Assembly: GCA_031835245.2 (NCBI GenBank)
Contig: JAVKOQ020000013.1
Location: 248,001-312,000, forward strand
Length of the DNA stretch: 64,000 nt
Origin: Balamuthia mandrillaris
Lineage: Eukaryota
Direction: 5' to 3'
This document shows positions 1-64,000 of the stretch, piece by piece (position 1 is the first letter of the stretch; each line of letters begins with the position of its first letter). The notes below the pieces were generated by a model. It ran no database searches and was not told where the DNA came from. It worked only from the letters and a program-made list of their open reading frames with translations. The translations under genes were made by a program, and so were the position numbers.

Positions 1-3
1 AAA

Positions 4-1894
4 GTGAAAGAACACGAGAAGAAAAAGAGTATGGAGGAATCAACCAAACGAAGCGAGGCTGAACACGAAGAGGATGAGGATGACGAAGGAAGAGACAGTG
101 ATGACAGTCAATATGCCAGCAAACAATATACATCAGAGAGAACGAGATTAACTCAATTGACGAGGAAGAACACAGCAATGAACGCACGTACCACGCAAGC
201 TGCTTTGAAACAGAAACAAAACAACAAAAATGATGGAGAGAAAGGTGACGATGAGGGAGGTAAGCAACGGCAAAAGAAAGCAGATCCGGAATGGACCAGC
301 ATCAAGGCCAAAGCGCAAAGAAAACGGAGCAAAGCTCGCCAACAAGCCCGTAAACGAGTTTCCTTTGTCTCTGTTTCCAGCAGCAGCAGCGAAGAAGACG
401 ACGAAGCACAAGAAGATGATGGAGACAAAGAAAACGAGAATGTTCAACAACAGAAGAATCGTAAACAGCTACAGAAGAAGAAACACCAACCCCAACAAAA
501 ACAAAAACAAAAGCAAAAGAAGAAAGAGTCATCAGAGGAAGATGACGAAGATGAAGAAGAGAAACCGCAAAGCAAGTCGAACAATTCTACACGAAGAAAA
601 GCGATCCGCTCCAACAATTCGAAGACCAACACAAAGGACAACAAGCAAAAGCGTGGTGGACGTTCTCCTTCTCCTCCCACCCGGCCTTTGCCCCCGGAAG
701 ACGATGAAGTTGGTGTTCCGGAAGAGTTCACGTGGCCAGCCATTGAAGCAAAGCTTCTTTCAGAGGTATCTGTCTCTCTTTCTCTCTACCTTCTTGCTGT
801 TCATTTGGAAGACTTACACTTTTTTAAAAAAGGAGGAAGGATTGACGGGCATTACTCCCAAGTACGAGCGGTTCATGTTTCGGGGACTTCGTTTCATCGT
901 AACGGGCATGCCCAAAGACCACCTCGATGATGAAGACAAAGAAAACAATCCTCGCAACTCTTCTCCTCGAAATGGTGATGGTTCGACTTGTTATTATCCT
1001 CTTCATTCTTTCTTCTTTCATTCTTCATTCTTTCCTCTGCATTGTTCATTCTTCCTCCTTCCTTCTTCACTTGCTCCTACTTTCTTCATTCTAACTTTAC
1101 AGCAAACAACAAATAATCAGACGAAACCAACGTGACAGCCTCTCGGCTTTGCAAGTTCATCGAACAAAACGGGGGCCACGTCCTGGACTCCTTTGTCAAT
1201 CGCGGCATCACCACGGGGCGCCCCCCTCCCCACTACTATCGCAAAGAGGGCCTCCCCCAGACCTTGCTCCTCTCCACCCGAACGCACCGCACGGTCAAGT
1301 ACTTTGTGGCGGTGGCAGCGGGGGTGCCCTGCCTGCACTTCAACTGGCTCCTGCATTCCTTGCGGCAGCGATGCTTGTTGCCCTGGCAGCTGTACCTCTT
1401 GCCCTCTGGCTATTCGCTCGCCGAGAAGCCTGTTTTTATGTACGTGCATGGAGACCACTTGTTTTTGTGTCTTGCTCTTCGTCTTCCACGAACTAAACAA
1501 GCAACAAACCAACAGAACGGAGCATCAACCCGATCTCTTTGAAGAGTCACGCATCGAAGTGGTGGGCAGCCCGGACTTTAAGGAGCGATGGCGGCCCGTC
1601 CTCAAGGAAGGAGGGGCCAAGCTGGTGGAGCGGCTGTTCAGCCCGCACGAAGGGCGGGTGGACCTGATCGTGAGCGAACCCCATCCGCCGGACTACATGC
1701 GGCGCAAGTTCAAGGAGATGAGAGAGGTCCCCGTGGTTTCGCCCGAGTGGATCATTCAATCCTTGCTCGCTCAGGAGTGGCTAGACCCCCAGCTGGATGA
1801 ACGGTTCTACTTTGAACACGACCCACTTGTTTCTCCTTCTTCTGGCGAACAGAAAATGACAAAGGAGAAGAAGAAGAAGAGGAGACCCCTGTGA
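4..1894 (+). CDS. 53BP1/Rad9/Crb2-like tandem-BRCT DNA damage protein, 5'-partial, 3 introns in window
   Basis: Spliced C-terminus contains MFRGLRFIVTG, RTVKYFVAVAAGVPCLHFNWL...YLLPSGYSL and VPVVSPEWIIQSLL, matching 53BP1-type BRCT1/2 motifs; long charged disordered region upstream; GT-AG introns near 766, 980 and 1440. Confidence 0.75.
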
Positions 1895-1971
1895 ATAGTT
1901 TGCAAAGAGAGAGAGAGAGAGAGAGAAAAAAATAGACAACATCATTGTCCTTTTCTCTTCTCTGTTTTTTG

Positions 1972-2171
1972 TTACGAGTGTTTGGACAAGTATAAGCCGG
2001 TGCATTCCTCCACCAATTTGACGGCCTTCTCGACGGCGTCCTTGGGGCCTGTGATGGTCACCAGGTGCTCCTGCTCGTCCTGCAATGGTACTCGCACGCG
2101 CACTCCCAGCGATGAGATTTCTTTGATTTTCTTTCCTTTTGTGCCAATGACCAACCTTTGAAACAGAGACG

Positions 2172-2208
<37 letters not shown>

Positions 2209-3207
2209 AAAAAAGAGAAAAACGCAGAAGAGAGAAACGAAAAGAAAGAATGATAAAGAAGCGAGAAAAACAGTCAGCAATGGAGAGAGCAGAGAAGAGA
2301 AAACAGATATCAGGAAAAGAACATCAGAGAAAGGTAGGTACTTATGCAGGTCTTTGGGAACATCCAAGCGCACGGAAGTATGACCGGGCTCCAACCCTCT
2401 CGAACCCAACGAACCTCCACCAACGCCACCCCCATTGGCCGCCTGTTGCTGCTCCTTGATGATGGCCGTGATCAGGGCGACCGCCTTCTTGGCCGACTCC
2501 TCTCTCCCTCTCACAATGATGCCATCGCCCTCCTCCTGCGCCGGCGGGATGGTGATGTCCGCCCCGGACTGCTTCTTGATGTCCTTGAGGGTCTTGCCGC
2601 CTTTGCCGATGATGCGGCTGTGCAGCCTCTTGGCCACGGGGATGGTGATGGTCACGCCCGAGTTGCCCAGCAGGAGGTTGCGCAGGACCTGGAGGTCGGT
2701 GTAGTCCTCGGGGAGGCGGCCGGCCTGGTTAGCCAGCTCGGCGTTGGCGCCGGCCTCCAGCAGCAGCTTGGCGGCCTCCACCTTGCCCCCAGCCACCGCC
2801 TTGTGCAGCGGTGTAGAGCCCACATTGTTCTGATGTTATGTGCAGCATTTTTTTTAAAAGAAGTTAAACATCACCATTGAAGTTGAGGAGGAAAAAAAAA
2901 GGAAGAAGAAGCGATCAAAGAGAGGCAAAGAAAAAAAATCTCCTTCATCAAACAACATTTTTTCTTCAAACAAAAAAAAAAAACAAACCTGATGATTGGG
3001 TTTGGCCCCTTTCTCAAGGAGGAGCTTGATGAGGGAGAGATGCCCACACAAAGCGGCGGCGTGCAGGGCAGTGTCCCCCCACTGGTCAGCCTTGTCAACG
3101 GGGCAGCCGTCCGCCAGCAGCTTCTTCACCCGCCCTTCAGCATTCTCAAAGGCAAAAGCAACGATCAGATCTTCCTGCAGCGGTTGTTGTTCCTTGGTTG
3201 AGCCCAT
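1972..3207 (-). CDS. Small ankyrin-repeat plus two-KH-domain RNA-binding protein, 2 introns
   Basis: GDTALHAAA and GSTPLHKAV ankyrin motifs, followed by KH GxxG loops IIGKGGKTLKDI and VIGTKGKKIKEI; ATG at 3207. Confidence 0.85.
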
Positions 3208-3911
3208 TTCCACGTGGTAGTGTTGTGTTGTTGTTGTTTTTTTTGAGGAAAGATGAAGTGACTTCGGAAGAGGAAGAAAAGAAGGAAGAGATGATTTGTT
3301 CTTTCTTTTCTTTCTTTCTTTTTTTTTTGTATTTTTTAGTTTTTGTATTTCCTTTGATGGTAATTTTGTAGACAAAATCTCCTTTAATAGAACGAGTGAT
3401 GTCATATTTGCCTTTTTAAGATGATTCCGTCGTAAGTTTGCGACAAAGCGCTAAACAAAATGAGCTCAGGTTGTGCAATAAATGTGCAGTATTTGGCGGC
3501 TAAAAAGGGTTAAGATTCCGCTTGCTGATTGGTGGATGCGTATTAGGGTATTTGAAAATCTCCGCAAGTCGGCGAAAGGACATTATTACCATACATAGAG
3601 TTATATTAGATTTCGATTCTTTTAAAAGACAAGGCGCAACTGCTCTTGCATCCTGGAAGAAAGAAAAGGAAGATAAAAACCAGGGAGGGAAAGAGACTGA
3701 TACTCAACAACTGATTTCGTCCTATTCTGTTTCTTCAGCAGGCTGTCCCTCGGGTCTGCCCGTTCTGTCATAATTTGAAATCCCTTCAAGCGAATGATAG
3801 GATAGCGTCGAGGTTTTCTGACGAGATACAGCGTAGAAACAGAAAAAAGTCTTTCAGCACTCCCGGCGTTTATAACTGGCCGTGTGAGCGACGGAATCGT
3901 TGACAGCAAAG

Positions 3912-5505
3912 ATGGAAGCCGGTTCAAACATGGACACCCCGAATAAAAAGCGTTCTTCCCTGTCTGCGGCGAAAAACAGGCTCTCACAGCTCGTCACCGA
4001 CTACTTTTCGGTAGAAGACCTCCGAAATGACAAGTCCTACTTCGAGCAGAAAATGGAGGCACCAGTCGAGGACGACTTGGCCTGGATGGAGGAGAGCTAT
4101 TGGAACGCTGCCGAGATGCAACTGCAAAACGAACGGGAGGCAGGGGAGTCTGCAGCAGCCTCAGCGCCTCCCCTTTCCTCAGACGACTCAGACAGCGAAG
4201 AGAGAGAGCGTGGCCATGGGGAAGTGCTCGCTGGAGGCAGTGGCTCCATATATATAATGGAGGATTTTGGGGATGCGGACTCACACCGTGCACCTTCCTC
4301 CTTTGGATCGATTGGCCCCGGCATATCCCTCAGCAATAAACCACGAGGTAGAGGCAGAGGGCGAGGTCGCCCCCGAAAACAAGCAAAGAAACCTGCCCGA
4401 CGCTTCTTTCCAAGATGGCCGCTTCGCAAGAAGGACAAAACGCAACCACGGCAGCGCCCTCGCTATTGGCCTATCTTCATCATGGTAGTCTCCCTCGCGG
4501 ACCTCATCATGCTTATCGTGGAGATCGTGGTCAACGGGGGCTTTGAGTCTTTCTCTGACAATCCCTGGGGCGGCCCTAGTGCTGAGACGCTCATCGACCT
4601 AGGGGCCAAGTGGGTGCCTGCAATCAAAGACGATGGTGAGTGGTGGCGCTTCATCACTCCCATTTTCTTGCACGTAGGGATAGGTCACTTGGCAATGAAC
4701 CTGCTGATGCAACTGAAGGTCGGCTTGAGCTTGGAGGCCGCTTATGGGTGGCATCGCGTGGCACCGATCTACATGTTGTCGGGAGTGGCTGGCAATCTGG
4801 TGAGCAGTATCTTTTTACCGCAGCAGGTCACCGTTGGCGCTTCTGGTATGTCTTCCTTCCCTTTGTTTATCGAACAACAACCGAACCGACATCACACCAC
4901 ACCATAGGCTCTCTCTTTGGGTTTACAGCGGTGCTGTTAACGGATCTTATCTCAAACTGGACGATCATCAAGAACCCCATTCGAGCTCTCATAGGGATGA
5001 TCTTGGGTTCGTTCTATCTCACCCTCTTTTGGCTTCATTTGTTAGTAACAATACAAACGCTTTCTTGCAATCCAGGTATAATGGTGTCCTTGGCGTTGGG
5101 GTTGCTGCCGGGCGTCGACAATTTTGCTCATATTGGTGGTTTCTTGGAAGGTCTTATGGCTGGTTTCATCTTCTTGCCCAGGTTTTCCTCCTTTCTCTTT
5201 TCGCTTTCTCCTTCTTTCTTCTTCCGGCTTCCTGCTTCCTTCTTCTTTCTGTCGTCTATCTTCTTTCTCCAGTCGTTATTCTTCTTGCTTCCTTCTCACC
5301 TCTAGAAAAAAATAGCATTGCAGCCAAAACGAACAAATGCCATTTTTACATGCGTCGCATCCTCTTGTTTGTGTGTGTGCCACTGAACATAGGATTCCTG
5401 GTGGGCGGTTTCGTGTTGTTCTATAAGTCAGTGGACCCGGATGGATGGTGTAATGGCTGCGAGGTCATCGACTGTGTTCCTATCATGGATTGGTGCGACT
5501 TTTGA
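3912..5505 (+). CDS. Rhomboid intramembrane serine protease, 3 introns
   Basis: EWWRFITPIFLH, HLAMN, VGASG (catalytic Ser) and DNFAHIGG (catalytic His); Cys-rich C-terminus. Confidence 0.92.
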
Positions 5506-5607
5506 AAGAGAAAAGAATGGGAGAGTGACTGTAGATATAGCACAACAGAGAAACTGCAACCGAAGAGAAAGAGAGAAAAGGATCAATGTGTTTGTAAGTT
5601 TGGCTTG

Positions 5608-7432
5608 TTAGAAGAAAGAAAGGTAAACCGTTGTCAATACTGCAATGAACAGAATGAGAAAGGAGATGGTGTAGGCGTCCAAGGAGAGATATGTTTTGGG
5701 AGCGCTGGGCAACAAAGGAGAGGAAGAAGACAACAGTGGCCACCGTTGGTCCAGTTTGCCTGTCCGACTTGGAGAAAGCGTGTGTGGATAGATCAAAAAT
5801 GGAGAGCTGATGAAAAGAATGAGTAAACAAATGATCAAGAGGAAGAGAAGCGTAGAGAGAACGAGAGAAGCAGAGAGGAGACAGTACTTTTTGTCTAGTG
5901 TAGTGCGCGACAACCGCAAAAGCTTGTAGGGAGGAACTTGTTGAAGTAATACAAAACTGAGGCGCAGTAACCGCTCCCAAGGAAGGTCATCTTCCATTTT
6001 AGTTAGATAGTTATGGACAGCACTATATTCACATTTGCAGGCTAACAAGCCTTTCCTCCGATGACTTACCAGCTAAAGAAGAATAAAAGAATGGAGAACG
6101 GAGAACAGAGAAAGGGAAACAGAAGTAACAAATTACAAATACAATCATAAATGACAAAGAAAGAGAAAGCTACTTACAACAACAGCAAGATAAAGTGGCA
6201 ACAACGGGTGAGAAGCAAGAAACGCATCAAACAATCGAGTGATCACCTCCCATCGATGCACATCATGAGAGTACCACGTTAGCACCCAACTCAGAGCAAA
6301 GTAAGGCTCCACTCCTGATTGTTGCAGAAACTGATGGGTGGAAGGGTCTATAACAGACAACAGAGGAAACAATAAAGATAGGACTTGAATCACAGGTTCT
6401 AATGTCTTCTCCATCGCACCTGTAAAGTATCGTTGTATGTCAGTTTTAAGAATGAAAGGAAGAAAGGATGAAGACCGTTACAACGTGATGAAAGAAATGA
6501 ACAAACAACAAAAGACCAATGAATAACAGGAAGAAAAAAAAATGAGCAACGCATAAAAAACAAACAACGAGAAGAAAGGTATCTTATAGAGGTCCGGCTG
6601 AGTCGTTCCAACAACATCAGGGCCGTCTTCTCAGAGCGACTAACCAACAGAAATACCGTGGCAATGTCGTGATAGCCCTGAAAGTAGTTGAGCTGCGCGT
6701 TGCGGCAGAGAGCAGCGTTGATGATGAGGGAGAGCTCTCGCCTGAGGCGCCGTCGCTCCCCCTTTCTGCGGCCCTCCATGAAGTGGATGAGAGAGCGGTC
6801 AACGTCCTTGGCCACTTGGTCCGTGTCTTTGTGCTCTTTCACCAACTCTATTTTTTTTTAAAAAAAAAAGAAAAGAAAACGATAAGCAAAAATAAAAAAT
6901 GAACTTTAAAAAAGAAAAAAAAGAAAAAGAAAAGAAAAAAAAAGAAAAAAAAAGAAAAGAAAAGAGAAATAAAAAAGAAAAAGAAAGAAAAATGAACAAA
7001 AAAAAAAGAAAAAAAGAAAAAAAAACAAAGAAAAAAACTTTCAAAAAAAAAAAGAAAAAGAGACAGAGATAAAAAAAAAGAAAAAATAGCTACTATAGTG
7101 CAGAAAGATCTGTCTGCGATTTTTTTAAAAAAGAGGTTCAACTCACCAGTAAGAGAAGGAAGTTGTTGAACCTCTGCGCGGGTGAGTCCCAACAAGTGCG
7201 GCCACGCTTTGGCCCGAACCGCATCGTTGACAAGGCCCTCGCTGATGGCGAACCATCTCAGGGCGTCCAAATTATTGTCGACATCGGACAGGATCTCAGC
7301 GACGCGCCCCAGTCGAGCGATGTACTTGGAGGACGTTTCCTCCAGCGCCAACGTGGCGGACGACCTCTGTTGCTGTGGCTGCCTTGGCGCTCGTTTCTTG
7401 TTTCTGTTGCGGAAGGCATTCCCTCGCTGCAT
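5608..7432 (-). CDS. TBC1D20: TBC-domain Rab GAP, TBC1D20/Gyp8-like, with C-terminal transmembrane anchor
   Basis: GLVNDAVRAKAWPHLLG, QVAKDVDRS (Arg finger), YFQGYHDI (Gln finger), FALSWVLTWYSHD; hydrophobic C-tail; one intron appears to be AT-AC. Confidence 0.85.
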
Positions 7433-7948
7433 CCCTTTTTTTTTTTTTGATTTTTTCTCTCGTTGTGTTTTTGTCGACAATAATCACGTCGACATGTAAA
7501 ATGTCTGATTTCTCATTGGCTACGATCAGTTGCCTTGATCTCTGTCTGTTGTTATTCTATGGCGAGAACTGGCTATGGCAACCCTACCGACGCTTGCCGA
7601 TGGCCCCATCGGGCTTCCCAAGCATATCCATCCTAGTCTTATGACGGGCAAAAGTACTTGGAATCAGGTGTCTCCTCGTTGTTTTTGCGGGTTGTCTGGG
7701 TTTGTCCTTCCACCCCCCGGTCTTGCTGACCGGCGGTGTGCCCTGGGTTAGTGGCGCAGTGCAGAAGCTTTCGTTTTGAACGAGCTGCCCGTCCACCAGA
7801 AGCTTTTGACCGGAGATGAAGCGTAAGAAGAAGGAGAAGAAGACAACATTGTTTGTGAGATGAACATTGTCGGGGAGGTTGTTCCGCTTATTGCTCCACA
7901 AATTATAGGCCTGTAACGCATTACATATAAAAAAAATTAGAAGAGGGA

Positions 7949-8852
7949 ATGAGAACCCTGCTGGAACTGGTGCCTTTAGTGCTGTGCTTGGTGGCCGTAA
8001 CGATGACCCCCGTGGCGGTGCGCGCCAACACCGCCCTGGATGACGGGTGGTGCCCGCTTCCCTATGGCACCTGCACCGACCCCACCATCCCGGTTTGTTT
8101 TCTTTCGTTTCGTCGTTTCTCTTTCTGTTTCCTTCCTCTCTTCTCTTTTCTCTTTGCTGCTCCTTCTCCTTCTTCTTCGCTTTCTCTTAAACAAAAACAA
8201 AACAAAACAAAACCAAAAGGGAGAAGAACGAACAGGGCCACCGTACTCTGGCGCCAACGCCCACCCTCTCATCGCCGAGGGGATCTCCTCGGGGAGCGTG
8301 GGCAACACCTGCAACTTTCGTGCCGACGGGCAGGCCTTTCCCGAAATGCCGCAGCTCTACAAGGACAATTGGCTGCTGGCCGCCTCTCAGGACCTCTACA
8401 ACGGCAGGCACTTGGGGGAGAACACCTGGGCTGAGGTTGGGTGCCCTCTTTACCCATTCTCTCTTTCTCTCTCTGCTCTCCTCTTTTTCTCATCACCTTC
8501 TTGCTGCTCTCCTTCCAAACCTTTCCGTTCTCGTCGCACCAGGAATGTGATGTTAGCAAGTTGACATGGGAGGATGCCGACACGGGAGCCAACCTTTGTG
8601 GGGCTGCCTGTGGCGTGTGTTTCTTGGTCTCGGGTGAGAACGGCGCCGGGGTCTTCATGGTCAACGAGATAGCGGACATTGGGGCGGTGGGCCAGAACGG
8701 CAGAGGGTTGAACCTCCACTTGGACGATGATCACAACGGGGAGGTGAGAGGCTGGGGCGGCGCCTCCAAGGACATTCGCTACAAGCGAGTGCCTTGCCCT
8801 GTGGGGGAGTCAGGCATTTCCATTCATACCTGGAACGTCTACAGTTAAGCCG

Positions 8853-8891
<39 letters not shown>

Positions 8892-9540
8892 AACGGAAGA
8901 CCAACCACCCCTTGTGCCGTCATCGTAACTACAGGTGACTCGGCCGTGTTTCTGGTCATTTTGAACCATCGCAACGGCATCAAGAGCGTTCATGCTCGTG
9001 GAGGTCCCGGTGGGAATCAGACCTGGGTCCCCATGGCTCGTGACTGGACCAACCGTTGGCGATGGGAAAGCTATGGCTGCGAAGGTACACATCTCCTCCA
9101 ATTCCTTCTCTCCGGTTGTGTGTGACGTTCTCTCTCTTCCGCAAGGCTGTCCTCCATTTCAAGAAGGAGCAGGTCCCATCCAACGTGGCTCCACCGATAA
9201 TGACTTTGAGCTCCTCATAACGGACGTGTTCGGAGGGCAGGTGCATTGCCGCTCGCTGCAGGCCATCAAAGAGGGTCCTCGTCAAACATGCGTCGACGAA
9301 GAAGGTCAACCCTTGCAACTTTCCTGCGGAGGAGCTCAAGACGAAGGGGGAGTCGCGTTGGAAGGATGTGATGGTAGCACTCCGCTCAATATGGAGTATT
9401 ACGTGGCAGGAGAGCTTGAGAGTTTGGATGTTTGTGGCGAGAAGGACGAGTCGAGAGTGTGTGGTACCCGACCAGCTGGCGGCAGCAGCGCCTCCTCGTT
9501 AGTGTCTTTGTTCTTGTCTCTCTTGAAGACATTGCTGTAA
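7949..9540 (+). CDS. Secreted expansin-like protein (DPBB plus CBM63-like domain), possible GPI anchor, 4 introns
   Basis: Signal peptide; CGAACGVCFLV, NLHLD and YKRVPCPV in the DPBB part; spliced LVILNHRNGIKSV...WVPMARDWTNRW in the second domain; hydrophobic C-terminus. Confidence 0.7.
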
Positions 9541-9660
9541 AAATGTGCTATAATAAATCGACAACGAGAGGCTGAGAAAAACAAGAGAATGATGATGCAA
9601 GTAAGAGAAGAAGCGAGAAGACGTTTACAAAAAATGATGATAATTGAAAAATAAAAATCT

Positions 9661-11116
9661 CTAGAAGAGGGTACACTTTCTCTTTGGAGCAGAAGGAACG
9701 TTTTCGGCGGGTTGACAGACAACAGCGGTGAGGGCATTGTCAAAGACGTTCTTGAGGCCCTTGCGCGTCAAGGCGGAGCATTCGAGGTACTTCAGGGCTT
9801 TGATTTCTTTCGCCATTTCTTGTCCTGTTTTGTTGTTGATGAGGTTAGGCCAATTAGAATTTCTTCTTTTCTATTCTGTCTTCTTTCTTCTTTCTCTGCT
9901 TCTTTTGGCCTTTCGTTTTTGGTTCCTTTTCTGTTTTTCATTTGCGTTCTTTGTTCACTTCTCTGTTCGTGCATTCCTTCAACATTCATTCTGTCCTTTA
10001 ATTTTGACTTGATTGTTCCGTCTAATCCTCATCACTTCCTTGATGGGAGGATGCGTTTGTTAAGTACCTTGTTCGGGGGTGATGGGCTCCTTCTTGTTCT
10101 TTCGGAGCTCTTCCAAGGTTTTGGGATCATCTCTCAAGTCTATCTTGGTACCTACAAGAATGATGGGCGTTGTGGGACAGTGATGGCGCAACTGTTTAAG
10201 AGAATAGCAGCAGAAACCTATGTCAACGAGTGGAACAGAACAAGACCAAGAAGAAGAAAAGAAAAAGAAAAAGAAAAAGAAAAAGAAAAAGAAAAAGAAA
10301 AAGAAAAAGAAAAAGAAAGAAAGAAGGAAAAAGTAACAAAGAACAAGAAACAAGACTGAAACCTCAGGGAGCCATGTGTCTTTGACGTTATCAAAGGAAT
10401 AAGGGTTCACCACGGAGAAACAAAGCAGAAAAATGTCTGTTTTCGGATAGCTCAACGTGCGAATCCTAGCGTAACCCTCCTGACCTATTCATTCCACAAT
10501 ATTTTTAAAAAAAACAAAAACACACAAACACAAAACACAAACAGACAAACACAAACACAAAACACAAACAGACAAACACAAACACAAACGCAAAAGCAAA
10601 CACAAAATACAAACACACAAAGTTCAATAGCAGTATCCCAGGGAGAAAAAACAAACAAACCAAAACACAAACAAATAAACAAACAAACCAACCAGCAGTA
10701 TCCCAGAGAGAGAACTTGACTTCTTGGCCTTCCACCAATATTTGAGCTTTTTTTAAAAAAAAATATAAAGTGAGAAAGAGAGAGAGAGAGAAAGAGAGAA
10801 AGTGAGAAAGAGAGAGAGAGAGAGAGAGAGAGGAGAGCAGAATGAATGGGGGGGGGGAAGAAAAAGGAATAAACCTTCATAGTTGTCAAAGACGGTGGGG
10901 ACGTATTCTGTGGGGAATTGATTTTCTGATGAAGACGAAAAAACACCGGGGGATGAAGAGGGTTGTTGAGGCCGGTCAACAAGAAAACCAACAAATCGTA
11001 GGACGAGGTTTTTTAAAAAAAAGAACAAACGAACCTGTGTAACTGATGAGAGCGCACGTTTTACCGACGGCACCATCTCCCACCACCACGCATTTCACCT
11101 CTTTCTCTTCCGCCAT
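9661..11116 (-). CDS. Rho-family (Rac-like) small GTPase, 5 introns
   Basis: [44 protein letters not shown] and C-terminal CAAX KRKCTLF*. Confidence 0.95.
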
Positions 11117-11632
11117 TTTATTATTATTATTTTTTTGGTGTATTGGATGGATCAAATAACAAATATATAAAAAGAACAGAGAGATGTCCCCTTTCTTCAG
11201 TACCGCCGCCACAGATCGAAACTGAACTTCTTCTTTACTTTCTTTTAATTTTTTTATTTCTTTTTGGAGAAGATGTGATCGATCAATATTAATTAGACTA
11301 TATTTTCGTCGACACACAGAGATCAATCTCGATTGCTGACGTCTGTCCTTTGCGGGGAATTTCCTCCATGTCGTCACGTATGCGGGCATTTTTCTTTCTC
11401 TCTCGTGTCCTCTCTCCTGTCCCATTACCAACAAAAAAGAAAAGTGGTTAAAAAAAAAAACGTAGTGGCCACGAGTGTGGAGGAGAGGACCCCGTGCTAC
11501 CAGCTGCTGCTGTATTCTTTTCTCTGTACGTGCGTATGCTTTCTCTGTTTTTACTGAATGATTTTGGATTGGGTTGACCCCAAAACTTCACTCCTCTATC
11601 ACCAAAAAAAAAAGTTCCTGGCCAAGGATCAG

Positions 11633-12238
11633 ATGGAAAAAACAGCTGGCAACAAGGGTGTCATGCCAGGAGGTAGTGGTGGTGGTGGTGGTGGATCAAC
11701 CACCACAACGCAACTTGAGAAGCCCCGTTTACACCAAAGAAAGCCACTGCTGAAAGGCAGCAGCGAAGGGAGCAGCAGCCATGCCCGCGCCACCTCCTCA
11801 GTCAGAGGGAAAACAGAACAGGGCTGGAAGCAGAGGCTGCGTACCAAACGGCAGAAGACCCTGCGCACGCTGCGTGACTCGATCCCCTCCCGTTGGGTGC
11901 TGCTGCAGTTCTGCTCGCAAACGCTGAAGGAGATTCGCAGCAGGAAGGTGAACTACCTGCTGGGCTGCCTGTCCTGCTTCCTGGTGGTGATGGTGGTGGC
12001 GCTCATGGTGAGCATCCTCTCCAACGCGCCCATAGTCTTCCTGCGCTTGGCCGAGCTGACAGAGGGAGAGATGGACGTGAAGATTGCGGTGGGTGATTGG
12101 ACTGGCTTTGCCTTGCTCAACTATACGTTGGTGTCGAGCTTGTTGGAGAACAAGGAGAGCACCACCTATCATACGCCTCGTTACTTCTCTCAAGTTGCTG
12201 GTTTGTTTTTCTTCTTTTTTTTCTTTTTCTTTTGCTTC

Positions 12239-12273
<35 letters not shown>

Positions 12274-15200
12274 CACTTTTTATCCTCTTGGATGCTGTTT
12301 GTGAGAGCTTGTTCTGAATTGTTTCCTTGTCTTTTTCCCATCGCACTCACCAAAACTCTATATGTTACTGCTTTCTCTGTTGGTGTTGACGAATTACAGT
12401 GGTGCCACCTGAAAACTGCGAAGAAGGAATAGATCCTATGGACCTAAAGTGGAAGTATAGAGGCCCACCAGACTCTCACTGCGCCGAAGACCCTTTCATA
12501 GGGTCGTGCTTTCAGCAGGTTTGCGGTGAAGAAGCTCTGGATGCTCATCTTCTTCTTTTGGACTCGGAACGGGAGAAGCACATTTCATTGGGACGGGAAT
12601 GGAGCTATCCTTCCATTAAGCCTGGCCATGTCTTACTTCATAAGAATTTGGCCAAGCAGGTACTTATTTCTCTTCTTCGTGCTTCGCTCATCGATCTTCT
12701 TTCTGCGTTCTTCCTTTCAGTACTCTCTTTCATATTTCTTAGTCTTTTTGCTTCCTTTCTTGCTTCTTGCTGCTTTCTGCGTTCTTCTTTTCTTACGCAG
12801 CCACTCAACACAAACTCAAACCCAAAAACCCAAACCAACCACAGTTAAAAGTTAAAAATGGGGATATAATTTATATGGTAATGGAGCTTTGGGACTTTTT
12901 CCCAGGTCTCTACGAAAAGCTCATGGAAGGTCTTTACGAAACGGACGACATTTATGTGTTCAGCGAGTGTTATTTTGCGCTCACCGTACAAGGCATCTAC
13001 GACGATCCGATGGGTAAAACAGAAGTCTCCAAGACCAACACCTTAATGATGGAATACAAGACGATGCTTCAAACGGTCTTTCAACAGATGCATCCGGACG
13101 TTCCAACCGAGATTCGACAAAGATGGAACCAAACGAACCTTTATGAGTATGCAAGAAGCATTGTACTGAACTATCCACCACCGAGAAGAAATATCTATCT
13201 CGACAATGACGTGGAGGCCATAAGAAAGGTTCCTCCTTCTTTTCTTATTGTTTATTGCCGCATTGCTTTATCCCCTTTTCATCAGTGTTTGCGTTACCAT
13301 TTTTTCTCAGTTACTCATATTGCATTTTCTCCCTCTCTCTCTCTCTCTTAGAGAGCAGAAAGGTTCGCGTCCAAGGTTGCCCATCGCATTGGTTTTGACC
13401 AAATAGACATGGACATGCCAGTGCTGAGCGCGTTGAACAAGACCAAGTTCTTCTCCATGTTCTTGGGCCTCATCTTGAACGTGGTCATCGCTATCCTGCT
13501 CTTTCTCAGCGCGTTGCTCATCTACAGTCTCCTCATGGTTAACGTGGAAACAAGGACCTTTGAAATGGGTGTCATGCGCATGATTGGCACTACTCGTTCT
13601 GGTGTTATCCAACTTCTTCTCTGTCAAGGTTCTTTGCTTCTTTATTTTCTTGTCGCTTCCTTGCCTCCTTGCCTTCTCTCTGTCGCTTTCTTTCTTCATG
13701 TTATCTTGACACCTTGTCTACTACTACCAAATCAAAACACAAAATAGCGTTTTCATATGCGGCACCATCGTGGGTATTAGGTCTAGTGGTAGCCCAATGC
13801 CTGATGTTCGTGGTGAAAGTGGCCTTTGAGGCTGCAGCGGGCGCCACCGTAGACGTCCAGTTGACATGGCCGGCCATCCTGTTAGCAACAGCGTTGGGCA
13901 TCCTCGTCCCTGCCATTGCTGCCATCTTTCCCATTCGTCACGCCCTCAGTAAGAACCTCCACGATTCTCTAGACATTAAACGCAACAAGGTTCAAGCTGT
14001 CTCCGTAAGTTTGGAACGTTCGGAGGATGCTTCCTTCAACTGGAGCGTTGTCATCATTGGCTCATTTATGGCGCTTGTGGGTGCTGGGATCTATTACGTG
14101 TTTCCTTTGTCGCTGCTTACGATGAATCTCACGTTCCTACTGAACATGTTCTTCACTTTGTTGATCGGTTTGTTAGCACTTTTTACTGCTATCTCCTCTC
14201 TTCTCCGCTTCTATTCTTTGTTTGTCGGGCATTCTAATTTTTGGATCCAAACAAAGGCATGTTGCTTGGATTGGTAATGCTGTCTCTCAACTTGCAGCCT
14301 CTCATAGAGAGAGTGCTGGTGGCAGTTCTGCTATGCTGGGAAAAAACCGCCATCCGAGCGGTAGTACTGAAAAACTTGGTGGCCCATCGCCCACGTAACC
14401 GCAAGACCACCATCCTTTACGCCCTAAGCTTAGGCTTCATCATCTTCATTATCATTTCCTATCAAAGCACCATCACTTCGTTTGTGAGGATGAAGGAGCA
14501 GGAGCATGGAACCTACTTGCAAGTATCGGCCAGTGGATTGGTGGATGATGGAGAGGAGGAGGAAGTAAAGCGGATTAATAACCTTTATGAACTGGAGAAA
14601 GTGTGTTCGGGAAATTCTGCTGTCACAGGTTTGCTTGTTGTTATTCTTCTTCTTCTTCATTCTCTTTATTGCTATACGTTTTCTTTGTTGTGACATTTTC
14701 CATAACTCAACAAAAAACCAACTTAAAAGGTTGCAGTTGGGTAACGCATGAATGGGATGATGCGGTCAGAGGAGCAGCAGGATCGCCCACCATGTATACC
14801 TTGGGCTTGACGTTCCACGATGGGCAGGACCTAAAGGGCATCGCCCCAGGGTTCTTCGACGTGGTCTTTCCAGAGTACTTGGTCATCCATAAGTATCGCG
14901 GCTACCCTCTTGGCATGAGTCTCTCCGAGCAGCTTTATACCGTACGGGGATCCAGCCGAGCTATTGTACGCTCTTCTTTCTTCTCTTCTTTTCTTTTCCC
15001 TCATGCTAACTTGTTCTTTAAAAACCTTAACAAAAAAACAAACAGATGGGCTCGTTGTATACATCAAAACTGAAGCTGGATCTCGATACGCCGTTCATAT
15101 GGAAGTTCGAGTACGATAGCGACGAGGCGGCAGCGCTCAATCTGTTGTCTACGCAGAACCTGACCATCATGGAGCCGCTCGCTTTCCTCAACACGTGTCC

Positions 15201-15870
15201 CAAGTTCCGAATGTCTCCCTTTCCCAGTGAGACCCATCAGGACGCCCTCGTTTCCTATCCCACATATCTTCGCCGCTCTTCTGGCTTGTTCTGGTCCGTG
15301 GAGGAGCTTCCGATGCGACTCTTTCTTGTCCAGACCAAAAAGGACGCCAGCGGCTCTGCCCTCGATGGGGTGGTAAAGGACCTAAAAGCCGCCATCGCGG
15401 GCCAAAACGGTCTGGACATATGGGACTATCGTGACGTGGTGGGTCCCCTGGTCACCGCCCAAACGATCCTCACCTACTTCTTTGGCTTCACCACCCTGGT
15501 CGCCATGCTCATCGCCTCCTTCTCCCTGACCTCCTCCATGTACACCAACATCTACGAGCAGAGCAAGGAGATCGGCGTGATGAGGGCCATCGGCATTGGC
15601 AAGTGGTGGCTGCGCCGGATCTACCTCTACGAGGCCTTCATCCTGGTCTTGGCCTCCTCCTTCTTGGGCATCCTGATCGGCTCCGCCGTGGGCTACACGC
15701 TGGTGCTGCAGAGGATCCTTTTCAGCCAGATCCCCATCCCCTTCGAGTTCCCGTGGCTTATCTTGGGGCTGGTCTTCGTGGCCTCCATCCTGTTCTCCCT
15801 CCTGTCCTCTTTGGGGCCGATCAACGCCGTCATGCGTAAACCTATTGTGAATATTCTTCGTTTGTTTTGA
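11633..15870 (+). CDS. FtsX/MacB-type (ABC3) transporter permease, two permease halves, 7 introns
   Basis: Repeated motifs NVETRTFEMGVMRMIG and NIYEQSKEIGVMRAIG, each followed by three TM helices; large extracytoplasmic loops; no ATPase domain. Confidence 0.85.
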
Positions 15871-15959
15871 AGCACAAATGTTTATTTGTTTGTTGATGTC
15901 ACCACCTGTGGTAGAGGCTTGATATCCTCTCTCCCTCTCTCTCTCCCTGCTGTGAAGTA

Positions 15960-16214
15960 TTCAGTTCTCTTCGAGTGGGGATAGGGGCATTACACAAGAA
16001 AGAGAGGAGGAGGTCGGATACGGCCATACTGCGGAGAAAGCACCGCTTCCCGTCCGATCAGCGAAGTTAAGCTCCGCCAGGCGATGTCAGTACTGGGGTG
16101 GGTGACCACCCGGGAATCCATCGTGCTGTATCCTCCTCCTTTTTATTTATTGTCCTCATTACTCTTCCTCCTTTTTCTTCATTGTTCTTCGGATTCTCTT
16201 TCGCTGTTCATTCC
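15960..16214. repeat. Left arm of ~255-bp inverted repeat containing a 5S rRNA gene
   Basis: Near-identical to the reverse complement of 17395-17651. Confidence 0.95.
16016..16134 (+). rRNA. 5S rRNA (copy 1)
   Basis: 119 nt GGATACGGCCATAC...GAAGTTAAGC...AGTACTGGGGTGGGTGACC...GTATCCT; ends pair; T-run follows; very close to the Acanthamoeba 5S as I recall it. Confidence 0.97.
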
Positions 16215-17394
16215 CGGGTGGTCACCCACAGAAAAAAAAAGAAAAAGAAACACCGAAAACACGGAAAGCAAGCAACATGGGCGCTCACCTGGATACAGTA
16301 CGGGCAAATATATGGTGTTAGCGAGCGCGAAAGCATGATGGTAAGTCCCACCGGACTATGTCGTTCTTCTCAAGCAGCGACCACTGGGAAGAACTTGACT
16401 TGGCCTGGCATTTGGTACTGTAGAAACAGCGGGACAAGCGAGTGTGTGCGAACCCATGGACGAAAGGGTCACCACGCAAGCCAGCTGTTATTTTGATTTT
16501 TTGGGGGAAACAGTGGATCCTGTACGCTTGGTGGAAGAAATCAAGGAAAAACTTGGTGACGAAAAAGAAAAATTCCAAGACAACAAGGCCTGGTTAGGAG
16601 AGCGGTTGGGATCAAACGTTGTAAGACAGGACCCTTGCGGAGCTAGAGCACCTTCGTTTGATGTATTTTTTGATGCTACACACGGGTGCTCGCGGCAAAA
16701 AGACAGAAACTGTTTCTTCGCGTATCGCCAACAAAATTATCAATAAACGCAATATTTTCCGCAATATTTATTGTCGACAAAAACCTATCGGCATTATGTC
16801 ATGTCATAGTATTTTCATCTTTTTTGTGGACAGGGTGAAAAAGGATATTCGAGCATATGCTAATGTTCTGCTTTGCAGTCTAGAAGTGTTTGTGGGCAAC
16901 TCCCTGATTGCCGAAAAGTGGCCACCCCCCTGCGCCAAACGAGTCCAAAAGACGTTGCGACGCAACCACTGACCGAGTGGAAGAGCAATCAGGTCAACAA
17001 GATCGAAAGGAAGTATAAACAAAAAGCCCTAGAAATGGAGACCAAAGCGGATATCCGATTCCAAAAGCAGCTGAAAGCAATGAAGACAGAATTAGAGGCT
17101 GCACGAGACGAACTGAAGGCTGAACTGGAGGCTGAACGAAACGTTTGCTTCTCTTCCTTTTTTGACCGCCCTACATTCAACTTGGAAAGGTTTTCCATGG
17201 TGTTCAGCCTTTAGTTGTCTCTTTCAGCCTTGCTTTTTGGAGCTCTGGTACTGGTCCTTGTTTACCTCCTGTTCTGATAGTGGAATAGAGGAAAGAAGCC
17301 GTTTGACCGTCCTATATTCACAGTGTAATCAAGTTAGTCCATGAACCAAAACAAAAAAGTAGAGAGGAAGAGAGAAACACAAAAGGAGGATACA

Positions 17395-17651
17395 GGAATG
17401 AAGAGCGAAAGAGAACCCAAAGGAACAATGAAGAAAAAGGAGGAAGAGTAATGAGGACAATAAATAAAAAGGAGGAGGATACAACACGATGGATTCCCGG
17501 GTGGTCACCCACCCCAGTACTAACATCGCCTGGCGGAGCTTAACTTCGCTGATCGGACGGGAAGCGGTGCTTTCTCCGCAGTATGGCCGTATCCGACCTC
17601 CTCCTCTCTTTCTTGTGTAATGCCCCTATCCCCCACTCGAAGAGAACTGAA
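17395..17651. repeat. Right arm of inverted repeat containing a 5S rRNA gene
   Basis: Reverse complement of 15960-16214 with few substitutions or indels. Confidence 0.95.
17476..17594 (-). rRNA. 5S rRNA (copy 2)
   Basis: 119 nt; differs from copy 1 at two C/T positions (GTCAG/GTTAG and GTGCTG/GTGTTG). Confidence 0.97.
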
Positions 17652-17982
17652 GCTTTTGTTGGAAGTATTCACAACAGGGAGGCGAGAGAGGTGGTTGGTT
17701 TTTAAAGGCAAGCTCAGCAAGGCCGCCGCTCGCAAGGCCCCAAGAAAAGAGAGAGAGAGAGCAAGCAGAATGAATTGTTGACGACTTTCATGTCAGTCGA
17801 CAAAAATCCAGCCATTCTTCAGATGTTTAGCATTCCTAACATTCTTGAAAAGGCACAGAGAAAGCAAAAAGGGGAAAAAATCAGCCAAAGAAAGAGAAAG
17901 AGGAGCAAGGTCCTCTGCCACGGGTTTGGGTGTTCCTGTTTTTTGCCAAAAAACAAAAAGGACATAACCAAACGATAAAACC

Positions 17983-19008
17983 ATGGGAGAACGAAAGGTG
18001 TTGAACAAGTACTACCCGCCAGACTTTGATCCCTCCAAAATCCCCAAGCGCAAACGCCCCAAGAATGAGCAAATCAAAGTGCGCATGATGTTGCCGATGA
18101 GCGTGCGCTGCACCACCTGCGGGGAGTTCCTCTACGCCGGCAAGAAGTTCAACGCCCGCAAGGAGACGGTCATCGGGGAGGAGTACCTCGGCGTCAAGAT
18201 CTTCCGCTTCTACCTCAAGTGCACGCGCTGCTCCGCCGAGCTGACCATCAAGACGGACCCCAAGAACAACGACTACACTGCCGAGTTTGGCGCCACGCGC
18301 AACTTTGAGCCCTGGCGAGAGAAGGACAAGGCCCTAGAGGAGGCCAAGGAGCAGAGGGAGAAGGAGGAGGAGGGCGACGCCATGAAGGCCCTCGAGAACC
18401 GCACTCACGACGCCAAGCTGGAGATGGACATCCTGGACGCGCTGGACGAGATCAAGACGCTCAACGCGCGGCACGCTCGGGTGAACATAGATGAGGTGCT
18501 GGACTGGAGGCAGAGGACGGAGGCCCTGTCGGAGGAGGCGCGACGGGCGGAGGAGGAGGATGAGCGGCTGCTCCAGTCGGTCACTTTTCACCACTCCTCT
18601 GCCTTTGTGCGGCGGATAGAGGACGATGATGGCGAGGACGGTGAAAGCATCGTTGGTGATGGAAAACAGAAAGGGGCGGAAGAGGACGTTGTGGCAAAGG
18701 TCAACAAGTCGTTGGCAGAGGCAGCCATCCCATCCCTGTTTTCTTCGCTGTCTTCTTCGCAGTCCCTGCAACAACCCGATCAGATGACAACACATCGAAC
18801 AACGACCACCACAACAACAACAAAGAAGAAGCCTGCTAAACCGAACAAACCCCTTATCGTGGTTCGTGCGGCAAAGACCAAAAAAGACAAGAAACAAAAG
18901 ACAAACAGCGACAACAGCCAAGAAACCCCTCCCAAGGAAGAAGAAAAGAACAGGGATGGAGAAGCGGAAGATGAGGATGACGGTGGACTCTCCCTTGTAG
19001 ACTACTAA
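17983..19008 (+). CDS. YJU2: Splicing factor YJU2/CCDC94 (Cwc16), intronless
   Basis: [21 protein letters not shown], CxxC pairs (CTTC, CTRC), KFNARKE and KTDPKN. Confidence 0.95.
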
Positions 19009-19057
19009 ACGAAACAAACACACTTTTTTTGAGAAAGAAATATCTAACAAACTTTTT

Positions 19058-22000
19058 TTACTGAAAGATTGAGCGATCGACGGAACGGATGGCAATGTTC
19101 TTGGTGCCAGGGCGCAAGTTCTCCTGGTTCAAGAAGTTCAACGGGAAGAACACCAAATGGCCCTTCACCTTTCGAAGCTCTCTCTCGCAGCGACGCTGCC
19201 GCTCTTCCTCTTCCTCCTCCGACGATTTGGTGGTCATCATGTCGAGCGTGGAGATGGCATCTTGTGGGATGTCCTCAAACAGCTTGTCAAATACGTTTGT
19301 GTTGCGCATTGCAGTGGCTCTCCACAAGCCTTCGTATATGGAAGAGACGACTGGATCACCAACATCCACATCAGATGAAGACGAAGGAGAGCCATCGTCC
19401 TCGAGAAGGCCTAAATGTTCGCGCCAAAGACGTTGACGGAGGGTGTGAGCGAAACGAGACACGGCGAAGGGTTTTCCTGCCATTTGGGACTCGATCATGT
19501 CCGTGTCGCGGATCACTGCTGCTATTTCGCTGTCTCTGTCTCCCTTGAAGCTATTGTGTGGTCACGTGAGGAAAGTTTAGGAGAAATAAAGATAAACTGA
19601 GCAAAGAAGGCACGGATTATACCTTCGGTCGTTGAGATTAGCAGAGCCAATGATGACCACCCGATCATCCACAATCATCAACTTGCAATGCACATAAACC
19701 TGCTCTGTGACATACTTGCCGTTTAACGTTCCAAAGCTCCTCAATGCATGGAAGCTAACAAAGTCGGAGACCTGCAAGTCCCTGTAGTATTGCTCCTCTT
19801 TGCTGCCGCTCTTGGCCTCCTTTCTCTTCCTCTCAATGAACTGCTGTAATCGCTCCAAAAGAGAAGTGCCACCACGAGAGATGGTGCTGTACTGCCACTG
19901 CATGATGTACCGAATGGAGGCGCTCTCATCAAAGGCGCCGTCAGGGTTGACCGGCAGAACAACCACCACACGAAAGGTCTCGCGACGAGTGATTGCCAAC
20001 TCCACTCTCTTGGCGATGTGCTCCACGACCACGTTCTTGACGCCGCCGCCGGCCAGAGAGGAGATGAAGTACTGGTTCTCAATGTAGATAAAGTGTTGGG
20101 CTTTGTCGATAACGTCGAGATAGGCCCTGTAGACCGAGGTTTCGGTCCTGTTACCTCCCGACCATTCCGCGATGCTACGAATGAGCTGTATGGAGACAGT
20201 GTTGCTATGGCTGCAATCCTCTCCGAAAACAGCAGAAAGTAACGAAGAAGAAGAACACAATGGATCGCAGGTCTTGATCATTATGTAAGGCACGGAGCTC
20301 TCCCCGTTGGATTCCTTGTGATGGTTCCACCGTTGGATAAAGTTCTTGGCCACATCTCTGGCGGCCCAGCCATCCATCGCCATATGGATGTCATGCCACG
20401 CCATCCTTGGTACCTCGTTCCGGTCTATATGCTCTGTAAAGGGCTTCTCCGGTTTGGTGATGCCCCTAACGCGCGGGTTGATATAGTCCAAGCCAGGCCA
20501 ACAAAGCTGTAGATGGCAATCATCCACAATGCGATGGCGGTGAGTGTCCCATCTGCCATAGCAAAGGTCCAAACCGCCGATGAAGGCCAGGTCCATGTCC
20601 ACCACCACGATCTTTTGGTGGTGACTCCAACTGAGCTGCAGTGCGTTGAGTGGAGGGTGACGAAGCACGAGGATGTTTGGGTGAAGCGAATTGAGGCGGC
20701 GTTGGGTGGAGGCGCTGTTGAGCTTGACGGCGATGCTCGTCTCGTTCCAGAGAATGACAAAAATCTTCACTCCCTGCTTGGCTTTTCGGAGGAGAAGGCG
20801 GTCGAGGCGGTTCTCTATGGTGGCGGAGTTAGCGTGACGGCGAAGGTAGATTTCTGGGACTAGGAACCAGTCCGTGATGAAGATGGTTTCTTGTGCGGCT
20901 TCCATTGCGGTAGCTATCGCGTCGAAGGTGTCTTCTCCATCCACAAACCTATGTTTGTTTTAAAATAAAAAAAAACAAATGAGTAGCTTGATAAAGAGAA
21001 CAAGGGGGAGGGAGAGGAACCATTTTGCACGAATGCCTTCCCGAACAGGAGAGTAAGAAAAATGGGGATTTTGTTTGAAGGCGTCTGTCCACTTGTAAAT
21101 GGTGCCAACCCACTCTCTGAGTTCTTCCTGAGAGCTGGCCGTAAACACTCGAGAGCCTTTCGTGGTTGTTATCTTCATCATGTTGCGAGAACTGTCCACT
21201 CTCAGAGAACATCCATCCAATGCAATCACCGCTTTGACTTCACTGAGGGAGGCTTTGGTGTTGTGATGATGTGGTGACAGAGGAGGAGAGGATTCTCCTT
21301 GTTCATGTTCTTTGCTCTCTCTTCCAAATTGGATGACGAGGTCTCTTGATCTGGAACTGCCAGTCCGTTCTCTTGCTGTTTCGTTACTTAATCTTTTGTT
21401 AAAAATGTGGGTTAGAGAGAATGAGGATGAGAGTGAGGGGAAGAAAATAACACACTTTCTTTGAGGAAAGTCGCCTTCCAAGTCATCACTGCTGTTGGCT
21501 GTTGTTTGAGTTGTATTGCTCGCTATCAAAGAACGTTTTGTAGCAGTGGCTGCGGCCGCCACCGCCGCAGTGGCTGTAACACTCCCTCCAGGAACTGCAG
21601 TACCGTTGGTCGGTGTTGATCTACGCACACTGCCGTGTGAATGCTTCTCCGAGGAAGTAGAAAAAGAAGAGCGCAAAGACGACGATGCCAATGACGAACC
21701 CGAACCTTTAGCATTCTCCATTGTGGCTGAAACGCTCTTTTGTGATGCGGAGGAACCACCTCTTGTCAACGGCGTTTCTGGTTCATCTGTGCTGTACACA
21801 ACCAAAAAGCCGTTATGTACCCAACACATTCTCCTCCGATTGCTCACCAGAACGCCTGTCCTCTCGCTGCTGTACTCTCTCTTCGGGTCCAAGATGCTTC
21901 CGGCAGTGACCTCGTTGGAGCTCTCGTCGATGGCTTTGACAGTCTGTCCTTCGCGAAGACGGAGACGAGAGGCAATGACGGTAGCGAGGTACTTGTAGAA

Positions 22001-23750
22001 CTTGCCAGCAATGTCCGGCTTCATAGTGAAGAGGACGTTGATGAAGTGGCCATCCACATAGAAGAGCTCCACTCCATCCTCGGCGGCCCACACCGCAGCA
22101 CTGGCGGGGCCTCCGTCCAGAAAGCTTATCTCACCAAAGGTCTCGGACTCTCCCATTATACCTAGAACTACCACTTCGTTGCCTTTTGCTGTTGTTTTTT
22201 TGTTGTTACATGAGTCAAAAAAAGAAATAAAAAGGACAAAGAGTTCACAATGTAAAAATGAAAGAGGAAAAGGGAATGAAGAAAACGTACTCTGTACAAC
22301 TTTACATGTGCCTTTGCTTACAAAGTATATTTTTTGGTATACTTGTCCCTCCTTCACGATGACATCATCTCGATTGTAGGTCTCACATTTAGCGCCTTTC
22401 AATAGGATTTCCCAATCCGTTTTGGTGAGCATGTACTTCTCCTCCGCTGATAACGTTGTCTCTTCTTGTTGTTTTTCCTCTTTTTCTGCTTTGACTTCTT
22501 GCGATGACTACAACGAAAACGTGTCAATAAAACTCGAAAGAAAACCTAAAGTACAAAAAAAGAAAGAAACAGAAACGATAACCAACAACAACAACAACAA
22601 AATAGAAAGCAGTAGGAACATTACACTAAGTGCGGTAGGTTGGGTAGCAGTAGGGCTTTTCTTTGAGTTTTGCCAAATGTTCTGCAAGAAATGAAAGCAC
22701 TCCTCTCCTTGCTTCAAGTGCTTGAAATAATACTTGTGTCGTTTGGTGGTGACGGTTATCTGTCCGTCTTTACTCTTTTCGATGGCACTCACTTTGCTCA
22801 AAGGAATGGCCTCTTTGGTCTTGGCGTTGAAAAACTTAGCAAAGAAGCAGATGTAGTTTTGTGAGACGTAGAGTCGTCCTCTCTTTCTTCCAAGAGCACA
22901 ACGGTAATCTGATAGTGCAGTAGTATTACATACAAGAATAAAATATTTGTAGTAAGAGTGCGGGAGAGAGAAGGCAGCGATGTACCTTTGATCACAACTT
23001 CTTCCTTTGGGAGGCCAAACCTTTTGGTAAACTTGCGATCTTTCTTGCTTGTACCGGTTGCCTGCATGGAAAGGTGATACGTTTGTTTGGATTATTTTTT
23101 ATTAAGTTTTTTTTTTTCGTTTGAAGAATGAAAAGAAACAAGAAAGAAACGCACCAATTCGGTGGACTTAGCACCAGGAGGAGCAGGCGCTTTCTTAGGC
23201 GGCGGTAACTCTCTCAACCGCTTCGCCAAGTTCTGTGCCAAGTTCATGTAAAACCTCTTCGCCAATGCCGGCTCTGTCTTGAACAACAAGCTCCATTCCT
23301 TGATACCCAACCTCCACGCCTCCACGTCAGTGCAAGCAATAACGGAGGCGCTGCTTAATCCATATTGATCCAACACGGACATCTCTCCAAGAATGGAGTC
23401 AGGTCCCATCGTAGCCAAAGTGATTTTGCTGCTTTTGTTACTTCCTCCTCCTTCGCCCACTTCCTTCTCAATGCGAACCTCTCCCGATTTGATGCGATAG
23501 AGGTAACGATTGTAGGTGCCCTCTTGGATGATGACATCGTTGCGTTGGAAGGTAACGAGGGAGGCCACTTCCACCACTTTGTACCAATCTTGAGCGGTAA
23601 GCTGGTTCTCTTCCGTAGGAACGTGCTCTTTACCCATCAGTTGCTCGGTTATGTTACATAGTGACATTTCGTCGTTCTCGTGAAGTCTTTCTATGATGCC
23701 CGTGCTGTTTTATTGGTTGGTTAGGACAACGAAAACGGAGCAGAAAATGG

Positions 23751-23792
<42 letters not shown>

Positions 23793-25253
23793 ACTTGGCT
23801 TCCTCGACATCGTAGGAGAGAGCCAGAAGTTCGTTGTATTGAAGGATTGGTGCATTCAACAGATAGTCAGCCACGTGTTTTACGGGTTGTAGGCTGAGCA
23901 GATAAAGCCGCTGCCTCTGCCATCTTTGAAATTCCAGTATCTTTTTGGCTAGACGACGAGCCTTGTCAAAGTTTATCAACTGGCCTTGGTCCTTTGTGTC
24001 GGTATTGGTTTCGTCAATCAGCACTAACTCCACCAAAAATGCAGCTATTATATGAGAGAATGAGAGGAAAGAAGTATTATAAGTTTCAAAAGTAAATGGG
24101 ATAGCCAGCAAGAGAAAGAGTACGAAGATAGGGAATAGCAGCGGTGGAAGTTCCAAGTTTCTTCAGTGCCCGGCGATAGTTTCTAAAATTCCTGGATGGG
24201 TGCATAAGTTGCGTTAATGCTTGGAAGTGTTTGTAGGTTTCCGGTGACAAATACTATGAAAATACAAAGAACAAAACATAAAGCAAGTTTAATAAGCGTA
24301 AAAGGAACGAGATAGAAGAAGAGGATAGGAACCTGCCAAGTTTTAGTGAGACGGATGACGGGAGTGGAGTGAAGGGCCGTAAGTATCTCCATCACTCCCG
24401 TAAAATTATTCAGTTTCTCACAAACCTGTTTTTTTTTTAGGTTAGTTGGTAAAAAGGAGTCCACCAAATTAAAACATTCTAGTAAAACAATACCAAAGCT
24501 ATTTGCACAAACTTCGTAATAGCAGCTGCACATCGCTCCACAGTGGCTTGTGTAATTATCTCCGTTATTACCCAATACGATGTCTTTTTTAATGTTCACT
24601 TTTGTTAGCAATCCCTTTAGAAAGAACGTGAGAGAGAGAGAGAGAACCTGCTTGAACCACATCTCATAAGCCAACACATTGGGAGCATCTCTCTTCCTGC
24701 TAACGCTCAGCCACGCTTGTCGCAAGAACTCGTGTGGACGCATGGCACTAATCAAGTTATACTCCTGTAGCGTGAGCTGGTGAGCAATCTCCTCTGCCGA
24801 TAACTTCGCAAACTTGACAACGGCGCGATGAAAGTGTTGCTTTGGCAGAACTCCACCAGGATTGCGTACTGGCGGCGGGTGGACGAGATGATCTGTAGTG
24901 TATTTTTGGATCTCGGCGCGAAGTATTTTGGAAGCTTGTCGCAACATGCGGATGGCTTGGTTGTGCTTGACTTTGGGCACCTCCTTCATGAAGGCCTTGA
25001 GACGGCCTTGTAAAGGAATGTCTTCCACAAAGTCTTCGATTCGAGTGGCCAGCCAGCGATTTAACATTATTGCAACACTATTATCGTTTGTTGAATAAGG
25101 ATTGAAGATTTCGAGAAACTAAAAGAAAAAGCGTACCCCGTCCAGATTTTGTCCTTGTGAGACTGAAAGTTACATCTCACTTGCTCTCCGTGCATATTGG
25201 GGCATGGACCTCGAAACGTGAAGAAGAAAGGTCAAGGAGAGGACGAACATAGC

Positions 25254-25289
<36 letters not shown>

Positions 25290-26908
25290 GAAAGAATCAG
25301 GAAAAAAAGGATATCTTATGATGAGCAAGCTCAACAACCGTCGAGGAGTACAAAACGAGCGGTATGTGAGCAGAAAGTCATCCAAGAGAGTGTAATAGTC
25401 CACCGCATTACGCAAGTTTTTGGCTGAGACAGAAGATTTAAATATTCGTCTCTCGCCGGAGGAGGTGATGCTGCCGTCGCTGCTGTGGCTCCACTCTCCT
25501 GAAAATTCATCTTCCTCATCCACAGGGTACTCATCGGCTTCTTCTTCTCCTTCCTCCTGCAAACTGCCAGAAGTTTTTGCTTCCTTGTGAGAAAACGACG
25601 ATGATGCTACGGATAATGACGATGAGGATGAGTCAGAATCAGAGTCTCGTCTGTGCCTCCTTTCGACAGTTGGTGTTCGAGAGATTGCTGTATTTGGATC
25701 TAATACTTTGTCCGCTTCGAAGAAGGTCAGCTTCTCCACCAACTTCGCCAAGGTAGCAGCATGTATGACAACTCCATTTCCTTTGGTCTCTGTCCACAGA
25801 TTGTCCTCTGAGTCTGGCTCTCCAAACTTGTACTTGTAATAAGTAATGCATGGAATATTGCCTTCCAAGAATGTAAACAAACAAAGGAAGGAAATAGAGA
25901 GAGAGAGAGAGAGAAGCAGATAAATATCAAAGAAAATAACGAAAAAGAGAAAGGTGTCGTACGATCGAGAAGAGCAACCACATCCCTGTGACCTGCCGCC
26001 TCAGCGACATCGCTGGGTGTTCCCTGTAGGCCGAGAATCTCTGGGTCAGCACCATTATGCAACAGAGTATCCACCAACTTTAGGTTGCCAGCTCTAGCCA
26101 CCAAGTGTAAACATGTCTCTTGTTCTCTGTTATTATTTATTGTTATGGTAAATAACAGAGAGAGAGAGAGAATTCTCGCACACAAAACAAAAGGGGGGAG
26201 CACAAGCACAAGCACAAGGCTAAAGTAAACCAAAAGAAGAGATAGAAAGCAAGCGTACGCATTCAAAGCATCGATATCAGCCTTCTGGTCGATAAGGAAT
26301 AGCATCAGCTCTCCGTTTCCTTTCCTCGCGGCAACGTGCAACGGCGTCTCCTTCTTGTCGTTCACCGCATTGACGTCCGCTCCCCTCGCTATCATCTCCA
26401 AAATGCATTCATAAAAGGGAGAGTTTCTCCCCTCTTTCTCCATCTCGTCTGCCGTTTCTTTCTCCCCTCCTTCGCCATGCCTTCCTCCCGCGCTGCACTG
26501 AGCAAACAAGTGCAGCGGCGTGTTCTTGTGTCGATCCGTTTTGCTGACGTCCGCCCCATTCTCCAACAGGAAAGAGATGAGGCGGAAGCGCTCCTCGCTC
26601 TCCCTCTCGTCCTGTTCTTTGGAGGAGTGGTCGGCTGCTTCGTCTTGGTCGTCGGGAGAGCAGGCCACGTGCAGCGGGGTTTGGTCCAGCCTGTCCTCGG
26701 CGTTGACGTTGGCCTGGGTGGGGTACTTCTGGAGGAGGAAGCGGGCCAGGTCGAGGTTGCGCGTCTGGGCGGCGATGTGGAGGAAGGTGCGGCCCTGCTG
26801 GTCGCGGGCGTTGACGCTCTCCCCCTCTTTCCTCAGCAGCTTGGCGAGCTGCTTGAAGGCGCCCTTGTGGGCCAGCGTGTGCAGCGCCGAGGGGTTCGTC
26901 TCTGCCAT
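19058..26908 (-). CDS. Multidomain ankyrin - RasGEF_N - RasGEF(CDC25) - cNMP - GRAM - cNMP - PH - phospholipase D protein, about 2,150 aa, 16 introns
   Basis: All exons join in frame by manual splicing. ANK (TPLHVAA); REM (ATLAKLVEKLT, FLLTYRSF); CDC25 (IAHQLTL, LNNFTGVMEI, IPYL); cNMP x2 (LGEMS, FGEISFL); GRAM (GRLYVSQNYICF); PLD WFVDGEDTF with HKD motifs HHQKIVVVD and HCKLMIVDD...IGSANLNDRS. Confidence 0.88.
25218..25314 (-). other. U12-type (minor spliceosome) AT-AC intron
   Basis: 5' ATATCCTTT, branch TCCTTGAC about 13 nt before the 3' AC; removal gives in-frame LLIIR-FRGPCP. Confidence 0.92.
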
Positions 26909-27527
26909 TTGTTTTTTTTTTTTTTTTTGTGTTTCTTTCCTCCCCCCACCCCCCCAAAAAGTAACTCCTCTTTCCCTTGTTTCTTTCGCTCTTTTCTTTC
27001 TTTGCTACTTACTTTTTTTTTTCGAGCAACAAGCACAAAGTAACCGCGCACTTGTTTCAAAGGAACCTCAATGAAGAACCAACCAACCAAAAAAACTGGC
27101 GAGCGGTGGTAAAGAGGGAGAAAAAAAGAGAGAGAGAGAGAGAGAAGGGGGAACAACCAACGACCGACGTTTAGCTCTGTTGGTGTACCGGCATCCACAC
27201 ACTTGGTTTGGGGTGGTTCAGCTCTGTGGGCCGCAAGCGGGATTGCGTGATCTTCTGCAATCGTTCTTTCCCGCCAATCGCCAGGCGGGAAATGGTCCGT
27301 CGGAAAATTTCGGCATCAAAATGACGTGTCCAGCTGTTGTTATCTTCCCGAAGATCAGATCATCGTGGCGGACCTTCGGAGTTTTGAACACGTCAGCAGT
27401 GAACGGAAGGGAAGGCAGCGCGTATCCCTCCCACTTTTCTATCCGTCCCCCTCATCTCGAAAAAAACAGAGAAGTGTCCCTGGGTTAACCTGTGCCGGCT
27501 TACAGAACCACCTCCGAGTGTATCACC

Positions 27528-27841
27528 ATGCAGAACGACGAAGGAGTGAACGTTGACCTTTACATCCCCCGCAAGTGGTACGTTTCTTTCAAACGTGACA
27601 AATCAATCTGAATTGTTTTGGGGTGGAACTGACTCTTTTCAGCTCCGCCACACACCGTTTGATCACTGCCAAGGATCATGCCAGTGTACAAATCTCCGTC
27701 GGTAAAGTAGACCAAGATGGCAAGCTCACTGGTGAAGTTGAGACCTTTGCTCTGTGTGGATACATTCGCGCCATGGGGGAGGCTGACTCCGCCATGAACA
27801 GACTGGCAAGAGCTAACGGCTACCTTTCCAGGGTGGAATAA
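27528..27841 (+). CDS. RPS21: 40S ribosomal protein S21 (eS21), 1 coding intron
   Basis: [34 protein letters not shown]. Confidence 0.97.
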
Positions 27842-28133
27842 ACAACTGAGCACGACACAAATAAAACAGGTTAACCAAAACTGATCTTTTTGCTCCACAT
27901 TTCTTTCTGTCTTTCCTTTCTCAAATGTTTGGCTCCTGGTTCTATCCTCCTTTTCTCCTCTCTTCACCACGTCCATCCGCCCTTCATCTTCTTTCTACTT
28001 TCTTCTTTCACCTTTCCCACCCTTTCATCTTTTCATGCGTTGGGGAAAAAAGGGGCAAAGGTTTATTACAAAATTTACTCTATTCTCGTTTTTTGTACTT
28101 GCTCAGAAACAAAAATGTCTCATCCATTCAGCA

Positions 28134-31100
28134 CTAATAACTCTTCTCTTGCAACAACCCGTTCTCTTTCTGTGGCGGTGATTGTTGCTGAATGCCTTGC
28201 AACTGGTCAATAAGCTGCATCGTTTGCTTCAACTGTTTCTGCACGTTCGCGAGCTGTTCTCGTCGCACTACCTCACTTGCATCCATCTCCCGGTTCCTCT
28301 GCCAATATTGCCACTGCAATTCCACAAACTCTGACCAGCTCCTTCCTTCGTTCTCTTTTCCTCCTTTTTCTTCTCCCGCCACTAAACTCAACAACGAGTG
28401 TGTGAATGCCACTCGCTCTTGAAGTTGCCCATTGAGTCGATGGCTCTCTGAAAGAGCGCTTTCCAATGTGGCCAACCGCGATGACTGAGAGAAAAACATC
28501 GGAAGAAGCAAGCATAGAACGGAACCCCAAAGCACCAACAGTAAAACATGGCTGATCGTGACGCCGTTGAGGATAGACAACCGTTTGTCCAGCAAGGCTG
28601 AGGATGCAAGGGGAAGAGGCGTGGATGCTGTTGTAGAAGAAGGAATAGAAGGGAGAAGAGAAGAAGAAGAAGGAGGAAGGGCCATAGAATTGGGCGCTGC
28701 TGCTGCAGGGGCTGTAGCTGAAGCCAAAAAAGATGCTGTTGTATCTTTCTCTTTCTCCTTCTCTTTCGCTTTTGTTGCAGTCGTTTTTCTATCAGCAGAC
28801 TTTCTAACCGTTCCTTTGCCCTTCTTCGTAGACTTCTTTCTCGATGCTGTTTTTAGCTTTGAGGAAGAAGAAGCTTTTGAGGTATTAGCTGGCCTACTTT
28901 GTCGCTCCGCTGCTTCCTGTTGCTGCCTGGCAGCAGCAAGTTTGCGCGCTCTCTCCATCCATTCGGGAAAGAACGTCCGCATGCCCTCCAACGAGAACTT
29001 CTCGATCATGCTCTTCATCCAAAAGGACTTGGTGAAGACGACGCGGATGCGAATATTGACGTGGGTGGAGGCATCGTTCTCTCCCGTTGGGGTGAGATGC
29101 CATACCGCCTCCAGGTGGAAAGAATCACCATAGGGTGCATCTTTGGAGACGTTAAGTGTCTCCACGTGCAGGTTTCTTAGCACAAATAAATAAAAAATAA
29201 AAACAAAACAAAAAAGAAAAAACAAAAGTCAGCAGTGCTATGTTTAGTTTTACAAAGAAAGAGAAAGGAAAAGAAGAAACCGTTTGTTTTCGAAGCGTAT
29301 GCGTTGGGTTTGTTCTACGCGAGTACTCTTTGGGCCTGTGCAACAAAAAAAGTGGTGGTTAGATAAGCGAACGAGAGAAAAGAGAACGAGAGAAGCAGAG
29401 AAGAGAGCACCAACCAACAGGAAAGTTCATGGGAACTCGGAAGGTCATCAAACGAGAGGCACAACAACTAGCGCTGTCCTTGGCCCATGGCGTGGTTGTA
29501 AACTCTGTGTACTGCAAACTGCTATAGTGGTCCTCCCAAAAGGAAGTGCCCTCATCGCTCAAAAAGTACTCGTAAAACTTGGAGACAGGAATAGGCAACA
29601 CTTGATTCACTATTTCTTGACCATTGGTTCCTCCAGTGAAGTGGGTGCACTCAGGACCAAGAGGAACATCAATGGGCTTTGCTTCTTGCGGCTGCTCTCC
29701 GGGTTCTACCTCTGCTTCTTCTTCGTCTTCCTCGTCCTCCGAGTCTACCTCATCTTCTTCGTCTTCTTCTCCGCTTCCTCCCACTATGTCTGTTAAGTTA
29801 TCATATAGTTAGAATGTACAGATAAATAAGGAGCCAAACCAAAAACAAAACAAAAAAAAAACCAAAAAAAAAAAAAAAAAAGAGTGAAAGGGAGATAACC
29901 ATCTTCCATCGCAAATTGGCCTTCAGCAGATATTTTTCTTTTAGGAACCTTTGTCGCCCTTTTCGACCTGCTCTTCTTTGACTTTCTTCTAGGATAGGGC
30001 TTCACCCGTTTCATAGGTAATTGATCCGACCTTGCTCCCACATTCGGGCTTGCAACGCTAGAAGCCTGAACCGTCAACACATCGTTCGCAGAGGACTCCA
30101 CCATCTCCCTACGCGTGGGGCTCATCCTTCGCTCATCGGGAGGAGAGATGGAAGTCTCCGATGGCACATTGGATGCAGCCTCCTCATAGTCGGAGGGAGA
30201 GGGAGAAAGAGGATGATCCACCAGGTCTTCGCTCTTCCAATTTCTGGTGGGAGAGAGAGACTTTGCAGCGGAAGGAGGTGAGCCGCGTTGTTGTTGTTGT
30301 TGTTCTAGAGTCGAAGAGGCAGCTTGGACAGCAATCGGAGAGGAAGTTGATCGATGCAACTCGCGTTCTTTTTTCGATGCAGCAGTTGTAGGAACAGCGG
30401 AGGAGGAAGAGGAAGAAGGGGCAGCAGCAGAAGTCCAATCCTCTCCTACATACTCTCCGATCGTTTCCATGACTTTGTTCAGTGGCCAAGGTGCGGATTG
30501 CCGAAAACTAGCACGGCTCAGGTAGCTTTCGCTCTTGACCTTGTTGAGAGCGGGAGATTTTGTTGGTGTGGTAGTTTGTTGCTGTGCTTCTTGCGGAACG
30601 GCAAACATCACCTTTTTTTCAGAGGCGTCCTTGTGATCAGTGGAGGAGCGAGTCAAGCGAGAGCTGCTCGGAGGCGAAGGGGATTTCTCCACAGACCCAG
30701 ATCGTTGTCTTGTAAGTGTTTGTTTTAATGCGCTAAATTTTGACTTTCTATCTGTCCTGCTTTCTTCTTCTTCTTCTCCTTGTCCTCCTTGTTCTCGTTG
30801 CACCCCTTTTTCGTTACCATCCTCCTTCTCGTCTTCTTTGTCGTCATTTTCTCCCTCTTCCTCTTCTTCTTCGTCAGTAGCAGATGAAGAAAAAGAGGAG
30901 GCATCTTCATCGTCCGTGTTGTCCGTAGTTTCGCTTCCGTCTTTGTAGCTCTGATCTTCGTCGGAACCAGGCAAGTGCTCTTGCTCCGTTTGCTCTTTAG
31001 AAAAGGTAGTCAAGGGCTGACGCTTTGCACCCTCCCAAAGCGCAGTGATGAGATTGTAGGCTTGATCGCGGTGAAGGAAGGAAGCGAAGAGGGCTTTTTG

Positions 31101-32440
31101 CGATTTGGTAACAAACTCGATGGCGTTGGGAAATACAAGAGCAGTGTTACGCTTTGATATTTTAAGCACTTGGTCGAAAGGGAGTATTATCTGCATGTTT
31201 TGTATTTGTAAGTGAAGGAGAGAAGAGATATAGGAAACGAGAGAAAGGGGACGGGAGAATGAGAAAGAGAAAGAAAGTGAAATATGTGGCATCCATGGAT
31301 AAATCTCATTCCACAAGGAGTGTTGGCTTTTTCTCGAGCCAGCAAAAGAGATAAGTTGTTTCGTCATGATGCACAAAGAATTTTTCAAAAAAAAAATTGC
31401 TATGCTTTTGTTGTTATATGGCCGGTGCAAACCACAAAAGCACATAGTTTCGCTTTCACGGGTTCGTGAGGCCAAAGAGAGAATAGAAAGAAAAGGGACG
31501 ACGAGAGAGAGCAAGAGCAAGAGCAAGAGCAAGAGCAAGAGCAAGAGCAAGAGCAAGAGCAAGAGCAAGAGCAAGAGCAAGAGCAAGAGCAAGAGCAAGA
31601 GCAAGAGCAGAGAGGAGGTGGAGGAGAGAAAGCGAGAAAGCGAGAAAGCGAGAAGAGCAGCGAAAGAAAGAAGTGGAAGGAGGTGAAAGAAGAGGAAGGA
31701 AAGGGATAACATACCCTGGTCTTTTTAAATATCTGAGAATGAAAGCATGCAAAGTTTTTTGAAACATACATTCTGCCATGGTACAGCATGCCCTCTTTGT
31801 TGTATGCGCAAGAGTAATCTATATTTCGACCGTAAACGTGAGAGTCAGCAAATAAGATGGAGAAAAGAGTGAAGATCAAGCAGCAGAGAACAGGAGAGGA
31901 GAATCAAAAAGAGTGAAGCAAAGAGAAAGTAGGAGAGAACGTGAGAGAGAACGAAAGAGAGAGACCATTCAGAAGGGATTCCGTAGCAGGAACATCAAAA
32001 AGCAACAGAAACTCGTCCTGTTTCTTCGAAGTGGTCACTACGCCATTGCCCTCTTCCTCATCTTCAATAGAGTCCGAAGACGGATCCTTTCCCTGCAGTA
32101 CTTGTTCTGGTTGTTGTTGCTGATCTCCCCCTCCTCCAGCAGATGGCAAAGAAGGAGAAGAAGAAGAAGGAGATGGAGATGAAGAAGAAGAGGAGGAAGA
32201 AGAAGAGCGAGAAGGAGGAGAAGCTTCAGCGCTGTTGTTGTGGCCTTTGCTTGACGAAGGAAAAAGAAGAGCAGCAGCTGCGTCTACGCTGTGGTTGCTG
32301 TTTGTCTGTAGCTCATCGTCATCCTTGGCTGCTTCCTCTTCCTCTTCCCGATGCGAGGAAGAAGGAGGAGGAGATACCGCACCAAGAGGGTCGCGCGAGA
32401 GACGAACAGAAGAAGAAGGCTGTTGTGTTTCACTGGCCAT
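28134..32440 (-). CDS. GRAM plus VASt (StARkin) sterol-transfer protein, GRAMD1/Aster/Lam family
   Basis: YSCAY...HGRMYVSKNFACFHS and KRNTALVFPNAIEF (GRAM); DAPYGDSFHLE and FTKSFWMKSMIEK (VASt); C-terminal TM helix and coiled coil. Confidence 0.88.
31508..31608. repeat. (GAGCAA)n hexanucleotide microsatellite, intronic
   Basis: About 16 tandem units. Confidence 0.95.
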
Positions 32441-33094
32441 GTGGGTAGACCTCCAAAAAAAAGTAAAAGCAAAGAAAAGAGAGAAGAAAAAAAGAGTCGC
32501 TGGCAGTGATCTACACAGTGGTGGAGGGAGGAAGGGGGAGGGGTATTAAAAATATTACAAGTGGAGGGAGGAAAAGTATGAAAAAAAAAAAGAGAGAGAG
32601 AGAGAGAGAAAGAAGAGGAAGAGAAAGGGAAAAAAAAAGCAAAGAGGGGGGTGGTTGTCGGTCGACCGTTCGATGAAATGAACTAAACGAGTATTAAAAA
32701 AAATATGTATAACAAAAAGGTGTTTCTGAAGAAGAGAAGAGGCTTATTTTTTTGGGTGCTGCTCACCGCTTTTCTGCTTCAGTGGTGGGAGATCTCCAAT
32801 AAAACTCCTTTTGGTGCGCTGCTGGATAAGAGAGAGAGAGAGGAGAGATCTTCGTGGTTTTGTAGAATGACAGAAAAGAAATGGTAAGGGCCAAAAGGGC
32901 AGCAAACCAAGTCCTTGCGCTTTCCTGCTGCATTACGCAGGGGAAACTGGTGTCGACACGGACCGCTACCACAACGAACCATTTCGCGTCGGTCATGGAG
33001 AAGAGATTCTTTGCAGCGGCCCTTTTCGTGTCGTCTTGATTTATTTAGCTACTTTCGTGACGTCACGAAAGGGTGAAGCTGGAAAAAAAAAACA

Positions 33095-33358
33095 ATGAAA
33101 CAAAAGATGACCAAAGAGCCACAACTACAACAACAACGGCGGTATCGTTTAGGGCCCTGGGTTGCTGTGGGGGCGTTGGTTTTCACGCTGAGCACCATCT
33201 ACGGGATCCATTGGTGGGAGGGCGTGTTGATCGAACGGAGACAGCGAGGGGTGAGGGAGTACCTGCGGCAGCGGAGCGAGCAGAAAAAAGCAAACCACAG
33301 CCACCTGCCATCTGCTGCAGATAATGGCGAAAGCGCAGCGGACAACTTAAAAGAGTGA
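33095..33358 (+). CDS. Small single-TM protein, PET117-like cytochrome c oxidase assembly factor
   Basis: FTLSTIYGIH...RRQRGVREY resembles the PET117 pattern TxxxVxGVH...xRxGVxxD. Confidence 0.5.
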   Translation: MKQKMTKEPQLQQQRRYRLGPWVAVGALVFTLSTIYGIHWWEGVLIERRQRGVREYLRQRSEQKKANHSHLPSAADNGESAADNLKE

Positions 33359-33440
33359 TTTACATACAAAAAAGAAAGAAAAGGATTCAAAATCGTGAAA
33401 ACAATAAAATCTTAACATCAACGTTTTCATATTCTTTTCT

Positions 33441-33657
33441 TCATTGTTGTCTTTTTTGCTCCAACCAATCTAAACCTTCATGCAGCCCTTCTCCTTGAAC
33501 AGCACATGAAGTTTGGATAAGGTAGCAGTTGGGTATGGACTGCAACTCCAACTTTTTGGCTATTTCTGCTACCTGTGCGCTCATGGCGAAAGGCATGTCT
33601 TGCTTGTTGGCCAACATGAGAAGAAGAGTGTCCCGCAGCTCTGCGGCCTGGAAGATC
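33441..33657 (-). pseudogene. Orphan C-terminal exon of an Arf-family GTPase
   Basis: [17 protein letters not shown]...[19 protein letters not shown] after a CAG acceptor; no P-loop exons found upstream. Confidence 0.7.
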
Positions 33658-33722
33658 TGCAGCAAGGGAGAACGCTATATCAATCTGGGTTTTATAACAC
33701 GAAGGAACTTTTCCCAACAGCT

Positions 33723-33794
33723 TCCCTTGTGGTGTAGTCGGTAACACTTGTGGTTTTCACCCACACACCCCGGGTTCGATTCCCGGCAAGGGAG
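33723..33794 (+). tRNA. tRNA-Glu(TTC)
   Basis: Acceptor stem TCCCTTG/CAAGGGA, anticodon arm TGTGG-TTTTCAC-CCACA, T-loop GGTTCGATTCC, downstream T7 terminator. Confidence 0.95.
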
Positions 33795-33849
33795 TTATTT
33801 TTTTGCAATGGTACCCATCATTTCTTTGGAAATATTATTCAAAATAGAA

Positions 33850-36800
33850 AACAAGTAGGAAAAAAAAAACATATCAAGGGTCCAAGCAGCTTGCCACAAT
33901 CTTTTTTTTTTAACCTTGCACTTTCATGTTTTTCCATACAAATGCATTAATACAGAGATCAAGAAGGACCTCTGTCATTGCTTTAAAGTATACTAAGGAA
34001 AAGGAAAAAAGAGAGAAGAGGGCACAAACATGAGGAGTCTTAAGATAAGTGTTGATTACTTTACTAACAAGAGGAAACACAAGAAATAGATGGAAAAGAA
34101 TATAAAGTGAAGGTCATCAAGAATGTAAGAAATGAAGTGGAGTACTTTGTTAAATAGAAAAGATACACTCTACAGCACAACTATTGGATGAAAGAATAAA
34201 ATTTGAATTGTGATAACCTTTTGATAGAGTTTTTGAGGCAACAACAAAACAGCAACAACAAGAAAAGCAAACATGCAAAGGGCAAGGAGAAAGAAGTTGA
34301 TTAAAACATAATGTGACTGAAGAAGAAGTGAGAGTGGAGAAGATCCATAAGAACCCTTAACATCAAGCATTAAGTGTCTTGAAAGTAAAGAAGGACATCA
34401 CATGGCATGATCTCAGTCTGCTCAATATGGATGATTTCAGCTAGCCAATCAATGGAATCTCTAAGTATTGTGTTACTCAAGGAGTTGGAAAAACAAGAAA
34501 AAAGGAGAGAATAATAGAATTAAAGAGAAAAGCTGTATACATGAAACAAGTTTTTTTAATAAGAGCAAATCAACCACTTATATAGCAAACAACAACAGAA
34601 GTTCAATGGGCTCAAGTGTTACTATGTAGCCAGGAAGAGAAATGAAGAACATTAACATCTACTGGAACAGCAACAACAAACAGCAGTTGCGGATCTGGAG
34701 TATGCTGCACATGAACAAGACCTAGAGCCTGAGTTGGAAAAGAAACAGACGCCTTCCATGGAGGTTCCATCTAGTCCTGCTGAGCCGCCATCTCCTTGCC
34801 ACTCTCAAGCCAATCACAAGGCCTTCTCAGACAATGAGCAGGCCTGCTTTGCAATGCAACAAGCTCAATGCTTGACTAGCACAGAGGATGCACCAAAACT
34901 TACAAAGTGGTCCTTACTTGTCATGGCATTGCTGTTTATCAACCTTCTATAGACACCATCTATCAAGCTACTATAGAGAGTGGGATCTGACTATACTACG
35001 ATTCGTCTGTTGGTAGAGTCCAAAGACCTCTAGGTAGGAATTGGTTGTTGGCAACTGCCAACATAACCAACTCTTTCTTCGTTTCTTTTCTCTTTTCTGT
35101 CGACAATCTCACGTCAGCTATCATCGATCTTTTATGTCGACACCGAGCCATTCCGAAGATCTTTCTCCTGCCTTCCCTGGAACTTTCCCGAGCCTAGAAC
35201 TTAAGAACAAAGAAACCAAGAAGTCACTCTCCAACCCCGAGCCCCTTTCCTTCCTTGGTTGCCTTCTCAACTATAAATACTTTTCCCACAACCAAGAACA
35301 CACGAACGAAAAAACGAAGAAACAACACACTCACAAACACACTTGTTTTTCTTCCTCTCATTAAATATGTTTGGCTCCCGTCTTTCTCTTGGTTCCTGTC
35401 TTAGTTCTATGCTCAGGTTCTAACAGCTTTAGTGAAGAATGGTTGGAGTCTATGATATATAATGGAGCTTGATGCTTGGGTCGCCCACAACCTCTTGAAG
35501 TCTGTGATGAAGATGAACTTTCATCATCATGTTGAGAAGTTTTGTATTCACAGAGGTTACTTCTCTTATATTGCTTTTCCTGACTTTGCTTTGTATGATC
35601 TTCTTCAGCATTTCATCTTTTTCTTCATTTTTGTTTACTTCATTATCCTCCCCCTCTTCATCATTCCCTTTCTTTGCCTGATTATCTTCTAGGTCTTCCT
35701 CTTTTTCCTGATTTTCTTCCTCTTCTTTTTTGTCTTCTTTTTCTTTTTTCACTTACTTAGCTTTCTTTGGATGTGATGTTGTGTGTTTTACTTTGAAGAG
35801 GTAGTTGTTGAGTGGTTGTTCATGACAATACAAGTCAACATCAAAAAAGTAAAGCATATCTGTTGTCAAAAGCATGGCTTACTACCTTCATTGATTCCAT
35901 TGGAGAGCATATGCCCAATGAGGATACCATCTACATGCATGTTTTTCTCACTCAAGAGTCCATTTATGAAGACATAACTGCCATATCAGAAACTGGACAT
36001 TTTATTTCTTATTCTGGTTTTTGTGTGCTTCTTAAACACATTTTGCTAATGTTCACTTTCCTAAGGTATGTTTGTCACAGAACCATCACCTTTTCTCTTT
36101 CTTGTTTTTTGTTATGTAGCTGAGTGTCACTCTTTCTTTGGCCATTTATCAAGTAGATTACCTGCCTTGACAAGTGTGATACCTATTGTAAGCTGGTCTC
36201 ATTATTCAAAACAGATACTGACTGAAGGCAACTATCTTTGCAACGAGCTCAACATTTACAATTCATTCAATGTCACAAAGAAGACTACTATGCTTGTCAT
36301 GCAGAAGCCAAAGCCTCTCCAGCATTGATTATGTCTCTAATTCTGGATTGCACAGAGGATATTCCACTTTCTCTTCTTCATATTCCTCCCAAGGCCTGGA
36401 ATAACCATAAGCATCTAGAACTAAAGTGTTTTAGAATCATCAACTATTCAATATGTAAACAATATTTATGGCATCACTTTGAACCATTTTCCAATGATGT
36501 TAACATGATTATATCCCATCTTTAGTTTCATAAAATACCTTTATTTGGGGTCCTATTTACCTTATATCCACTTCTCAAATTGTCACTACTATTCAACAAC
36601 AAATAGAGTTATTCCCTTAAATTATTTTCCTTGTTACTTTTTCTCTTGAAAATATAAGATCTTTATTATGAAGTATCTATATAAATCATTTTTAAATTAT
36701 TTTATATTTGAATTATTTTGCCCAAAAAAATATTAATATTTGTTAGTTGAATCCAACCTTAGGAAGGAAAGAGTTGGTGACAAGACAAGAAGTGTATTCA

Positions 36801-37620
36801 AGAGAACAGAGGAAGGATAACGAGAGTGAATCTCCAATGTTGCTTCAAAGTACACCAAGAGAAAGGGGAAAAGGAAGAAAGGAAGGATAGGGGATACAAA
36901 AAAAAGGAGAACTGAGGGTCCAGGACGGATCCAACATGAGGAGTCTTGAGATAAGTGTTGGTGATTTTACCAACATATTTAGATTCAAAAATCAATTATA
37001 AATCATTTTTTTGAAATATTTTGATTAGATCATAATTATTTTCCAAAAAGGGGAGCCCTTTTTAATTTAGAATGTGGTACTTCTTGTCTCATTATCAACT
37101 CTTTTATTTCTAAGGTTGAATTCAACCAACAACTAGCATGTTGGACATATTGACCTGTGTTCCCAGTGTTTTTACAGTTTTCATAAAAACAGTATCTTTC
37201 TCTTGTTATTTTGTGTTGTTAAATAAGTAAACAAGTTTCAAGAAAATTTTTTTGCAGGTTCATTAATTGTATAAATGGATCCAAGTACACTGTTAAACTT
37301 GCCATAAAACTATTAGCTTGGACCAGTAATACAAGATCTACTACACAGGGAACAGGAAGAAAAAAGAGGAAATGGCAAGTCCTGAAATGTTGTAACTCCA
37401 TCAAACAATTTTTCCCTTTTGTGGATATGCCTTTCTCTGAGTTTTTGAGTATGTTTTGATCCATGCCAATGTGCTCAAGCCTCTTTGAATGAAATGGAAG
37501 ATAATGAAAAAAAAAAACAATGTAGACAGCATTAATACTGCCAAACAAGGGGCTTTTTTGGCAAAGAAAGCAATAACTTCTATCCAAGTACAACACTAGT
37601 TGGATTACCCTTTGCTGAGT
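33850..37620 (+). mobile_element. Decayed, CpG-depleted DNA-transposon-like region (Sola/DUF7869-type transposase remnants); boundaries approximate
   Basis: Broken ORFs carry WLTTFIDSIGEHMP, ISYSGF, KCDTYC, HLQF, SLILD, HFSNC..NNK (about 36565-36605) and HVGHID (about 37140); many stops and frameshifts; AT-rich with very few CG. Confidence 0.6.
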
Positions 37621-37859
37621 TGGCAAAGCGTCCAAGGACTAACCGATGACCTGACGTAGATATCGGCAGGATCCACTCCGGGCTGCCACCTGCTCCTCCA
37701 AAGAAGAAAGGCCTGACGATTTCCCAACGAAATGTCCCCACTAGTGGCAGTGATGACTTTCGGTGGAGTTTTCATGGAGCCAATGTGCCCCGCCACAAAC
37801 AAGAAGCACACAGGGCGGCGCAAGCAAGACAAGAAGTACCGTGCCTTTCGCTCGCAACC

Positions 37860-39504
37860 ATGCAGAAGACGTTCGAGAAAGCACAAGACCTCATCGCAGC
37901 ACGGCTCGGCTGGTCCGAGCGCAACAAGACCAGCCAGTCGGAACACAGCTCAGAGACGGAGGTTTGCACACTTTTCTCATCATTTGTTATTTTGGTTTTG
38001 TGTGTGTTTGTTTGTTGGATCGCTCGCTCGCTCGCTAGTTTGTTTGCTTGCTTGTGTTGTTTTTGCCCCCCTCCTCCTAACACCATAGCTTTTTTTGTTC
38101 CAAAGGGCGAATGGGAAGCGCTGCAATTTTTGCAAGACAAGGCCAGCATCCAAAAGCTCACCCGATGGATGGAGGAGGGGCAAGCGGAGAAGGTGGTGAC
38201 CTGGGCGAAAAAGCTGAACGCACTGAACCGCCAGGAACTGCGCGAGTACGTTGAGCGACGTATCCCTTCCTATGAGGAGGTCAACGACGCGCTGTGGGAA
38301 CGCTACTATGAATCTGAGTACGTTGTCGTTTTTGCTTTGTTGTCTGTTGTTCTGAACGTTGGTGTTTAACGTTTGTGGTGCTTCAGTTATGGGGAAACGC
38401 CACTCGTGACCCTTGAGCAGCTTAAGAAGAGCCCTCTGCGCCCGGGCGATCCGATAGGGACCATCGGGAACGACACCACTTGCAGAGGATTGCAGCTGGT
38501 CCAGTGTAGCCTCGTGAATCATATCAGCACCTACGGTGGCGATGGGTTCGTACTTGAAGCTGGACCTGACTTTGGACTGCGCAAGGTATATCATCGCTTC
38601 TTGTTGTTGTTTCGTTCACCTCACAGGCAGTTTAAAAAAAACACAAACAGATAAAGTTGGAAGACTTTGTAAAGGAAAAGGAAGAAAAGCACGAGAAGAT
38701 AGTTGGAATGCGCCTGGTGTTTGCGCCCGACTTTGACCCTTCGTCCATTGAACAAAGCGCCAGCAAAAAAGAAGAGGAGATAAGCAAAGATAAACAAAAA
38801 GAGGAGGAAGAAAAAGACAAAGCCAAAGACAAAGGAGACCATGAAAAAGAAAAAGCAAGAGATAGCTCTTCTACCAAACCAAAAGAAAAACAGACACACA
38901 AAGAGGAAAGCAAAAGTAATGCTCCTGCAACAAAGGCAGCCAGCGACGTCGACTCTGAAGAGACCCAGAGGCGACTCTCAGAAAGCGACAGAGTGGAGAG
39001 CGAAAAGTTAGGTAAAGAGCGAGACATTCTGCCTTCCGATGAACCTTCTGGGGTTGAGGCGAACATACGACGCAAGCTCCAAGCTGCGCTGTTCCGCGAG
39101 GTGGGCAAGGACTACCCCGACGCAACAACCATGGTGAAGAAACTCCTCAGCCCTTCCTACTGGAAATCTGACAGTGAAGTGCGAGACACAATCTTTTGTA
39201 CGGAACATGCTGTAGGTACTTCTCGTTTTGCACAAGTTGAACTCTCCTCACTTTGTTGCTCTTGTAGGTAAGCTGTTATAAGGAGGCAGGCATCGTAGCA
39301 AAGGACGTGCAATCTAGCAAAGTGTGGCCCGTGCACTTTGAGCGAAACGCGGTGCCGCTCCACAAGGGCATCTCGCTGGGCTCCAAGTTCATCATAGCCT
39401 CAGAAAGCAGCGCTAAAAGCAGCAGCAGCGGCAGCGGCAGCGGCAGCGGCAGCTACTCCTCTTCATCACCTTCCTCACAGCAAAAGGAGAAGGAGACTAG
39501 CTAA
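37860..39504 (+). CDS. Permuted papain-like amidase (NlpC/P60 YiiX/YaeF, peptidase C92-like), 4 introns; start uncertain
   Basis: Spliced LRPGDPIG...NHISTYGGDGFVLEA...GLRKIKLEDF, then VGKDY...IFCTEHAVSCYKEAGI...VWP; His precedes Cys. Confidence 0.72.
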
Positions 39505-39846
39505 GGTTTTAAACAAAACTAAATGAGGTTCACATGTTCTTTTCTTTTATCCTTAAGCCTTTAGAAACAAAATAGCCCATGTTTGTTGAATTGCCTCAAC
39601 AAAGTCACTGCCATTCGTCCGAGGACTGACGCATGGGCAGTGCGACTTCATGAGGCAGCCACCAAGTCCTCCTTGTCTCTGCCGTCCATCTATTCATAGC
39701 CGAGCAAGGTCTTGTCGATAGCGCTGAAAATTGTTTCGAAAAATCGAATTCGAGAGGGCAACTTTTTTCAATTATCAAAAAAAATTGCCAAATGAATCGG
39801 ATAAAATCCAAAAGAGAAAAACAAAAAGAAAAGAAAAGAAAAGAAA

Positions 39847-40865
39847 ATGGCGGAGAAGCAATACTGGAGCTACGAATCCATCCATCAGTTGGTCTGCGAG
39901 CTGGCCACCGCCGTCAAGGACTTTCGTGCCGACATCATGGTCGCCATCGGAGGCGGAGGTAAAAACCTCCCGATCGCACTCAACCCATTCTTCATTTCCA
40001 TCGCTTCTTCCCATCTTTTTTTTTTTTTTGTGAAAACTCATTTCCTTCCTTGTTGTTGTTGTTTTTTTTCACTCTAAAACAAAACCAAAAAAAAAAAGGA
40101 TTCATTCCGGCAAGAATACTGCGGACTTACATCCATGTGCCGATCCTTGCTGTCGGGCTGGAACTGTACGACGACACCACCAACCGCCCACGAGAGAACC
40201 CCATCAAAACGCAATGGTTTGATGAACACACCGGAGGAGGCGAAGGTTATTACTGTTTCGTTCTTCTTGTCCTTCTCTCTCTCTTCTCTTCTCTTCTCTT
40301 CGTCGTTCTCTTCTCTTCTCTTCTCTTCTCTTCTCTTCTCTTCTCTTCTCTTCTCTTCTCTTCTCTTCTCTTCTCTTCTCTTCTCTTCTCTTCGTCGTTC
40401 TCTTCTCTTCTCTTCTCTTCTCTTCGTCGTTCTCTTCTCTTCTCTTCTCTTTCTCTCTTTCTTTTCCCCTTTGTCATTTCTTTCTTTCTTTCTTGTTAAA
40501 ACCACTGTTTAAAAAAACCAGGAGGAAGCAGATTGAAAGGCAAGCGGGTGTTGGTGGTGGACGAAGTGGATGACAGCCGCACCACCCTTCAATACTGCGT
40601 GGAGGAGCTGCGCAAGACCTTCCAGCCGGAGCGAGTGGGCGTGGTCGTCCTCCACAACAAGAAGAAGGAGAAGCGGGGGGTGCTCCCCGCGGACGTGGAC
40701 TACTTTTGCGGCGAGGAGATCGAGGACAAGTGGGTAGTCTATCCTTGGGACGCCACGGATATCTACGCCCACCAGGCGGCGGCACGAGCCCAACAGGAAG
40801 CAGCCCACCAGCAGCACCACCAGCACGAGAACAACAATGTTTCCTCTTCTTCTTCTTCTTCTTGA
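39847..40865 (+). CDS. Hypoxanthine/xanthine phosphoribosyltransferase, fungal XPT1/HPT1 type, 2 introns
   Basis: KQYWSYESIHQL, VAIGGGGFIPARILRT, VLVVDEVDDSRTTL and WVVYPWD. Confidence 0.92.
40280..40450. repeat. (CTTCT)n microsatellite, intronic
   Basis: Long pentanucleotide run with CTTCGTCGTT interruptions. Confidence 0.9.
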
Positions 40866-41015
40866 ATTATTTATTCCTTATTCTATTTTTTATTTATAGA
40901 ACTCAAATATTTATTTTTTTCCGATAGAAAGCAATAAAGTACTAAATATTCAAATATTTAAAATTAAATGGAAAAATAGCGCATTGGTCGATAATAATTA
41001 CAGGTGATGATTTAT

Positions 41016-42732
41016 TTATTGGGGAAGCAACAAAGTGGGGAGGAAGGAGGAGACGGTCAATGAGCCCAAGAGAAGCTTGCCTGGCTGGTACTCTGTGATG
41101 GCGGTGATGCCAAAGAGCTTGTCGCTTGCGAGCGAACGAACAATGTTGCCATCTTCATCAACCTTGCCAATTGATGGGATGATAGAAGATAAGATGAGCA
41201 TTGCAAGAAGGAGAATAGAAAAAAAAGAAAGCAGGAGAATGATGAATGAAGAACGCGCGGTTGGTCACAAGAGAAAAAAACTAAAGAAAGTGAGAAAAAG
41301 GTGTTACATACTTCGAGTATCATGGTATCTTTTGGAGGAGAAGGAGCAACGAGATGAAGCATTCGCAACAGCAAAGCTTTGATAGAGGGATAGGGGTTCA
41401 CCAAGTCCGCGTCAGCTCGTCCTGACACGGCAGGTATCGCCACCCAGAAATGTCCGCTGCCATCCGCACGAAGCGAAACACCATCCGGCATGCTGGGCAG
41501 GTTATCCACGAACACTTCGGATTGGCCCACTGCAACGAAGAGAACAATGAGAATAACAAAAGAAAACGAGGCACGGTGAAGAAAGGGAGTTCAGGAAACC
41601 AACTAACAAATGCAAAAGAGGAAAAACCTACCCTTTGGTCCTTTCAACCAATAGCGATGCAAGCGATACCGCGAGGTCTCCGCAAACACCACAAAGCTCT
41701 CATCCCTGCTCAACGCCACTCCATTACAGAACGCAATGCCAGAGACCAGCTCTTCGGTAAGCCCCGTCGACAAAGTGTAACGAAGGAGACGCCCGCTGCC
41801 AACTCCAGCAAAGTAGTCCACGAGAAAAGTGGCCAGCACGTCATAATAGCCGGCCAATTCTGCTTTGTTGTGGGAGCGAAGGAGGGGAGGATATTTGCTG
41901 GCATCTGAAAAGTAGATCTGGTCTCCTGTTTTCGAGACATCGACGTCCTTTTGTTTTGTTTCGATGGGAACGCATGTTCAAAGAAAGACAACAACGGAGA
42001 AGAGAAGGAAACAAAGAAAGAACAGGTAAATAAGTGGAAAGAGCAAGAGCCTGAGGTGAGGGGGAAAAATAGTACATCAGCATAACGGATGGGACTACCA
42101 GCAGCAATGTTGGTAAGAATACGAATGCTTTTGCTGCCAACATCAACAGACACAAGACCTGTTCGTGCCAACAATCGATGTAACAAAGTAAACGTGTTAG
42201 TGGGAAGAGGAGAGGGCAGAGGGCAGAGAAGCGACCAAGAAACCTTGAATAGGGTCAGCGAGAAATAGCTGCTTTGCGTCGGGAGAAAACGTCAAGCCAA
42301 GAGGCCGTCCTCCAACGTAGAGCCAACGTTCCGTTCGGTTGGTTCGTGGATCCATTCTCAGGACGTAGCCTTGGTCGTCAGGGAAGTAAAACCAGCCGTC
42401 TTCCTTGTTGTGGACGATCGTTTCTGGTGCAACAAAGGCTGCTCCCTTTTGGTTGAAACGAAGAAAAATGAGAAAGAAAGAAACAAAGAAAGAAACGACA
42501 AAGAACGAAGCTAGAAAGCATCTCTTGCCTGATCGCTGTTTGACGGCTTCAATGGGATAACGCCATCAAGAAGAGAATTGGGTGCGAGAGGGCCTACGCG
42601 CGAGGGCGCCGCGGGGGGTTGCCATCCCACCGGCTCGATGTCAAACGGAATGGGGCGCAGGATGGAGCTGCGAAGCAGCAACGCCAGCAGCAGGGCGGCC
42701 ACCGCTCCAACCACCAAAGAACGCCGGCTCAT
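41016..42732 (-). CDS. Strictosidine synthase-like / APMAP six-bladed beta-propeller with N-terminal anchor
   Basis: APET, GGRPLGL, GRLLRY, FCNGVALSRDESFVVFAET and NLPSMPDGV...FWVA. Confidence 0.88.
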
Positions 42733-43125
42733 CCCTCCTCCTCTCCGATTTTTTTCGCTGCGAAGTAGAACAGAGATAATTTCCGATTTTTTAAACAAAT
42801 ATCGCCTGTTTGTCGATTTGTGATAGATTATCCTTGTGTAACGAACATCCAGGATAATTTTAATATTGTTGCGATAATCAAATACTGAACGTCGACTAAA
42901 AATAGAGGATAAGAGAGAGGACAGGAGTTCGGACCTCACATTGAAGCTTTTTCCCAAACTACAGAAAAAAGCAAACAATACAAAGAGAAAAAAAAAGGGG
43001 GAGAGAGAAGAGAGGCGATCAATCAATCAATCGATTATTTTTTTTGATCGATTGTTTTTTTTGTTGTTTGATCGCACACACAAAGAGAAGAAAAGAGGAG
43101 GGAGATTTTCCACCAAAAAAAAAAA

Positions 43126-43724
43126 ATGAAGAAGGGTTGCGATTGGGTCCTTACGGCCGCTGTGGGAAGCCGTGCCGGCTGTGCCTCTCTCCTCATGCAG
43201 CCTCAGAGCGGGTTTCGGCTTGTTACTACTTCTCCTTCCCCTTCCTCCATGCTGCTCAGATCTACACAAGGTTTTATTTCGTAGTTGCTACTTTTTTTTT
43301 CCTTTTGTTTCGTGAGACTGAGCCATCAGCTTTCTTTTTTATTCTTTTTCTTCTCCGCATGCGCTCGAATCGACTCTGCCTTTGCCATCATAGCCTTTCC
43401 GCAGGTAATAATTTGTCCTTTGCTGATATATTCTTCTTCTTCTCTGCCTCTTTCCCCTGTGCTTCTCGCGCTTCTCCTCTCCTCTCCTCTTCCCTCCATT
43501 CCTCTCCTCTGTCGCTTACACGCTACGCTCAACCTTTGGGCACAGAAAAGGGAGCTTCATGTTGATCTTCACGGTGGTAGGTCGTCCGTCAGCGGAGTTG
43601 TGGCCAGTGTTTTCGGTGCTACTGGTTTTGTTGGTCGCTATGTTGTGAACCGTCTTGGTACACTACGCTCTCCCTTTCTCCCCTTTCTTTTCTGTCGGCT
43701 GTTAGTTTTCGTTTCTTCTTTCTG

Positions 43725-43764
<40 letters not shown>

Positions 43765-45188
43765 TTCTCTTTCTCCTTTTAGCAAAGAGAGCTGACTGAC
43801 GACCTCACAGGTAAGATCGGTTCTCAGGTGGTAATTCCATACCGGGGAGAAGAGAAAGCCTACCGACACCTGAAAACAATGGGAGATCTTGGTCAGATTG
43901 TGCCCATTTGGTACGCCATTCGAGACTACGAAAGCGTCAAAAGGGCGATGCAACACTCCAACGTGGTGATCAACCTCGTCGGTCGCAACTATGAAACCCG
44001 CAACTTCACATTGGAGGATGTGCATGTCCATGGCGCTGCCACTATCGCAAGGGTAAGTAATGACTTCATTACTCTATTATCTCTTTGTCATTTGTGTTTC
44101 TGTTTATTTTTATTTGTTGCCATGGTTTTGTTGTGTTTACGGTTTTCCTGCTTTCCATTAACCCAAATGTGTGTTGTTTAGGCCGCCAAGGAGGTAGGAA
44201 TAGAACGCCTTATTCATGTATCTGCTGCTAATGCAAGCGAGACGTCTTCTTCTCACTGGCTCCGCACAAAAGTGAGTTATCTTTCTCTTCTGCAAGTTCA
44301 CCCTTCTCTAATTCTCTCTCTCTCTCTCTCTCTCTTGACTCCTGCACAATGACTAACCTCCGTTTGAACCGCTGCTATTCGTTGTTTTTTAACTACTAAG
44401 GCTGCTGGTGAAAAGGCTGTAAAACAAATCTTCCCGGAGGCAACCATCCTCCGACCAACCCCTATGTTCGGTCTTCACGACTGGTTCGTCATGAGATACA
44501 CAAGGCTTGCCAAATATTGGCCGTTCTATCCTTTGATTCTTCCTGATCACAAAGTGCAGCCTTTGTGGGTAAAACTTTTCTCTCTTCTCATGTTTTCCTC
44601 TTCTCCTCCATTCTCGCTATCTCCATTCTGTTTTCGCTTTCTTTTTGAACCATGTCGCCGTAAAATATTATTTATTTATGCTGATTTTATAAGGCGGGAG
44701 ACATGGGCACCGCGCTGATGAACGCTTTGGCCTCCAACGACACCAAAGGAAAAACCTACGAGCTCGGTGGCCCTACCATCTACACCAACGCCGAACTGGC
44801 AGACCTCATCCTTGACACAACCCTTTTGAAGAAACCTGTCGTGCACGTTCCCTATGCTCCTTTTGCGTACGTTCTTTCATGCTCCTTTGTTCTTTATACC
44901 CCTTTTCGTTGTTCTTTTTTTGTTTCCTTTGCTCAACCAACACAATTGCAACAACACAACAACAATATATACAGGGCATTGACGTCGATCACCGACAAAG
45001 TGTTTAGGCTGCCCAAGTTCACCTACAAAGAGCTGGAGGCCATGCGCGCGGGCGACCAAGTGGTGGACCGCAAGGCCCATCCCTTGGGCATCGAGGAGCT
45101 GGGCGTGGAGCATCGTGCCGAGATCCTGGACATCACGCGCAATGCCTTGCGAGACTATCGCCAGCCCGGCCACTTGGGCGAGTTTTAA
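43126..45188 (+). CDS. NDUFA9: NADH:ubiquinone oxidoreductase 39-kDa subunit
   Basis: [39 protein letters not shown] and [17 protein letters not shown]. Confidence 0.95.
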
Positions 45189-45925
45189 AACTAAAACTAT
45201 AAACCAACTTTCAAACCAACTAGAGACGAGGCTTTGTTCTTTCCCCCCTCTCTTCTCTCTCCTCTCTTCCCTCTTCTCTCTGCCTGCCTCCTCGCTTCTC
45301 TTCTCTCTTCTTTCTCTTCTCTCTCTTCTCTCTCTTCTCTCTCCTATCCTCTCTGCTCTCTGCTCTCTCCCTCTGCTCTCTCCTCTCCTATCCTCTCTCC
45401 TATCCTCTCTCTCTCCTCTCCTCTCTCTCTCCTCTCCTCTCTCTTCGCGCTTTGATTTCACCAAACGATCCAGTAGAAAATCAAACCTGGGGGCCAATAG
45501 AATAAAATTCTTAAGGAGAGATCCAATGCTTTCGATTGGTCAACCCACAATTCAGGAAAGCGGAAATGAAGAAGGAAGCGAGAAGAGAAAAAACGAGTTT
45601 TGGTGAAGGTGAGAAAGGAGGCGGGTTTTTTTTCCCACTTCCTTCTCTACTCGCTGCCTTTATAAGTACTCTTTTTCCTTCTCACATCCATACCTACATG
45701 TTGTAAAACAAAGGAAACAAAAAGTAGCAAACACCAAACTGACTTCTTCTTCCTTGACTTGAGAAGAGAAAAAGAGGGGGGACAAAACACTAACACCCAA
45801 CTTCCCTCGTTTTTTTTTTTTCCCTTCCTTGGCCTACTGAAAACCTTGTAACCCACCACTAAACAACACCCACTCACTACTGCGTACAGCGCTCTTCTGC
45901 GCCACTACCACTACTACCACTCGTA

Positions 45926-48526
45926 ATGCCGACGTTCACGCCGCAACAGCTCCGAGCCATGATGGCTCACAAGAACAACATCCGTAACACCACCGTGATA
46001 GCCCACGTGGACCATGGCAAGTCCACCCTCACCGACACCCTCGTTCGCATGGCCGGCATCAGCAACACCGACCGCTACACGCACGGCCGCGAGGACGAGA
46101 GGCTCAAGGGCATTACCATCAAGTCCACTGGGCTCTCCCTCTTCTTTGAGCTCCCTGAGAGCGTACCCCTGCCTTCCCTCCCTGAGGAAGGCTCTTCCTC
46201 CTCCTCGGGTGGCCCTAGTGGAGGCCGCGGCTTCCTCTTCAACCTTGTCGACACGCCAGGCCACGTCGACTTCTCTTCCGAGGTGACGGCTGCCTTGAGG
46301 GTCACCGACGGCGCTCTGGTGGTGGTGGACTGCGTGGAGGGCGTCTGCGTGCAAACGGAGACGGTGCTGCGCCAGGCCCTGGCCGAGGGCATCAAGCCCG
46401 TTCTGGTACTCAACAAGTTGGACAGGGTCATCCTGGAGTTGCAGCTTACCCCTGAGGAGGCCTACCAAGCCTTGGTCCGCACCATCGAGGACGTCAACAC
46501 CATCGTGGCCACCTATGGCGGTACTCTCTTTGGCGAGGGAAGGTACCAACTGGATCCGCTCCTTGGCAACGTTACCTTTGGCAGCGCTCTCCACGGATGG
46601 GGCTTCAGCCTGCCGGCCTTTGCCCGAATGTTGGCCCGCAGCACGGACACCAGTGCGGAGGCCTTGCTTTCTCGTCTTTGGGGAGAAAATTACTTTGACC
46701 CGCAGACCAAACGATGGAAGAGCAGCGCCCCTCCTGCTTCCTCTACTTCCTCGGAGGATGAAAAGAACAAGCCTCGACGTGGCTTTTGTAAGCTGGTTCT
46801 CGCTCCCATCTACAGTATGGTCAAAGCGGCCATGGCAAGCGAGCGAGATACCGTGTCGCAAAAGCTGAGCCACCTTGGTATCTCCCTTCGAGCGGAGGAC
46901 CTCCAGAAGGAAGGCAAGGACCTTATGAAGGCCGTCATGCCAAAGTTCCTGTCCATGGGAGATGCTCTTCTTGAGATGATGGTTACACATCTGCCCTCCC
47001 CTGCTGTCGCCCAGCGCTACCGTGTGGAGCTGCTCTACGAAGGACCAATGGACGATGCCTGCGCCACTGCCATCCGTGAGTGTGACCCCGACGGCCCTCT
47101 CATGGTCTACATCAGCAAACAGGTGCCTGCCATGGGCGGAGGCAGCAGCGACAAGAGCCGCTTCTACTCCTTTGGTAGAGTGTTCTCTGGCGTGGTGCGC
47201 ACCGGTCAGAAGGTTAGGATCATGGGTCCTGACTTTGTGCACGGCCAGACCAGAGACCTCTTTGTGGACAAGTCCGTGCAGAGGACCTGCCTCATTATGG
47301 GCCGCTATGTGGAAGCCATGGAGGACGTGCCCTGCGGCAACACCGTCTGTCTCGTCGGATTGGATAAGTTCCTCGTCAAGAGTGGCACGTTGACCAACGT
47401 TTCTGATGCCCATCCCTTCCGTGCCATGAAGCTCTCTGTGTCTCCTGTGGTGCGAGTGGCCGTGCGCCCCAAGAAGGCCACCGACATTCCTCGCTTGGCC
47501 AAAGGGCTGAAGCTCCTAGCCAAGATGGATACCTGCGTGCAGTGCACCATCGAGGAGAGCACTGGCGAGATGATTGTAGCTGGAGCAGGAGAGCTTCACC
47601 TCGACACCGTCCTCAACGATCTGAGCTCTCTGTCCGGCATTGAGATCACCCGCAGCGACCCCGTCGTTTCCTACCGCGAAAGCATTCGAGGCGTTGCTTC
47701 CTCTCAAGCGTGCCTTGCCAAGTCTCCCAACCATCATAACCGACTATGGACCACGGCCCAACCGATGGGTGAAGACTTGCTCAAAGGCATCGAGGTGGAG
47801 AACACGATCACCACTTACATGGACCCCAAGCAGCGAGCTAAGATCCTGGAGGAGACCTACGGCTGGCCTCACGGCGAGGGCCGCAGAGTCTGGAGCTTCG
47901 CTCCAAACGACTTTGGCCCCAACGTCCTCGTTGACAACACCAAGGGCGTGCAGTACATGCACGAGATCAAGGACAGCTTCAACTCGGCCTTCCAGTGGGT
48001 GGCCGGTGAGGGCGTCCTCTGCGGCGAGCCCATGCGCGGTATCCGCTTCAACATTGTGGATGCTACCCTCCACTCCGACTCCATCCATCGTGGCGGTGGG
48101 CAGATCATCCCCGCCGCACGACGCGCCCTCTTTGCCGCGCAGCTCAGCTCCAAGCCTTGCATCCAGGAACCGATCTACCTGGTGGAGATCCTCACCCAGG
48201 AAACGGCCATGGGCGGCATCTACAAGGTGCTCTCCAAGCGGAGGGGCAACGTCTTCTCTGTAGAGCACCGAGAGGGCACCCCGCTGTGCATGATGAAGGC
48301 CCACCTCCCGGTGGGCGAGTCCTTTGGCTTCACTGGAGAGCTGCGGGAGGCCACCGGCGGCTTCGCCTACCCTCAGTGCTTCTTTGACCATTGGTCGGAG
48401 GCACCGGGAGATCCCTTGGTGGCGGACAACGGTAACCTGGCGAATGGCATCTTGATGGACACGCGGCGGCGCAAAGGATTGCCTTTGGAGGTTCCTCGCC
48501 TGGAGGACTTTGTGGATAAGCTGTAA
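45926..48526 (+). CDS. EEF2: Elongation factor 2 homologue, divergent, intronless, 866 aa
   Basis: AHVDHGKST, GITIKST, DTPGHVDFSSEVTAALRVTDGA, NKLD, diphthamide loop DSIHRGGGQIIP, C-terminal DKL; TATA-like TTTATAAG at about 45659. Confidence 0.93.
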   Translation: MPTFTPQQLRAMMAHKNNIRNTTVIAHVDHGKSTLTDTLVRMAGISNTDRYTHGREDERLKGITIKSTGLSLFFELPESVPLPSLPEEGSSSSSGGPSGGRGFLFNLVDTPGHVDFSSEVTAALRVTDGALVVVDCVEGVCVQTETVLRQALAEGIKPVLVLNKLDRVILELQLTPEEAYQALVRTIEDVNTIVATYGGTLFGEGRYQLDPLLGNVTFGSALHGWGFSLPAFARMLARSTDTSAEALLSRLWGENYFDPQTKRWKSSAPPASSTSSEDEKNKPRRGFCKLVLAPIYSMVKAAMASERDTVSQKLSHLGISLRAEDLQKEGKDLMKAVMPKFLSMGDALLEMMVTHLPSPAVAQRYRVELLYEGPMDDACATAIRECDPDGPLMVYISKQVPAMGGGSSDKSRFYSFGRVFSGVVRTGQKVRIMGPDFVHGQTRDLFVDKSVQRTCLIMGRYVEAMEDVPCGNTVCLVGLDKFLVKSGTLTNVSDAHPFRAMKLSVSPVVRVAVRPKKATDIPRLAKGLKLLAKMDTCVQCTIEESTGEMIVAGAGELHLDTVLNDLSSLSGIEITRSDPVVSYRESIRGVASSQACLAKSPNHHNRLWTTAQPMGEDLLKGIEVENTITTYMDPKQRAKILEETYGWPHGEGRRVWSFAPNDFGPNVLVDNTKGVQYMHEIKDSFNSAFQWVAGEGVLCGEPMRGIRFNIVDATLHSDSIHRGGGQIIPAARRALFAAQLSSKPCIQEPIYLVEILTQETAMGGIYKVLSKRRGNVFSVEHREGTPLCMMKAHLPVGESFGFTGELREATGGFAYPQCFFDHWSEAPGDPLVADNGNLANGILMDTRRRKGLPLEVPRLEDFVDKL

Positions 48527-49159
48527 GAGTACACGGAACGGGAGGGAACGGTCGGAAGGGCATGGATAATGCTCTTATGGCGGTTCTTATTTATTTATTT
48601 GTAACTTAATCTTTTTCTCACCTAATAATCCTTTTCAAAGGGTTGGGGGTGGGGAGCGACCAGGATAAAGAAGCCTCGCTTTTTCTTTGTCTTGCGCTCT
48701 CTGCCTTCACCCAAAAAAAACTTAAAACCCCTTGTGCATTTTTTCTCTTTCTCTTTCTCTTTCTCTTTCTCTTTCCTCCGTCACGTTCGCTTTCTCTACA
48801 CGACAACAGGAAGAAAATGAAACACACATGGAACCAGTCGTGGCGATCACTACATCGAGTGAGTGCATAGATTCCGGCGAGAATCGGCGTGTTTCCTCTC
48901 CTAAAAACGTAAATCAGGACCGATCACATCCCGATCCATTGCAACAGGTTAAGATAGACCTCCTTTCGTGACCATTTGCTGCTCGACGACACCTGTCGAC
49001 ATAAAATACAGCGCACTGTTTTTTTTTTTGTCTGTTTCGCCAAAAGAACAAACAAGAAAGAGAAGAAGAAAGAGGTAGCGTGAGGAAGGTTGCTGCTGTT
49101 CTACCCCCCCCCAAAAAAAAAAAAAAAACACATACACACACACACACAAAACACAAAAA

Positions 49160-49615
49160 ATGTCGCACTGGGCGACGAAGAACAACATGAAGGGCTTGAC
49201 CAACTTCATCAGTGACGTTCGTGAATGTATGATCTCCACCGCCTTTGATTTTCTGACTTTGATTTCATTCCTTCGAGCAAAGTAGAACGAAGCGAGAGAG
49301 AGAGAGAAAAGTTCTGAACTTTTTTGATCTCTTCTCTGCTCGCGCTTTATTTATCATTTTTTGACTCTCTTCTGAAACAAAAACAACCAAGGTAGGGGAA
49401 AAGAGGCGGAAGAAAAGAGGGTCAACAAAGAGCTTGCCAACATGCGTAAAAAGTTTACGGACAAGCAAGGCATCAAAGGTTACGACCGCAAGAAATACGT
49501 TTGCAAGATGCTCTACGTCTACTTGTTGGGCTACGACGTTGACTTTGGCTACATGGAAGCCATCCAGCTGCTTAGTGCTGAAAAATTTTCTGAAAAGCAA
49601 GTGGTGCGTTTTTTT

Positions 49616-49651
<36 letters not shown>

Positions 49652-52443
49652 CTCCCTTCCCTGTTACCGTTTCTTTTCTCTCTTCTTTGTTTTATTCTTT
49701 GTCGTTCTCCTCTGTATCTCTGTTTTTTTTTTCCTCTATTGTTCTGATAAGAGACTGTTAGGGCTACATTGCGCTTGAGATTTTGTTGAACGAAGAGCAC
49801 GAGATGCTACCGTTGCTTGTACAAGCTCTGTGCGACGATCTAGAAGCCAGAAGTGAGTACTCCCAATGCCTTGCCCTCACGGCCATCGCCAACTTGGGAG
49901 GCAAAGCCATGGCTGAAGCTCAAATTGCCCAAGGCGTTGTTAAGCTTATTCTTTCAAAGTTTGTTTCCTTCTTTCTTGTCGTTTCTTGTCGTTTCTTTCT
50001 TTCTTGCTTTCTTTCTTCTAAATGGCTTGTTTTAATCTTTATTTTTCAGTGGGACGACCCCAATGGTGAAAAAGAAAGCCATTTTAGCTTTTCTTCAGCT
50101 TTTCAGAAAGTACCCTGGTCTCATAACAGCTGACCCATGGGCCACACGCTTCATCAGTCTCTTGTCGTCTCAGGACCTGGGAATTATCTGCGCCCTGATG
50201 AGTCTGCTCCTTTCTGTCGTGGAACAAGAGACGGAGGGATACGATATTTGCGTGCCTACCGTTATTGAAGTTCTTTGCAAGGTACACGCCTATTTTACTT
50301 TTTAAATCTGTAATTCCTTTTGTTTGTGTTTGTTCTATCAAAATCGGTTTTGACACTCATTATTTGTTGTTATTGACTGTAGGTTTTAGCTGGTGACTTC
50401 TCTCGCGATTACACATACTATAACATTCCTCACCCGTGGCTTCAAGTCAAGCTGTTACGCTTCCTCCGTCGATTCCCTCCAACCACTGATAAAACCTCCG
50501 CCAACAGCCTTCGCGACGCCCTATCTCGCATCCTCTCCGCAGCTGAGAAAAGCTTGGCCACAGATCAAGCCTCAATCAACCACAAAAATGCCCTAAATTG
50601 TGTACTCTTTGAAGCCCTTAGTCTCATCAGTCATCTCGACAAGTACGTCCTTGTCGTCTCCTTGCAGTATTTACATATTTCTCATTTTATCTTGTAATAC
50701 TTATGGTGTTTTTACCTTCTTTTTTTTTTTTTGTTTTGCACCAACAAAACAACAGTGATCCTAGTCTGCTAAAGCACTCTGCTGAGCTGCTTGGTCGTTT
50801 CGTATCCGCCAAGGAGCCCAACAGCAGATACTTGGGCCTTGACGCAATGACTCACTTGGCCTCCCTTGGCGACCGCAAGATCGCCGCTATTATCAAACGT
50901 CAGATGGACACGGTGCTTAGCTCCCTCAACGACGCGGACATTAGCATTCGCCGACGCGCGCTGGACCTTTTGTATAGTATGTGCGATAAATCCAACTCCA
51001 AGAAGATAGTAGCAGAAATGTTGGAGTTTCTCATTCGTGCTGACTTTGACATTCGTGAAGAACTGGTCCATATCTTGCTCTTCCCTTCATTTATCTTTCT
51101 TTTTTTACTCCTTTCATTTCCCTTCTCTCTCTCTCTCTCTCTCTCTTTGTGTTTATGTTAATTACTTAATTTTAACAGGTTATCAAAATTGCCATTCTGG
51201 CGGAGAAGTACGCTTCTAGCAATGCCTGGTTTGTGGACACCGTGCTCCGTTTGATCAGCCTTGGCGGTGAGAGCGTACCTGATGACATTTGGTATCGCGT
51301 TGTTCAAGTTGTGACCAACCACGAGGATGTACAGCAATACAGCTGTAAAAACGTGCTCAAGGTATTCCTTCATTTCTTTCTTACTTTCATATTCATTCTT
51401 TTTTCTTTTATTTCCTGATTTTTCTAAACTCAACAAACAAAAGGCATTACAACAACCAAATTGTCACGAAACGATGGTGAAAGTAGGTGGTTATCTGCTA
51501 GGCGAGTTTGGCCATCTCATCGAGGATCAACCCGGATGCTCTGCTTTGGAGCAGTTCACAGCTCTTCACAGCAAGTTCTACAGCAGCTCACTGCCTACGC
51601 GGGCCATCTTGCTTTCCGCCTACGCCAAGTTTCTCAACGTCTATCCGGAGTACCTTGCGGAGACCATCGAAGAGCTGTTTCGGCAACACTCTACGTTTGT
51701 GGATGCGGAGATTCAGCAACGTTCGTGCGAGTTTTACAACCTTTCCAAGCTTGACAAACCGGAACTTATGCAAACAGTGCTGGATGTAATGCCTGCCTTC
51801 TCCCAAACACAAGACCCCGTTACTGGTCCCCACTCTGACAGTGAAGGCGAGGAGGATGAACCATCCCCTTCTCATGAGGAAGACTCATCCTCGGCTTTGC
51901 CCTACGATGTCTCATCATCCTCCTCCTCCATTAATCCATATGCCGCCGCTGATCAGGCAAGAGCTGCTCCTTATTCTCCCCACCCTCTTCCTCAACAACC
52001 ACCGTATCAGCCAAGTCCAGCTTCTCCCTCTCCTCCAGGTTCTTTCTCCCCATCACCACCGGGTTCATTTTCCGGTGGCCCCTCTTTGGGTGCCTATGGA
52101 TCGGCGTCGTATGTTCTCCTTCCTTTTTTACTTCATTTCTTCTATCTTCTTACTTGTTTTCTCACTTTTCCATGATTATCTTCTCTCGCTCTCTCAATAG
52201 CGGAGGAGCACCAGACGTATTGGCAGCTGCAGCACCATCGCAACCAGAGGACCTCTTAGGCGAGATGTTCAAATTCCTCGTTGTCAACAAGGAGGGACTT
52301 CTCTACGAAGGCCCAAATCTTCAAATCGGCCTCAAATCAGAGTACAAGAATGAGCAAGGCCGGGTCATGTTATTCTACGGCAACACCAACCCTCAGTCTC
52401 CCCTTACCCAGTTTACTGTCATCGTTCCCCCTGTCAATTGTAC

Positions 52444-52492
<49 letters not shown>

Positions 52493-53201
52493 TCTCTCCT
52501 TTTTTTTCTTCACAGCTGTCGCTCCTTTTTTCTTCGTTTCTCTCTCCCACTCTCTTTTGACTTATCTTTTTTTTAAACTTCAAGATTTGAGCATCCAGCT
52601 GCAACCTATATCTTCCACGATAGCGCCAGGCCAGCAGGAACAACAGCTCATCAACCTGTCCTGCCTGGGCGAGTTCCACGATGCCCTTCCCTTCCGTATC
52701 AGCTACCTGTAAGTTCTTTTTTCCTTTTTCTTTTTTTTCGTTTTCTTTTCTCTTTAACAAATGAAATGCAGTTTGAACGGTAAAACTGAGAACGTCTCCC
52801 TCAAGCTCCCCGTCGTGCTCACCAAGTTCATCGTGCCGAACGTTCTCTCCAAGAACGACTTTTTCGGAACATGGAAGCAGTACAGCGGCCCTCCCTACGA
52901 GCACCAATCCATCTTCCGCGCCTCCAAGATCATCGACCTGAGCTCCATCACCGCCAACCTCTCCACGGGCTTCAACCTGGCCGTCTTAGAGGGAGTCGAC
53001 CAGAACCCGAGCAACCTTGTGGCCAGCGGGTTATTGCACGTCTCTGCAGCGGCGAGCGGAGGAGGGGTGAAGACGATTCCGGTGTTGTTGAGGCTGGAGA
53101 CCAACCAGGAGGCAAAGATGCTGAGGCTGACGATAAGAAGCAGCGATGGAACGGTCACGCCGGCCATAAAGGCTTTGTTGGCAGCTCACCTGATTTGTTG
53201 A
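49160..53201 (+). CDS. AP2A: AP-2 complex alpha-adaptin, about 10 introns
   Basis: MKGLTNFISDVR, RVNKELANMR, GYDRKKYVCK, PWLQVKLL and DISIRRRALDLLY; C-terminal ear domain (QIGLKSEY, LLRLE). Confidence 0.95.
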
Positions 53202-53293
53202 GAGAGAGAGAAGTTTTGGGATCGATGTAATCACAAAAAAGAAAAAATATTTTGTTTCACAAACATTAAGAAAAAGGAGCGAAGAGACTAGGA

Positions 53294-53712
53294 TCAGTTT
53301 TGTTGCTGTTGTTGGTTTTGTTGCTGTTGCTGTTGTCGTTCTTTTTCTTCTTGTTGGGCGAGAAAAGCTGCCCGTCGCTGTTGCGACAATTGAATAAACT
53401 CTTGAATGGCGTCATCTATGTGCTCCTCATGACTGCAAAAAAACATAAGAAGGGATAAGCAACACCGGAAAGCCTGAACAAAAAAAGAGAGCTACGAAAC
53501 TAGGTGTGAAGACAATCTTCCATGCGCGTCTTTTCATGTTTGCAGCTCCAAGGGGACTTGAGGACGCCCTCCCGCTTCACGCAGGCCACAAAAGGTTCCA
53601 CCACTGGGTCGCAGTGCTTGTAGGCCCTTTTGCGAACCTCGTTCAACATCTCCCGCTCTGCGGCTTTGCTGAGTTCCTTCGGATAGGTTCGCTCTCTGAA
53701 GAACACGCTCAT
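53294..53712 (-). CDS. Twin CX9C mitochondrial COX assembly protein, Cmc1 family, 1 intron
   Basis: CDPVVEPFVAC and CKHEKTRMEDC; second exon ends in a Q-rich tail. Confidence 0.8.
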
Positions 53713-53773
53713 CTCTTTCTTTCTTTGCTGTTTTGTTTTTTCCTCGAAATCAACGAAAAAAATGTAACGTTTC

Positions 53774-53926
53774 GGAGTCGAACCCGAACCCTGTTGCTCA
53801 CATACAAAAAAAATTAAATTGCATCCGATGAGCATCGAACTGCGCCACGGTAAAATGTGGACAGCGGGAGTCGAACCGGTAGAAGTCTGATTTAAAAAAA
53901 CAGGTGATGGTCGTGGGAGTCGAACT
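53774..53926 (-). promoter_or_regulatory. Three B-box-like motifs (GGTTCGACTCC x2, AGTTCGACTCC x1) without a tRNA, in a divergent promoter
   Basis: Plus-strand GGAGTCGAAC(C/T) at 53774-53784, 53867-53877 and 53916-53926. Confidence 0.55.
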
Positions 53927-54013
53927 GCAACATCTGCAAGGAAAAAAATAAGAGAAAAAAAACGGTTAAAAAAAAAGTAGTGAAGAGAGAAAAGAACAAG
54001 AAGAAGAAGGACG

Positions 54014-54486
54014 ATGTTTGCTGGGTGCATCATCTACTTGGTTCCTCCTTCCTCCGCCTCCTCTGAGCTTTATTCACACCAACAGGTTGGTTTGCTTACT
54101 TCCTTTTTTGTTCGTTCGTTCGGTGGGGAAGGAAAACTCACAGGCCAAAGTTTTGCTTCCGTCTTCCCTCCACGCCCCACAGCTGCTTGATAAAGTGAGA
54201 GGCAATGGCGGGGCCATCAACTACCATTTCAGCAGGAAGACGACCACGCATGTCGTAAGCACGCATCTAGCGTTTCCAGAATATGAACACGCTGTTGCCA
54301 GGGGCATTGTCGTTGTTACTGTACGTTCTCTTTCTCGCGGATCTTTAACTCTTTGCTCACATTATGTCGAATAAAGCCGGAATGGGTCCACCGCAGTGTT
54401 CTGACGGGTCGCATGCAAAACCCCCGTTACTTCTCTCCTGACCCTAACAAGTTCTTTTCTGGCGTAGTCCTATCTTCAACACAGGT

Positions 54487-54524
<38 letters not shown>

Positions 54525-57500
54525 CAGTTTCTATTCTCGCTTTCGCATGTTCTCTCCACTCATCTTTTCACTAATCGTTATTTAGATCCCTTCAGAGGAA
54601 CGAGACGTGGTTTATGCTGCTGTTACTTTATTCGGTGGCTGTTTCAGTTGCTGCATGAACTCTTCCTGCACGCATCTCCTTGCTCCTCCTTCCCTTGCTT
54701 CCTCCTTTTCATCACCCCCTTCATCCTCCTCTATTGCTCTACCTCCCAAACTGCGATTTGCCCAAAAGAAAGGCCCTCAGTGGTTGCACGTCGTCACTCC
54801 GGAGTGGTTCAATGCTTGCATGAGAGAACACAGACGGATACCGGAAAAAAACTATTCTTTTGCTTGGCCTCCTTCTCTTCCTTCTTCCTCTGCTTTACCA
54901 ATAGCATCTTCTAGTTCTTCTTCTTCTTCTTCTTCTTCTTCTTCTTCTTCTTCTTCGACGACCACTACTACAGCAACTCGTTCTACGTTAATGATGACAG
55001 CACACGAAACACCTCCTTCTCTTCCTTCCTCCTCATCATCAATTTCCATTTTATCAACAACATCTCCTTCTTCTACATATGCAACAAAAATAGCAGCGGC
55101 GGTAACAACAAATTATTCTTATTCTTCGCACATGATAAGAGCGAATGACTCACCGCCCCAACTTTCTGCACTTTCTGCCTTTGTGCCCTCAAAGGCATCT
55201 TCTTCTTCTTCTTCCACTTCTTCTTCATCTTCCACTTCTTCCTCTTCTTCTTCCACTTCTTCTTCATCTTCCACTTCTTCCTCTTCTTCTTCCACTTCTT
55301 CCTCTTCTTCTTCTTCTTCCGCTGACTCTCCTCCTCCCCTCGTGCCACCACCGGAAGCGATGCATGTGGAGGAAGATAAACCAGAAGCGGAAATGGAAGT
55401 GATGAAAGAAGAGCTCGTTACAAGCAACGAAAACATCATATACAATCAAAGGAAGGACGAACATAATGACGATGCCCTACAGAAAGAAGAGAGTGAACAC
55501 GTCAATGTTGAGATTCAAGATGGAGTTATACTTATTGAAAACAACACACCACAGGAGGGAGTACTCAAGGCTAAAGAACAAACAGAAAGCGAAAAAGAGG
55601 TAGAAGAAATTACTAAGGGACGACCACTGGACGAAGATCCAATGATCGAGGACGATGTAATTTATTTGAAGACAGTACAGGTAGAAAAGAGAACCAACGG
55701 ATCAACCCCCAAACGAACGCAATCTGAACAGCAACTACGTTCATCATCACCACTGTTGCCCACACAAAATAATGGCAGCGACTCATCGCTTCAAGCAACT
55801 TCACCAAATACACAACAGAAAAAGAGGAAGGAAATTACCACATCTACAGAGAAAACAAAGAAAGGGCAAACCAAACAAACAAACGGAGAACAGAATCGAC
55901 TAAAACAACTGCAACTGCAACCACAGCAGAAACAGCAAAACACATCGCGACAAAAGAGCAAGAAATCTTCCAAGTTTTTGATGAAAGGCAAACATTTTCT
56001 CGTTTCTGGATATTCAACGGAAGATACTCTCAGAATCGAAGAACAAGTGCGTTTGTTGGGTGGCACGATATGCAAAATTGTCAAACAGAGATACCCTTCT
56101 AGGTGGACCAACCTCATCACTCCTTATCAACGTGGACCTGCATGGCAAGCTGTAAGATCCCTCCTTCATTCTTTGCTGATGCAGTATGCTTAATTTAGGC
56201 CAACTTTATTCAAATGTAGGCAAAAGAAAGAGGAGATATTACCATCAGCTCGTATAAATGGTTGCTCGATTGTGCAGCTTCTGTTACAGTTGTTGATCCT
56301 CAACAATCCGTACTCCACATCCCCTTCCAAAGCAACACCCCTATTCCTGGCATGGAAGCCTTGGTTGCGTATTCTCTCTCACTCTCTGTCCCTCCCTTGC
56401 TGCCTCGCTGACTCTTTTGTTGAATAAAGATGATATCCCAGTCGGGAACAAGAGGCAAACATAGAAATGATGTGATGCAGATGGTTAAGGCTGCGGGAGC
56501 TTGTTATACTCCTTGTCTTACTCGGAAAAATACCCATCTTATCTGTGAAGAGTATGTTATCCCACCGCTTTATTTTCGTTGTATCTCATCCAATGCTTCT
56601 TTCTATTTTTGAATTTCAGTTTCGATGGAGAGAAGTACCAAAAAGCGCTCGAATGGGGCGTATGCGTAGTTTCAAGTCGATGGTTGGAGGAATGTTTACG
56701 GTCGTGGTCGCTGCTTCCCACTCCTCAATTCAACCCTCGTTCGGTACAACGACCGCAGCTTTCTTCACAACAGCCACCGCAATCGCCACAACACCAGCAA
56801 CAACAGCCACAACTACAACAACTATTACCTCAACCGCAATTACTGCCGCGAGCACAATTACAACAGCCACAAACGCAGGCACTACCGCAACAACAAGAAC
56901 AGCCACCACAACCAACACAGCCTGAACAAAAAGCACCGCCCAAAGCACAACCACAGCAGAAACGTTCACTGCCACAGCAACCGCAATCACCACAACAGCA
57001 ACAACAGCCACAACCACAAAACAACAAGACACACCCACCACCACAAGCACAACAGCAACAAAACAAAGAGCCACAACCACAAACACAACCACAACAAAAC
57101 AAAGGAAAAGAAAAAGAATCAGAAAAAGAAAAAGAAGTAGCAAAAACACAACAAAAAGTCAAAAAAGCAGAGGAAGAGAGAACAAAATCATCGGCGCCCA
57201 CTAGCGCAGACTTGTTGAGCAAAGCTAAGAAGAGAAGTGTCAAAGACATGGATGAACCTTCTGCCTCCAAAAAGCAGAAAACGAGAATATCGACTTCACG
57301 ATGTTTCTTGTTCAGCGGATGCAACCCCCAAGATAAAGATAACTTTCACAAGATTGTTACTTCATTAGGAGGTTCGTCTATTCTTCCTGCTTCTTTTCTC
57401 TTTCTTCCTTGTTCTTGCTTCCGTCCCCTTCTCTAACCAGACAAACATAGGGACATTTACTACTGATTTTGAACCGGGCAAATGTACACACGTGGTAATG

Positions 57501-58350
57501 AAGTCATTGTATCGAACCGAAAAATTATTGTGTGCATTGGCGCAAGGCCTGTGGGTCTTGAGAGAATCTTATATGTACTTTTCTTCTCCCTTTTTACGTT
57601 TGTTCTCTCTCTCTCTCTCTCTCTCTCTTTTCAAATTTTCCTTCTCTTTTTCTCTTTCCTCTTGGTCTTTCTTCTATCACTTACTTTATCTGTTAAAACA
57701 TGACAGTAAGGACAGTTTAAAGGAAGGACGGTTTTTAGAGGAAGAGAAGTATGAATGGAAAGGAAAGGGCTTCACCAAAGATGAGCGAGTATGGTTCGGA
57801 GCGATGCAGTACAATCGGCTGGAGGTGGCTCAGCATGGCCCTCGTTTTCAGGGATGGCATCTGTATATACAATGCGCAGAAGCGCCGCCGGCGCCTACCC
57901 TTGCGAACTTTTTCATGGCGGGAGGGGGCGCTGTCGTCACTTCCCGGTCTTCATTTAATGGTTAGTTGTTTCTCTTTTTTGTTTTAGTCACTCGTTGTTT
58001 GTATTAAATCGTTTTGCTCCCTTTTTTTAAGCGATATCTGGTAAGCATCGTTATGTGGTGGTTGACTCCACGGAAGGCATCAACGATGCAACGATGAAAT
58101 GGCTGGAGGAAAAGGACAAGGAGCCAAATGTCACTCTGGTGAAAGGTCGCTTCTTCCTAGCATTGCTCTGCAAACCTCCTCCTCCCTGTCTACATTCCCT
58201 GGTATGCTACTTTCCCTTCATCCTTTCTCCCTCCGTTCTCTCTCTAGCTCTCTCTTCTGTCATAGTCATTTTGATGTTTTGTTGCTAGGTCATGGAGCAC
58301 GGCTGGACAGCAAACTTCTGAGAGCCTGTGGGGTTCTTTGGTGTGAATAA
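54014..58350 (+). CDS. Multi-BRCT scaffold, PTIP(PAXIP1)/Rtt107/Brc1-like; 3' end approximate
   Basis: VVTPEWV..S..GR..NPRYFSPDPNKFFSG, VTLFGG, NTHLIC, KYQKALEWG and RTEKLLCALAQG; Ser-rich and Gln/Pro-rich linkers. Confidence 0.78.
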
Positions 58351-58607
58351 AACTAATGATCCTTTTACTGTGATTTCTCTTTATTCCTGGTGGGTCTTAC
58401 AGATAGAAATATCTTCTGTCTCGTTTGCTGTTGCCCAAGAACTGGTTGATGATTTCGTTAAAATTCTAACGTTTCAAGAAGCAGAGAAAGAAACACAAGG
58501 AAAAGAGGAAAAAGAAGAGAAAGAAACACAAGGAAAGAGAAAAGGAAAGAAGAGAAAGAAGAAACAAGAAAAACACGCAGATGAAGAACAAGAAGAAGAG
58601 AAACGTA

Positions 58608-61232
58608 CTAAACGGTAACAATGGCAGAGCCTATCATGACGATAATGCCAAAGACAATCATGGTAATGTCAATGGCAAGCCACAGCTTTCGTCTCTGCGG
58701 GCGGGCGATCAGCTTGAAGTGGAACATGGCCGGGAAAATAAAGGCCAGCGGCACGCAGCAAATGGAGCCGATGAGAGAAATAAAATGATCAAACTGATTG
58801 GCGCCCGCCATGGAGACACCAGCCATCAGAATGACGAGGCACGTGCGGAAGCCGTTCTTCTTCCATTTGCGGGCGAGTGATGGCGGTTTGTTAAGTGGCT
58901 CGTCCGAGACTTTATGTTTTCAATTGTTGAAACATAAAAACACCAGTAAGCAAGAGAGAGAGAGAGAACAAACAAACAAACATACCAGGATATTCGGCAT
59001 TGTTGATCGCTCCATACTTATCTCTATTCCTATACTTTGGGAGCTTCACATGATGGAACAACCTGTTCTCCATGATCCTCGTGGCAGGGAACAACATTAA
59101 GGGCCACGTGAACACCACCGCGATGATGTAGAGGAAGAAAATGGTGATGACGATTGGATTTTTGGGTGGTAAGTTGAGGAGAGCAATCACCTCGATGCTC
59201 TCTCCAAAGACATAAAAAGTCAAAGCGCCAAAAGCGATGAAGATGAGGGCGATGAGGAGAATGGAGAAGGAGAGCAAGGGGATGAAGTGATGCTTATGTC
59301 GCATGCTCTCCTCGATGGGAAGGATCAGACCGATGCCCTCAAACGTGTAGACTGAGGTGCCAAGGAACAGGGCGAACTTGGACGTGTTGAACAGAGGAGC
59401 ATATTCGGCAGCCTCATGTGTTGCTTTTTGTATTTTGATTATTGTTTGACGATAGGTGGGGTAAACAAAATAAGAATAAGATACAAAGAACCAAACAGGT
59501 CTCCCGAAGAGATGAAAGCGAGAGACGAAGAATGAAGAAGGGAAGAACGAGAGAACTAGCGACAAATAACATACCCAACAAATGAATGTCATAATAAAAT
59601 ACATATCCGAGTCCAAAGATGATGAACACATCCGCAAAGAGGGAAGGGATGGAGAAGTAGCGAATCCTACGAACCCACGCCAATGGAATATATACTACTA
59701 TTTGGAGAGCAATCAGCGTTTGTATGATAAAGTACTTCGAAACAACTTTGCTGCAATCCGTAAGACTCTCCAATAAAACAGTCATGATTTGAGCATTAAA
59801 TATGAAGTAGGCACAACAGAAACCCATCTATGAAGAGAGAAAGAGAACTTATGAGCACAACAGAAAATGAGAAGCCAGAATAAAAAAAAATAAACCTACC
59901 TGAGATAAGATGAGTGAAATACGGACAGAGTGATACGCCAAAGGGCCATACGCTTTACGACCAATGATGCCATAAGAGCCAGCCACGGCCTGTCGACACT
60001 TTACCAACATGATCATCGCCAACAGCGCGATGGCGGCCACTGCTGCCAAAGTCAAAGAAGAGAAGAGGATGCCCCCGGAGGAGAAGGCTTGGGGAAGGAA
60101 GAGCACACCCGTCGCCACAAACGACTTCATGATGATCAAAAACGTTTTTGCGGTACTGACCGTACCTGTTATTATGAACAAGAGCACACAAATCAGAAAG
60201 GAATAAATGGCAAAGCACAATATAAAAAGATAAAGACAGGAAACCTGTTTGACGACGAGCAAGTTCTTTTCCTTCTGCGTTCCATTCCTCGCGTTCTTCT
60301 TTCTTGCGTTTCTCATCCTGTTCTTCGCCTAAGCCTACCAATGATTTTCTTCCACCAGTTCCTTTCCTTTTGCTCCTTCTTTTCTTTCTCTGCTTCGGTG
60401 AGACAAGTGCTCCGGTCAACAAAGAGGTCTTTTCTCCGCTCCATTGCTCCAATCCCACTTCTCCTTCTTCCGGAGTTCGCTCTCCCGAGCCTGCTCCAAA
60501 TCCTATTTCATCCTCCTCTTCCTCCTCTTCCTCTCCTTCTTCCATAGCTTCCTCTTCCACTTCCACTTCATCCTCTTCCTCTTCTAGTTGCTTTCGTTGC
60601 TGTTCTTCTTCATCATCGCTGTCTTCGCTCCAATCATCTCCTCCAAAGTACTCAAACGTGTACAATTGATCAAACAGTCTTCTTCGTTTCCCTTTCCACA
60701 ACTGCTGCTCCGTTGTCGCGGTGGTTGCTGGCAGCTCTTCTCCGCGCTGAAGCCTTCGCCGCATGGCCTCCCTCTCCGCTTTCCTTCGAATGTAGTTCAC
60801 CCGAAAGCCACCAATCGGGTCCGCAATGTCAGAGGCTTTGGGCTTGGCGGCCGCCATCGAATGCGCGTCATAACTGGAGGAGACGCTCGGAGCCACCGAA
60901 GTGTTCGTCGAAGTACGAAAACCAGAGGCGCTGCCCCTGGAGGGAGGGATCGAGACCGAAGCGGAAGAAGGACCACCGGAGGAAGATGGAGGAGGGAGAA
61001 GATCCAGATCCAACGAGCTGCTTCGTCGTGGCAACCCGCCAGAAGCAGCGGCGGCTGCCGACAGGGGCGAGTCATGCGTGGACGAGGAGGAGAGGAAAGG
61101 GGAGGCCTGGCCGGAAGCGCGGCCGGAGGCAGGGCCGCTGCCTTCTCCGCCGCCACCGCCGCCCTCTTGTTGCTGTTGGAGGTGGAGCTCTTGAACCCTT
61201 CGTTCGAGGTCCCTCAGGTTGGTGAATGACAT
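58608..61232 (-). CDS. Amino acid/auxin permease (AAAP) family transporter, Avt3/Avt4/SLC36-like
   Basis: PIGGFRVNYI, KSFVATGVLFLPQAF, QMGFCCAY, YTFEGIGLILPI and LIGSICCVPLAFIFP. Confidence 0.92.
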
Positions 61233-61913
61233 GTTTGTCGTTGTTTTCTTTGTGGAGGCAAAAAAAGAGAGAGAGAGAGATGAACAAGTAATAGAAGAGA
61301 GGGAGAGAAAAAGAAAGCAAAGCGAAAAAAATAAAAATAAAATAAAAGCAGGGGGTTTGGGTGTGTTTTTTTTTTTTGTTTGTTGGTTAGCTCGTGCAGC
61401 GGGTGATCAGACTCTCTGTTATTGTTGTGTGGAGTTTCGAAGCGGGTTTTCAGTAAAAGAACAAGAGAAACGAAAAACAAAGAAAGAGTAGTGAAAGTAT
61501 GTTTTTTTTGTTGGTTTGTGTTGTGGGTTGAACAGCTGCAAATCTTTTTTTGTTTTTTGGTGGCGGTCTTCACAAAGTAGAGAGAGAGAGAGAAGTAATT
61601 ACGAACCGTGCACGCCTCCGTACGGGTACTTTTATTTCTTGGTGAAGTGCGGGTGCTCTTTTTTATAAAAAAAAAAACTTTGTGGCCGTCCACTTCTCCT
61701 CGCGTTGTTTATGTATTTTAAAGAAAACAAAGAATTAAAAAAAAAAGACAAAAAAAAAAACAGAAAAAATCGATTGGGGGAAATTTTCATTAGCGAAAGA
61801 GGGGAATTTGAATTCCACACAAAATTTCATGATGTTATCTCCATGGCAACCCTAGTCGTGTCGACATAATCGTGTCGACGTGATAAACATGGGGAACAGG
61901 AGAGACAGCGGTT

Positions 61914-62201
61914 TCAATCGGAGGAAGAAGAAGAAGGTTGGGGGTTATCGGAGCGTCTTTTAGGGGGTGGCGGTCGCTCCGGTGTCACACCGTCCACGAG
62001 GCCGTGAGCTATTTTCATTTCTCGCAGCTGTCGTATGACCTGTTCCTCCTGGTTGGGATGGGGCAGGAAGGGCCGGCCGAAAAGGAACACGGTCAGGGCG
62101 AAGAGGCTTGCAAAGATGAATCCTCTGCGAAAGGGGCTCGCTCTCGGCACTTGAAGCCTCCGTCGGGGCTTCTCACTCGCTGGCGGTTGTTGTGTGTTCA
62201 T
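61914..62201 (-). CDS. Small single-TM hypothetical protein (95 aa)
   Basis: Intronless ORF with hydrophobic segment GFIFASLFALTVFLFG; CCAAT and TGACGTCA motifs upstream. Confidence 0.5.
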   Translation of the reverse strand: MNTQQPPASEKPRRRLQVPRASPFRRGFIFASLFALTVFLFGRPFLPHPNQEEQVIRQLREMKIAHGLVDGVTPERPPPPKRRSDNPQPSSSSSD

Positions 62202-62497
62202 GTTCTCTCTTGTGTCACTCTTTCTTTTCTGTTCTTTGAGGAATCTACAGATTGGTCTTTCATCTCGATCAAATGACGTCACTCATTCCATAAACAGCCA
62301 AAACTGATGTATATCATGACATAACGAAATGCTTAAAAAAGAAAGTGTGACGTAACGCATTCGTGGAATGTTGAAAATGTGAAGAACGAATGCCTTACAA
62401 AAAAACCCTACAAAAAAAAGAAAAGAACACCTGGGACCTAGACCATCATCCACCAAAACTACTTTGGCAGTATCCCCTATCGTTTGAGCATCCAACC

Positions 62498-63147
62498 ATG
62501 TGGGTGAAGCCGAAAGGTGCGTAGTCTTGTCTTTTTCTTTGCCAGTCCTTGTCCTCATCTTGATCCAAGCCAAAAACTTTTCCTCAGCTCCTCCACATAC
62601 TTTTCAATTATTTCACTTTTTTCAATATTTAATCCCTCTTTCTTTCTTTCTTTCTTTCTTTTTTTTTTTGGTTTAAATGTGTATTTAAGGCACAAGCGGC
62701 CTTCACGTCCTGTGGCGAGTGGTCCGAGAGAACGAGTTCTTCATGCTGCTGGAGCACAAAGGAGCATTGGTGCCGCTCGTCTCCTCCTTCCTGTCTGCCG
62801 CGTTGAGCACGCAGCCGCTCCGCTTTCGCATCGTCCTGAAGACCGAGCAGAGCCACGCCGTTGCCGTCTCCGGTTTGTTCTTATTTTTATTTTTATTTTT
62901 TATTTTTTTATCTTATTTCTTTTTTTATATTTTATATTTTATATTTTATTATTATGTTTTTGTTTTTGTGCATTTATATGTTTATCATGGTGGTTCTTCT
63001 GACAGATCATATGAACAGAGGATGCGGACGAGATAGAAGGACACTGGAACTGGATCATGAAACATTTGATGCCAAAACTAAGCATGGATAAGGCTGATCG
63101 AGATGACATGTTTAAATACCTTTTGGTTTGTTGTTTTTGCAATTTTT

Positions 63148-63191
<44 letters not shown>

Positions 63192-63419
63192 CTGCAGAGC
63201 AGAGGGCGAAGAGGAGAAGTTTCTCTGCTTCCCTTCTCTCTCCTCTCTTTTCTGTTTTTTGTTTTTAAAACACTGATACATGAACAAACAAAAGGATAAA
63301 CTCAAGAGCAGATGTAAAGAATTAGGGCAGGAGGAATTGCAGCGGCAAAGCAAACTAAAGTCATTCTATCAAAAGTTTCCACACCTCAAAAGCGAAAAGC
63401 TGGTTGCTCGTACGCAATT

Positions 63420-63465
<46 letters not shown>

Positions 63466-64000
63466 CCTCTCCTCATCCTATAGTACAAACTATTAATCGT
63501 GCTATTTTTTTTAAAAAAAATAAGACCGTCATTGTACTCTTTGGAGAGAAGGCTCACTATTAGGTACTCATCGCCATGGAAGCCTTTGGTGCGTATCCTT
63601 TATCTTTCTTTCCTGCTTTATTGTTGTCTGCTTCTTTCAGACAAGTAACAATATCTATCAAAGGTTGTCTGAAAATCATCTTTGCTTTACTTCTGCAATG
63701 ATGAGAGAAAAATTGTCGATTGGGTTCCGCTCTATCGTTGCCATCAAGAAAGAGGCCTCTCATTTTGGAGTATTGGAGAATTCTATCGTCGTTAAAACAA
63801 AAGAAGAAGAGGTAGGTGTTGTTTTCATTGGTTTCTTGCTTTGTTATACTCACATTCTTTTTAAAAAACAAGTACTTTTTCAGTATGTTTACAAATAGAG
63901 ATGAGACCTACGACCTGCTCATCACGTTGTGGAATAGAGCGATGGAGAGCCTCATGAACTCGGGTGCCGTTGCTGCCACAGAGAATGCTTCCCCAACCTC
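62498..64000 (+). CDS. TBC1D8/9 (Mdr1/Gyp2)-like GRAM-TBC Rab GAP, 3'-partial
   Basis: N-terminal MWVKP, ENEFFML, FRIVL, then GRAM GSLWLSENHLCF...YFFSMFTNRDETYDLL. Confidence 0.8.

What the first reader, a model, noticed from the sequence alone, without database searches (positions are those of the whole stretch)
19058..26908. Single gene fusing the GbpC/GbpD-type cyclic-nucleotide Ras-GEF module to an intact phospholipase D
Seen: I could splice 17 exons into one uninterrupted frame reading ANK repeats - REM - CDC25 GEF - cNMP - GRAM - cNMP - PH (split by a Ser/Thr-rich insert) - PLD with both HKD motifs. The cNMP2-to-PH stretch is one open ORF, and the PH exon joins the PLD exon at W-FVDG. 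Established: REM-GEF-cNMP-GRAM-cNMP is the module of Dictyostelium GbpD and the C-terminal half of the Roco protein GbpC; canonical PLD1/2 carry PX-PH instead. Inference: this may be a self-contained signalling machine coupling Ras/Rap activation and second-messenger sensing to phosphatidic acid production. I know of no described protein with this architecture.
Basis: partly seen in the sequence, partly recalled or inferred. Interest (0 to 1): 0.9.

Follow-up and report, generated by a model that had tools for sequence, protein, structure and literature searches.

The report
Nucleotide-sensor switch fused to phospholipase D
This amoeba gene is spliced into one 2,161-residue reading frame that joins a Ras-activator and cyclic-nucleotide-sensor module to a complete phospholipase D; the same fusion occurs in other amoebae, and it is predicted to turn a cGMP signal into local production of the signalling lipid phosphatidic acid.

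Summary
RNA supports all 16 introns (14 by read joints, 2 by an assembled contig). The 17 exons give one frame of 2,161 residues: ANK–REM–RasGEF–cNMP–GRAM–cNMP–split PH–PLD. The PLD keeps both HKD motifs, and intron 3 is an AT-AC minor-class intron. The gene is not a one-off. The same core architecture occurs in four Planoprotostelium fungivorum paralogues, one Protostelium nocturnum protein and one unnamed JGI protein; no ankyrin repeats were found in these. Their modules group apart from GbpC and GbpD-like proteins (SH-aLRT 98–99) and share the cNMP2–PH junction, so one old fusion is likely. Ten literature searches found no description, but an unseen 2018 supplementary figure probably draws the Protostelium proteins. 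PLD activity is very likely. Nucleotide binding and exchange activity are open: the cassettes lack the PKA arginine (as does a GbpC orthologue), and the GEF hairpin is partly deviant. Both halves are promiscuous fusion partners in amoebae, which lowers the surprise. Verdict: new variant of known kinds, interest 0.5.

The parts
19058..26908 (-). Whole gene: 17 exons, 6,486 nt coding, 2,161 aa
25963..26908 (-). Exons 1-2 (26908-26259, 26126-25963): ankyrin repeats; none found in the six homologues
   Evidence: Pfam Ank E 5e-32; homologue scans
24950..25861 (-). Exons 3, 4 and start of 5: REM (RasGEF_N) with a Ser/acidic insert; bounds approximate
   Evidence: Pfam RasGEF_N E 1.4e-9; alignment; SOS1 match
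25218..25314 (-). Intron 3, 97 nt, AT-AC ends with U12-type donor and branch-point-like sequence (consensus recalled)
   Evidence: joint 25217/25315 in 6 + 12 reads; ends printed
23795..24810 (-). CDC25 RasGEF domain over exons 5-9; helical hairpin partly deviant
   Evidence: Pfam RasGEF E 4.9e-17
23155..23704 (-). Exon 10: first cNMP-binding domain
   Evidence: Pfam E 5.9e-14; cassette comparison
22625..23061 (-). Exons 11-12: GRAM domain
   Evidence: Pfam E 2.3e-13
21950..22507 (-). Exons 13-14: second cNMP-binding domain, ending in a long helix towards the PH domain
   Evidence: Pfam E 1.8e-11; model and fold searches
21077..21871 (-). PH domain split by a disordered Ser/Thr-rich insert that contains intron 14 (21455-21393)
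   Evidence: intact PH in P0003, P0015, P0016; S+T 0.37
19061..21050 (-). PLD1/2-type catalytic region, end of exon 15 through exon 17
   Evidence: homologue P0001 against human PLD1 E 5.6e-116
20597..20620 (-). HKD motif 1 (His at codon 1666)
   Evidence: sequence
19667..19690 (-). HKD motif 2 (His at codon 1976)
   Evidence: sequence

Best explanation
The gene encodes one soluble multidomain protein in which a GbpC/GbpD-type RasGEF-cNMP-GRAM-cNMP module is joined through a PH domain to a complete PLD1/2-type phospholipase D, and it likely works as a cGMP-switched membrane enzyme that makes phosphatidic acid and, probably, activates a Rap/Ras GTPase at the same spot. Shown: gene structure, expression, domain order, catalytic motifs and conservation of the fusion. 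Inferred steps: (1) cGMP binds the cNMP domains, as in GbpC. (2) GRAM and PH take the protein to the membrane. (3) The helix that ends cNMP2 runs into the PH domain and would pass the change on to the PLD. (4) The GEF loads a Rap-type GTPase, as GbpD does. (5) The ankyrin repeats are a lineage-specific docking arm.
For: RNA joints link every neighbouring exon pair. One 2,886-nt contig spans the REM end to the PH insert and another spans the PH C-half into PLD; no place was found where many molecules begin or end. Both HKD motifs, the IYIENQYF motif and the PRMxWHD and basic membrane motifs are kept. Six homologues have the same order. The cNMP2-PH junction profile finds the window exon (51.6 bits) and P0009 (69.1 bits), neither of which built it; all other proteins among the 287 score under 20 bits and only in the PH part. 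The model shows a continuous helix, residues 144-176, from cNMP2 to just before PH strand 1. Both cassettes keep Gly-Glu and a Ser after the arginine site, like the Tieghemostelium GbpC orthologue; the first cassette of a Heterostelium GbpD-like protein has lost this pattern. GbpC binds cGMP at 4 nM (PMC8684759, passages). The GbpD GEF acts on Rap1 and GRAM aids membrane binding (PMC11988041, passages).
Against: No binding or activity data exist. The PKA-type arginine is missing in both cassettes; it is also missing in all 92 other family members aligned, so sequence cannot decide. GbpD's cNMP domains are called non-functional in PMC3188802 (passage), although PMC11988041 says both proteins bind cGMP. 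The GEF hairpin has Pro and Val where 16 and 12 of 21 relatives have Gly and Thr (the Pro is a split codon read by eye). P0015 and P0016 have lost Gly-Glu in their cassettes, and P0009 scores weakly as a GEF. The model's pTM is only 0.45, so the cNMP2-PH orientation is not fixed. In the PLD tree the fusion clade has support of only 37.
Confidence: 0.4

Rival explanations
1. Nucleotide-blind, GbpD-like protein: the cNMP folds are structural, and the protein is a GEF-PLD controlled by lipids, phosphorylation of the Ser/Thr inserts or partner binding.
For: No canonical arginine. GbpD's cNMP domains are described as non-functional (PMC3188802, passage). Two homologues have lost the Gly-Glu pair. 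In mammals PLD2-made phosphatidic acid places Rap GEFs at the cell front (PMC7325102, abstract), a link that needs no nucleotide.
Against: The window's first cassette resembles the GbpC orthologue more than the GbpD-like protein, and the window protein, P0001 and P0002 keep Gly-Glu in both domains.
Confidence: 0.3
2. Pseudo-GEF: the CDC25 domain only binds a GTPase or has decayed, and the module serves to regulate and place the PLD.
For: The hairpin departs from the family consensus in the window protein and more so in the Protostelium paralogues. Pfam RasGEF scores are 42-124 bits in the six homologues, against 87-198 in the 24 of 30 module proteins scanned that have a RasGEF.
Against: REM and all CDC25 blocks are present. 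The NNF block is nearly identical to SOS1, and the acidic and Asn positions of the hairpin are kept.
Confidence: 0.25
3. Two neighbouring genes (a GbpD-like GEF and a PH-PLD) joined only on paper or by read-through.
For: No long read or single contig covers the whole transcript; two introns rest on contigs of one run.
Against: cNMP2 and the start of PH lie in one exon with no stop. All joints keep the frame. Homologues in other amoebae, one from a transcriptome, have the same junction.
Confidence: 0.03

Closest known systems
Dictyostelium GbpD (GefU)
   Same: REM-RasGEF-cNMP-GRAM-cNMP in the same order (PMC11988041, passages).
   Different: GbpD ends after cNMP2; this protein adds ANK, PH and PLD. 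The module does not group with the Heterostelium GbpD-like protein P0169 (that P0169 is the GbpD orthologue is inferred from its architecture).
Dictyostelium GbpC (Roco protein)
   Same: Same C-terminal module with similar non-canonical cassettes, and the same logic of a sensor-GEF fused to an output enzyme.
   Different: No LRR, Roc, COR, kinase or DEP. The output enzyme lies C-terminal and is a lipase. There is no internal GTPase, so the GEF target must be a separate protein. Not sister to the GbpC orthologue in the tree.
PLD1/2-type phospholipases D (human PLD1/2, plant PLD-zeta, Dictyostelium PldA-C)
   Same: PH followed by two HKD halves with the subfamily motifs; homologue P0001 matches human PLD1 and PLD2 structures at E 5.6e-116 and 1.5e-112.
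   Different: No PX domain. Dictyostelium PldB has a Ca2+-binding region before PH, and none of its eight PLDs is described with GEF or cNMP domains (PMC13187810, passages; SI figure not seen).
Animal phospholipase C-epsilon and Epac (recalled, not tested)
   Same: PLC-epsilon joins a CDC25 GEF to a phospholipase; Epac joins cNMP domains to a Rap GEF. This protein resembles both in one chain.
   Different: Different lipase family and domain order; an analogy, not homology of the architecture.
Planoprotostelium fungivorum PRP76312, PRP80093, PRP79034, PRP76252; Protostelium nocturnum EukProt EP01117 P014287; JGI protein P0001
   Same: Same core architecture and junction; PLD exon 45-60% identical.
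   Different: No ankyrin repeats found (P0001 starts inside the GEF, so its N-terminus is unknown); shorter inserts; uncharacterised. PRP76312 also carries a MoaA radical-SAM tail that looks like a gene-model merger.

Membership tests
PLD1/2-type (PXPH) phospholipase D | Two HxKxxxxD motifs with the following G-G/S-x-D/N | tested here: met
PLD1/2-type (PXPH) phospholipase D | IYIENQ(F/Y)F and PRMxWHD motifs, basic phosphoinositide-binding stretch | tested here: met
   the role of these motifs is recalled
PLD1/2-type (PXPH) phospholipase D | PH domain before the catalytic core | tested here: met
   Pfam just under cut-off; model matches solved PH domains, Z 12.7 and 11.9
PLD1/2-type (PXPH) phospholipase D | PX domain before PH | tested here: not met
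   cNMP2 directly precedes PH; no PX hit. It works like PLD1/2 but is not a PX-PH PLD
PLD1/2-type (PXPH) phospholipase D | Hydrolysis and transphosphatidylation activity | not testable with these tools
   needs an assay
GbpC/GbpD module family | REM-RasGEF-cNMP-GRAM-cNMP order | tested here: met
GbpC/GbpD module family | Orthology to GbpC or GbpD | tested here: not met
   the fusion modules form their own side of a branch (98-99) against a GbpC orthologue and a GbpD-like protein; tree unrooted, D. discoideum proteins not in the set
GbpC/GbpD module family | cGMP binding | tested here: inconclusive
   Gly-Glu kept; arginine absent, as in the whole family
CDC25-type RasGEF | REM plus conserved CDC25 blocks and intact helical hairpin | tested here: inconclusive
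   blocks present; hairpin partly deviant
Roco proteins | Roc-COR tandem | tested here: not met
   no such Pfam hit in any frame of the gene scanned, unlike P0141
U12-type (minor) intron, intron 3 | AT-AC ends, extended donor consensus, branch point close to the 3' end | tested here: met
   splice ends from reads, sequence; consensus recalled, not scored with a model

The most novel reading that the evidence does not exclude
An ancient amoebozoan family of directly cGMP-gated phospholipases D with a built-in Rap/Ras exchange factor, the PLD counterpart of PLC-epsilon. It dates to near the root of Amoebozoa and was lost in Dictyostelium, so the main model amoeba could not reveal it.
Probability: 0.3. 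Interest if true: 0.75.

Novelty: new variant of a known kind. Interest (0 to 1): 0.5.

Why it matters
I know of no phospholipase D controlled directly by a cyclic nucleotide (recalled; my ten searches found none for this architecture). If the sensor works, one protein would tie cGMP, Rap/Ras activation and phosphatidic acid together at the membrane. In animals and Dictyostelium that link is spread over several proteins and shapes cell polarity and macropinocytosis. The family also offers a natural series, from intact to decayed sensor and GEF domains, to learn how the arginine-less GbpC-type cassette binds cGMP. It is less surprising than first thought: the module also turned up fused to RhoGEF, kinase, C2, WD40, PP2C and Roco parts, and amoebal PLDs fused to kinase-SH2 parts.

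Tried and rejected
No whole genome is held, so paralogues and synteny were not examined. Two word-index protein searches with the GEF module returned only the query or unrelated cNMP proteins; they say nothing about absence. The metagenome scan with P0001 found no locus, so its N-terminus is unknown. The ESM Atlas gave no usable hit. Earlier findings of the scan: three look-ups, nothing. The complex predictor was not available, so docking of cNMP2 on the PLD was not tested. Foldseek on the model listed only cNMP folds among the rows shown; the PH match came from the wide search. A PH-only alignment was misaligned and not used. The careful PLD tree did not finish; the quick tree is reported, with P0010 left out. 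Five long-branch rows were dropped from the second module tree. The primary GbpC papers PMC2662088 and PMC3268432 are not held. A secreted or membrane-spanning enzyme is unlikely: no hydrophobic stretch above 1.53 in the 12 of 17 exons scanned, and 0.63 in exon 1. The search for minor introns in Balamuthia found no paper.

Full report
Observation. The gene lies on the minus strand from ATG 26908 to the stop at 19058-19060, between a head-to-head RPS21 gene and a tail-to-tail YJU2 gene. I read candidate introns by eye and tested them with RNA. Laying three raw RNA runs of one study and one contig set of another gave joints for 13 introns (two further rows were not shown) and for intron 3, so 14 of 16. 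Introns 2 and 9 lie beside GA repeats that the tool skips and are shown only by continuous record numbering in X1 contigs. A contig of run X3 covers 23798-25245 without joints, so these introns are present in DNA. With these bounds the 17 exons sum to 6,486 nt, and no exon has an internal stop in the implied frame. Depth in the two deeper runs is low (about 3-18 per bin) with no break inside the gene, and no place where many molecules begin or end was listed. The libraries look unstranded, so the strand comes from the splice ends. No long reads were available. The longest contig (2,886 nt) runs from the end of REM to the PH insert, and a 1,127-nt contig runs from the PH C-half into the PLD. 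The gaps between contigs at introns 3 and 14 are bridged by 18 and 11 or more reads.

Domains. Pfam finds Ank, RasGEF_N, RasGEF, two cNMP domains, GRAM and two PLDc stretches above cut-off, and PH at 24 bits, just under it (frames scanned stop to stop, so with some intron-coded residues). An AlphaFold model of window 21023-22447 (25-row alignment, mean pLDDT 66.7, pTM 0.45) gave a confident cNMP fold. It also gave three strands and then four strands plus a helix on either side of a disordered insert, and a continuous helix from the end of cNMP2 towards the first PH strand. The wide structure search matched residues 5-174 to cNMP domains (best Z 16.6) and 183-475 to PH domains (Osh3 Z 12.7, rmsd 1.9, 85 aligned; ASAP1 Z 11.9). 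The PLD keeps both HKD motifs and the PLD1/2 subfamily motifs.

Relatives. The PLD exon, searched against proteins of 773-2,205 aa, gave 2,341 hits, of which 120 were listed. Six of the 120 carry RasGEF, cNMP and PLD together, and the top three hits are among them. They are an unnamed JGI protein (60% identical), four Planoprotostelium fungivorum proteins and one Protostelium nocturnum transcriptome protein. No ankyrin repeats were found in them. A search of the 50%-clustered library with the first 660 residues of the JGI protein listed 150 hits. Only 2 of the 150 have a PLD. In 30 scanned with Pfam the module sits with RhoGEF, kinase, C2, WD40, PP2C or Roco parts, or alone. Of 20 looked up, those with a taxon name are amoebozoans, including a Tieghemostelium GbpC orthologue and a Heterostelium GbpD-like protein.

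Origin. In module trees the fusion proteins form one side of a branch with SH-aLRT 98 (45 rows) and 99 (42 rows, mixture model, GbpC orthologue added, five long branches dropped). The window is represented only by single exons, the trees are unrooted, and the set was collected with a fusion protein as query. The PLD tree (55 rows, quick search) has the seven fusion rows together with support of only 37, so one origin is neither shown nor rejected there. A profile of the cNMP2-PH junction built from five homologues recovers the sixth and the window exon along its length, and nothing else among 287 proteins beyond the PH part. One fusion event is the simplest reading. The window's GC is 46.8%, matching 46.4-46.8% for Balamuthia mandrillaris assemblies (PMC10471605, passages), so that organism is a likely but unproven source. 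If so, the family spans Discosea and Variosea, two deep amoebozoan branches (classification recalled). D. discoideum's eight PLDs and five cNMP proteins are described without such a fusion (PMC13187810 and PMC3188802, passages), which would imply loss there; transfer between lineages is not excluded.

Function. PLD activity is very likely (about 0.9). For the sensor, both cassettes keep Gly-Glu but lack the PKA arginine. None of 92 other family members aligned has it in either domain, including the GbpC orthologue. D. discoideum GbpC binds cGMP at 4 nM (PMC8684759, passages). GbpD's domains are called non-functional in PMC3188802 but binding in PMC11988041 (passages). The window's first cassette looks more like the GbpC orthologue than the GbpD-like protein. 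The Ser after the arginine site fits cGMP preference (rule recalled from PKG). For the GEF, REM and the CDC25 blocks match SOS1 (E 6e-10) and weakly a Ras exchange-factor structure (2ije, E 0.011), but the hairpin departs from the consensus of 21 relatives at two commonly kept positions (SOS numbering recalled). I put a cGMP-switched PLD with a working GEF at 0.4, a nucleotide-blind GEF-PLD at 0.3, a pseudo-GEF at 0.25 and separate genes at 0.03.

Literature. Ten full-text searches found no paper describing a RasGEF-cNMP-PLD protein; the library lacks most subscription journals. The P. fungivorum genome paper (PMC5804921: passages, supplement part 4 and two supplement searches) reports 'six homologs' of GbpC and GbpD. 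It says Fig. S14 is annotated with domain architectures, but the passages I saw do not mention a PLD on them. The figure is a picture I could not see and probably shows them. The Physarum paper (PMC4758236, passages) lists other partners, no PLD; its Fig. S17 was not seen. PMC7325102 was seen as abstract only, PMC1273635 as passages. PLC-epsilon and Epac are recalled.

Verdict. The feature is real, expressed and conserved. It is a new combination of two known kinds, forming a small uncharacterised amoebozoan family, with the ankyrin arm so far seen only here. Interest 0.5; 0.75 if direct cGMP gating is shown.

Noticed in passing
window 25218-25314 (-): AT-AC minor-class intron inside the REM-coding region, spliced in 18 reads; it implies a minor spliceosome in this organism. 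Other minor introns in the window were not sought.
   Followed up: partly
window 16016-16134 (+) and 17476-17594 (-): Two 5S rRNA genes in inverted orientation about 1.3 kb apart, between protein genes (Rfam); also a tRNA at 33723-33794.
   Followed up: no
window 17983-19008 (+): Intronless YJU2/CWC16 splicing-factor gene whose stop lies only 50 bp from the stop of the PLD gene, so the 3' ends probably overlap.
   Followed up: no
window 27529-27841 (+): RPS21 gene, head to head with the fusion gene across about 620 bp; possibly a shared promoter region.
   Followed up: no
window 28134-32545 (-): Neighbouring gene with GRAM and VASt domains (LAM/Aster-type sterol transfer protein, family name recalled).
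   Followed up: no
window 15031-15870 (+): FtsX-like permease C-terminal domain in a eukaryotic gene.
   Followed up: no
P0002 (PRP76312.1) residues 1714-2007: MoaA radical-SAM domains follow the PLD's normal C-terminus; probably two genes merged in the annotation.
   Followed up: no
P0004, P0013, P0018: A second amoebal PLD fusion, kinase-SH2-PLD, in Acanthamoeba, Luapelamoeba and Balamuthia; one group in the PLD tree (support 88).
   Followed up: partly
window 20057-20101: Loose read ends at the conserved PLD motif, probably from paralogous PLD transcripts; two reads also join 25558 to 19202, both in repeat-like acidic stretches.
   Followed up: no
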